DNA from: Octopus vulgaris
Taxonomy: Eukaryota
Length of the DNA stretch: 64,000 nucleotides
Direction: 5' to 3'
NCBI GenBank assembly: GCA_951406725.2
Contig: OX597827.1
Coordinates: 23,436,001 to 23,500,000 of the forward strand
Shown: positions 1 through 64,000 of the stretch, piece by piece
How the letters are laid out: every line of letters begins with the position of its first letter
Position numbering within the stretch: position 1 is the first letter of the stretch
Position numbers and translations under genes: made by a program
Notes under the pieces: model-generated
Databases searched by the model: none
What the model was told of the DNA's origin: nothing
What the model saw: the letters and a program-made list of their open reading frames with translations, nothing else

Positions 1-370
1 ATCCATTCCCTCTACAAAGACTCCTACAAGCAACTGGGCTACTAGTTGTCACTCAAATTGCTGAAGTAGCAACCAAATCGCCCTCGAATCTCACCCTACC
101 AGCTTTTAAGAAAATTCAGAACATTGGACAATTGTATCATGAATACACTATTTAAACGACAATGGATGGTCACGACTGGAATATTTCATCATAAGTCTGT
201 TCGATCAGCACAACCCTAACCCTACAGAAAGAAGAATGGAAAGATCCATTTTAATCTGAATCTTCAAGACGAAAACTTTCAATAATCTCTTTAGTTTTGC
301 TTCGGTAGATTTTCTCTCTTATTTATTATTTCAATTTATTCTGTCCGTTCCATTATCTTTTTACTCTCCG

Positions 371-422
<52 letters not shown>

Positions 423-767
423 TCATTCATACACTCCCATACACACAAGCATATATAAATATATACCTATATACACACACGTACACACACACACACACAC
501 ACACACTCACACACATACATATACATGCACACGTACACGCACACACACGTACACACACACACATAGAGATGTATATTTTCTGTTATTTTCACTGTTTTCA
601 ACGAAATTTGAAACGATGATTTGGATATTTACTCTTAATACCTTCTTAGCAGATTGAAAAACGAAAAAGACGCTAGTCGCTGTTGTGTACGTCGCTGAAG
701 AATAGTTTCTCTCTTTTATGATGACAGTGTGTTCATAACACACTCGGCTTATTAGTACAAATGATTA

Positions 768-807
768 TTAGACACCAGTGTTTCGACATGTTCTGTCTCT
801 TCAGTCA
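768..807 (-). ncRNA. Minimal type I hammerhead ribozyme motif (weak stem I)
   Basis: Minus strand reads tga-CTGAAGA-GACA gaaca TGTC-GAAA-C ACTGGT G-TC^taa. The core is canonical, stem II has 4 bp, loop III is near-palindromic and the cleavage triplet is GUC. Stem I pairs only partly. Confidence 0.6.
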
Positions 808-1473
808 GAAGTACTTGGAACTTTAAGCCAAAGCTTTTTCATTCTCCTCTTTCCACTTTCCTTCCTCTGTTTTCCAGTTCTCTTCAAACCACCAGTGACG
901 TATACTCAACCTTTTGACACCATCACTACACCTCCCCGTCTGGTGTGTACTTGGTTCCAAAAGAGCATAGTATTGCCTACACTCATCGTTACACATACGA
1001 AGGTCTTTGTTCGTATGACCGACTTTATGTCGTTTTTAGACGTTACATGCGCACACAGATTTGTACGCGAACCTACATATGCACCTCTAAAACGAATACA
1101 GGCGTATCTGTGCCTCTCCACTCTACAAATGCTTATATGTAAATATATGTATATTCAGTGGGGGTATATTTACTATTATCTACAATGGTACTATATATAT
1201 TTTACTGTGTAGATTCGTCTTCACCCACACATGTGTATGCTTATGTATATATATACATATATTCATATTTGTTTACATTTATCTTTAAATATCCATAAAC
1301 CCTACTAACAGTAATGCACAGACTATTACGATTTTCCACACAACCAATCGGATCGATGGAATAGCTTTGATTGATGTTTGTGAAAACCAAAATGATTTTT
1401 CACAACTTTTATGATCATAACATAATATTAACAGAAATAAATTTTAAGTTACTGCTATAAATTTCACTTACAA

Positions 1474-1599
<126 letters not shown>

Positions 1600-2329
1600 G
1601 CGCGTGTGTCTCTGAGAAAGTGTGACAAGATTTTTAAAATCACGTTTATAATAGAGTGAAATCAATTTTAGTTATACGATTTGGTAGCGTCGTTAAATCG
1701 TCAGATAGTTTGTTTGTTGGTATTTATTCTGACTTTGTGCTTTCTGTTCAAATCTCGCCGTGTTCAGCTTTGCTTTCGATCCTTTCGGGGCCAATACAAA
1801 GTACCGACACAGAATACTTGCTTCGGTTTTTTTTGTTCTCAGCTAAAATCGTTCCGTGTTCTACATTTTTGATAGAATTCATTTGTCATTCACTTTAATT
1901 TCTTCACCTGACATCGTGGGAATCTTTAGTAGAGTCCACAGCACTGTTGCGATTTGACGATGATTTTTTTCCCCACTCAGTCTCACTTATCTCAGAGACC
2001 CTGAAAGTGTTATCGGCATGGCTTTCTTTCCAGTTTAAAACTTTAAAAAACGTTTTAAAAGGCTCTCTGTGCTAGTCTTCATTTTCCCGGCGATGGTTTC
2101 TGTTCTTGTAAATTTATTGAGAATGCAATGGAAAATAATGACACGTTTATGTATACAGGCACGAAAGAAAAAAAACTACTTAATAATGGAATGAAGTTAA
2201 ATAATTTGTAATAACTTAAACCTCAAAATTACAACTTAAAATGTCTACTTTCGATTCATCGGATTAGATTATGAGCTAGGAATAATCGGTTTTGCTTTCA
2301 CAGAAATATTTGAACAAGAATCCCTCGAT

Positions 2330-2365
<36 letters not shown>

Positions 2366-2735
2366 CTATTCACATGTACGTGTGTGGTGGTGGTAGGGGC
2401 GTGTTTGTCTGTGCCAAGCGTCTACAGTGCATTATGGGTTAAGAAAAACTGCATTGCTTCCCTCGATGTCAGGAAAGGCTTAAAAGACGCAGTGAAAGTT
2501 TGCGAAATTATTGGATTATACATTTTAATCCGCAATGATTTATATTTATATACAATATTTCCGGATGTAAAAGAAGGGATTATTACAGAGACGATGGTTC
2601 ATTAATTCTTAGAAATAAAATAAAAAACAAGACTTATAAATATTCAATCTCACTTTCAGATAAATATGAAACTTATCTATATATTTGCATATACACTCCA
2701 CACATATAACGTGCATAAATGCATATATATATATG

Positions 2736-2791
<56 letters not shown>

Positions 2792-2816
2792 GTATGTATG
2801 TATGGATGTATCTATG

Positions 2817-2857
<41 letters not shown>

Positions 2858-3876
2858 TATATATACATATATATATATATACATTTATATATATATATAC
2901 ATATATATATACATGTGCGTGTATGTATGTGTTCATATGTATGTATACATAGATGTGTTTTTCTGTGTGTATGCATGCATATATGCATATATATCAATGT
3001 ATCAATGTATGTATATGTGTATATGTGTGTATGTATGTGCGCGTGTGGTCTGCATAAATAATCCCCGTGACTTCGTTTGCATCCGATGATGTGGACTAGT
3101 TCTTCTTACGGGGAAAATACTTTCGATATTCATAGAGTTGAATTGGTCCTGTGCAAGACCTTTACTTGCACCATTTAAAAAAACTTCTGGCACAGGCATT
3201 GTTGGAATCTTAACATCTCTTTTATTGTTGCATATTATGGCGGGTCGTAACCGAGAAAGAAAAATTCCATGGTGGAATGGCGGAATGGTAAGCTTTGTGA
3301 ACATCTTTGTGAACATCGTTACCACATCTGTGCAAAAGAGTGAGGATTCCTTAGTTGGAATGGAAAACCATATCTGTGCTGTACATCTTTAAGAAGAGTC
3401 AAGCGATTGCATGACTCGAAGTCAAATTGCAACCTTAAAGTATGTATGTATGTATGTATGTATGTATGTATGTATGTATGTATGTATGTATGTATATGTC
3501 TATGTATGTATGCGTGTGTGAGAGCATGTGTATATGTGTTAGCCTATGTGTGTTAGGGAATATCCGAGTGTGTATGTGAGTTATTTGTATAGAGTTGTGT
3601 AAATGTACCTGCATGGGATAGAGGTAATTGTGCACGTGTGTGTATACATGTATGTGTGTGTGTGTCAGTGTGTATGTGTGTATTTCTGCATTCATGTATG
3701 TATGTATGTGTGTAGATATCTATGTGCGTATATAGGTATGCATATATATATGTGTGTGTATGTATGTATATATATATATATATATTTGTATATGTGCGTG
3801 TCTACATATTTGTTTATTTGCACATGCATGTACATACGTATATCTATATATACGTGTGTGTGTGTGCGTGCATATA

Positions 3877-5508
3877 CTGTTGCGGCCAAAATGTTCAGAA
3901 CGGCATTGTTTTTGTCAGAAAAGTAGGTATAAGTTTTTTATCAAAGTTGTTTTATATTCTATAATTTTCACAGTCAATAAATACGATATTAATTGTTATT
4001 GTCTGAGATTTTGGTGTAACTTGAGAGGATAATACAAAAGTTATGGATGATTTAGTGATTTACTGCAAAACCCATGGCGGCCAAAATGATCAGAACGGTT
4101 GCTTTTACTCCGTGTTTTAGTATATTTAACCGGTGAACTCTAATGTTTTGAATTTGTTTACCTGACGGTTCGTTTACTAAACATTAGTAAGAATATCTGC
4201 AGTGTACTTTGTTAATATAATGCCACTTACTCCGTTACCAATTCGTCAGCAGATTATTAAGCTTCGAAAGAAGGATAATTTAAGTATTGGGTCTATTGCA
4301 AAGATTGTTAGCAAGTCAAAAAGTGTTGTTTACGGTATTCTTAAGGTCTACGATGATTGTGGTTCGTGTGAAGCAAGAAAGTCTACAGGTAGGCCAAGAA
4401 AAACGACCAAGAGAGAAGATCGTGCTATGGTAAAGTTGGTTAAAAAGGACAGATTTAAAACTGCTGTTGCTGTTTCTCGGGAAATGAGCATTGTACTGAA
4501 GAAAACTTTATTTCGAAAAACTGTGTCTCGTCGTTTAGTTGAACATGACCTACAAGCAAGAGCACCTGCAGTGAAGCCACTGATCAGCTCCAAGAATAAA
4601 AAGTGTCGTCTTACCTTTGCAACCGAACATGTGTTGTGGTCTCAAGAAAAATGGCAAACAGTGCATTTCAGTGATGAATCTAAGTTTATGTTATTTGGCT
4701 CAGATGGGAAAAGGTACGTTCGTAGAAAAGTAGGTGAAAAATTGTCGCCTAAATGCCTTAAGACTAGTGTTAAATTCAGTGGAGGAAGTGTCAGGGTTTG
4801 GGGGATGATATCTGGAGGTGGTGTGGGCCCTTTAATGCGATTACATGGAAAGGTAAATGCAGGAGTTTATAAACAACTTGTAAAAGATCATGTCTTGCCT
4901 GTGCTGAGAAATTCAACTAAGCGATCACCCATATTCATGCAGGACAATGCCCCATGTCACAAGGCTAAGGTGGTCATGAACTTTCTCAAGGCTGAAAAGA
5001 TTATTGTTATGGATTGGCCTGCTCAAAGCCCAGATCTCAATCCTATTGAAAATGTGTGGAATATTCTAGGAGAATGTTCGAAAGCCAGAAATCCTAAAAG
5101 AACCGAGCAATTATGGAATGCCCTTCGGGAAGAATAGAATAAGATTACCCAGCAAGAAATTGAAAATTTAATTTCCTCATGCAGTCGAAGATGTCAAAGT
5201 GTGATTGAAGCTAAAGGGCTTTACACTAAATATTAAATAATTCCAGTATTCCCTGTCATTTTTGATTATTTTGTTATTTTTTTCAACCGTTCTGATCATT
5301 TTGACCGCCATGGGTTTTGCTGTAAATCACTAAATCATCCATAACTTTTGTATTATCCTCTCAAATTACACCAAAATCTCAAAAAAATAATAATTAATAT
5401 CGTATTTATTGTCTGTGAAAATTATAGAATATAAAACAACTTTGATAAAAACTTATATCTACTTTTCTGACGAAAACAATGCCGTTCTGAACATTTTGGC
5501 CGCAACTG
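3877..5508 (+). mobile_element. Tc1-family DNA transposon, full length (1632 bp), IR/DR type
   Basis: TA on both sides (3875-76, 5509-10). Terminal inverted repeats of about 225 bp (3877-4101 / 5284-5508), each with outer and inner direct repeats GCGGCCAAAATG(T/A)TCAGAACGG. Internal transposase ORF. Confidence 0.97.
4220..5236 (+). pseudogene. Tc1 DD34E transposase with a single premature TAG (5135-5137)
   Basis: ATG at 4220. Motifs GRPRKT, HFSDESKF, FMQDNAPCH and WPAQSPDLNPIEN, with 34 residues between the second D and E. The frame continues past the TAG (NKITQQEIENLISSCSRRCQSVIEAKGLYTKY) to TAA at 5234-5236. Confidence 0.93.
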
Positions 5509-6417
5509 TACGTATGTATATAAATATATACATATACACCCACACATTACATACTTATACATCCATCCATCCATCCATACATACATACATACATGCATGC
5601 ATATGTTTGCATGTGTACATATATATACACACGTATATATATATGTGTGTGTATGTATATATATGTATATACATATCATATATATATATATACACATGCA
5701 TTCGTGCATATACACAACATACATATACATGCATTTAGCTGTAGTGATGTATATTTGTACTTTTCTTCCGGTGTATATAAATGTGCACATGTATGTGTGT
5801 TTGTGTCATATAAATGTCTCAGTTCTTGTTGCATATATATGTGTGTGCGCGTGCTTACGTATGTCTTGAATAAATTTGCATACGGTCACGTGACCTAATT
5901 TCTTATGTTTTCAACCCGTTGAATAATACTTAAACAAGAGTCGAAATTCTAATTAAGCGACTATTCTTTGGTTTCGACGCATTGCGTGTCAGAAAGCGGC
6001 CCCCTAAATGGCTAGATTGTGGTTTCGTGTCCCAGCTGTAACCCCCGCCATAACGGGGTGTGTTATAATTGTATCAAACAGCATGGCGTTAGCTTATCAA
6101 ATTTGTAAGCGACATAATGAAGACATCAACATACAACATCACCGTAGAGGACTTTAAAGACGCATCCGCGTGAATAGTGATGTGATTCCCTACACACACA
6201 CACTCTCTCTCTCTCTCACCCTCTCTCTCTCCTCTCTATAGAGACACGTACATATATTTATGTATTTTATATGTGAAGTATTACAAGTAATTATATATAT
6301 ATATATATATACATATATACACACACAAACATATGTGTAAATGTATATATAGCTACATGTATGTATATGTGTGTAATTATATATATATATGTTTGTATGT
6401 GTGTGCGTGTGTGTATG

Positions 6418-6467
<50 letters not shown>

Positions 6468-7335
6468 TTTACATACATATATATATATATACATATACAT
6501 ACATACACACACATATACAAACATGCACACACACATACACATACACACACATACACATACACACACACACATATATAATATACGTGTGTGCGTATGCATG
6601 TATATAAGTACGTATAAGCGCGCGCGCGTGTATATATATATATATGAAATTCAGTTTGTATATTTCTTTCTTTATCCCTTAATCCATCACAGCAATTGTA
6701 TCCAGATTTCAACACCACCTTCAGCGGTCCTTTTTCCCACGTAATCAGTGTCGTGACTACACAATAAAACAGCGGCCATCTTTTGTCGTGATTACCAATG
6801 TTAGCCAAGTGGATCGGAGAGTAAGTGGCGGCTATTCTGCACTTATAACGCTTTACTGATTGTTGGTGCCAGACAGCAGAGTCTCGATCGTCTCTGATAT
6901 TCATGGCAGATTCATTGCATAAGTTCTCTAAACTTTGTGACAGGCAATTACATAATTATATCTTTAAATGCTATATTCTTGGTTTGTGCAATTTGTTTTT
7001 TTCTTTTTCCTTTTCTTTTCAATATAAATTCTTGACATGAAAGTGTGAAGTACGACGTTTTGGCTTCTGACAGTAACTCTTGTTCTTGTTCGTTCTTTTT
7101 GCACGCCATAATAGTGAGTTTATAATAATTTTTTCCAGTGTCTTGCACTCCTACACACTCAGCAACAACAACAACAACAACACACACACGCATACACACA
7201 TATACACATACACACAAACGCACACATACATTACTGATGTCATACGAATCAACAAACTTCGAGAGATCGTGAAATGATTCTTTTTTCGTTTTCTTTTGAA
7301 TGGTGGCTCTGGAAGCAGATGAAGCTATAAATGAC

Positions 7336-7552
7336 GGTTTCAAATTTTGGCACAAGACCAGCACCTTGAGGGGAAGGGGTGAGTCGATTACGTCGACCCC
7401 TGTACACAACTGGTACTACTAATTTCATTCACTCCGAAAGGAAGAAAGGCAAGTTCGTCCTCGGTGGAATTCGAACTCAGAATGTAAAAACGGACGAAAT
7501 GCCGCAAAGCATTTTGCCCGGAGTGCTAAGGAGTCTGTCAACTCGTCGCCTT
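7336..7552 (-). mobile_element. tRNA-derived SINE, family B (GGCGGCGAGCTGGCAGAAACGTTAGC... head)
   Basis: Reverse complement matches the recurring consensus with B-box-like GAGTTCAAATTCC and core GTCGACTTTGCCTTTCATCCTTTCGGGGTCGATAAA. Confidence 0.85.
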
Positions 7553-8027
7553 ATATGAAGCTTGAAATCACAGCGTGCAAACATTGGGTTAAAAAACACC
7601 TTGGACAGAAAATGTTCAAGTCTGCCTGTGGGAATTGAACCCATATCTCCTGTAACTATGATGGACGTTTTACCAATGGCCCTATGCAATCCTTTGGTCC
7701 TAGACGAGATGTGAACACGAGTCCCGTAGGCAGCCTTCAAGTTTTTCTATCCAAGGAATTTTTAACCCAGTATTTGCATGCTATTATTCATAGCTTCATC
7801 AGCTTCAAGATTCACCATTCCAATATGTATACTTTTTTTGCTGGTTTCAGTTCGAGATCTGCGGCCATGCTAGGGCACTACTGATAGTTTCGCTACATTT
7901 TTCTTACTTGAAACCTTTTATATGTGGCATTTGCGGAATGAGGGAGTTTGATGTCGCTGACCTCATTTGCATTTTCACTGTGCGTGTGTGTGTATGGTTG
8001 TGCGTGTGTGTATATGGTTGTGCGCGT

Positions 8028-8078
<51 letters not shown>

Positions 8079-8132
8079 CATACATACATATATATATTTA
8101 TATATTATATTCATACATACACACACACACAT

Positions 8133-8547
8133 AGGTGTGGCTGTGTGGTAAGTAGCTTGCTTACTAACCACATGTTTCCGAGTTCAGTCCTACCGTGTGG
8201 CACCTTGGGTAAGTGTCTTCTACTATAGCCTCGGCCTGACCAAGGCCTTGTAAGTGGATTTGGTAGACGGAAACAGAAAGAATCCTGTCGTATATATATA
8301 TATATATATATATATACTGTATATATATATATATTTGTGTATCTGTGTGTGTCCCCATCCCATCGCTTGACAACAGATGTTGGTGTGTTTACGTTCCCCG
8401 TAACTTAGCGGTTCGGCAAAAAGAAACCGATAGAATAAGAACTAGGCTTACAAAGAATAAGTCCTGGGGTCGATTTGTTCGATTGAAGGCGCTGCTCCAG
8501 CATGACCGCAGTCAAAATGACTGAAACAAGTAAAAGAATGAAAGAAT
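8133..8547 (+). mobile_element. tRNA-derived SINE, family A, with internal (TA)n/(TG)n microsatellite
   Basis: Head GGTGTGGCTGTGTGGTAAG...AGTTCAGTCC, central TCGTATATATA tract and 3' part ending GACTGAAACAAGTAAAAGA. Related copies at 10098, 10940, 15221, 34405 and 50935. Confidence 0.88.
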
Positions 8548-8564
8548 ATCTATCTATCTGTCTG

Positions 8565-8617
<53 letters not shown>

Positions 8618-8980
8618 ATATATATATATTATTTATTTATTTATAATACCACAACACACACAAACAAACACATGTGTATAGATACACACGCACACACATA
8701 TATTCTACAAATCAGCTGAACATCACAATCCCAACCAGCGACACCACCACCAACAACAACAACACAGTCGACAGTTAAGCTAAAGCCATTAACAATCCAC
8801 TTCATCAGTCAAAAGTACAATGGCGACTGTAAAGAGTTGAAATTAATCTTCATTCATCGGATAATTGTATGACTGGAGGTGGAAGGAGGAGGAGGAGGTG
8901 GAGAGAGTAAAGAAGGAGAAGAAGGTGGGGCTGTTCGGTCGTTTTCAATATTTCGCTTTTCCCATTAGCACTGCTGCTGC

Positions 8981-9012
<32 letters not shown>

Positions 9013-9450
9013 GTGGTGATTGTTGTAGTGGTAGTGCTGGTACGTGTTACTGCAACGGTGTAGTACGGTGCTGGTAGTCTTAGTAATCGTAGTAGTGATA
9101 GTTGTGATGGTAATGGCAGTAGTGGTGGAGAAGGAAGTGTTGGTGGTGGTGGTGGTAAATGTGAAGTAGGAGGAGGGGGTTGTGGTGGTGGTGATGGTGG
9201 TAATAGTGATTGTGGAGAAGAAGGAGGTGTTGATGGGGGTGGTAGGGATGGCGGTGGTGGTAAAGGTGAAGTAGGAGGAGGGGGTTGTGGTGATGCTGGT
9301 GGTGGTTGTGTTAGTATTGTTGTTGAAGTTGTTTAGCACCAGGTCGTTTTATAAAACAGTAATATTTTTATTTGATAGAGATTTGGCTACTATTTCTAGC
9401 AAGTCGAACGGCCTTGTGATTGTTCTTGTCGTTGGGTTTTATGATGCAAT

Positions 9451-9651
9451 AAGGGCAACGAGCTGGCAGAATGGTTAGCACATCGGGCGAAATGCTGAGC
9501 GGTATTTCGTCTGCTGTTACGTTCTGAGTTCAAATTCCGCCGACGTCAACTTTGCCATTCATCCTTTCGGGGTCAATAAAACAAGTACCAGTTGAATACT
9601 GGGATCGATGCAATAGATTATCCCCCTCCTCCATATTTCAAGCCTTGTTCC
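9451..9651 (+). mobile_element. SINE family B copy
   Basis: Matches the family B head, core and tail. Confidence 0.85.
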
Positions 9652-9667
9652 CCCTTCTTTCATAACA

Positions 9668-9946
9668 CAAGTCATGAGACCCCTTCGGTCAGGCACAAGT
9701 CCGGGCAAGGTGGTTTATGGAAGACCAGCAGTCACCCATGCATACTAACCTCCCCTCTCCATGCCATCGATGTTATCCAGGTTAAAGGTAAAAGGGCCGA
9801 TACAGCTTGGCACCTGTGACGTCGCAACTCATTTTTTCTGATGAGTGAACTGGAGCAACGTGAAATAAAGTGTCCTGCTCAAGAACACAACACGCAGCCC
9901 GATCTGCAATTCGAACTCACAACCTCACGATCTAACCACTGAGCCA
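9668..9946 (-). mobile_element. tRNA-derived SINE, family C (CTTGAGCAAGACACTTTATTTCACGTTGCTCCAG core)
   Basis: Reverse complement is similar to the + copy at 30758-31095, with A-box-like TGGCTCAGTGG and B-box-like GAGTTCGAATT. Confidence 0.8.
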
Positions 9947-9950
9947 TACA

Positions 9951-10097
<147 letters not shown>

Positions 10098-10464
10098 GAG
10101 TGGCTGTGTGGTAAGTAGCTTGCTAACCAACCACACGGTTGCGGGTTCAGTCCCACTGCGTGGCATCTTGGGCAAGTGTCTTCTGCTATAGCCCCGGGCC
10201 GACCAATGCCTTGTGAGTGGATTTGGTAGACGGAAACTGAAAGAAGCCTGTCGTATATATGTATATATATGTATATGTGTGTGTGTTTGTGTGTCTGTGT
10301 TTGTCCCCCTAGCATTGCTTGACAACCGATGCTGGTGTGTTTACGTCCCCGTCACTTATCGGTTCGGCAAAAAGAGACCGATAGAATAAGTACTAAAAGG
10401 TGGTGCTCCAGCATGGCCGCAGTCAGATGACTGAAACAAGTAAAAGAGTAAAAAAGAGTAAGAG
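10098..10464 (+). mobile_element. SINE family A copy
   Basis: Same head, internal microsatellite and tail as 8133-8547. Confidence 0.88.
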
Positions 10465-10765
10465 TATATATATGTTTACGTACATATATACACGCGCGCG
10501 CACGCACACACATATATGCGTAAATGTAGACCGATGAAATATGTGCTCAACATCGCATTGGTGGATATATAATTTCTTTATTTGTGAATAAAGGCTACCA
10601 TTGGTTTCATGTTAAGAAGACCAGGAAAACATCCTATTGTCTTAACAGTTGTTAAGACACTAGGATAGTTTCCTGGTAGCTTCAATTAACAAATAAAGAA
10701 TATGTATATATATATACATATATATATATATATAATATATATATACATGTATATATATATGTATG

Positions 10766-10818
<53 letters not shown>

Positions 10819-10882
10819 TTTCTTTCATAATGAGATAAAAAAACCAAGGCTGTATAGATTTTAGAACATTTATAAATAGAAG

Positions 10883-10927
10883 GTCTTACAGCTGTTTCTA
10901 GGATATTTATATCCCATCACCGGAGAC
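10883..10927 (-). ncRNA. Hammerhead-like motif with variant core (CCGGUGA)
   Basis: Minus strand reads GTCT-CCGGTGA-TGGGATA taaa TATCCTA-GAAA-C AGCT G-TA^AGAC. All three stems form and loop III is palindromic. The core has U4C and A6G changes. Confidence 0.65.
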
Positions 10928-10939
10928 GGTGTGAGAAAA

Positions 10940-11084
10940 ACTTTTGCCGAATGAATCGACCTCTGTACTTAATTTTTTAAAGCCTGTTCTCTTTTGTTGA
11001 ACCGCTAAATTACGGGGACTTATACGCAACAACACCGGTTGTCAAAGACTAACGCACAAACACACACGCACACACACACATACA

Positions 11085-11131
<47 letters not shown>

Positions 11132-11303
11132 GTACATACGTTGGGCTTCTTTCAGTTTCTGTCTACCAAATCCACTCACAAATCCTTGGTCGGTCCACGG
11201 CTATAGCTGAAAGAAGACACTTGCTCAAAGTGCCATGCAGTGGGACTGGACCTGGAGCTATGTGGTTGAGAAACACACTTCTTACCACACAGTCGCACCT
11301 GTG
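10940..11303 (-). mobile_element. SINE family A copy (degenerate)
   Basis: Reverse complement of the family A head (11140-11303) and 3' half. Confidence 0.8.
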
Positions 11304-11823
11304 CGTATATATATAATCAAGTTTTTAAAAAAATTCAAGAAACCTATCATCAAATAGAAACTCAGATCGTTAAAAATGCCCTTTCTGTTATTTATTCTTT
11401 CATTGAGGAAATTTTATTGAACCTTATACGGAGGTCGCTGTTTCGATACACACCGTGTCTTGTTGAGGTTGGCGGGGCATAAAATGTATACAAAATTTGG
11501 AAACCTGTGTGAAAAATAGTTTTCAAAAAATGAACTGAACGTAAAAATTGGAATTTTTGGTGTGGGTAAGGGCGGGGAACAAGGCATCAAATTAGACAAG
11601 AAGATCCTTGATTGAAAACTATTGTTAATATCGGAAGGAAAAGTTAACGGGGTTTGGTGAGGAAAAAAGAATTTCAGAACAACTTAAACACACGACAAAG
11701 AAGTTTATTCGAATCAAAGATTATACAGACACACAGTCACACATCGTATATACACACATGAACGCACGCACGCAAACGGACAGACACGTGTGCGCGCAGA
11801 CACGTACGCTCACACGCACAAAT

Positions 11824-11876
<53 letters not shown>

Positions 11877-11877
11877 G

Positions 11878-12527
11878 CATAAATATTAGAGAGTGACCAC
11901 TATGTGGTTCACTCTAGTGCTAAAAATAGCTCCGCCAATGGTATAACCACTAAAAGCTGTTTCCAAGAAGAAATACCACTACATTCAACGTGAGGTAAGT
12001 GAAACACAACGAAAGAATAGATTAACCCTGAACAATTGTTTCTTTATTAATGTAATATGCAATTTTACTTACACAACATCCATAAATCTTCAGCAGAGGT
12101 TTGTCTTAAATACAATTTATTAAGTCGCAGCGAGCGTCAAATACACGTGCAGTTTAATCGATTGTATTCGTAGTTATGATTCAAATTTCCCCGCCAAAAG
12201 AGCGATAAGACTTACTGGAAACGAGTACTGCATCAAATATTTACTGCAGTATAATTAAATTTATAAATGAGGGTGAAAAATTTGATATTAATTTAATAAT
12301 ACCATCAATTTAACACCAAGTGGCTTAGCACATAAAAACCAAGGGAAAAATACAAATTTATACATAAATATTAGAGAGTGACCACTATGTGGTTCACTTC
12401 TAGTGCTAAAAATAGCTCCGCCAATGGTATAGCTACTAAAAGCTATTTCCAAGAAGAAATACCACTACATTCAACGTGAGGTAAGTGAAACACAACGAAA
12501 AAATAGATTAACCCTGAACAATTGTTT
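11878..12527 (-). repeat. Partial tandem duplication with 486-bp period (two ~165-bp direct repeats) containing a hammerhead motif
   Basis: 11878-12041 is repeated at 12363-12527. Equivalent positions 12030 and 12516 are 486 bp apart. Confidence 0.9.
12026..12098 (-). ncRNA. Type I hammerhead ribozyme motif, long stem II
   Basis: Minus strand reads CTCTG-CTGAAGA-TTTATggATGT...ACATtaATAAA-GAAA-C AATT G-TT^CAGGG. Stem I has 5 bp, loop III is palindromic AAUU, and the triplet is GUU. Confidence 0.8.
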
Positions 12528-12587
12528 TTTCCCAAACTTCTCAAACCTGCTATAATGTAATACATGTCTTTGGTGTGGTAATTGTGC

Positions 12588-12674
12588 GCGGCTGAAGAAG
12601 GCTATTGACATACATGTTACATCAATTATGCATTGATATAAACTGTCCAATAAAGCCAGAAACATATGTACCGC
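12588..12674 (+). ncRNA. Type I hammerhead ribozyme motif, long stem II
   Basis: Reads GCGG-CTGAAGA-aGGCTATTGACA...ATCAAT tatgc ATTGAT...TGTcCAATAaaGCCa-GAAA-C ATAT G-TA^CCGC. Canonical core, 4-bp GC stem I and palindromic AUAU loop. Confidence 0.85.
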
Positions 12675-13512
12675 TAAATCCTTTGCATCTTGTTTTTCTT
12701 TTGATGTATATATATATATATGTATATGTATATATACATATATATATATATCAGAGAGATTTTTGTAATTCGTAATTTTATTTTGTTTCACATGTGCTAT
12801 GCCGCAGCACATCAGCAAATAGATTTCACCCTGTTTGCATATAACTTATTGACCAGTGGCTCACTTCGTTTCAAGATGATCCAAATCTATGGTTTTGATA
12901 AGGCACAATAATGGTAAAATATCTCAGTGATTCCGAGGCGAGTTGTTTCACTTGGTCTGTGACATTCAAGTGTTCTTTAACATTCGTTGTCATTTGGGGG
13001 GAGGGGCTTTACACAGATGCTTTCCCGCTGCGAATTTGGCGTTTAAACAAAAAGCGTACAGTACGTATATGCGACTGATAATGTGCGTGCGTGCGTGCGT
13101 GTGTGCGTGTGCGCGCGCGTGTGTATGTGAAATACGGAGAGAAAATAGAGAAACAGAGAGGAGTACAAGAAGAAGAAATTGATTTCCATTCAAAGATTCA
13201 CTTCTGTATCACCGAAATATATTCTCAAGTAGAATCACACTAATAGACATTCAAGAATTGATGTAGAGAGGTCTGCAAACATAGCGATGTGTGTTGAAAT
13301 GCCTTTTCATATGTGCCCCACCGCCACCCTCATTAACGGGTGTGTTTTTTGTATGATAATAAATTTCCCTGCAGATGGTGGCTCTTCCCTGCAGATTCTT
13401 CCCTTTCTTTTCGGAAATGCAGATGACGTTATTTTCAATAAAAGGCATCTTTCCTCTACATTGAACAGAAATGGGTGAGGATAGATGATGCATGATCGAT
13501 AAAACTCATAAG

Positions 13513-13545
<33 letters not shown>

Positions 13546-13590
13546 TCTTAAAATTAGTTTATTACGGTATTATCCACATTAAATTCCAAT

Positions 13591-13687
13591 CCGACACGTG
13601 TTTCTATTGGATAAGTGTCCCAATGTCCTTTCATGCAGCATTCATGTGATTTTAGTTGGTTCAGTAGCAGTATGTATTCATCCAGGG
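13591..13687 (-). ncRNA. Degenerate hammerhead-like motif
   Basis: Minus strand has GAAA-C ACGT G-TC^GG preceded by an ATTGGGA...TCCAATA hairpin. The putative core CTGGATGA about 75 nt upstream has an extra nucleotide and stem I is only 2 bp. Confidence 0.4.
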
Positions 13688-13751
13688 TACACATTCCTAA
13701 GCAGCTTTATTCAAGGTTCGATCTATGCGGGTGGGTGAAGCGAACTATCTT

Positions 13752-13793
<42 letters not shown>

Positions 13794-13801
13794 ATTCTAT
13801 A

Positions 13802-13889
13802 AGTGGCTGAAGATTGTTCGACATTTTAAAACTGAGGTAATACTTACAGTGTTTAATAAAATGAAGTAGCATGAAACAATTGTACTACT
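13802..13889 (+). ncRNA. Type I hammerhead ribozyme motif, long stem II
   Basis: Reads AGTGG-CTGAAGA-tTGTT..CATTTT..CTG...CAG..AAAATG..AGCAt-GAAA-C AATT G-TA^CTACT. Stem I has 5 bp (one GU) and the loop is palindromic. The island lies between (TA)n tracts. Confidence 0.82.
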
Positions 13890-14041
13890 CTACCTTGGAT
13901 ATACTTGTTGCTTATTTTGATTATAATCACCCCATTTGATTTATATGGATAATACCATACAAAATTCTGGGGCCTTTAACTTAAGTACCATATTCATCTG
14001 AATCTAAATTTTGCTGAACTTATATATATATATATATATAT

Positions 14042-14073
<32 letters not shown>

Positions 14074-14139
14074 GCACGCACATATATATATACATACATA
14101 CACACACATACATATATATATATACGCATACTTATATAC

Positions 14140-14180
<41 letters not shown>

Positions 14181-14533
14181 TAGATATATATGAGTGTGTG
14201 TGTGTGTGCGTGTGTGTGTCTGTACGTATGTGTCTACTAAATCCCTCTCACAAGACATTCGTCAAATCGAAGCTATATTTCAAGATAGCTGCCCAAGGAT
14301 CGAACCCGGAATCATGTAATTGTGAAACAAATATTTTAGCAACACACACTCACACACACTGCTATGTTTGAAGGCCTCTCTCCGCCAGCTCTACAATGTA
14401 TATTAAAGTTCTATTTCAACATACGTTTTGCTGATATCTAAGTGCATCTTTGAAAGGAAATAAATTTACTTTTCTTTTGTTCTCTTTTTCTGTGTCTCTG
14501 TCTCTTCCTGTATATACATACATACATACATAC

Positions 14534-14591
<58 letters not shown>

Positions 14592-15093
14592 GTGTGTGTG
14601 TGCTTCACTGATTATTATTGAAACTGTAATATTAAAAATACATTATAGTTATTCAGCTAGATGTTATAATTTCAATCTTAATTTTTTATTTGTACTTATC
14701 TTTACCTCTTCCATCTTTGATATAATTTTTCAAGATAAATATGCCGACCTTTTCTTGTTGCTTATACCAAATAAAAATATTTTCAATCTACGTTTTAGCT
14801 GTTCTTTTGAAATCTTCTTTATGTATTTTAAATATTCTCTTGAAAATTTTTTCCCCCATTTCCGTTAATTCTTTGAGTATGTTCCGATAATAATTGCCAA
14901 TCAACGACATTCTTCTCTGGTTTGATGATGTTCTTTTTCTCTCTCCAAAATTCAATTACTCTATATTTTTTTTTTTATATTTATTTTAAAGTTGACCGAT
15001 CGTTTTATTCATCTTCTCCCATTTATTTCGTACTTTGACCTCTCTTATTCATGTTTCTTTTTCAAGTCTTATTTTCACCTGAACTCGGACGAA

Positions 15094-15220
<127 letters not shown>

Positions 15221-15560
15221 AGGTGCAGGCATGGATGCTTGGTAAGAGGCTTGCTTCCCAACCACATGGTTCCGGGTTTAGTCCCACTGCGTGGCACCTG
15301 GGGCGAGTGTCTTCTACTATAGCCTCGGGCCGACCAAACCCTTGTAAATGGATTTCGTAGAGGGAAACTAAAAGAAGCCCATCGTATATATATTCTCCAC
15401 GATTGATCGCTAGCCACTAAAATATTTTTCTATTTTCTACCCCTGTTTATTTTTGTGTTCCTTTCTGTTGAAGAGCGTAGGCTCGAAACGTAAAAGACTT
15501 AAATTAATACATATGTTTGTTGTTTACACACCCGTCTTCGTTGTTTTGTAAATTCTCACA

Positions 15561-15646
<86 letters not shown>

Positions 15647-15873
15647 ATGTATGTATGTATGTATATGTATGTATGTATGTATGTGATTGTGTCTCTGTAT
15701 TTGTCCCACTATCATGGCTTGACAACCGGTGTTGGTGTGTTTATGTTCCCGTAAAGAGACCAGTAGAATGAGTTCTAGGCTTACAAAGAATACGTCTTGG
15801 AGTCGATTTGTTCGACTAAAGGTGGTGCTCCAGCTTGGCCGCAGTCAAGTGACTGAAACAAATAAAAGAATAA
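15221..15873 (+). mobile_element. SINE family A copy interrupted in its internal (TA)n by an HHR-bearing insert (~15393-15562)
   Basis: The head runs 15221-15385 and the 3' half resumes at ~15685 after the microsatellite. Confidence 0.82.
15461..15500 (+). ncRNA. Hammerhead-like motif, CUGUUGA-core family, copy 1
   Basis: Reads CTTT-CTGTTGA-a-GAGC gtag GCTC-GAAA-CG-TA^AAAG. The 40-mer is identical at 34302-34341 (-) and 44851-44890 (+). Confidence 0.7.
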
Positions 15874-15879
15874 ATGATT

Positions 15880-16270
15880 TCAAACTTTGGCACAATGCCA
15901 GCAATTTCGGTGGAAGGAATAAGTCGAATGTATCTACCCCAGTACTCAACTGGTACTTGTTTTATCGACCCCGAAAGAATGAAAGGCAAAGTCGACCTCG
16001 GCGGAATTTGAACTCAGAACGTAACCGCAGACGAAATACCTATTTCTTTACTACCCACAAGGGGCTAAACATAGAGGGAACAAACAAGGACAGACATAGG
16101 CATTAAGTCGATTACATCGACCCCAGTGCGTAACTGGTACTTAATTTATCGACCCCGAAAGGGTGAAAGGCAAAGTCGACCTCGGCGGAATTTGAACTCA
16201 GAACGTAGCGGCAGACGAAATACGGCTACGCATTTCGCCCGGCGTGCTAACGTTTCTGCCAGATCGCGCC

Positions 16271-16272
<2 letters not shown>
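15880..16272 (-). mobile_element. SINE family B with one extra internal ~185-bp unit
   Basis: Head at 16272, then one unit, then core and tail ending at ~15880. Confidence 0.85.
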
Positions 16273-16304
<32 letters not shown>

Positions 16305-16306
<2 letters not shown>

Positions 16307-16425
16307 TGGTTGTGATGCATGTGCCTGGTGTACCTTTATCAGACAGGTAGTCATGATGGGTATATTGGGCTTCGTATATTTTTCCCCAGTGTCACTTTGA
16401 TGGCATGCACTGCTCTCTCACTCAA
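16305..16425 (+). mobile_element. Truncated copy of the (TAA)n-embedded family D repeat
   Basis: Matches the last ~120 bp of 46228-46784 and is flanked by (TAA)n. Confidence 0.8.
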
Positions 16426-16449
16426 TAATAATAATAATAATAATAATAA

Positions 16450-16662
16450 TCCTTTCTACTTTAGGTGCAAGGCCTGAAATTTTGTGGGAGGTGGGGCAGT
16501 CGATTAGATCGACTCTAGTACGCAACTGGTACTTAATTTATCGACCCAGAAAGGATGAAATGTAAATCGACCTCGGTGGAATTTGAACTCAGAACGTGGC
16601 GGCAGGCGAAATACAACTAAGCATTTCGCCTGCCGTGCAAACGATTCTGTCAGCTCGCCACT

Positions 16663-16663
<1 letters not shown>
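16450..16663 (-). mobile_element. SINE family B copy
   Basis: Reverse complement of the family B consensus. Confidence 0.85.
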
Positions 16664-16721
<58 letters not shown>

Positions 16722-16725
<4 letters not shown>

Positions 16726-17888
16726 TTAAGATAGTGCCAATCATTGTTGGGCTCTTGGGAACTGTATCAGAAGGTATCAAGAGGAATATAAAGGAAATTA
16801 GAATAGAGTGTCCAGTAGAACTGTTACAAAAGGTTTGCCTCCTTGGCACGGCCAGAATAATCAGGAAAGTATAAGATAGTTGGAAGGAATGGATAGCATG
16901 GTACCATAGGCTGTAGGTAGCAAGCCCGCTACGCATGTGATAAAGAAAAATAATGATGATGATGATGATGATGATGATTGCGATGATATCTCGTTCAAAG
17001 TAAAGAAATTTTTCTAATATTAGCAAGAGAAGAGGGAACATAGAAAGCAGTGAAAAAAAGAGAAAACAAAACAAGAATGACAAGAAGAAGCACTACTGAA
17101 GAGGTTATACAGACAATGCAATGCAGCCACAACTGAAATTGATGGAGGACACAGGTGGGACTGGTTAAAGAAAGAAGCACTTAAGAAGGAGACTACGAGG
17201 ATTATACTTACGGCGCAAGACGAAGCTTTGGCCACAAATTGGAGGATCAGTTTTAAAAATGAGCAAGTTCTTTCGTTGTGACGAATAACTAATGAATTTG
17301 ATAAAACTATTGCCCCCACTGTAAATGAATGTTATAGACTTGCCCAAAACCAATAGAAGTTGTGACGTCATGATGAGGTAGCAAATTTGAAAACATTGAA
17401 AACTGTGTGAAACACGGAAGTTAGAGAAAGGTAAGACATGTTACGGTCACAAACCACAGAATGTGTAACTGAGTTGGAATCTTGCAAAACCCTGTGGGAT
17501 TTCCCAATTTAAATGGACTTGGGCACAACAAGCTGGATCTAGTGATAATGAACCAGGTAAATGTGTAATTGATGTTGCATTCCCATTTGGTTGAGAAGAA
17601 AGGAGAGAAAGGTGACGGGAACAATCCTCTTAAGTACGAGACAGTCTGACTGTGGAAGGTGAAAAAAGTGGAGATAGTGCCAATTATTGTTCAGGCCCTG
17701 GGGACAATATCTGAAAGTATTGAGAAAAACATGAAGTAAATAGGAATGAAGTGTCTAGTAAAGCTGTTACAAAAATTGTAACTCCTTGGTTAAGCACTAG
17801 ATAGTTGAAGTAAAGGAAAGTACTCCAGGAAGGTGCTAGATAGTTGAAGAGGACAAAAAGCGTAACACCGTAGCCTACGATATCACGC
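16722..17888 (+). mobile_element. Two adjacent R4/Dong-like RLE non-LTR retrotransposon 3' relics
   Basis: VKIVPIIVGLLGTVSEGIKRNIKEIRIECPVELLQKVCLLGTARIIRKV follows (TAA)n. A second, decayed copy (~16985-17888) has LKKETTRIILTAQDEALATN and a second VPIIV.ALGTI-type C-terminus. Confidence 0.78.
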
Positions 17889-17901
17889 TATTTGAAACCC
17901 T

Positions 17902-18321
17902 AAAGGCGGCGAGCTGGCAGAAACGTTAACAGGCCGAGCGAAATGCTTAGAGGTATTTCGTCTGCCGCTACGTTCTGAGTTCAAATTCCGCCGAGGTCGA
18001 CTTTGCCTTTCATCCTTTCGGGGTCGATTAAATAAGTACCAGTTACGCACTGGGGTCGATGTAATCGACTTAATCCCTTTGTCTGTCCTTGTTTGTCCCC
18101 TCTGTGTTTAGCCCCTTGTGGGTAGTAAAGAAATAGGTATTTCGTCTGCCGTTACGTTCTGAGTTCAAATTCCGCCGAGGTCGACTTTGCCTTTCATCCT
18201 TTCGGGGTCGATTAAATAAGTACCAGTTACGCACTGGGGTGGATATAATCGACTTAATCCGTTTGTCTGTCCTTGTTTGTCCCCTCTGTGTTTAGCCCCT
18301 TGTGGGTAGTAAAGAAATAGG
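17902..18321 (+). mobile_element. SINE family B dimer with 13-bp target-site duplication
   Basis: Two ~185-bp units follow one head. TATTTGAAACCCT occurs at 17889-17901 and 18322-18334. Confidence 0.9.
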
Positions 18322-19225
18322 TATTTGAAACCCTGCTTGCATTTGTGCAGCTACAAACGATCGGCATCCTCTTAGCAGTGGGGTATATTGTTAGACGTTT
18401 ATTCATAAAATATTTTTGTATCTCTTCAGTTAATTTCGTTTATTTTCCAATCGCTTATTTTGAAACTATAGGCTGTAATTAGGATTGCTAGATTAATCGT
18501 GGTAGTCATTTTATTTTTTTTACATTTAGCTCGATCTTTAAGATGTGTTTTTACTCCCTTGATGTATCCGTTCTTATTTTTATTTTTCATGGTCGCTCTT
18601 CATATTCTTTCTGTCTTCTTCATTAACCGTTTTGTAATTGTAGATTCCGTTTCAGGCAATTATTTTTTAAAGTCACAGTTAATTTCAAGCACCAATGATT
18701 CCATTCAGGCTAACTTTTCTCTTTTAAATATAGATTTTATATGATTATTCGTCCCAAATTCCATGCCAATTCTATCCGCCAAACTCAAGTTTCGAATCCT
18801 CCGAATGGAATGAAGGGTGGATTTCCTTGTTTCTGATCTTATAACCATAACCTCTTGGATTAATTCTGATGAGGAGAAAATTAAGGCAAAACGGAACGGA
18901 CATAAAAAAAGAGAGCTTTTTGTAGAAAATGCCGCAATTGATGTGTATATTAGCAGATGTCATTGAAACAAGTGATATTGGATGGGACTAGGGTTCCACG
19001 AGATTGTGCTGTGCATTAACAAATTTATTTCTTGCAGAGTGATATTTTGTAGGTTTCTAGATCGTTTCCTACCCAAGACCATGGGGCACTGTTAAACCCT
19101 TACAAAATCAATTCAGGCACAACTTCAGCCTTTTTTGTTTTGAGCGGCAGTTTCCCAGTGCCATACAGAATAGCAATAGTTCGTCTTTTACTTCGTATAG
19201 GCCACGCTGATAGTTGTGAAATCCG

Positions 19226-19540
19226 TGAAGGCGCATGGCTTAGTGGTTTGGTTAATCGACTCACGATCATAAAGTCGTGAGTTCGATTCCTGGCGGCGCG
19301 TTGTACTCTTGAACAAGACACTTTATTTTCCGTTGTTCCAGTCCACGCAGCTGGCAAAAATGAGAAGTACTTGTATTTCAAAGGTCCAGTCTTGTCACAT
19401 TCTGTGTCAAGCTGAATCTCCCTGAGAACTACGTGTCTATAGAGTACTCAGCAATATGGACGTTAATTTAACAAATAGGCTGTTCCGTTGATCGGATCAA
19501 GGGGAACCCTTGCCTTCGCATCCGAAGGATTACCAGTTAA
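19226..19540 (+). mobile_element. SINE family C copy (alternative 3' tail)
   Basis: GAAGGCGCATGGCTTAGTGG...GAGTTCGATTCC head plus the CTTGAACAAGACACTTTATTT core. Confidence 0.8.
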
Positions 19541-19599
19541 GCCACAGCGATAAACTTTTAGCGCAATCGCCTAGAGGTTGTTGTCTTCGATACAGAAGT

Positions 19600-21185
19600 C
19601 TATTCGTTCAGTCGATATAGATGTCGAGGGTTTTATAGTCGTTTGACAGATAGGGAAATGCACTGTAATACTTGGGTTGTTCTGCCCATTTTGAGCTTTG
19701 GTCGTAGGTGAGTTGTTCGCTTGAATCTTACTGGTGTTTAGTAGCCTCCAGCAAACTTTTGTTTTGGAGTACTGCGAACGTTTTGTGGGGAGATGACAGC
19801 ATGGATAACCATAAAGTTTTCCCTTTGTACCAAAGGCTTTCTAATTGTAGGTTTTCAAAGAGTTCTTCTGTTCTTTAAGCGTTATGCCTTACCAATCTTG
19901 TTCTAGTGATGCTTATCTATTCAGCATTTTCATTGCGGTCTTTCTTAAGCATTTTAGTTTTTACTTCAGAATAGCTCAACCGACTCCTTTATTGCTTTCT
20001 TTTCAGTTATGATTGGCTCTTTTCCGCCAAATATTTTGGTATTCGTCTCGAATAATCTTGTCTGTAATCTATGTTTCTGTTATCGTACCCTTTTACCGTT
20101 GCTTTTGACTTGTATTATCGGGTTTGAGTTGTTCTTTGAAAAGTGCTCTGTCTTCTTTATTTTTCTTTGGTTTCCTTTCCTTTCTCGTTTCCAAGTCTTT
20201 GTTCTTGCCAAGTTCCTCCATCATTGATATTTTTGTTCTCATTCCTTCTATTTCTTTTTCTGATTTTCTTTTCAATTTACGTTTCCTGTGCCACACAATT
20301 TGCTTCTCTTTTTTATTGATCACACATTTTGATCGAATTACTTTCGCTGAGGTATAAATCATTTGATTGAGGTCAGGCAAATTAGACTTAATTGAGTCGA
20401 GATCTTTGATTGCAACGTTTGCCATTTTTTATGTTTATTTTCGTTTCTTATTTTCATCACCGGTTTTATCTCTGCCATGTTCATCTTACTCACTTTCACA
20501 ATTTCATTTACAATTTCTTTCTCTATACTTTTAATGTCTCCACCATTCTCTTCCAGATACTGGTCATTCTCTTCTCATTGGCTTTCGCTTCACCTAATTC
20601 TTCATTTTGATTTTGATTTCTGGAATTACTTCGCGTTTTGTTCTACACTAGTTTCTGAAACAAAAGGGCCAATAACTTGAGTTTCTCCCCTTCCAGCTGC
20701 TGCTTTAGATACCGTAATCGTGCATGGTTCACTCTGACATACGTTGCTTCGTTTCATCTAGTTTTGCTATTCTACATGCTCCCATCCATTACCAGAGCAT
20801 TGCTGACCTGTGGAGTTATGTCGAAAACGTACTGTCACGCGTAGGACGGATCTGCTATCAGCCGAGTCCTTTGTCAAGATTGTTCGGCCGGCTATCTTTG
20901 ACAGAGAAGGACAGACATTGTTTATCTGTCTGGCAGCTTTGGCGAAAGAGGCTGCAAGATGGACCAGGTTGAAAGGTCTGAAGATAAGCACTTTCATCTT
21001 TGGTCAAATCCATCAACTTTTGAAATTTCAGCTGAAAACGAAATGAGGGTAGAGAGAGAAGTGCTGCCTCTCACCAAATTTGAAAGGCGGATGAAAGTGG
21101 CGAGCATGGTCCGAATGAAAGGCTCTGCTCTGAACGTACGCCTGTAAATTGGAGGAGGATAAGAAGGCACATGCTTTAGCAGTCG
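19600..21185 (-). mobile_element. Decayed N-terminal/5' part of an RLE-type (R4-like) LINE
   Basis: Lys/Glu-rich interrupted frame (LPDLNQMIYTSAKVI...) resembling the pre-RT region of R4/Dong-like ORFs, with many stops. Confidence 0.5.
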
Positions 21186-21409
21186 GGGTAATCATGGTTT
21201 TGTTGGGTTTTTAAGAGTAGACTTCGGAGCTTTTCCCCCCAGTTCTTACTGTTTTATATTAAATAGGATATTTTGTTTCTTCGCTTTTATTATTTACATT
21301 TTTAGACGCTCTTTCATCTAATACCGCACTTCATTGTCCTTTACCCCTCTCAATGTTGGTGTGTACCCTTATTAGTTAATAAAAGAAAACACAATTATTA
21401 TTATAACTA

Positions 21410-21970
21410 TTGAGTGAGAAAGCAGTGCATGCTATCGAAGTGACAGTGAGGTAAAGCATACGAAGCCCAGTATACCCATCATGACAACCCGTCTGGTAAG
21501 GGAACACCAAGCACATCCATCACAACCATATGTGCGCGACATGGTGGTCTCTTATCAGGATAAACAGCGCATGTCCTTGCAGGTGGGGCCCAGTTAGAAT
21601 TTTCTTCAGGTCAAGTAGCCTATCCCACTCAAAAGGTCCCTGAATAAGGTTTGTTTAAGGATGTTGAACGAAACACTCATATTTCCAGAGGTGAATTATC
21701 CAAAATCCAAAGAATTCCTCTCAACACATAGCTATGATGCTTCCTCACTACATATGCTCGTGATCAGAGATGCACATATCGTCAGCCACCAAGGATCATA
21801 CTCAACTGGTTAAAGTCAAGCAGCTGACAAGCAGATCTGTGGTACTGAGCAAAATATTTGCTGTAACCCATCTTTTACACAAAAACAAAATAATGTACAT
21901 GATAACACTTTCAATAAGTTAAGGTCGGAAGGCATGAAAGCCACTGCCTGGCATTGCATCAGGGCATTTA
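21410..21970 (-). mobile_element. Family D ~560-bp non-coding repeat embedded in (ATT)n
   Basis: Reverse complement of 46228-46784, with trinucleotide-repeat flanks on both sides. Confidence 0.85.
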
Positions 21971-21992
21971 TTATTATTACTATTATTATCAT

Positions 21993-22254
21993 TGCCTTTG
22001 CACAGCTTCTAACGCTGGAGATGTACTACGGTGTCAGCTGTTCACTACCAGTGAACTGAGGTAAGACCTCTTATTTCTCGAGCACCTTCCGGAATATTTG
22101 AGCGTTTCCAAGCAGTGCTGTTTTCTGCAAGTGCTCCATCCTTAATGCAGCCCCTATTTGTTCCACGTACTTCTCGAGATTTTTGCTCACTGTTCCCAGG
22201 GCTCCGGCAGTTATTAGTGCTACCGCTACCTTTTTCGTCGACTACAACTGCTTA

Positions 22255-22255
<1 letters not shown>
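21993..22255 (-). mobile_element. R4/Dong-like LINE 3' end
   Basis: Minus frame reads ...AGALGTVSKNLEKYVEQIGAALRMEHLQKTALLGNAQIFRKVLEK*. Flanked by (ATT)n. Confidence 0.8.
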
Positions 22256-22298
<43 letters not shown>

Positions 22299-22318
22299 AT
22301 TATTATTATTATTATTAT

Positions 22319-22359
<41 letters not shown>

Positions 22360-22827
22360 TGGTGGTGGTGGTGGTCGTCGTCGTCGTCGTGATGGTGGCA
22401 GTGGTTTGTAGTGTAGATATATAATTATTGTTTCATAAATAATAAAGGAGAGAGAGAGAGAGAGAGAGAAAGGGAGGGGAGAGAGTAAGATGAGCAAGTT
22501 ATTAATAGCTTTAATAATTGACTTATAATTAATGTGATGTGGAGATAGGGATTCGTGGGGGGTGGGGGTGGGGGGCTGTTTCAGCAAAGACGGGAACGGT
22601 TGAGGAGAAGAAGCAAAATGATCTTACTTGAATATTGACTGAATATATCCAGCTCGATTTACCTGTCAAGCAATAACATCACACACACACACCTATATGT
22701 GTGTGTGTGTAGGTGTAGGAATATATACAAAATATCATACACACCGAAACATATACAATTATACATACACGTACACACATACGCACACATATATATAAAC
22801 ATGCATACATACATGTATATACATGCA

Positions 22828-22879
<52 letters not shown>

Positions 22880-23693
22880 CATATATATATATACACACAC
22901 ACACACACGCCTATATATATACGTGTGTGTGTGTAGGTGTATGGATATATGCAAAATATCATACACACAGGAACATATACAGTTATACACATACACACAC
23001 ACACATATAAACATACATACATATATATATACACAAACGCACACACACACATATCTATATATATAAACATACACGCGCGCACGAGCGTCATACACTTAAT
23101 GAAATAACAAGCATTGCATCACGATGAATGGATTTAAATTCATTATTGAAGCAATGTTTAAATTTTATATTTTCTTTTCTCTTTTCCATCACCTCGTCCT
23201 TCCCATCATCATCATCATCATCATCCACAACAACAACAACAACAACAACATCAACAATTTCTAGTCCCTGCCTATTTTTTGCTTTTATTCCTAAACCTTC
23301 CGCTTCTGTGGACACTGCGCGTTCGCACCATTGTCCTACCCCCACCACCACCCCTGTCCCAACTCCACCATGGAACCTCCCCATCACCATCGCCTCCATC
23401 ACCACCATTCCATCTCACCAGCCCGACCGTGATTAGCTCCGGGCATCAGAAGAAGAAGCAGAGAACCATCCTTGGAGATTACAAGTATCTACTCCAATAA
23501 ATTTTCTAAAAGTTGAAATTGATGAAACAGGGGCGGGGGGAGGAGAATGGAAGGAGGCTGTAATGGGGGGAGTGTTAAGGGATCACATGTATGTATGTGT
23601 GTAGATATATATACATATATTTATATATACATATATATATATGCACACATATATACACACATATACACAAATACACGATACACAGACACAAAC

Positions 23694-23760
<67 letters not shown>

Positions 23761-23789
23761 CATACATACATACATGCATACATACATAT

Positions 23790-23842
<53 letters not shown>

Positions 23843-24139
23843 TATATACACGTAAGTAGACAGATATACAAGCAAAGGTATGTATGCAAATTCCATGCAC
23901 ATACACTCACACGTATATGTACAAATATACAAATTCATGCATATATATATAAGCATATGTGTATATGTATGTATGTATACATACATACATACATACACAC
24001 ATACACACATACACACATACATACATACCTTCATACATACATACATACATACATACATACATACATACATACATACATACACACGTTCACACATACAAAC
24101 GTACATAGAAGCTGTTGGAGTGAAAGTTCAAATCATTTG

Positions 24140-27100
24140 AGCTCTACTAAGTGTTTTCTTTATTGAGAATCTCATTTATTGTCTCTCTCTCTCCCTCTCT
24201 CCGTCTCTTTCTTTCTCTCTCTCCCTCTCTCTCTTTCTTTCTTTCTTTCTCCCCCCCTCTCTCTCCGGCCAAGGTGACGAGCTGCGAGAAAGCGCGATTC
24301 ACAGGCGGCGACCACACCTGTTCACCGTCGTCTATGAAGCGTCGGAGATATCGCAGTCTCAGCGCATGCCTGCGGATCATCAACCAAGGCATGCCTAGCC
24401 CTCCATTTAGCGGGTGTTGACAGAAAATGGATCGCCTGACTATCGGAACGCTTCCCTTCCACAGGAAGCGGAAGAGTATGCGTTCCACTTTGGTGATGGT
24501 AGGATCGGGACAAGGCACGACGGTCAGACGGAAATCGATGACGGATGCGATGTACGCGTTCGCCACCTCCGCCCGACCTTTTAGGGATAGCTTCCTCTCG
24601 GCCCATTGCTGGATGTGAGTGGCCAACCTAGTCGTTATCTCGCCCCAGTCCTTTTCCATTTGGAAGTCCGGACCGAACTAGACTCCGAGCAATTTAACCG
24701 GTCCATCGGTCCAGCGTCACACGGTGGAGACGCTATTGGACGGCATGGGCTTGCTTCTCCAGGTGCCGAGTCGCAAGCCCACTGAATTTTCCCGGTTAAT
24801 TTTGGCTCCCGTTACCGCTTCATATTATTTTAGTGTCTCGCCGACCAGGTCGATGTGCTTGTGGCTCGACACTCTGATGATGACGCGTATGTAGACACGC
24901 TTGTCCCGCATCCCAGCTCTCGTGGGAGGCAGCTTCCGCAGTAGTGGCTCAAGAGTCAATAAATATAGAAGTAACGAGAGGGGGCATCCTTGACGAACCG
25001 AACGCATGATGTTAAATGGTCTGGATAGATGACCATTTACGCGAACTACCGAGTGGATGCAGCGATCCAACCGCGGAAGATGGGACCGAACCAGCCGCTT
25101 TACGGACAGCCTCCACGTAGTGATGGTCTACCCTATCGAAAGCTTTTGATTGATCCAAATTGATCAGCCCCCTCCCACCCACCCATGCCAGGATCCTTAA
25201 CTACCCTGTCTATGGTGTAGCGCATCGGATGGAGGTTGTCATGGATATTCCTACCAGCACGGCGCACGTTTGCGTCTTGTCGACTAGTTTCTTGATGACA
25301 AGCACCAATCTCTCGGCTAACACCTTGGTCAAAATTTTCAAATCTGCATTGAGCAGAGTGATGGGCCTGAAGTTATCTATGACGTTCCCCTTGTTTGGAT
25401 CTTTAGCAGATCCACTGTCCCTTGCTTTACAAAGACAGGGATACTCCCTTTTTGCTGCCAGTGGCAATAGATAGCTGCCAAGACGTCTCCAAACAAGTCT
25501 GGCATATGACAATAAAGTTCGTAGGGCAGACCATCCAAGCCTGGTGACTTGTCTCTCGTGCAGCCTGCCATCGCATCCCGTACGTCCGCGGCTGTGATGA
25601 GTCTTTCACAACACTCCGCCTCTCATGCGTGGCAGGCCATGCAGGTAGGCACTAAAATCCACTCTGCGTTCTGACCCACAAGTTGTCCCAAACAGCCGGG
25701 CAAAGTGTTGTTGAAAGGCCTCACACATCCTTTCAGGCTCGAGTAATTCGCGTCCCTTTTCATCAATAAGTAACCTAATGGTGGCTCTGTTGCCTCGTTG
25801 CGCTTCTGCCACTCGGACCTCTCGGGCGGCTTCCAACTCCTTCGTTCCTCAGAGCGCGCATCCTAGCTCTGACAACGCATCCTTCGTGTTTGGCGTTGAA
25901 GTGTTGGTCGAGGGCTAACCTCGCTGCCAGTACGTTGAACGTGATGCCAGTTCTAAGTGCCTCTTCTAATTTCTTAACTAGGTCTCCCTCTAGTCTATTT
26001 CGGTCTAATGCTAAGGCCTTATTGTACCTAACCGATTCTGCTTTAATTGCTTTCTTTAGAGCATACCACCATCTGTTGTTGATGATGGCACCCGTCAATG
26101 CTCTCTTAACTAATGTGCTAATCCGGTCCCTGTAAGCCCGGCGTGCCGTGTACGACGCGTTCAGCTTCCAGTAACTGGTAAACTGCCTATGTATCTTATC
26201 TAAATCAAGTGTACAAGTCACAAATTTGTGGTCTGTGTAGCTGACTATATGGAATTGTGGACAGCCTACACTATCCTTATCCACTGCCATACAGAATACT
26301 CTATCTAAGTACGATCTAGACGACCCGATGCGGTTGCTCCATGTCCACATTGGCACATTCGTGTGGTCCAGTCGATACCTGTCAGACAGTTGGAAACGTC
26401 TGAGCAGGTCTTTGAGGTATTTGCATCCCCTCCTGTTACTATCTCTGCCCACATAGTCTAGATGCATGTCCAAGGTAGCGTTTCAATCCCCCACTAAAAG
26501 TAAAGGTCGAGACGTTCCCAGGAAAACCTCTAGACGTCTAAAGGACGGAGCATAAACTGTTATCAGTCGAAAAGCACACTCATTGCTGCCATCGACGTCC
26601 AAGACGACCTCCGGGTCTAGGAAAATTGTTCTTACTTTGAGGACCAGACTCTTCCGAAGAAGCACCGCGGTGCCACCTTCGCCCATTCTCGGCAGACACG
26701 GAGAAAAATAAATGTCGAAATGTGCGCCGAACATGTGCTGGAGTGCCTGCGGTCTGTGGAGTCTGATCTCACTGATGACTATGATATGCAGATTTTGTGA
26801 TTTGCTGTCGTTTAACAGGTAGCTTTGTTTCCGAGGCGACCCCAAGCCTCGTACATTTGTACTGTCTATTCTGAGCATGTTCCTATCGAAAGTTGTGTTT
26901 TACACATGAAAGGAAGACGAAAGAGAAAGAGAGAGACAGAGTCACTTACTGTCCGAAAGTTCTTTGTTCACCTCACAGTTTTCTCCCAGAAGGTTTTTGT
27001 ATAGGTTTTTCGACAGGTATTTTTGAAATCTCCCAACTGCATCAGGGTAGAGAGATTTCAGGGTGCTGTGTGTGTTCTGTGTTATGTGTATTATTTCAAT

Positions 27101-28811
27101 GTGTTGTGGTGGTGTTCTGTGTGGGTGATTCTTTGTTTTGGTGCCATTTTCTGTTATATTGGTGTTTGACCTAATGTATTCCATTAGGTCTGTATCGTTG
27201 ATGTTTATGGCTGTCAACATTGTTGCGGGGTTTGGTGTTAGTGTGTTTGTGTTGATGCTTTTGTTTTCTGCAGGTGTTTTGGTATCGGGAGTAGTAAACC
27301 TCCCTGCTTTGTTTGTCTGCTTCTCTAGTCTCTCCCCCCTTTTTTTTTCTCCTTCTCCCTGTGGCCACTTGCCAATCCTCCGTGTAGTCTTCATCTGACG
27401 ACATGTCGGAGGAATCAGAAGGTGGGAGGGGAAGTATATTGGGGTCTATTTCTGAGTGTGTTGACTTTGTTGTTGGTGTTGGTGCTGGTTGGTGACAGTT
27501 GGGGTGTGGTGTATGGGTTTTGCGGGTTGAGGTATGAGTCTTTTTTGTTTTCTCTTCCTCCTTTGAAGTTGTTGTTATTGTTGATGGTGGTGGTGGTGAT
27601 GATGGTGTTCTTTCTGTTCTTGGTGACGCTGGTGGTGGTGTTGTTTGGTTGGGCTGACTTGTTGGTTGCTGATGTTCCTTCATTTGTTTGTAGAGCTGTT
27701 TAATTAGTTGTGCATATGACGGTGTGGGTAGCAGTGCTGGTTTTTAATCGGTTTTTGGTTTTCTTTGGTTTTCTTCTGGTTGTTGTTGTTTTCTGTGATC
27801 TTGTTCACGTTGCTGTTGTTGTTGTTGTTGTTGTTTCTGCAAGAGTGCAACGTGGCTTTCTGCCTTCAACGGCCACTTGTAAATTCGAATCTTCTCTCAA
27901 TTGGATTCGATGTGGAATTTTTTCGAAAATTATCGGATTAATTTGAAAAAGAATTTGGATTTCTTGGCCAATCCAGTTTTGCTGGTCCACGACACCGATT
28001 TCCAAGATATGGATTTCGTCCTCGATGTCATAGCAAATGGCAGGCACGAGCCATTTTACTTCTATTTCAGGAGGCACATTCTTTATTATAATTTTTATGA
28101 CCCTACGACCAAGATATGTAGGGATCATAAATAATTTTTCAAATTGGAAGGACTTTGTGAAGAGGTCCTTGGCTCTTTCTTCACTGTCGAATCGAACTTC
28201 GGTCGTGGCAAATCTGTTTCTCCTCGTGATGTATAGGCCTTCAACACTTCTTGAGTGGCCTTTCCGTATAGCCTTGTTTTTAGGTTGAGTGTCCTGTAAA
28301 TAAATGGGTTTTTTTCGATTTTTTCCGTGATGCTTTGTGGTGTCTGTAGTTGCATGCTGAGGTCGTCTTTTTGAAACATTGCTTTACAGGCGAGCAGTTC
28401 TTTAACTTTAAAGCTGCGGTAAAATTGTTTTCAGTATTCGTGTTGGGTGTGGCGGTGATGGCGGTAGTGGTGGTTGCAGTGGTGGAGCCAGTGGTTATAG
28501 TAGCAGAAGCATTCGTGCCTTCTAAGGCCTGTGTGCGTTCACGCGGAATGGCTTTGCTTTCATCTTCCTTCGCCTCTAGCATTGGTAGGAGCGGGAAGTC
28601 GGCCTCATGGTTTTGTTTAGCCATATTTCTTTAGAAATATGTTAAGGAAATCGAAGAAAATAGAAATGTAAATGGGTTTGAAATTGCCCCTAGGGGTCAA
28701 TTCTTCCCTTGAAAACACACTCAAACAAAAGCTGAATGCTTTACACACCTTGTGTGCAAAAATTGCAACAAAAGGCAGAAAAAAAGGGTTTACCTGCGGA
28801 GCCGATGCGAC
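24140..28811 (-). mobile_element. Tx1/L1-clade LINE, frameshifted, with ORF1 and ORF2 (APE endonuclease + RT); C-terminal part deleted
   Basis: ORF1 fragments run from 28624 to ~26940. ORF2 starts at ~26878 (MLRIDSTNVRGL; LLLVGD; WTW...SYLDR; TDHK; YWKLNAS) and continues with KSPGLDGLPYELY, NFRPITLLNADLKILTKVLA, SVRQGCPLS, LSLKGRAEVAN and GGLGMP. Confidence 0.93.
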
Positions 28812-29154
28812 ATCATGATAGATAGATAGATGTATATGAATTCCAGACATCTACTTTGTTTTGTTGTTAAGATACTCCTGTCACAACCTTGAGCTCCCGA
28901 GTTCAATCCTATTGCGCGGCACATTGAGTATGTGTCATCCAGTAAAATTATGTATATCCTAAAAACCTTGGTCGGCATAAAAACACATAACTACTTTTTA
29001 TCAAAATATGTATGTAGAAACTGACGTTAAAAAAAACATCCATTTTTCTGAAAGTTATGAGGGGACGAAGTAGACTCGGGTGGATAATCGGAAACTCATC
29101 TCACCCCCTCCGAGTGACAGCACACCCGGGTAGGCACCTGTGTCCTATCCTTTT

Positions 29155-29330
29155 ATCTTTAAACTTATACTTGTTTCAGTCAATAGACTGTGCCCATGCT
29201 GGGGCATCGCCTTGAGAAACTTTTTTTAGGTCTGCTTTTTATTCTATCGGTCTATTTTGTCGAACCGCTAACGTTAGAGGGATGTAAGCAGACTAACGTC
29301 GGTTGTCAAGCTGTGGTGGGGACAAACACA
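29155..29330 (-). mobile_element. SINE family A 3' half
   Basis: Reverse complement of the family A 3' region. Confidence 0.7.
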
Positions 29331-29624
29331 CACACACAAGCACACAAGCACACAAGCACACATAGACACACACAAACACATACAGACAAACAGAAACACA
29401 CACGTGCGCGCGCAAAACCACAACTATATAGCTTTGATAACGGATATATCTTGGTATATATGACTGTATCAGTCTCTCTCTGGATGTAAGTGTATATGTA
29501 TGTACGTATGGATAGAGATGGAGATAGAGAGAGAGAGAGAGAGAGAAAAATAGAAAGAGAGAGGTATATATATGTATATATATATATATACGTACATATA
29601 TATATGTATATAAGCATATATGCG

Positions 29625-29672
<48 letters not shown>

Positions 29673-29760
29673 TTACCAAGAAAACAATATCAACATGTAT
29701 GTATATATATATATATAACATAAACATATATATATGTGTGAGTATGTATGTGTGTATAAA

Positions 29761-29808
<48 letters not shown>

Positions 29809-29910
29809 TATATATATAAGTATTATGTGCATGTATGTCTGTATGTGCGTATGTATATCCCTCTTTATGTATATGTATGTTTATCTGCTGTGTACATATA
29901 TGCACACACA

Positions 29911-29982
<72 letters not shown>

Positions 29983-30413
29983 CATACATATACATATATA
30001 TAGACGTGCTGCACACACGTGAATCTGTATGGGACACAGATAGGGAGAATGGTGGAAAGAAAACTCGTGAGTGTGCGGGAGATGAAGGATTGTACTATGT
30101 TTAGTATTTCCAGATGAAAGAATCGCGTTATGGATGAGTGATTACGTCATCGAATTCCTGGCTAATGCCAAAGATGGTAGAGCGTTAACGCTTTCGGCAA
30201 AACATTTCACTTTAAATTCAATATTAATTAACCGATCTTTAAATATCGATGTGGCAAAACCTGTATTTGCGTCTGTGAGTCTGTGTGTCTCTGTATTTAC
30301 CTTTGGCATGTATGCGTGGAATAAAAGTGTGTACATGTGTAGTTACGTACTAGTGTATATGTGTTCATATGTGAATGTGTATGTGTGAATGTGTATGTGT
30401 GTGTGTATATGTG

Positions 30414-30449
<36 letters not shown>

Positions 30450-30658
30450 AGTTGTGTTTATGTCTGTTGCTAACGTTATGGATCCTAAGTTAAGGCCTTC
30501 GTATAATCGAATGACAAAATCACATTACATTGGCCAAGTTCGGGACTCGCTTCCATTTCATAACCGAACCCTTTTGGGGAATATAATGAACACCACAACT
30601 TTTTATTTCATTACTAGTCTATGTAATCTGATCTATGTGTGTGTGTGTGTTTGTCTAT

Positions 30659-31095
<437 letters not shown>

Positions 31096-31103
31096 ACTTG
31101 ATC

Positions 31104-31177
31104 AGATTTGCATGAAAAGTGCGCTCTCACATTGTGCGCATTGGCACAATGTGAGAGTGCATCTTTGATGCAAGTCT
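31104..31177. other. 74-nt near-perfect hairpin (~34-bp stem, 6-nt loop)
   Basis: AGATTTGCATGAAAAGTGCGCTCTCACATTGTGC gcattg GCACAATGTGAGAGTGCATCTTTGATGCAAGTCT. Confidence 0.8.
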
Positions 31178-31675
31178 AAGAAACTAATACTAATGTTTAA
31201 AGTTGCAAATATGGTGGAAATCTTCGCTTTGACCTTTTTTCGTAAACTGGCGTTGAAATCAGAGTTGGTACCGAAACAACTGTAACGGGTCGTTGAAGAT
31301 GCATTAAAGTATTTCTTTTTATCTTATTGTTAGGATTACGTTTTTACTCTTCGCTAAACTCACGCAGAAATCTGGATTTTCTACACTTGAAGAACATAGC
31401 TACGATTCCGGAAGTGTAGAAAGCCTAACCGCTCGAGTTGCGTGCTACATTGAAAATATATACTCTTTTTACCCTCCCAGGATCTTATATATACATACAT
31501 ACATACATATATATATATACATATATATACATACATAAATATATGTATATATGTATGTATATGTGTATTTATATATATATGTATGTATATGTGTATTTAT
31601 ATATATGTATGTATATGTGTATATATATATATATGTATGTATATATGTATATATATATATATATATGTATATGTG

Positions 31676-31711
<36 letters not shown>

Positions 31712-32242
31712 TGTATGTGTATGTGTATGTATGTACATACTGAAAGAAAACGGGAGAGCATGTGTGTGTGTGTGTGTGTGGTTTGTGTATAGTGATGATA
31801 AAAGGCATCCCAGTCACAACCCCTTCGTTTTGTTTTAGGCTCACTGCTTACCGCCTCTACTTGGACTTCATTATCCAGCAGGCAATTCTTTTTCTGAAAG
31901 TATAAGTTTGCGATTTGAGGGCTATTGTTTACTACTTCTTGTAGGTACACAACCACGTGCAGGCTCCTTCGTTTATTTACAGAAAACTGAAGCCTACTCG
32001 AGTAAATCGAAATTATGGAAAGGAAATTATGTTTTTGAGAAATATATCAGTGTTTAAAGAAATATATAATCCTTTGAGAGAAATATGTTCAGAGAAACAG
32101 ATTTATGTTTTGAGAAATTTATATATATATTTGGAGAAATAGATTTATGCTTTGCAAAATATATTTAACAAAATATATTTAACAATAAGCTATTTAAGAA
32201 ACACACAAAAACCGTTAGATTCACTTCAACATTTAAATTTAA

Positions 32243-32293
32243 TTTGTCAAAATATTTTCGTCGCTTTGAACCCGCGACCTGTTCACTGACAAA
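32243..32293 (-). ncRNA. Hammerhead-like motif with G3-C8 covariant core (GUGAACA), copy 1
   Basis: Minus strand reads TTTGTCA-GTGAACA-g-GTCGC gggttcaaa GCGAC-GAAA-ATAT-TT^TGACAAA. Stem I has 7 bp, stem II has 5 bp, and stem III is the palindrome AAUAUU. Confidence 0.65.
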
Positions 32294-32402
32294 ATTCCGT
32301 GCAGTATCTGAGAAAGTAACAGTTAGTTCATGGTGTGTGTGTGTGTGTGTGTGTGTGTGTACATACATATATATCATGATCTAACAGGTCACAGCACGGA
32401 AT

Positions 32403-32455
32403 TTTGTCAGTGAACAGGTCGCGGTTTCAAAGTGACGAAAATATTTTGATACAAA
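32403..32455 (+). ncRNA. Hammerhead-like motif with G3-C8 covariant core, inverted copy 2
   Basis: Reads TTTGTCA-GTGAACA-g-GTCGC ggtttcaaa GTGAC-GAAA-ATAT-TT^TGAtaCAAA. The stem II change is a tolerated G-U pair. Confidence 0.6.
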
Positions 32456-33466
32456 TTAAATTTAAACATAGGGCCATAAATGGTAGAACCAGTAGAGTTT
32501 CAGATAAAATTGTGGTGGTGATGGATGTCGGAATCGGTGGCGCATTTCCATGTGATATTCTACGTTGCGTGTTCAAATCCTGCTGACGGTGACTTTAACT
32601 TTCATACTCGTCAGTTCGATAAAATAATGGTTTCTAAATCTAGTACAAGACCAGAAATTTTAGGGGAGGCTGTAAGTGGATTTACATCGATGGATATTTA
32701 TTTTAGCGTTCCCGAAAAGATGAAAGGCAAAGTCATCCTCGGCAGAATATGAACTCAGGACATAAAGAACCAGTGGAAATGCCATTGAGCATTTTGTCCA
32801 ACATGATAACGAGGTGGCGGTGGCGGTGATGGTGATGACGTGGTAGTGGTGGTAGTGATGACGTGCTGGTGGTGGTGGTGGTGGTGGTAATGGTGATAAC
32901 GTGGTGGTGATGACGTAGTGGTGATGGTGATAGGGATAACGTGGTGGTGGATGATGATGACCTGGTGGTGGTGGTGGTGGTGGTGGTGATAACGTGGTGG
33001 TGGTGGTGGTTTAGCCCTAGGTTAGCCCTAAACAAGCAGATCTGTGATCAAAGACAATCGACAACCCCAGTAAGATCCTTCTGTATTCTACGCAGACGCC
33101 CCTGGACCCACAACAATCAAGGACTCGCATTATTTAGTATAATCAGCATTTTGAGACGACAGAAGTTTGTTGCTGGTCGATTGGCTTCTACTTCTAGCAA
33201 CTCATGTGACCACGTAGAGACACCCCCTCCTTCCTCCGTGACGGTTGTCATTGTTCTTCTTAGATACATTAACAATATTCTTCCTATTCTTCTGATATTC
33301 CTGCTTTGGCTGCTACACTCGTTCGTTCTTCTTCTTGTTCTTCTCACTCATGTTATTGTTGTTGTTATTGCTGATGTTGGAGCAGGTTCTACAGATTACC
33401 ATTGTTCTTGCTGTTTGGATTTTGTCCTCGTTATTGTTGCTGTTGTTATTGTTGTTGCTGTTGTGG

Positions 33467-33498
<32 letters not shown>

Positions 33499-33944
33499 GC
33501 TGTTGTTGTTTGTTGTTGCCGCTAGGATTTTCCGTTTGATTATAATATATAAAACTATATTTCTGTGGATCCTTTGAAGATATCATGGCTGTATGATCAG
33601 ACCTATGTTATTTCAAGTGTTTTTCTTGGTCGACCATTCAACAGCAATGGCGACGGCAAATAGCTTTTTATAAACCTCTTTCTATCACATTCTCCTCTAT
33701 AATATCCCACAACGTTTTTACACCTACACTAGCGCCTACACTTTCTCCACTTTCACACATGTATGCATGTATGCATGTGTGTGTGTGTGCTTGACAAAAA
33801 TAAATATGAATATAATACAATCACTTGTGTATCTATTTATAAATGTAAACATGCATGCATTTAGGTATATATATATATAGATGAAAACAAGCAGATATAT
33901 ACATTTACTTATTATATATATACATATATATATATATACATACA

Positions 33945-33996
<52 letters not shown>

Positions 33997-34010
33997 CATA
34001 CATACATACA

Positions 34011-34057
<47 letters not shown>

Positions 34058-34106
34058 TTCCTCTACATAATATCTTCATTCATTCTTTTGTTGTCATACC
34101 ATTACT

Positions 34107-34159
<53 letters not shown>

Positions 34160-34166
34160 TAATAAT

Positions 34167-34208
<42 letters not shown>

Positions 34209-34301
34209 CGGGAAGCTTTATGAAAATAAACAAAAGACGAAGGCAGGTGGAATACAAACAAACAATTATATTAATATGGCGCTCAGGAATATAAATAAAA
34301 C

Positions 34302-34341
34302 AAGTCTTTTACGTTTCGAGCCTACGCTCTTCAACAGAAAG
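34302..34341 (-). ncRNA. Hammerhead-like motif, CUGUUGA-core family, copy 2
   Basis: Exact reverse complement of 15461-15500, inside a ~155-bp island (34208-34362) between (TA)n tracts. Confidence 0.7.
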
Positions 34342-34358
34342 ATACACAGAAAAGAAAC

Positions 34359-34402
<44 letters not shown>

Positions 34403-34404
34403 TT

Positions 34405-34820
34405 TAGGCGTGGTTCTGTAGTAAGAAGCTTGCTTCTCAACCACATTGTTCCTGGTTCGGTCCCACTGCGTGGCACCTTGGGCAAGAGTCTTTTACAATA
34501 GCCCCGGGCCAAACAAAGCCTTGTGAGTGGATTTGGTAGGCGGAAACTGAAAGAAGCACGTCGTGTATATATATATGTGTGTGTGTGTGTGTGTGCATGT
34601 GTGTTTATGTATATGTTTGTGTGTCTGCGTTTCTCCAACCATCATCACTTGACAACCGATGTTGGTGTGTTCACGTCCCTGTAGCCTAGCGGTTCGGCAG
34701 AAGAGATCGATGAAATAAATGCCAGACTACCAAAAAAAAAAGTCCTGGGATCAATTCGCCCGACGAAAGCGATGCTCCGGCATGGTCGCACTCAAATGAC
34801 TGAAAAAAGTAAAAGAATAG
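34405..34820 (+). mobile_element. SINE family A copy
   Basis: Family A head, internal microsatellite and tail. Confidence 0.85.
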
Positions 34821-34890
34821 AAGAATAAATAAATAAATATATATATATATATGTAGAGAGAGAGAGAGAGAGAGGCAGACAGGGAAACAG

Positions 34891-34973
<83 letters not shown>

Positions 34974-35442
34974 CAAATAGCTAGCTAGATAGATAGATGT
35001 ACTCATGCATATATGTTTGAAACTATAGAGCATACGAACAAATTGTGGAATATATGTTTGCCATCTTTTTGTATACATTTAATGCATATAGAGTCGTCAA
35101 ATTTGTAAATGAGACATTCACGAACACACACACACTTACATACATGCACACATTTCGCAGATATATATATATATATATATATATATCTGTGTGTGTATGT
35201 GTGTGTACATACATTTATTACAAATGTTGTGCATACTTAAAATAATGTATGATATAGGTGCATATGAGCTTAGAGCTGTATGTACACACGCATAGATTGC
35301 AGATCTATGCACTTACAAGCACAGATGCAAGGGCACACACATCCATAAGCATATTTATACATACATACATACATACATACATACATACATACATACATAC
35401 ATACATACATACGTAGACACATACACAGATACATACATACAT

Positions 35443-35473
<31 letters not shown>

Positions 35474-35769
35474 TACATACATACATACATACACACATAC
35501 ACACACACATATACACATACATACATTAGTTAATCAAATACCAATGCATTCTTTATTCTTCAGTATATTTCCACAGGTACTTTTATGTTTTACACGTCCA
35601 GCTAATGACTTCAGGTAAATGTGTACATAGCAACAGTAACTATAACTAAGTAGTATTATTTAGTAGCCAAAGGGAGATAATTTGTTAAATTCTTGCAGCA
35701 GTATAAAAGACTTTGTGCCATTATTATTATTATGAAATCAAATTCAGTTCGAATTAATGTCACTGTCCA

Positions 35770-37130
35770 TTCAAATTTGATCTCAATAAAATCCTTTCTT
35801 TTCGCTCCTCTTTTTACTACACTTGTATCATGAAGTCAATAAAATACGGAAATATTGATCAGCTTTTATTGCGTTATGCTTACTAATGATGCTGCATTGG
35901 TTACATCCGTTATTAGGGTCCCCTACTTTGCTGCCGGTGTACTCGCATCCTTTCAGGTAATGAATTTTCAAACTGGCATTTGAAACAGAAAACCAGATTT
36001 CCGTTTTTACAGTTGAATTTTTCATTTTCAAATATTTTCTTCTTGTCTTTATGTCGATATTCTAACCAACACACATAAAGTGATATCTACCACAAAGACT
36101 GTCATCGCACACAAATATCATGAAGTTTTTGTCGCTGTTGTTTAAATCAAATCTTGTCTTTGTCAACGATTATTTCATTCTTTTCAGTTGTTGTTTAGTT
36201 TGAACAAGCGTTCAGTTGTTAAATAAATCCCTTCATTTATTTGCTTTGGTAATAGACAAATTTAATTTGGTGACGTTGAAAATATTCTGATGACGTCTCA
36301 CTACGAAAGATACTACTACGGGCCTTGTGTTCCTCTTTCTTGGATTGTGTGAAGATCTTTTAGGAGTCTTTGTTTTGCTCGTCTATACCATTTTGTATAA
36401 GTGGAGTTGATATAATTTTGTTGAAGCAGAAATCCTTAGGAGCTTGCCGTTTTCCCGGCCAGACAGTATGGAAAGCTATTGTTTTATATGCACTGGATGG
36501 CATGATTTAAAGTTCAGGTCCAGCTATATATCTGTATTTTTATTATATTTATCCGTTATGACGGCTGCAGTCGATTGGCTGAAACCAGCAAAACAAAAGT
36601 GGATACCCTGTAGTTTCCTATCTTCCATACTCGGGAAGTGAGTTCTGCTCTTTTTATCAATATAAACAGAAGTTTTGTAGTGTCGCCATTGTCACAAACT
36701 AGATTTGGTGTGTTTATCGTTTCAACATTCATTTGCAAATATCACAACTAGATATACCTCACCTCCCGGTTATAATCCAGATATATTTTGTATTTATGAG
36801 AAAAGACGGTCGAAATGAATCGATAGAGAGTTATTGTATTTGTTATTCTCAATAAATAACCGCCAGATCACGATACATGGCCATAACCTTTTGCTTAATT
36901 ATTGTATTAAACAATATTTTGCGTGAGTACTTAAGAATTGGTCACATGATATTAACTCTGTCTCTAAACCAGAGATTTTGAACCATTGTTATTTTTCCTA
37001 TTTGTTCCTTTTCTTTTTGTCCAGTCTTGCGGGATATCCACCATGCAGAGAAGATTTTTCTTACTAAAATGCCTTTTTTGTCTGTTAGTAGTCTTTGAAG
37101 TTCCATTTTGGTTTTACCTATTGTTTTTTC
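35770..37130 (-). mobile_element. Decayed Penelope-like element (RT C-terminal region + GIY-YIG endonuclease)
   Basis: Minus frames give TDKYNKNTD..LNFKSCHPVHIK../FPYCLA (~36455-36556, resembling the PLE TDIYxKPTDxxxYLxFxSCHP motif) and ERMRVHRQQ.RDP (~35915-35954, GIY-YIG helix). Many stops and frameshifts. Confidence 0.68.
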
Positions 37131-37210
37131 CGTTTTTTTTTTAAATATTTCTGTTAATTTGTCTAAATCTAAACAATTTCTCCTTCTAATTTATAGTGCA
37201 TTGTTTCCGA

Positions 37211-37253
<43 letters not shown>

Positions 37254-37659
37254 CCTCTTCGTGAGTGACGGCTGTTTTGTCGTTCATAGCTAGAGGGGGG
37301 TGAGTTGACAGTCAGTGTATGTTTTGAGAGGAAGTCTAAATATTTACCAAGGACCGCCATAACGTCAAGTCACGGTAACTTGGAGCTTCGTTAGTTTCAG
37401 GAGTTCTTTCATTGCTTATTATCCCCAACAATTTCCTTGGAGGAAAACTACTTCACTGCACTTACCTGGAATCAGAACTTAATGACTGAGGAATAAAATT
37501 ACATACGAACAAACGCACACACACACACACACACAGAGTTTTCGGACCTAACGTCCAGTCGAGTACCCCAAAAGTTGGTATAAGCTCAGGTACAATAAAC
37601 ACATTGTAGATAGTTCCGAGGACCATATTTTTTATATTCTTATTATATTGGTATCATAA

Positions 37660-37866
37660 TTTGGCACAAGGCCTGCAATTCTGAGTGAGGTAATAAATCG
37701 ATTACATCGACCCCCCAGTCTCCAAATAGCACTTATTTTATCGACCCCAAAAAAATGAAAGGCAAAGTCGACCGCAGCGGAATTCAAACTCAGAACGTAA
37801 AGACGGACGAAATGCTGCTTAGCATTTTGTCCGGCGTGCTGGTGATTCTGCCATCTCGCCGCCTTA
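37660..37866 (-). mobile_element. SINE family B copy
   Basis: Reverse complement of the family B consensus. Confidence 0.85.
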
Positions 37867-38589
37867 TTATTCTTGTTACATTGCCTGGTTAAATGCTCCT
37901 TGTTAAAGGTTCTGTCAAAGGAAATATTATCATCTATTCCTAAGTACCTGTAGCACTTTACATCGGAGAAATGATCACGCCATCAGTAGTAATGTTACTA
38001 GATATATATGTAATTCGGAATCTTGGGCTTAGTAGCCCACGCTCTTAACCACTACGCCATATGCCCGTGGGCAATTATGTAGTGAATTTTAGGGCTTATA
38101 AATCTAATATTCTCCTATCTTTCCTTAATACCGGTTCCCATATGCTGTTCATATCTGCACTCGGTCTGCTTAGGAGGCTGTTGTGTCCTAGTATCTGTAG
38201 TTCTTCTCCGTTTTATAACCATATAAGAACCATTATCCTAGCTACCCGCTCTCCTTATATCTTTTGAGAACGTCAGAAGTAGGGCCAATGCTTTCCTCCG
38301 AACCATCCATACTTTTGGAATTTGTTTTCAACTCATCCACAAAGAAACAATCTGTTAAGTTGGTATTGCTTAATCTTCAGAATGGACGGTGGGGTTTACT
38401 GAAGAAAGAAACAGCATGAAAGAGAGATGGTCACCTTGAAAAGTATATATGCCATACTGTATACTATCAGTGACCAACAGAATCACTGCACTTAACTCTA
38501 GACTGGGAACCTTGATGATGGCGTCTGAAGTTTAGCAAGTCTCCAGCATCCATGAGTGAGAATCAGAGCCAAGATTTATGCATGTCATT

Positions 38590-38869
38590 ATTATCTCCGC
38601 CTTCGCTAGGGCGGAGGTATTGTTTTCAGTCCTGTTTGTTTGTTTGTCTGTGTACAAAATATCTCAAGAATCGCTGGATGAATTCGGATGAAACTTTCAG
38701 GGATGTTTGGCATTTTTGAGAGCGGTCAGCTTCATTTTTAGTATTGTCGTTTGTGAGAGCAGTCGAGTTTATTTCAGATATTCTCATTTTAAAAATCCTC
38801 TCTGGCTAATCATTGAGAGGACTTTGGTGTTGCCTTGGCAAAGGTTTGTGCTCTCTGAGTGCTCTTGTT
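38590..38869 (+). mobile_element. Non-autonomous Helentron/HINE (DINE-1-like) element
   Basis: 5' TTATCTCCGCC..GGCGGAGG hairpin/subterminal IR, (TTTG)n array, 3' TTGGCAAAGGT subTIR and a GCTCTCTGAGTGC stem before a degenerate CTTGTT end. Confidence 0.65.
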
Positions 38870-39334
38870 CAGTTTAATTTCAAGAGTTCTTGCCAATAGT
38901 GAAAGAACCGGTTTCTAACCTAGATCCAAGGCGCCTTCAACGGAGTTTCAACAACAACAGGATATTTGTGCATGTGTGCAGTATATATGTGCAATTTTTG
39001 GAGTCATTGCAGGTGTAGATTTGTACGTTTTGTTTTATGTAGGTATTCTGATGTATATAGATGCATGTCTAGACATGCACATGTATACTTAAATCGTAAA
39101 TTTTTGGAAAGTTTTACAAATTCTGTAAGTACGAATTACAAATTTCGTGTGTATGTATGTATTAACGTATGTATGTATGTATGTATTTATGTATGTATGC
39201 GCATATATATGTGTGTGTATGTTTGTGTGTATGTGTGTGTATGCCTATATACGGATGCATGTATGGCTGTGTCTGTAAACATGTGTATATATGAATACGT
39301 ATGTATGCATATTTGTGTGTTTATGTATGCTGGT

Positions 39335-39373
<39 letters not shown>

Positions 39374-39893
39374 CAGTAGTGGTGGTGGTGGTGGTGGTGG
39401 TGGTGGTGGTGGTGGTGGTGGTGGTGGTGGTAGAGTAGGTAAGGGTATGGTAATGGTGATGGTGGGGGTGACGGCGGCAGTGAATTTCGAATCGAATCAA
39501 AAGACGAGCCTAATCGAGTTAAAATTACAGATCGATCCACTCCTAATAATCTCGCTGTATTCGATTGTTAAACTGATTGGAGCATGAGCGTAGAAACGGC
39601 TGTCTTGTTATCTTTGACACATATTGGTTCTAAAGGCTGAAAGGAGAGCAGACGGGGGAGGGCAAGGGCCCGAAAGCTTGCGATTTTATACGCCTGGCCA
39701 TGTTACATATATGGTTGTATGTGTGTGTGTGTGTATGTGTGTGTCTGTGCGTGTGTGTGTACGTGTGTACGCGTGTGTGTGAGTGTGCGCGCGCGTTCTT
39801 GTCAATAGAAATGAAAGGAAACGGTACGCAATAAAGCTTAACTGTTGAAAACCAAGCTCATATATATATATAAATTTACACATACACATAATA

Positions 39894-39934
<41 letters not shown>

Positions 39935-39989
39935 GTGTGCGTGCGTTATGTTTTATGCATGTATATAAGTATGTGTGTATATTACTGTA

Positions 39990-40285
39990 TCGACCAGATA
40001 AAATTAAATGATGTCATGCACCGCTGTTCACAGTGCACTTCCTCGCATTGTTGTAGCTTTCGATTGGTACCCCACTACAGGCTAGACAGGCAGGCAGGCC
40101 AACATTGCCCCTGATCGGAAGGCTCTTCCGTTGCAGGGGTGACCCTTTTTACAGCTGAGTGGACTGCAGCCACACTGAAATGAAGTGTTTTGCCCAAGGA
40201 CACAATGTGCAGCCGATCTGGGAATCAAAACAACGATTATGTGATTGTGAGCCGACGCCCTAACCATTAGGCCGCGCTCCTTCAC
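39990..40285 (-). mobile_element. SINE family C-like copy
   Basis: Minus strand has the head GAAGGAGCGCGGCCTAATGGTTAGGGCGTCGG followed by CCTTGGGCAAAACACTTCATTTCA. Confidence 0.7.
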
Positions 40286-40329
40286 CTTTGTGTGTGTGTG
40301 TGTGTGTGTTCTTTCTCTTTTTAAATCTG

Positions 40330-41180
40330 GAATAAATCATGACCGGCCGCCTACCTAGCAGTAGGGTTATGAAGGAAAACATCTTGCTTTAATCTTCACC
40401 CTTTAAATATGAAGGTCTTGCAGAATTTTTAGACCCAAGTATCGTGATCCTTTGTAGCATATGAATTAAAGATTTGCATTCTCTCCCCAAGGTCTCAAGT
40501 TCAGCCATACTTTGCTCCAGACGGGGCGCTATGTATCCTATTGCTCCAATGATAATTGGCACGAAGCTGAAAGTGCATCTTGAGTACTGGATTTGCAAAC
40601 TCCTTGTCAGTGGTCTTTAGATGTTCTCTTATATTTTTCTAACCACATTGGTGTCCAGACAGCAGATTCCCACAACAGAACATATTTCCTTGTGGTCCCA
40701 CACAACAATATCTGGCCGGTTGTGTTTTAATTTAGTGGCTGTTTTAATTTTTAAGTTTCACCAATATTCTTTTACGCCATCGGTCTCAATATGGTCAACT
40801 TCGTCTGTAGGTGTTTTCTTTTTTTGCTATCCTGCTCCAGACTGTAGCCTTCGAAGTGAGACATCATAAACTTGTTGCTAATCCAGGCCAAGCTTTTTGG
40901 CATGGTCAGTCGCTTCTATGGTTTATGTTTTACGTGCCAAGTAGTCATGTACTATCTTCTTTGTGAACTGGTCCATTTTCTAATATTCTGTCGTTGGAAT
41001 AAATAGATTTTACCAATTCTCCTTGGAGAGACATCTATATCAGCTCTTATTTCACACCTCTTCTCAAGTTCATTAGCAATCGTAATTATGTTGTTGTTTT
41101 CGTAGTCACAAATTTGACCAACAGAGTTACTAGTCTCTTCTCTCTGTCGCAGATGTCGTTTAAGCTTCATGATACGTGCT
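40330..41180 (-). mobile_element. RLE-type LINE 3' relic
   Basis: Minus frames give KHNRPDIVVWDHKEICSVV and FSFVPIIIGAIGYI (PD-(D/E)xK restriction-like endonuclease region). Confidence 0.75.
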
Positions 41181-41295
41181 TCATATGACACATGTATGTA
41201 TGCATACATGTATGTATGTATGTATGCATATATGTATGTAAGTATGTATGTATGTATGTTTGCATTTATGTATGTTTGCATTTATGTATGTATGC

Positions 41296-41328
<33 letters not shown>

Positions 41329-41435
41329 TGTATGTATGTATGTATGTATGTATGTATGTATGCATTTATGTGTATATGCATGCATGTATCTATGTGTATC
41401 TGTGTGTGTTTTGACTCAATATTTAGACGCTATGT

Positions 41436-42020
41436 AAGGCGGCGAGCTGACAGAAACGTTAGCACACCGGCCGAAATGCTTAGCAGTATTTCATCAGCGG
41501 CTACGTTCTGAGTTAAAATTCCGGCGAGGTCGACTTTGCCTTTCATCCTTTCGGGGTCGATAAATTAAGTACCAGTTACGCACTGGGGTCGATGTAATCG
41601 ACTTAATCCGTTTGTCTGTCCTTGTTTGTCCTCTCTATGTTTAGCCCCTTGTGGGTAGTAAAGAAATAGATACTTCGCCTGCTGTTACGTTCTGAGTTCG
41701 AATTCCGCCGACGTCAACTTTACCTTTATCCTTTCGGGGTCGATTAAATAAGTACCAGTTGCGCACTGAGGTCGATATAATCGACTTAATCCGTTTGTCT
41801 GTCCTTGTTTGTCCCCTCTGTGTTTAGCCCCTTGTGGGTAGTAAAGAAATAGGTATTTCATCTGTCTTTACTAACGTTCTGAGTTCAAATGCCGCCAGGG
41901 TCGATTTTATGTTTCATCCTTTCGTGGTCGATATATTAAGCACCAGTTGTATACTGGGGTCGATCTAATCGACTACCCCCATTCCCCCAAAATTTCGGGC
42001 CTTGTGCCTCGAGTAGAAAT
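41436..42020 (+). mobile_element. SINE family B trimer (head + 2 internal units + core/tail)
   Basis: Units restart at ~41486, ~41670 and ~41854. The last unit carries the monomer tail CCCCCAAAATTTCGGGCCTTGTGCC. Confidence 0.88.
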
Positions 42021-42172
42021 GAAATGTATTTCGAGATGCACTATTCCAAGAAAACTTATACATACATGTGTGTGTGTGTGTGTGTGTGTAATGTGTGCGT
42101 GCGTGCGTGTGTGAGTGTGTGTGTGCGCATATTCCCAGCAAATAATGTTTCAAATGTTCTTTTCTGTTACAG

Positions 42173-42345
42173 GTAAAGAAGTAGTGGAATATATAGCTGA
42201 GTACCTGTCCAATATCCGCTCCCGAAGAGTGCTTCCGGACGTGAAACCTGGCTACATGAGGAAGTTGGTGCCTGAAAATGCTCCAGAAAAAGGCGAAAAA
42301 TGGGAAAACATATTTTCCGACATCGAGCGAGTAATTATGCCAGGA
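42173..42345 (+). CDS. HDC: Internal coding exon (173 bp, phase 1 to phase 0) of a group II PLP-dependent amino-acid decarboxylase, most likely histidine decarboxylase
   Basis: Acceptor tttctgttacAG, donor GTAAGT. Encodes (G)KEVVEYIAEYLSNIRSRRVLPDVKPGYMRKLVPENAPEKGEKWENIFSDIERVIMPG. GYMR and IFxDIER resemble Hdc more than Ddc/Tdc. As I recall, human HDC also has an intron within this Gly codon and a second exon ending at IMPG. Family assignment is near certain; the HDC paralogue call is less so. Confidence 0.8.
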
Positions 42346-42461
42346 GTAAGTATTAATTAGAAGGATTTACATTTTGGTTATATTTTATCATTTACTGCGC
42401 GCTCGCGCACCCCTCAGAAGCACATGCACATAAAATGCATACATACGTATATATATATAAA

Positions 42462-43639
42462 TCTCTTATTATAAAAGGCAGATTTTATCTGCCTCCCTTT
42501 GTAAGTTATAGAAATCTACAATATAGGATTTCTTCAATTACAATTTACCTAGCATTTTTAAGAGTAGAATGCATCGGGTCATGCCAGGTCCAGTTTTTAA
42601 AATTTAAACTCCAATTAAGCAAAATTTACAGAAAACTCACATTCTGGTGTGTATGTCAAATGCTTTTCTTAGTCTGGTTTACAGCACACGCAAACGCACA
42701 CACACAGTGTGCAACGAATAAAGTGAAACTAGATGTAATATTTGTTTCTGTCTATCACGCTGATAGATACATGAGTAAAATGTATGGGAAGCTAACAGAT
42801 AAGAGTGAGTGAAAATGTTCTTGGAAGAGAGTAAATTAGCGACAGAGTGATTTGAGCAAGACTAAACTGAAAGTATGAAACAGTGTTTATGTATAAACAG
42901 ACGACACTTATATAAACCCTTTCGTTACCAAACCGCCCGAATTTACCTATTCATATTTAAATGAGAATATCATAGTAAATCTCTTTAGTACATTCGTGAA
43001 AACACGTATTATACTTCGTAAACACTTCAAATACAGTTTTGTACAAAAATCGAAGTGTAATTTTAATTCCGTGAATTATGGGAGATTTTTTTCCGAAATT
43101 TGTTCCTATTGTGTTTTCAAAAATTGTAATTCTGACAAAAAATGGATACGAATTTCATTATATCAAGCAGCGAGTCAGAATTCGAAGGATTTTCTACTGA
43201 AGACCTTCATAAATCTAACTCTATGACTGAAAAAAAAAAAGCATCTTTATATAAGAGTGAAGTTGTGTGTCTGTCCCCTTCGATTTAGATTCGTAACTAC
43301 TCCCACATTTTGCGGTGCAGTTTAACCAAAAGCGGGTATCTTATAGTCGTGATTCATATCGAGCCCTTCTGGGTATTAGCGCGCGTCTACGATGAGTCTA
43401 CGATTTAAAAAAATTTACCATCATATTTTTCCATTTTAATGCATTTTTTTCGCTTTTATATAAGGGAAGTAACTCTCTAAAAATATCTACGATGTGTCAA
43501 CGATTTAAAAAAAAAAAATTTACCTTAATTTTTTTCAATTTTTAATGCATTTTTTTGCTATTTTTTGGCTATAACTCTCTAAAAATGCTTATATAGTTAT
43601 TTCCCTTACAACCCGAGCAACGCCGGGCGATACTGCTAG
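42462..43639 (+). mobile_element. Composite non-autonomous Helitron (two 5' ends, one 3' end)
   Basis: A^TC starts at 42462 (TCTCTTATTATAAAA) and 43244 (TCTTTATATAA). 3' hairpin CCCGaGCaacGCCGGG is followed by CTAG^T at 43636-43640. Confidence 0.75.
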
Positions 43640-43704
43640 TACATATATATATATATGCATACACATATATACACACATATATGTATATGCATATGCATCT
43701 TTAC

Positions 43705-43807
<103 letters not shown>

Positions 43808-44850
43808 TAATCCAAACAAGAAAACACAAAAAAAACACAACAAGGCGAGGACGTGGAACAAATATAGTATTATTGGACGTTCAGGAAAGAAGAGTGTGTG
43901 TGTGTGTGTATGTATGCATGTCTATATGTATATATACAAATATATATACATATATATATGTATATATATATGCTTATATATATGTATATATGTATGTATG
44001 TGTGTGTATGTGTGTGTATACATTTACATATACTGACATACATATGCATATCCAGTTTCTAATTTTACTCTATTTTATCTAAGGGCTGGCCATGCTGGAA
44101 TTTCGTTGTTGATGAGTTCATTTATTACAATTCATTTCATTTTCACAACCACTTTCCATGCTTGATTTTTGTAAGATAATTAGTTGCACAACGCCATCTT
44201 TGTTTGTGTTTCTAATCGTGCAAAAGGTTCGTCTGGTATCCCGGATAAAACTTTACCCAAATGTTCTTTATACGCATTCACATCTATGTCTCGTAGATCT
44301 CTGATTGGGGTTTGGTAAAGTACTGAAAAGCTTTGAGTCCTTCAATCCTAAACTGTAACAGTATTAGGTCTCTATTGTATATGGAGAGGGATAGACCTAC
44401 CTTTGGAACTCTACTGTCGATTACAGAACCGGGGCCGCTTTAGTTTTCGGTTTCAAAGTTATGCGATGACCCCGCTGGATCTTTCACGTCTTCGCTTCAC
44501 AGAATAGAGCTTCAGTTCTATTTTTACTTGCTCCAGTCCCTCAACTGTTGCACTGAGACAATCTTAGTGTAGCAGCGTTGAATTGCTTTCAGATGTGGTG
44601 TTGGAGAACTCATTAGACCTATGTGTGTGTGTGTGTGAGTAAATTTAAACAATGCGTTCGTAGAAAGTTGATGAGCAATGCTACTGAAAGAACACTAACT
44701 GAAATATGCCTATACACTCATTACCTGCATTTTTTATCTTCGGTCGCATTGTTTACATAGACGTATCCGTATACGAAACATGCTAACTTTCAGTGCTGGC
44801 TCTGAACTCTGAGGAAATATACCTAAATATATATATATTTTCTCTTATTC

Positions 44851-44890
44851 CTTTCTGTTGAAGAGCGTAGGCTCGAAACGTAAAAGACTT
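44851..44890 (+). ncRNA. Hammerhead-like motif, CUGUUGA-core family, copy 3
   Basis: Identical 40-mer in a ~140-bp island (44839-44978) flanked by TA repeats. Confidence 0.7.
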
Positions 44891-44993
44891 TTTCATTTTT
44901 CCCGAGCGTTAAACTAATACACTTGCTTGTCGTTCATACACCTGTTTTCGTCTTTTGTTTTTCTATAAATTTCAACTGAATATATATATATAT

Positions 44994-45032
<39 letters not shown>

Positions 45033-45035
45033 GTC

Positions 45036-45122
<87 letters not shown>

Positions 45123-45809
45123 GAAATTTATTTTAAGCTGACACATCTGAAATTACAAATCTGAGTTACATGTTTTATTGATTTTCAATAAAACAAATGA
45201 ATCAAATGATCTTATATTCATACACGAAATCGAACTTGTTCGATCGGTATATAAGTAATAGACAACAGCTTGAACTAGGCGGAGCGTAAAACAGTATCGC
45301 ATACAAAACAGACGACATTTACCCGTTTGGTCTTTTAGAATATTTTAATGAAATATTCCGAATTACGATGTCAGAAACACTGAATGTTTGCTGCGCGTTA
45401 ACAAAGGAATATTTTGGCTTGTTTGGAACACATAATAGGATTGTTGAAGGTTATAAGGTGTCTGGATATTCAGCATTTAAAAAATATTCCAGTAAGCCTT
45501 TCGCCTGCAGACAACAAAATAGGTTTTTTAAGATAAAATTCCTATGAAACAATATATTCCATTTTTTGTGGGACACAAAACACACGTTTATCGTTATCCT
45601 CATCATAAGGTCTGACGTGTTCTGAAGAATTTACAGGTAATTCCATGTCGTACTTACATTTACCAGAATCGCGCCTATTTGCCTATGACTAAACTGCCAG
45701 CTATAAGGTCCAACATTTTGACAAACACCTTACGGATATTCATTGCAAAATATACAAAAATGTTCATAAAATATTAACACTAATGATATTAATTCTTTCC
45801 TATAATAAG

Positions 45810-45974
45810 CAAATTTTGGAGGAGGGGGCTGATCAATCACATCGACCCCGAATGGCTGAAAGGCAAAATCGACTTAGGCAAAGTTTGAACGCGGAACATA
45901 AAGATGGACGAAATGCCGCTAAGCATTGTCTGGCGTGCTATCGAATCTACCAACTCGTCAACTTAATAATAATA

Positions 45975-46066
<92 letters not shown>

Positions 46067-46175
46067 TTTTATACTGGAAGCTCAAGGCCTCAAATTTGGG
46101 GGAAGGGATTAAGTCGATTACATCGACTCCAGTGCGCAACTGGTACTTATATAATCGACCCCGAAAGGATGAAAC
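45810..46175 (-). mobile_element. Two degenerate/partial SINE family B copies separated by (ATG)n(TAA)n
   Basis: Reverse-complement similarity to the family B head, core and tail. Confidence 0.7.
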
Positions 46176-46180
46176 GTAGC

Positions 46181-46227
<47 letters not shown>

Positions 46228-46230
<3 letters not shown>

Positions 46231-46782
46231 GCCCTGATGCAGTACCAGGCAGTGGCTCTCATGGCTTCTGATCTTAACTGATTGGAAGTGTTATCATGTA
46301 CATTGTTTTGTCTTGGTATAAAAGATGGGCTACAGCAAATATTCTGCTCAATACCACAGATTTGCTTGTCAGTTGTTTGACCTTAATCAGTTGAGCATGT
46401 CCCTTAGTGGCTGACGATATGTGCATCTCTGATCACGAGCAGAAGTAGTGGGGGAGCATCATAGCCATGTGTTGAGAGGGATTGTTTGGGGTTTGAATAA
46501 TTCACCTCTGGAAACATGGGTGTTTCATTTAACATCCTTAAATAACCCTTATTCAAGGACCTTTTGAGTGGGATGGGTTACTCGACCAGAAGAAAATTCT
46601 AACTGGGCCCCACCTGCAAGGTCATGTGCTGTTTATCTTCATATGAGATCACCATATCGCGCACATGGTTGTGATGCATGTGCCTGGTGTACCCTTATTA
46701 GACGGGTAGTCATGACGGGTATACTGGGCTTCGTATATTTTACCTCAGTGTCACTTTGATGGCATGCACTGCTCTCTCACTC

Positions 46783-46784
<2 letters not shown>
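46228..46784 (+). mobile_element. Family D ~560-bp non-coding repeat inserted in (TAA)n
   Basis: AAATGCCCTGATGCAGTACCAGGC...CTCTCTCACTCAATAATAA. Inverted homologue at 21410-21970. Confidence 0.85.
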
Positions 46785-46832
<48 letters not shown>

Positions 46833-46944
46833 TAATAATAATAATAACATCAACAACAATAATGGAAATAATTTCTAACTTATTTTATTATTTATATGTG
46901 TATGTGTGCGAGTCAGTGTGTATATCTGTCTCTGGCTTTACATA

Positions 46945-47007
<63 letters not shown>

Positions 47008-47277
47008 ATGCGTGTGTATTTATATGTATAAATTTTGTATGAAGCATTAAAGTCTATATCTTTTTCAGGAGACATTTTCTTCAATCTTCGCCGTACATAT
47101 TTCTATGTGTAACATAAAAAAAGAAACAAAAACGTTTTTTCTCCATTTCCTCTTCACATCCTATATTAATTGATATTGTCGTTGAGTGTTTTTTTATTCA
47201 TGACTGTCACTGTCTGACGAAAACCTACGAAAAGATGTTTTTGTCAAACGCACAGACGAAAGCGTAAGCACAATTCA

Positions 47278-47355
<78 letters not shown>

Positions 47356-47506
47356 ATATATATATATATAAAACGAAAATATTGAACTCATACTTTGAAG
47401 TAGTCATTCATACCTAGGACTCGGCGCTTACACTCATGTGTGTGTGTGTGCATACATACATGTATGCGTGTTTGTGTATTATATGAATATATATATATAT
47501 ATGTAT

Positions 47507-47725
47507 AAATACAGTATACATTTAAACACATAAGAGATGGCCATAACAGGACATCTGACCCGCTAGAAGGAGCAGTTAAACTCCAAATCACTATTAGGGA
47601 TAATTTCGAAAGGGAATGAAAAATAAAATTACCCCTAATAGTGATTTGGAGTTTAACTACTCTTTCTAGCGGGTCAGATGTCCTGTTATGGCCATCTCTT
47701 ATGTGTTTAAATGTACACTGTATTT
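47507..47725. repeat. Fold-back palindrome, ~100-bp arms, ~19-nt loop
   Basis: 47507-47606 is a near-exact reverse complement of 47626-47725. Confidence 0.92.
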
Positions 47726-47820
47726 TTTTATATGAATAATATATAGTCTATTAACTAGGTTTTTCTTCCCGCTAGACTACTGATACCAAAAAAATTTCTA
47801 AAGTGTTTTGCTACCCTGGA

Positions 47821-47875
<55 letters not shown>

Positions 47876-47880
<5 letters not shown>

Positions 47881-48433
47881 ATATTTCGGAATGGTCATAT
47901 TGCCAGTTTAGCCAATAAAAACACACGCACTATATCTTTGGTGTTATTTTGCTTCAGTGTTATTTATTTTTTACATTAATCTTAATCTTATTTCGGCTAG
48001 AGTTCTTTCGTCACACTCCTGTGACCGCATCAGTGGTCCTTTGTTTTCTTCTTTCTTATTTGTGTCTCTCCTTACTAACCGTCAGCCATTTTGTATTTCT
48101 ATTGTATGTCTTCATTTGCGCATGCTTATATCTCTATGTGCGTCTATGTTTATTTACACACACTAAATAAACATAGACGCACATAGAGATATAAGCATGC
48201 GCAAATGAAGACATACAATAGAAATACAAAATGGCTGACGGTAGGGAGAGACACAAATAAGAGAAGAAAACAAAGGACCACTGATGCGGTCACAGGAGTG
48301 TGAAAACTCTAGCCGAAATAAGATTAAGATTAATGTAAAAAATAAATAACACTGAAAAAAAATAACACCAAATATATAGTGCGTGTGTTTTTATTGGCTA
48401 AACTGGCAATATGACCATTCAGAAATATAACAA
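47876..48433. repeat. Fold-back palindrome, ~275-bp arms, 7-nt CACACAC loop, containing an HHR-like motif
   Basis: Arms are 47876-48156 and 48164-48433. Minus strand 47994-48039 reads CTGATGC-g-GTCAC aggagt GTGAC-GAAA-G AACT C-TA. Confidence 0.92.
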
Positions 48434-48503
48434 TATCTGTTTCAACACACGACTTCACATAAAAAATCTTGCACAACAAATATTTAAACGTATATATATA
48501 TAT

Positions 48504-48548
<45 letters not shown>

Positions 48549-48551
<3 letters not shown>

Positions 48552-49957
48552 AGGTACACATAGCAGGGTATGTCGTGCTATGAACCGACAGACGAGAAAG
48601 GTCTCATGTAGGAGTGGTAATGTACATCCGTGATGATGTCACGTCTATGGTACTCTTGTCTCACTCCAACACTGTATGTGATACTCAGGTAGTACACATT
48701 AAACAGATGAGGTTGGTAATATGTACCACATATCGCCCACCAAATGCGTCAGATCATGAGAACTCATTTGAAGAGAGCCTCCAAAAAATATGAAAGATGT
48801 TTTGACGAATCTCGACAACGATCTGCATATACTTCTCTTAGGGTATTTCAATCTTCCTCATGTAAAATGGCCAGAGGGTTGTCCCTTTCAAGTATGTCAC
48901 TTCGAAATCGGAAGCATGCAGAGTCTTTGCCTGACTTCACTGACGCACTCTTTATGGAGCAGATGGTGCAACACCCCACAAGGAGAAAGAATATCCTGGG
49001 CCTATGTTTCACAAACAGCTCGGCACTCATACATGACGTAAAATGACACAGGCGCATTTTTTCGGACCAAAATTTAATAGAGCTAGTGATATATGGACCA
49101 CAAAAGACCACGGACATACGAAATACTAGAAACGCTCATCTCATCTCTAACCTGAATTTCCACAAAGCTGACTGAAAGGACATTGAGAAAGAGGTCCTGA
49201 AATGTAGCTAGTCCACCATCCTCTCTGGGGAAAACATCGACATGAAACTACAGAACTTCATGGCAACCATATATGATATCTGCAGTAAGTTTACCCCAAA
49301 GAGAACACCAAATCAACGGGTGAAAAATATAATGCCCAGGGATAGGAGGGTACTAATGAGACGAAGAACAAAAATCTCAAGCCGTCTTAATGGACATCTA
49401 AAAGATTTCAAACGACTCCACTTCGAATGCAACTTGCTTGAGATTGAAAACGCACTCAAACATTCTCATGAAAAGGAAAGAGCAGAAAAGAAAGCCAGGG
49501 CTATCAAAAACATTAAAGCAGACCCTAAGGCCTTCTATGGATATGCGAAAGAATCTGCTTCAGTGCGTTACAAAATAGGACCGCTACTAGATGAAAACGG
49601 CTCACCAACTGCGGACCCCCAGAGGATCAATGAATTACTGAATGCACAATACAAGAGTGCTTTCAGCATACCGCTGGGGAAGCTACGAGTGACTGTGCTG
49701 GATAGGTTCTTTGACCCCGAAGACACACTGTAACATGGCAACTGTTGATAACATCAACATAGAAAAAATTGATGTGATATCAGCTATTGAAGAGCTGAGC
49801 TGGAACTCAGCAACGGGCCCTGGTGGATTCCCTTCAGTCCTCCTAAAGAAATATAAAAGAGCTCTAGTTAGACCGCTTCAAATCTTTTTCCAGGAGTCCT
49901 TCAGGATGGGAAAACCTCTCAAAAAAACTAAAAGAGGGAATAATATGCTCTATCCAT
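48549..49957 (+). mobile_element. CR1/L2/Jockey-group LINE ORF2 fragment (APE endonuclease to start of RT), frameshifted
   Basis: GVVMYIRDD, LLLGYFNLPHVKW, MEQMVQHPTRRKNILGLCFTN, NIKADPKAFYGYAK, KIGPLLDENG and SATGPGGFPSVLLKK. Confidence 0.85.
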
Positions 49958-50934
49958 AACTTATAGCTTAGATTTCTCCGCGATTCTCCACTCGATTGTA
50001 TGTGGTGTGCAATTGGTCTTCGAACCCTATACGTGGGTGGTCAACTTGGCATTTTTAGTTTTGTCGATTTGCGAGAAAGAAGGCTGGCAGTTTGTACATC
50101 GTCCTTTAATATTGACTTCACATAAGCCGATGGGATTTTTCTTTTCAATCAAGTTAACTGAAACCCGACCTGTAATACCTAGAGTGAAGTTCAAGAAAAT
50201 ATTTGCGAGCACCCTTTTTCTTGAAACGAAATACGTCTAAATCGAGAAATACGACAAAATTTTCCAACTACATTAGAAAGTTAAACGAAAAGTCTTCTGC
50301 CTGAAAAATTAAATGAAAATTTATCGAATGACCTGAACCCTCGAAGCATGGAAGCAAAAAATATAATCTTTGGTCAGCTGCAAAAAAAGAAAAAAAATCC
50401 ACAAAGTCAATACATCCATGAAGCCTTTTTAATCACCGGATAAGAGTTATACGTGAAATGCAAACCTTAGCATGACCAAATTCCTTAGCATCTGCTTTGA
50501 AACTAAGACATGTTATCTTCAGTTGGTTAACTACATAAAAATGCATGGTCATCAACACACGTTTCTTCTAGAACCTTCCCCATTTCTTCCACCTGCCCCC
50601 GTCTCACCCTATTGTTGATGTATTGATATTTCCTAAGTCTACATTTTCTCCATTTCCGATTAATCATTCTGTATTTTCTGCCTTCGTTTATTTACTTTCA
50701 CCTTTTCATTTCTATAAAAGCACCAAATTATTTGTAGTAAAAAATGGACTGACTGTATTTCGTATTGAATCAAACACGTGTGGGTGTCTGTATCTCTCTA
50801 TGTAGGTGTGTGTGTAGGTGTGTGTGTGTAGGTATGTGTGTGTAGGTGTGTGTATAGGTATGTGTAGGTGTATGTAGGTGTGTGCAGGTGTGTATGTTGG
50901 TGTGTGAGTACACGTGTGTTTACGTATATATATA

Positions 50935-51150
50935 TACTCTTTTTACTCTTTTACTTGTTTTAGTCATTTGACTGTGGCCATGCTAGAGCACCGCCTTTAG
51001 TCGAGCAAATCGACCCCAGGACTTATTCTTTGTAAGCTTAGTACTTATTCTATCGGTTTCTTTTGCCGAACCGCTAAGTTACGGTGATGTAAACACACCA
51101 GCATCGGTTGTCAAGCGATGTTGGGGGGACAAAAACAGACACACAAACAT

Positions 51151-51185
<35 letters not shown>

Positions 51186-51360
51186 CACATATATATACGA
51201 CGGGTTTCTTTAAGTTTCCATCTACCAAATCCACTCACACGGCTTTGGTCGACTCGAGTCTATAGTAGAAGACACTTGCCCAAAGTTCCACGTAGTCAGA
51301 CTGAACCCGGAACCATGTGGTTGGTAAACAACCTACTTACCACACAGCCACTCCTACGCC
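50935..51360 (-). mobile_element. SINE family A copy
   Basis: Full reverse-complement copy with an internal (CA)n(TA)n tract. Confidence 0.88.
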
Positions 51361-51914
51361 TATATATATACTTATATGTTCATATATGTATGCATACATA
51401 TAAATGTGCATACTCACATACATATATGTATATATGTAATATATATATATACATATGAGCATATATGTTTATAAGAATGCATGTATGCGTGTGCGTGTTT
51501 GTGTGTGTATGCATGCGTGTGTGCGTGTGTTTTTGCGCGGGTGTAGATGATGGATCTTCGTCGGTCGACGATGAGTATTCGCAATTCAGATCAACTAGAT
51601 AACCTGCTCCTGAATTAACATGGAACAGGCTGAATATTGCGTAGGCTCACGTGCTCTTAACGAAAACAGCAGATGGAATCAGTGAGTCATCATGCGACAA
51701 AACTTTATGCTATGAATTGCAGGCGGAATTCGCTGAACGGGTTTCAAAGCTGCTTCCGTCCATCCGATTTCTCGCATAAGCTATGGGTCACGTAGAGCCT
51801 TTAGAAAATATTATGCACCTTAAATGTGGTACGGTAGCATCGATCCCGCGACACCGAGATTACGAAGCGAGCTTTTAACCATTCGTTTATACTGCACCAA
51901 CCATATAGTATACA

Positions 51915-51948
<34 letters not shown>

Positions 51949-52179
51949 CATACATACATACATACATGCATGCATACATACATACATGCATGCATACATA
52001 CATACATACATGCATGCATACATACATACATTCATACATACATACATTCATACATACATACATACATTCATACATACATACTTACATACTTACATACATA
52101 CACACACATACATACATACATACATACATACATACATGCATACATACTTACATGCATACATACATGCATACATACATAG

Positions 52180-52475
52180 GCCAAACAAATAAGAATTCAC
52201 AGTATGGTAGAAGCTATAGCCATTCATTATAAAAAGGAGTACTGGTGGAATGTACCAGTGAAAACCTCAATAAAATGTAAACATAACAGACCTGACATCG
52301 TAATTTGGGATGGAGAAGAGAAACTATGTATAGTTGTGGAAATCAGCTGCCCAGTGGATGCTGACATGAAGCTGAAGATTAATGAAAAAGAGAACACCTA
52401 TGCTGAACTATTGAGGAATGTACAGCTACTCAATCCAGATTACAAGTTCAGGTTTATACCTTAATTATTGGAATA
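52180..52475 (+). mobile_element. RLE-type LINE endonuclease fragment in (TACA)n
   Basis: EYWWNVPVKTSIKCKHNRPDIVIWDGEEKLCIVVEISCP...KENTYAELLRN...YKFRFIP. Confidence 0.82.
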
Positions 52476-53312
52476 CTCGCATGCATATGTACACATGCAC
52501 ATCCATATATACGTGTATCTGCATGTATTATCGCCCCTGTACACGCAGGTATATATACCTTGCATACATACGAACATTCACACATACACACATACACACA
52601 CACACACACATATATATATATACACGCACATACACATGGATACACATACACACGAATAAAATGCATGCGAGTAAGAGTTGTATATGTAGATATTGATATG
52701 TATAAATAGCTGTATAAATATATATAAATATAGGTCCTGGGGCTATATATATATATATATACATATATATATAGCGAGAGAGTGAGAGAGGGATTCGTGC
52801 GTGGGCGTATAAATAGTTATATATACTTATTAGGAAAGCATACGTCTGTATACATATGTTTATTAAATGCGTGCATATACATATGTACACATAAACATAC
52901 ATGTATACATATACATACAGAGATACACACAAAAATATGGAGGCTCTAACCTAAACACTCTATCTTTTCCAGTAGCTGTCATATTCTCTCATCTACTTAT
53001 TTACACACAACACTGTCACATCTATGCACGCTTGTTGAAGCACACTTGGGGACATTTCTTTTCCCACACACACCAAAGATAGTGTCTCTCATAGAATTCA
53101 ATTACCCAAAAGAGAAACTAGTGGAAACGAGAAAGTCTCTTCCAATATAGATCTCCGTTCCAATAAAAAAATGGTTAATGGAAAATTCCTTTTTTTTTTA
53201 AAGAACTTCACCATAACGTGTAAACTATTTCAAGACTATCTAGCTTTCTCTTCTTTTGTCTCTTTCTGAAGGTCCCAGCCTATCTGTTTTCCTCTCTGTC
53301 CGTCTCTCTCTA

Positions 53313-53388
<76 letters not shown>

Positions 53389-53438
53389 CAGCCTATTTTC
53401 TATAGCGTATGTGTGTATGTGTGTGTATATACATATAC

Positions 53439-53486
<48 letters not shown>

Positions 53487-53639
53487 GTTTATGTGTGTAT
53501 ATATATATATGTATATATATATATATGTATATATATGCATTTATATATATATATATATATGTATGTATGTGTGTGTGTGTTAGGTATAAATATAGTATAT
53601 GTATATATATAAATATATTATACATATATATACATATAT

Positions 53640-53718
<79 letters not shown>

Positions 53719-53801
53719 GGTATGTATGTGTGTGTGTGCTCATTGCCATAAATTCGGAAATAGATGTCTAATTTCTCTGTGTTTGTGTATGTGTGTTCAT
53801 G

Positions 53802-53868
<67 letters not shown>

Positions 53869-54204
53869 CTGTGTGTGTGTGTGTGCGTGCGCTTTATTAC
53901 TGAATAATAACTTTGTCTCCAGCAATTTCCTCCAATCTACGTCGATAGTTCGCTTATCAAATATTTCAGCCATGATTAGGATCACAATAAAATGATATTA
54001 TCGGACAGCGACACCCCACGATTATAGCCGACTTGATGTTTTCCACTATTTAGTTCTCATCCTGATGCTGTTGTTGCTGTTATTGTTGCCGTATCTGTCA
54101 TTGGTATCAATATTAATTTTACTGACCATATTTTTTGGTAAACAAAAATCTCTTGGAAACAGGGACCAACCCGAAACGTCAGAATTCATCTCTCGTTTCG
54201 TCTT

Positions 54205-54243
54205 ACTAACTTCTTCCTTTCTTCCTTTCATTATTTCTTTCTC

Positions 54244-54274
<31 letters not shown>

Positions 54275-54345
54275 CTCATCCTTTCCTTCCTGCTTTCTTT
54301 CTTCCTTTCCTTCCTTCTTTCTTCCTTTCTTCCGTCTTCCTTTCT

Positions 54346-54377
<32 letters not shown>

Positions 54378-54575
54378 TTTCTCTTCCTTTCTCTCTTCCT
54401 TTCCCTCCTTCTTCGTTTCCTTCCTTTCTTTCTTTCTTTCTTTCTTTCTTCATTTCTTCCTTTTTCTTTATTCCTTTTTTCTTTCTTCCTTTCCTTTTTT
54501 CTTCCTTTCCTTCTTTTTTCCTTTCCTTATTTCTTCCTTTTCTCCTTCGTTTCCTTCTTCCTTTCTTTCTTTCTT

Positions 54576-54609
<34 letters not shown>

Positions 54610-54610
54610 A
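54205..54610 (+). repeat. ~400-bp polypyrimidine (CTTT/CCTT/CT)n tract
   Basis: Direct reading. The overlapping ORFs are artefacts. Confidence 0.95.
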
Positions 54611-54679
54611 CACACATACATATATATAAAGATAGTTAAATAGGTAGACAGACAGACCGACAGATAGATAGATAGATAA

Positions 54680-54768
<89 letters not shown>

Positions 54769-55089
54769 TAGATAGATATATTGTTTTGGTCTAGCTAGTC
54801 TCTTGCTACACTGAGTTTCACCCGTAAATGCACGGAATCTTCCGGAAAGTTATTACTCAGAGTAGAAAGAAACAAACTCAACCAGAACAAAACATTAATA
54901 TCTCTCCAATGTTATTGAGTTCTCTTTTGTTCGACAGTTGATGCTGAACATATATGTGAGTGTGTGTGTGTATGTATGTATTCGTATTTATGTGTGTGTG
55001 TGTTTGTTGGATTCTTGATCGATTTTCTTAGAGGACCATTAATATAGAAGAGAATACATTGGAATGAATGGTATTAATTCTAAAATTGG

Positions 55090-55290
55090 TTTCATATTTT
55101 GGCACAAGGCCAGCAAGGGGTAAGTCGATGACATCGACCTCCAGTACTCAACCCGTACTTATTTTATCGATCTCGAAAGGACGACAGGCAAAGTCGACTT
55201 CGGCGGGATCTGAACTCAGAACGTAAAGCCAGACGAAATGTCGAAGAGCATTTCATCCGGCATGCAAACGATTCTGCCAGCTCACCGCTC
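55090..55290 (-). mobile_element. SINE family B copy
   Basis: Reverse complement of the family B consensus. Confidence 0.8.
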
Positions 55291-55570
55291 TTCATCTCCA
55301 TCTGAAATTAACACCAATTTGTGACAGAAAACAGCACAAAATGGCGAGAGTTAAACCACGTTTCCATCACTTGTCTTCAATTAGTGTGTGTCTTTAATAC
55401 CATTAAAATTATAATCTTAGTATTTATTAATTTAATCATGTATCTGTAGCGACAGCATTAATCCAGATCGATGAATCGCATCAGCAGCGTATTGTAGATA
55501 ATGTTAGCAGCAGCAGCAGTAGCAGCAGTGGCAGCAATGTGCCAGGTGCGTGCGTTCCTCGGAAGAAATA

Positions 55571-55830
55571 TTCGGCTGGTGCATAATTATTGCGGCTTTT
55601 TTTCAGCAAATTTTATTCAACAAAAACTATAACAACATGTAACAAAAACATCTTTAAATGATTATTCCGGAGCATATTCACCATCTACTTCAATTACTGC
55701 TTCCCGTTTGCTTGGCAGACGATCAGACCGTCATTTAAAGATGTTTTTGTTAAATAGTGTTATTGTTTATATTCAATAAAATTTGTTGAAAAAAAAAAAA
55801 AAAAGCCGCAATAATTATGCACCAACCCAA
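55571..55830 (-). mobile_element. Mariner-derived MITE (260 bp)
   Basis: TA flanks and TIR TT(C/G)GG(C/T)TGGTGCATAATTATTGCGGCTTTT resembling Hsmar1/MADE1 ends, with ~90-bp inverted arms. The internal minus frame DRLPSKREAVIEVDGEYAPE* matches a mariner transposase C-terminus. Confidence 0.85.
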
Positions 55831-56007
55831 TATTATAATGACAGTCAAAGCTGGGCTTTATATAAGTTGAGCCACTGATCCGAATCGATGTATATTTGGG
55901 ATGTAACAATGACTGAAGGCCTAAATCGATTCTCTCCTGCTCCTACCTGTGGTTGCTGATTTTGTGGTCTTGGGCCGAAACTTCAAACCATTGTTTGAAC
56001 TCTAAAT

Positions 56008-58682
56008 AAGTCGGCGAACTGCAAGAATCGTTAGAACGCCGGACAAAATACTTAACTGCATTTTATCCGTCTGCACGTTCTGAGTTCAATTTCCGGCGAG
56101 GTCGACTTTGCCTTTTATCCTTTCGGAGTCGATAAAATAAATACCAGTTAAGCACTGGGGGTCGATGTAATAGACTTACCCCTCCCCCGCCTGCTGGTTT
56201 TCTGCCAAAATTTAAAAACCAGTATTTAAAGCGTAAATATAAAATTAACTAAAAACGTTGTTTTACGTTTAGACTTTAAATCTAATCTGGTTTACTCTGC
56301 GGTATTTAAACTCAGAGAACAGGAAGTCGACGCAAACACCGCAAGGCATTCATTCTATCTGGCATTCTAATGAGATTCTGCCAATTTTCTACCTAAATTT
56401 AACGTTGGCATTATATAATTTAATTTGGTTTTCAAAAGTTTGTCATTATTTTCTTCCTCCATAATGACGCCTGTATTATTATTTAAAGATCGCGATGGAT
56501 TAACCTTTAAGCTAAGGATAAATTAAATTACAGTATTAACTTTATTGCTGTTGTTGTTTTTTAAATATGTAGTTAATAGCGCAAACACCAAAAATATTAA
56601 TATTGCTTTCAAATTTTAGCGCAATGCCAGCAATTTCGAGGGAGGGAGTAAGTCGATTACAACGCTCCTAGTGTTCAATTGCTTTCTATTTTATCGAGCA
56701 TGAAAGGCAAAGTCGACCTCGGCGGAATTTGAACTCAGAACGTATAGACAGACGAAATATCACTAAACATTTTGGCCGGCGTGCTAACGTTTCTGCCAGC
56801 TCGTCGCCTTCCTTTACCAACAATAATAACATCGATATGTGTCGAGATTATTATTGTAATCTGGTTTACTTAGCAGTATTTCGTCTGTCTTTACGTTCTG
56901 AGTTGAAATTCCGCCGAGGTCGACTTTGTCTTACATCCTTTCGGGGTCGATAAATTAAGTACCACTTACGTACTGGAGTCGATCTAATCGACTGGCCCCC
57001 TCCCCCCAAATTTCGGGCCTTTTGCCTAAAGTAGAGAAGAATATTATTGTTGTAATATTTATATTGTAGGAGTTACCGTGACAGTTACGTTTTGAAATCC
57101 CGCCCATCGTTGATTAATTTCCACTCTTCCAGAGCCGATAAAATATGATACCAGTTATGTCCTAGGGTTGATTATACCCCAAACCGTAGAATTTGTTTAA
57201 TTTCTGGTATGTTTGTACTATATAAGCTTGGAATGCCCTTTCGAGTTAGAATCTCATCCGAAAATGTCGATATTAACGGAAAAGTACAAGTTTAGTTGAA
57301 AGACATATATCAAATTCTTGAAGTATTTCATTAATGTCGTTAAGCTATGAACTTATAGAAATTCTTCAATAAATAATCGACTGATCAAATTTACTATTTT
57401 AGTTGTATATTTTAGAACAACCGGTTCAATTGCTAATGACATGTGTCAGTTTGCTAATTATATCATCAAAATCTCAAACATAACAACTAAGTACAATAAT
57501 TTTCAGATGTTCAGCTGGGTTCCTTAATATGTTTTATTATGTTTTAATGAAATTCTATGTGTGTATAGGAAAAGCTTCTATTTAGATAAAATGCATAAAT
57601 TTTACTGGCTAACTTTTTTCGAACATTTCCTAATACATCAACTGGTACTTAATTTATCAACACCGAAAGGATGAAAGGCAAGGTCGACCTCGGCGGAATT
57701 TGAACTCAGAGCGTAGTGGCAGACGAAATACTGCTAAGCATTTCACTCATCGTGCTAATGATTCAGCCAGCTCACCGCCTTATTATACGCTCGTAACATA
57801 AGGCGGCAAGGTGGCAGAAACGTTAGCACGATGGGCAAAATGCTTAGTGAATTTTGTCCGTCTTTACGATCTGAGTTCAAATTCCGGAGTCGATACAATA
57901 AGTACCAGTAAGAGCACTGGGGTTGATGTAATCAATTTATCCACTGTCCCGAAATTGCTGACATTGTACAAACATTTGTAGCTAATAAATATTATACACG
58001 CAAAATATAAAGCGACAAGAGAACAGAATTGTTACCACACCGGAAAAAATGCTTAACAACATTTCTTCCAAATTTACATCCTGCGTTCAAATTCTGCTGA
58101 GGTCAACTTTGCCCTTCATCCTCTAGGGGGTCGATAAAATAAGTACCAGTTGAACACTGGGACCGATGCAATCGACTATTCCCTTCCCACGAAACTGCTG
58201 GCCTAGTGCCAAAATTTGAAATGAAAATTATACACGCATAATTTCATCATATATAATTATATGTTTCTCCGTCGAGGAGTACGTCCCCGAAATGTTAAGC
58301 ATTTTTCTTACAGTAAATTACTTTATCCAACACTTATTCTTCTTACCCATCTAAATTAACATCAGTTTCCCTCAGAGCTTACTGGTTGCGTCAGACTCTA
58401 CAACTACATTAGCTGTGCCTCAGTAACTATATTTATATTATTTCTTTCTTAATATCCATGAATTCAATGCGGCGAGCTGGCAGAAACGTTAGCACGCCGG
58501 ACGAAATGCTTAGCGGTATTTCGTCCGTCTTTACGTTCTGAATTCAAATTCTGCCGAGGTCGACTGTGCCTTTCAACCTTTCGGAGTCGATAAATTAAGT
58601 GCCAGTTGTATACTGGGGGTCGATCTAATCGACTGGCCCCTCCCCGAAAATGTCGGGCCTTGTGCTTAAAGTAGAAAAGAAT
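56008..58682. mobile_element. Cluster of SINE family B copies in both orientations (+56008-56220, -56605-56810, +56868-57040, -57640-57782, +57800-57980, +58008-58220, +58467-58682)
   Basis: Repeated family B core on both strands. Confidence 0.85.
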
Positions 58683-59362
58683 ACCCATGAATTCATCCTC
58701 ACTGGCACGAAAGGGCGCCCTCTCGTGACAGCTGACCAAATCATTATGGTTCCTGAACTCTGGACAATGAGCCAGGTTCGTCTTACTTCTTGGCTAATTC
58801 CACTGAAATGAAAGCAGTAACATTATTAAGGATCAGGGAATGCTAGAAGAACAGAACGTGTTTGGGTGGTTACACATTCTCTTAATATCATTTTCATTTC
58901 AATTGTTACACACAGAACAACAAGCTGCATTTTCAAAGGCTGCTTTGCATGTTGCCCTGTCTATCCTTTCGGTGACAGAGACACTTGGGCAGGCAGAAGG
59001 CGACATACAATCGACAACGAAATTTATAGAAAGGTACATACAGTGTGTGCTTATGTCTAGATGGATACGAGTGTGTATGTGGACAAAAATGAGTCAAGAG
59101 AATTAACACACGGAGGCAGTGATAGGAATTTGAACAACAAAGCGAATAAAGATATATTAAATACCATACAAGACAAATTAATGAGTTATTTAAACTTTCG
59201 CATCGAGGCAAGGTAGATAAATTCCTGGAGGCAACTGAGGCGGACTGTGAATGAGAAGAGGAGAGAGTCTCTGAAATCAGGGCTTCACCGCAATTAACAT
59301 ACTATTAAGGAAAAGAACGTTTTTTCCCTACTTTTTATTTTATTCTGGAGACATTAGAAAAT

Positions 59363-59403
59363 CATGGACATATGTTTCTGCCCCAACCGACTTCATCAGA
59401 ACA
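59363..59403 (-). ncRNA. Minimal type I hammerhead motif, canonical core, decayed stem I
   Basis: Minus strand reads tgtt-CTGATGA-aGTC ggttgg GGCa-GAAA-C ATAT G-TC^catg. Confidence 0.65.
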
Positions 59404-59818
59404 GCGGTCGTCTAACTTTGACTCCAGCGGACAAACAATTTGGATGTAAAGAAAAAGAATATAAAACATTTGTGGCCTAGGATAATCCATAATTAAACGA
59501 AAACAAGCTAAAAGACATAACTCAGAGTTGTTGATGGTATAAACCTGGACAACAAAGCGAATATTAATTACCATACAGAATAAACCTATCATTTATTGAA
59601 ATTACCTTCTCTTCAAGAGAGGGTAAACAAACGCCTAATGGCAATTGCGATAGAATCCGAATGAGTGGGGGAGACAATTTCACGAATCCAGAACTTTCCG
59701 AAATTGACAGTGTTGAGTATAACATGAAAATAATAGGCGGCAGTTCACAATATATTTCTGTCACATGATTCGTTTTAGCTGCTCACATATGTGTGTATGT
59801 GTATATAGATGTACGCAT

Positions 59819-59859
<41 letters not shown>

Positions 59860-61619
59860 TCGTCTGCGTGTATGGTGTGTATGATTATATGTGTGTGCGT
59901 GTGTGCATGTGTCTGGGTGTGTGGTCGCGCGTTTATGTGTGTATCGGAGTGTGTATGCGAGAGTGTGTAATCGAGTGTGTGAGTGAGTGTGTATGCGCGT
60001 GCGCTGTGTGTGTGTAATCTTACAAATCACAGGTTCCAAATATTTTCAATTTCGTTCTCGTTTTCAAATCCTATTTCTTCTGCCTCTAATTCTTCGTTTA
60101 TGAGATCTAATTATCCAGCTGCTCATTAGTGCAGCAGCCGTAATTAGCTTCACCATAAACATAATTTCAACATAACAACATCCACACACAGTCGGACACA
60201 CATACACATACATACATACATACATACATACATACATACATACATACATACATACATACATACAAACATACATACATACATACATGCATACATACACACA
60301 TACATACATGCATGCATGCATACATACATACATACACATACACATACATACATACATACATACATACATACATACATACACACACATGCATACATACATA
60401 CATACATACATACATACATACATACATACATACACATGCATACATATACTTATGCACAGATATATACACGCTCATTTATACACATATGCACATAGTCACG
60501 GGATCTTCGTCGGTTTCCACGACGACTATTGCATTTCTTCCATGGACTCAGCTGTTTAGTTGTTAAATTAGCGTGTAGAATGGCCGAGTACTCCATAGAC
60601 ATGTGTTCCCTCAATACGGGTATCTGAGAACGATGAAAAGACCTCAAGGAGTAACGACCGTGCCCTGTATAGTTATGGGCTGCCCATTGGCAAGGCATAG
60701 CACCCGTCCACTCACCCTGACAGGTATAGGGCGCAGTCATGGCACTGCAGCATTGTGAAGAGGAGCGGAAGAGCGCCACTGAGTCAACGGTACTTCTGAC
60801 ATTGATGCTGACCGGGGGAATCCAAGAAGATTAAACGATTAGGCTCATCGAACTCTGCGAAGAGAGTAACTTCAACAGATCCTTAAGGGTGGTGGCCATG
60901 GTTGTATAATCAGCTGATGAAAGATTCATTGTGTATCACTCTCCCGAGTTCAATTCATAATAATGGAATTGGATGGCAACAAAAAGTCACCGGAATCTGT
61001 GCAAGCAGCTCAGCCGGACCCTTAATATAATTCTCCGGCGTGACAGTGCATGTGACAAAGCTCAAGTCGGAATAATCATTCCGTCGGCTTCAACACAATT
61101 TCCGTCTGACTGGCTTTTCTCTCAAGCTATGGCTTGGCCCGGAGCTATAGAAGACCATATCGAACTCAAGACCTCTTAGTTACCAGACGATTTTCTTAAC
61201 CATTCATCCATGCTCAGTAAATACGTGCACCTACACACACATATGTACACATGCACATATATGCACATTCGCAATACACTAGCACATCGATCAATCACAC
61301 ACACACATATACTTCCTACCATTCGCATACTCTACATACACACACACATACATACACGCACATACACATACATACACGCACACACCATACACATAGGAGT
61401 AAGCTACTTGATATGGATTGGTTCTTAATGATCCTCTTAACTGCTCGATCCATCCACTCCGTTACAATACTACATCCCACACACAACGTCTTCACTGCTA
61501 TATCCTTTACAAGAAATTTGCATATTCCAATATGGCTGACGTATGTCAGTCATGCACGAGGATTCACAGTAGACATTTTAAAACATCACTCCTATAATGA
61601 TAGCAACAGCAACAGCAGT

Positions 61620-62000
61620 GGAGGCGCAATGGCCCAGTGGTTAGGGCAGCGGACTCGCGGTCGGAGGATCGCGGTTTCGATTCCCAGACCGGGCGTTGTG
61701 TGTGTTTATTGAGCGAAAACACCTAAAGCTCTACGAGGCTCCGGCAGGGGGTGGTGGTGAACCCTATTGTACTCTTTCGTCCCGACTTTCTCTCACTCTT
61801 TCTTCCTGTTTCTTGTCCCCGACTTCCTACGTAACCACTGAGCCTGGATGCGCATTCATCCATCCGTCGATGCTCTCGGTATCGAGGGTTGACCTGCTTT
61901 CCCTTCTGCGGGTCTTACGAATAGCTAAGGAACACGTTTCGGACTTCTCTCACTACAGAGGCGCGATCTTGCGAGCTCTGGGACGAAGACCGCTTCGCTC
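61620..62000 (+). mobile_element. tRNA-derived SINE (family E) with (CAA/CAG)n tail
   Basis: A box TGGCCCAGTGG, B box GGTTTCGATTCCC, and a body ending in CAACAGCAACA repeats. Confidence 0.8.
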
Positions 62001-62089
62001 AACAGCAACAGCAACAGCAACAACAACAGCACTAATAACTACAAAGCAACAACATAAACGATATTCACGCTGATGATGACAATGACAAG

Positions 62090-63390
62090 GGAGTTGATGA
62101 CGGAAACGAGGATTTCTTTTATTTGCTAAAAGGGCATCGGCTGAAGGGAACATCACAAACATAGGTTACATATAAAATTGGGGTCTGACGTCAGACGAAG
62201 TAGCAAGACTACACAAAAAGAAAATTTGGCAAAAATGATATTTACTCCGAACATAGAAACGAATGGGCATTATCGAACTGGAAAGTATAAAATATCCACC
62301 ATTGTAAGTTATCATTGTAAGAGCAGAGGAATAACTTGTAAAGAACAATGGAAAAACCAATAGATATAATGATAATAACACGAACGATACAAATGTCAGG
62401 GTTTTTTTTTATCTTGGAAGAAGCCAATATATACAAAACAGAGGCTGAAATGATAGATATGAATATAAAAAAAAATACAAGACACAACGGAAATTGTGAA
62501 AAGGCTAACATCTAAGCTGAAAATGGAGTTATGGTCTGTCATAATAAAGCGATAGCAAGAAAATGAAACCCTTACACTACCTGTAAAAGCTAAACAGCAT
62601 GAAAAGAGATAAGGAAAATTCACAATACTGGCTGAGAAGCGCAGGACGCAAAGGTGAGATTGAAAGCTTCTTGGTTTCAGCACAAGATCAAAGTCGCTTC
62701 ACCAGAAGCCATCAATAACATGAAGCAGAATACAGCAGCTGCAAGACATGGGGAATTTGTGAAGAAACAGCTAACCATATTACTTCTGTTTGTTCAGTCT
62801 ATTCAAGGAAAAGTATATATCTATGGATGTGACAGCGTTGGGACTTTACGCTGGAAGTCATGCCAGCATAACGAAATACCAGGCGGAAGAAAGTGGTATT
62901 GATATACACAAGGAAAAGTCGATCATACTCTGGGGTGAGCAAATACACATTCGGTGAGATTATGGCTAATTGACCAGATACTGTTGTGAAGGACCCCTGG
63001 AAAGGATATGCTTCCATATCGAAGTATCACACTCGACATATGGTAATCTATCAAAAAACAAAATGGAGAATTTGTCCAAATATTCCGTTCTGCACATAGA
63101 GGAAGCCAAATAGGAGGCAGAAAACAGAAATAATGACATTAATAATAACTTCGGAAAGTATCGAAAATCATAAAGACAAATGTATAACCAAAACAGTAGA
63201 CTAACAAATATGCACAAAATGCAGAGATATACACTACCCGACCCTGCACTTACCCGAGTTACATGAAACTGTGCTGACAATTCAAGTTAATAGACCAGAT
63301 ATTGTAGTAAAAGACAACAGAAACAAGAAGTGCAAATTAAAAGTGATACGAGTTTATCATCAGATAAAAATATATCGGTAAAAAAACTTT
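62090..63390 (+). mobile_element. Decayed RLE-type LINE (RT C-terminus to endonuclease)
   Basis: Interrupted frames with LRWKSCQH..GRKWY and NRPDIVVKDNRNKKC. Confidence 0.6.
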
Positions 63391-63479
63391 GAAACTGAAA
63401 ACGAATTGTTTTTCCCCACGATGTTGTCCACTTCGATTTTCAAAACGAGACGAAGTTAACACACACACACGCACATGTT

Positions 63480-63530
<51 letters not shown>

Positions 63531-63533
<3 letters not shown>

Positions 63534-63647
63534 CGTGATCACCGTGACCAACCAGGCTATCAGATGTTGCTACACATCACTGGTCACAATGCGCTTCACA
63601 TTGTTTTAGCCTTCAAATGACGCCACCCCGCTGGCTAAGCGAGCAGG

Positions 63648-63651
<4 letters not shown>
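63531..63651. mobile_element. Short GC-balanced repeat fragment inserted in (TA)n, probably a SINE/RTE-type 3' end
   Basis: A 120-bp island between two (TA)n tracts. The family assignment is from recollection only. Confidence 0.4.
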
Positions 63652-63704
<53 letters not shown>

Positions 63705-63944
63705 TAAGCAAATTATGAGATAGAGGTTATGTAACCATCTAAGGGATAAATGTATCCGTTGACACTAGTGGTGTATTACCTCACTATGTATAGCCCTGGC
63801 TATAAGGTATACAGTAGTATGTAATTTAAAGGTAAAACCGTGGTTTAATATACATATATAGAAAAGAAAAGAAATGGAGCAATAATTAATAATGAGAAGT
63901 TGATCATTGGTATGAAAAAGTCGTTGTTTAATTGTAGTTTGGAA

Positions 63945-64000
63945 CCATTTACAGCTATTTCTGTTTATCAAATCGAGGTAAATTTGCATTTATCTCATTC
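63945..64000 (-). ncRNA. Probable hammerhead motif cut by the window edge
   Basis: Minus strand has a GAGATAAAT gcaa ATTTACCTC hairpin...ca-GAAA-T AGCT G-TA^AATGG. The CUGANGA core would lie beyond 64000. Confidence 0.45.

What the first reader, a model, noticed from the sequence alone, without database searches (positions are those of the whole stretch)
32231..32466. Inverted pair of HHR-like motifs with a swapped G3-C8 core (GUGAACA)
Seen: two ~70-bp inverted copies around a (TG)n spacer. Each has a stem I of up to 7 bp, a 5-bp stem II, GAAA and a palindromic AAUAUU stem III, but GUGAACA replaces CUGANGA. Established: C3-G8 is a tertiary Watson-Crick pair in the active hammerhead, and compensatory C3G/G8C double mutants recover activity. 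Inference: a natural covariant ribozyme that standard CUGANGA searches would miss. The predicted triplet is UUU, which is atypical.
Basis: partly seen in the sequence, partly recalled or inferred. Interest (0 to 1): 0.75.

Follow-up and report, generated by a model that had tools for sequence, protein, structure and literature searches.

The report
Swapped-core hammerhead in octopus retrotransposon
About 7,000 copies of a jumping gene in this genome (likely an octopus) carry a hammerhead-shaped RNA motif in which two paired core letters have traded places, while related elements keep the usual pair, so it is likely a natural variant of a self-cutting RNA that pattern searches for the standard core would miss, although cutting is untested.

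Summary
[quoted passage not shown] The 18-base core occurs exactly at 6,996 places in the genome, and 9 of 30 sampled loci are head-to-head pairs. Copies within the family cannot test covariation: the swap is fixed and departures look like decay. Between families the test works. At the same place, the sister family and metagenome relatives carry C3-G8 or U3-A8, with compensatory changes in all three stems. A model built without this genome's sequences ranks the two arms 1st and 3rd in the window. UUU is not atypical: 24 of 56 published PLE hammerheads have U17. Against strong activity, most short copies start about 60 nt upstream of the cut site, so their RNA templates were uncut. No published natural G3-C8 turned up in eight searches of a partial library. 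Two earlier AI notes of this scan report G3-C8 motifs behind Penelope-like RTs in other genomes (unchecked). Verdict: a new natural variant of a known ribozyme, cleavage untested.

The parts
32185..32332 (-). Left copy: 5'-truncated pLTR fragment of family A Penelope-like element (upstream region, hammerhead motif, first codons of the ORF)
   Evidence: 92% identity over 148 nt to family copy L075; family linked to RT/GIY-YIG ORF
32243..32293 (-). Intact type I minimal hammerhead motif with G3 (32286) and C8 (32281); predicted cut 3' of U17 (32250)
   Evidence: best match in the 64-kb window (23.6 bits, E 0.00066) to a model built without this genome's sequences
32306..32312 (-). Likely transcription start region (A at 32309, in TCAGAT), 23 nt 5' of G3; family copies pile up here, often with an extra G
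   Evidence: the reading as a capped start is inference
32185..32193 (-). Position of the element's start codon (ATG in family copies, ATA in this copy) and first codons; the copy ends here
   Evidence: L257 runs on from the motif into the ORF N-terminus, which is homologous to family B's
32333..32360 (.). (GT)14 spacer at the head-to-head junction; resembles the CA-rich microsatellite region that lies upstream of the motif in the element itself
32360..32466 (+). Right copy: inverted, more decayed pLTR fragment of the same family
   Evidence: 77% identity to L075, 11-nt upstream deletion
32402..32454 (+). Second G3-C8 hammerhead motif (G3 32410, C8 32415, U17 32446) with a 2-nt insertion in stem I
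   Evidence: (21.5 bits, third in window)
47873..48496 (.). Comparison element: head-to-head pair of sister family B pLTRs; motif at 47992-48041 (-) has C3-G8, A9C and AGAACU stem III

Best explanation
The two arms are head-to-head, 5'-truncated end repeats of a high-copy Penelope-like retrotransposon, and each carries the element's minimal type I hammerhead motif, in which the C3-G8 core pair has been replaced by G3-C8; the motif likely still self-cleaves, weakly and only as a dimer or with protein help. Shown: the element has RT, a CxxxCxxC linker and a GIY-YIG endonuclease. The motif lies on the sense strand about 1 kb after the stop codon and about 57 nt (from U17) before the next start codon. 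The sister family and other relatives carry C3-G8 or U3-A8 at the same place. Inferred: the swap was kept by selection on the 3-8 Watson-Crick pair. Transcription starts about 23 nt 5' of G3. Reverse transcription begins inside the RNA near the ORF start, as shown for the anole element PAc, and runs back to the cap, which gives the many ~200-nt copies and the inverted partners. Two sense RNAs would pair their AAUAUU palindromes to complete stem III and cut after U17. The inverted pair in the window is a passive insertion product: a read-through RNA would fold into one long hairpin rather than a double hammerhead.
For: Family size: 6,996 exact matches to the 18-mer core, 0 to the reversed control. 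Link to the ORF: GIY-YIG 24.9 bits, cut-off 22.6, in L094; G3-C8 motif on the sense strand after the ORF in 9 of the 10 family A loci L132-L141; L257: motif, then ATG, then ORF. Family B (55-58% aa identity) has the motif at the same place with C3-G8, and compensatory changes against family A in stem II (G-C vs A-U), stem III (A-U vs G-C) and stem I (U-A vs C-G). A descriptor blind to positions 3 and 8 found 9 sense-strand hits in 62 metagenome loci (6 C-G, 2 U-A, 1 A-G) and 1 antisense hit, against 0.25 per shuffled strand set. In the model alignment 24 of 25 distinct rows pair at 3-8 (17 C-G, 5 U-A, 1 G-C, 1 U-G), a pair that the model did not contain; 93% of all cells paired against 61% in shuffles. 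The tree puts family A beside family B (100/100) and U-A on three separate branches. All other conserved core positions are kept. If two of 13 core positions had changed at random, the chance of hitting 3 and 8 and restoring a pair is about 1/78 x 1/3 (my arithmetic). C3G/G8C partly rescues a PLE hammerhead (PMC11167929). Inverted 5'-truncated copies are typical of PLEs (PMC8557442; PMC4209133); 9 of 30 loci chosen by the 3' end have one adjacent.
Against: No cleavage data. Genomic copies show no sign of cut templates: of 64 core-spanning copies, 63 end within about 10 nt of the putative start, upstream of the motif. Among 30 copies truncated or altered near the cut site, only 5 begin at the predicted base, 2 of these explained by stem I microhomology, and there is no sharp peak. 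G3-C8 was seen in only one lineage here (1 of 25 distinct rows), so its own covariation rests on one event. I chose the 15 training sequences by eye, all with a paired 3-8; unpaired or decayed ones were left out of training but recovered. Subfamily differences avoid the core and fall mostly in loop II, but this is not significant (Fisher p 0.27). The sister family carries A9C, which shows that this clade tolerates core changes. No family A copy with an uninterrupted full-length ORF was seen among 145 and 79 protein matches. The double-hammerhead fold (-25.4 kcal/mol) is less stable than an alternative dimer (-30.6).
Confidence: 0.7

Rival explanations
1. Catalytically dead hammerhead fossil: the motif descends from a PLE hammerhead but no longer cuts, and it spread by hitch-hiking because cleavage is not needed for insertion.
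For: HHR mutants do not affect PAc insertion in vitro and uncut RNA is the main template (PMC11167929). Family A copies pass through the motif uncut. The rescue by C3G/G8C is only partial, and the motif also has U17 and an unstable stem III.
Against: Only the two partners of one pair changed, to a complementary pair, while U4, G5, A6, A9, G10.1-C11.1, G12, A13, A14, A15.1 and U16.1 are kept across a branch of 0.35 aa changes per site. Stems I-III changed by compensation relative to family B. Uncut templates are also the rule for PAc, whose motif does cut.
Confidence: 0.15
2. The fold, including the 3-8 pair, is kept for a job other than cutting, such as binding of the element's protein or control of translation in the ~120-nt leader.
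For: The motif sits between the inferred start of transcription and the start codon. PAc's motif cuts only with protein present. Cervera and de la Pena leave non-cleavage functions open.
Against: What is conserved is the catalytic core and a cleavable H17 (A, C or U in all motif rows), as expected for selection on chemistry.
Confidence: 0.1
3. The inverted pair itself is the functional unit, either as a cis double hammerhead or as the terminal inverted repeats of a MITE-like DNA element.
For: Two near-complementary arms around a short spacer.
Against: The arms lie on opposite strands, so one RNA holds one sense and one antisense copy and folds into a -139.6 kcal/mol hairpin. The arms end at different places and most family copies are single. 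The family belongs to an RT-encoding element. The C3-G8 sister family forms the same kind of pair.
Confidence: 0.03
4. Chance resemblance to a hammerhead.
For: No Rfam hammerhead family among 73 matches at E up to 10 in 30000-35000 or at gathering score in the window.
Against: Positional homology and compensatory changes across families. Rfam also missed family B's C3-G8 motif in the same window.
Confidence: 0.02

Closest known systems
Minimal type I hammerheads of Penelope-like elements (min-HHRs; Cervera and de la Pena 2014, PMC4209133)
   Same: Located in the pLTR; extra nucleotide between 9 and 10.1; G10.1-C11.1; palindromic stem III; mostly solo copies, some as opposite-strand pairs; U17 common (24 of 56 in Fig. 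S3).
   Different: G3-C8 instead of C3-G8. None of the 56 representatives has it; the only 3-8 covariant that paper reports is U3-A8. No cephalopod is in that set.
Natural U3-A8 hammerheads (Perreault et al. 2011, PMC3088659; S. mansoni Cercyon PLE, PMC4209133)
   Same: Natural compensatory exchange of the 3-8 tertiary pair.
   Different: U3-A8 needs two transitions; G3-C8 needs two transversions from C-G and puts a pyrimidine at position 8.
Engineered C3G/G8C double mutant (PAc element, PMC11167929; original work by Martick and Scott 2006 cited there, not read)
   Same: Same core; partial rescue of cleavage shown in a PLE hammerhead.
   Different: Laboratory mutant of a Poseidon-clade element; here the swap is the wild-type state of a family with about 7,000 copies.
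Neptune-type EN+ Penelope-like elements (described in PMC8557442)
   Same: RT, CX2-5CxxC linker and C-terminal GIY-YIG; pLTR with optional tail; inverted 5'-truncated copies; (TA)n flanks.
   Different: Placement against named Neptune reference sequences was not tested; the 3' region here is about 1.1 kb and rich in microsatellites.
Animal non-LTR retrozymes (bioRxiv 10.64898/2026.07.22.740005)
   Same: Short non-coding pLTR-related sequences with a type I hammerhead.
   Different: Retrozymes are tandem arrays; these copies are dispersed fragments of a coding element.

Membership tests
Minimal type I hammerhead of PLEs | Literal CUGANGA core | tested here: not met
   GUGAACA: positions 3 and 8 swapped, the other five match. 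Filed as a variant, not as a consensus member.
Minimal type I hammerhead of PLEs | Watson-Crick 3-8 pair | tested here: met
   G3-C8 is complementary; 24 of 25 distinct homologous rows pair at 3-8. Shown by sequence, not by structure.
Minimal type I hammerhead of PLEs | Stems I and II around the core, G10.1-C11.1, one extra nucleotide after A9 | tested here: met
   7-bp and 5-bp stems in the left arm; compensatory changes between families. The right arm has a bulged stem I.
Minimal type I hammerhead of PLEs | GAAA, A15.1-U16.1 and a short palindromic stem III | tested here: met
   GAA + AAUAUU
Minimal type I hammerhead of PLEs | NUH cleavage triplet | tested here: met
   UUU fits NUH (rule as in PMC8495972); C. 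gigas PLE motif has UUU
Minimal type I hammerhead of PLEs | Located in the pLTR of a Penelope-like element, sense strand | tested here: met
Minimal type I hammerhead of PLEs | Site-specific self-cleavage | not testable with these tools
   Needs an in vitro assay. Genomic 5' ends show no peak at the site.
EN+ Penelope-like element, Neptune type | Single ORF with RT and C-terminal GIY-YIG | tested here: met
   YVDD motif and GIY-YIG; Pfam GIY-YIG above cut-off in 1 of 2 proteins, RVT_1 below cut-off (13.7 vs 29.6 bits)
EN+ Penelope-like element, Neptune type | CX2-5CxxC linker between RT and EN | tested here: met
   CX3CXXC in family A, CX4CXXC in family B; feature as described in PMC8557442
EN+ Penelope-like element, Neptune type | pLTR with optional tail, partial tandems and inverted 5'-truncated copies | tested here: met
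   Two preferred 3' ends about 55-60 nt apart and 9 of 30 adjacent inverted pairs; L257
EN+ Penelope-like element, Neptune type | Phylogenetic placement with named Neptune elements | not tested
   No named reference sequence was in hand; the tree holds only unnamed relatives
Non-LTR retrozyme | Tandem non-coding repeats each with a hammerhead | tested here: not met
   Copies are dispersed, single or inverted, and run into an RT ORF
MITE / TIR DNA transposon | Fixed terminal inverted repeats on both ends of every copy | tested here: not met
   Most copies are single; arm lengths vary

The most novel reading that the evidence does not exclude
The G3-C8 hammerhead is an active, naturally swapped ribozyme that works as a dimer-triggered off-switch: it sits about 60 nt behind the cap of the element's own mRNA and removes the cap only when two element RNAs meet. 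The slower swapped core would let most templates escape, which would help explain why this family reached about 7,000 copies. If the G3-C8 motifs noted in other genomes by this scan hold up, swapped cores are a recurring, overlooked class, and Penelope elements scored as 'lacking a hammerhead' need rescreening.
Probability: 0.15. Interest if true: 0.72.

Novelty: new variant of a known kind. Interest (0 to 1): 0.45.

Why it matters
It would be a natural, high-copy example of the purine-pyrimidine inversion of the hammerhead's 3-8 tertiary pair, so far known to me only from mutagenesis. That adds evolutionary support that the pair, not the identity of base 8, is what selection keeps. In practice, fixed CUGANGA or UUGANAA descriptors miss such motifs, so ribozyme censuses and statements that an element lacks a hammerhead should allow all four pairs. 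The sister families (G3-C8 with A9; C3-G8 with C9) in one genome give a ready wild-type pair for testing what PLE hammerheads do, which is still an open question. The result is expected from biochemistry, so it is a useful variant rather than a surprise.

Tried and rejected
Rfam: no hammerhead family among 73 matches at E up to 10 in 30000-35000 and 0 matches at gathering score in the window. This says nothing about the swap, since family B's C3-G8 motif was missed too.

Within-family covariation: 22 places have both 3 and 8 changed against 6,996 with G3-C8. None is C3-G8 and 8 are A3-U8, the double transition expected from decay. Of 88 copies chosen without regard to the core, 78 are G-C, 4 G-G, 3 G-U, 1 U-C, 1 A-C and 1 deleted (a locus may be counted twice where search sets overlap). 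Uninformative.

Subfamily differences versus motif positions: not significant (p 0.27).

A pile-up of 5' ends at the predicted cut site: not found; 5 of 30 begin there, and starts are spread from -4 to +7.

RNA evidence: no RNA holder listed on record among 21 runs. Contigs of 4 runs gave no splice joint and no pile-up of ends, and cannot show starts or strand.

Reading the sequence before the motif as a 3' splice site (ACTAAC then pyrimidines then AG): no shared upstream exon among the copies, so a transcription start is preferred; splicing is not excluded.

More relatives: viral contigs gave 0 of 30 candidate stretches. Prokaryote assemblies gave 2 loci with only weak motif matches, neither G3-C8. 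Fourteen further family B-like loci gave no G3-C8 among the 10 alignments shown and the 2 further loci read. A genome-wide scan with the RNA model was not available, so other G3-C8 families in this genome are not excluded. Lunse et al. 2017 (PMC5785218), the paper most likely to list PLE hammerhead variants, is not held.

Full report
1. Observation. The two diverging copies are real. The left arm (minus strand) reads 7-bp stem I, GUGAACA, an extra G, 5-bp stem II closed by G10.1-C11.1, GAA, AAUAUU, U17 and the other strand of stem I (coordinates). The right arm has the same core but a 2-nt insertion in stem I and a wobble in stem II. Folding supports stems I and II in the left arm (z -2.83 for 58 nt) and hardly in the right (z -0.88).

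2. It is a dispersed repeat. A search of the own genome (G000, 2.80 Gb) with the arm gave 805 candidates, with the downstream part 1,624, and with an upstream 24-mer 1,019 places. The exact 18-mer around the core occurs at 6,996 places, with 0 for the reversed control. The best named protein relative is labelled Octopus vulgaris (58% identity), so the host is likely an octopus. Contigs of runs labelled as three organisms hold the stretch.

3. It belongs to a Penelope-like element. Copies that extend upstream run through about 1.1 kb of microsatellite-rich sequence into the end of an ORF with a GIY-YIG domain, a CX3CXXC linker and an RT with YVDD. In 9 of the 10 family A loci L132-L141 the G3-C8 motif lies on the sense strand after the stop codon. 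In L257 the motif is followed by an ATG and an N-terminus homologous to that of a sister family. Copies have two preferred 3' ends about 55-60 nt apart, often followed by (TA)n, and 9 of 30 loci chosen by the 3' end have an adjacent inverted copy. These are the pLTR, tail and inverted-copy features described for PLEs (PMC8557442, passages). Opposite-strand pairs of minimal hammerheads 100-700 bp apart were already noted in PMC4209133. The inverted pair is therefore ordinary. One RNA across it would hold a sense and an antisense copy and fold into a long hairpin (-139.6 kcal/mol), so it cannot act as a cis double hammerhead.

4. Covariation within the family is uninformative. Only 22 places have both positions changed, none to C3-G8 and 8 to A3-U8, the double transition. 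Of 88 copies picked by flanking sequence or by RT, 78 have G-C and the rest are single changes or a deletion. The swap was fixed in the source element.

5. Covariation between families is clear. Family B (55-58% aa identity; ORFs of up to 1,312 codons without a stop) has at the same place C3-G8, A9C, stem II GUCAC/GUGAC, stem III AGAACU and U17. Against family A this is a compensatory change in each of the three stems as well as at 3-8. Sixty-two metagenome loci that encode relatives of the RT were scanned with a descriptor blind to positions 3, 8, 9 and 17. It gave 9 sense-strand hits (6 C-G, 2 U-A, 1 A-G) and 1 antisense hit, against 0.25 hits per shuffled strand set. A covariance model built from 15 of these metagenome motifs, with no sequence from this genome and no 3-8 pair in its structure, ranks the left arm first, a family B copy second and the right arm third in the window (E 0.0007, 0.0009, 0.0025; next 0.29). 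In the 37 matches it aligned (25 distinct), the 3-8 columns hold 17 C-G, 5 U-A, 1 G-C, 1 U-G and 1 mismatch. Overall 93.2% of cells pair against 61.3% in shuffles and 26-54% in slid controls. The alignment is fitted to the stems, I picked the training set by eye, and related rows are not independent. A tree of 26 RT-EN proteins (L221 left out for short coverage; L223 and L224 not included) places family A beside family B at 100/100, within a clade that holds C-G (L164, L175) and U-A (L163) motifs, and puts U-A on three separate branches. G3-C8 is thus most simply a derived state that arose once here.

6. UUU is not odd. In Fig. S3 of PMC4209133 (supplement parts 1-2 of 3) I counted U17 in 24 of 56 motifs, and the Crassostrea gigas motif ends in UUU. 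None of the 56 has G3-C8.

7. Where the copies start. Of 64 core-spanning copies, only 1 matches 10 or more bases upstream of the AG that lies 23 nt before G3. Where the base before that AG is not the element's own C, it is G in 80 of the first 100 of 694 places, against 23% expected from base composition (p 3e-33), and the bases further up are unrelated. An untemplated G at the 5' end is a known mark of copying through an mRNA cap (recalled, not from a call; one search found no paper on this for PLEs). I infer a transcription start there. With reverse transcription starting inside the RNA near the ORF start, as shown for PAc (PMC11167929, main text), this explains the abundance of ~200-nt copies. 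It also means their templates were not cut by the motif, and there is no peak of 5' ends at the predicted cut (5 of 30). PAc behaves the same way: uncut RNA is the main template, no RNA-seq reads end at the cut site, yet its motif cuts with protein help and C3G/G8C partly rescues it.

8. Mechanism and odds. Most likely (0.70) the motif is a still-active but weak minimal hammerhead that needs a second sense RNA to form a 6-bp AAUAUU stem III, or the element's protein. The monomer with a closed stem III costs 5.4 kcal/mol; the double hammerhead scores -25.4 kcal/mol, about two open monomers, and an alternative dimer scores -30.6. Rivals: dead fossil (0.15), non-catalytic role (0.10), functional inverted unit (0.03), chance (0.02). 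Shown: anatomy, family link, cross-family covariation. Inferred: selection on the pair, the start site, dimer cleavage.

9. Literature. Natural U3-A8 is published (PMC3088659, section 8; PMC4209133). G3-C8 appeared only as a laboratory variant (PMC11167929; PMC8495972, passages; PMC3884650, passages). Eight searches found no natural G3-C8 and no report on octopus PLE hammerheads. The library is partial: Lunse et al. 2017 is not held, and I did not read the supplements of PMC3088659 or PMC11167929, the third part of the PMC4209133 supplement (only searched) or any figure images, which may bear on the novelty claim. Also seen: PMC6765202 (passages and part of section 11), bioRxiv 10.64898/2026.07.22.740005 (part 1 of 5), passages of PMC6962438, PMC6155905 and PMC10085705, and a search of the one supplementary file held for PMC8557442. 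Two earlier AI notes of this scan describe G3-C8 motifs behind Penelope-like RTs in other genomes; I did not check them, and there were no notes on this genome or sequence.

10. Verdict. Observation confirmed; interpretation partly supported. This is a new natural variant of a known ribozyme in a known kind of retroelement, with good comparative support and no direct proof of cleavage. Interest 0.45.

Noticed in passing
window 47873-48496: Head-to-head pair of the sister Penelope-like family B; its hammerhead motif has C3-G8 but C at position 9 instead of A, as does metagenome relative L163. Family B has many ORFs of about 1,310 codons without a stop, so it looks recently active.
   Followed up: partly
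family A copies genome-wide; window 32309 (-): 5' ends pile up 23 nt before G3 with an excess untemplated G (80 of 100), suggesting cDNA copied through the cap of an uncut transcript; possible genomic support for internal priming in PLEs.
   Followed up: partly
window 765-812 (-): Weak match to the hammerhead model (14.2 bits, E 0.29) with a CUGAAGA core; may be a decayed copy of another PLE family.
   Followed up: no
L175:4965-5017: Metagenome PLE hammerhead motif with an inverted U15.1-A16.1 pair and C3-G8.
   Followed up: no
L131:8845 (+), L141:6018 (+), L136:6773 (-), L277:4620-4671 (+): Other hammerhead-like motifs in this genome, two with U3-A8 and two with C3-G8, apparently from further repeat families.
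   Followed up: no
window 17951-18326 and 41502-41974: Tandem copies of a ~184-bp repeat unit, likely a SINE-type element (recalled resemblance to the octopus OK repeat; not tested).
   Followed up: no
L289 and L290: Penelope-like RT relatives on short contigs filed in bacterial MAGs; likely eukaryotic host DNA binned by mistake.
   Followed up: no
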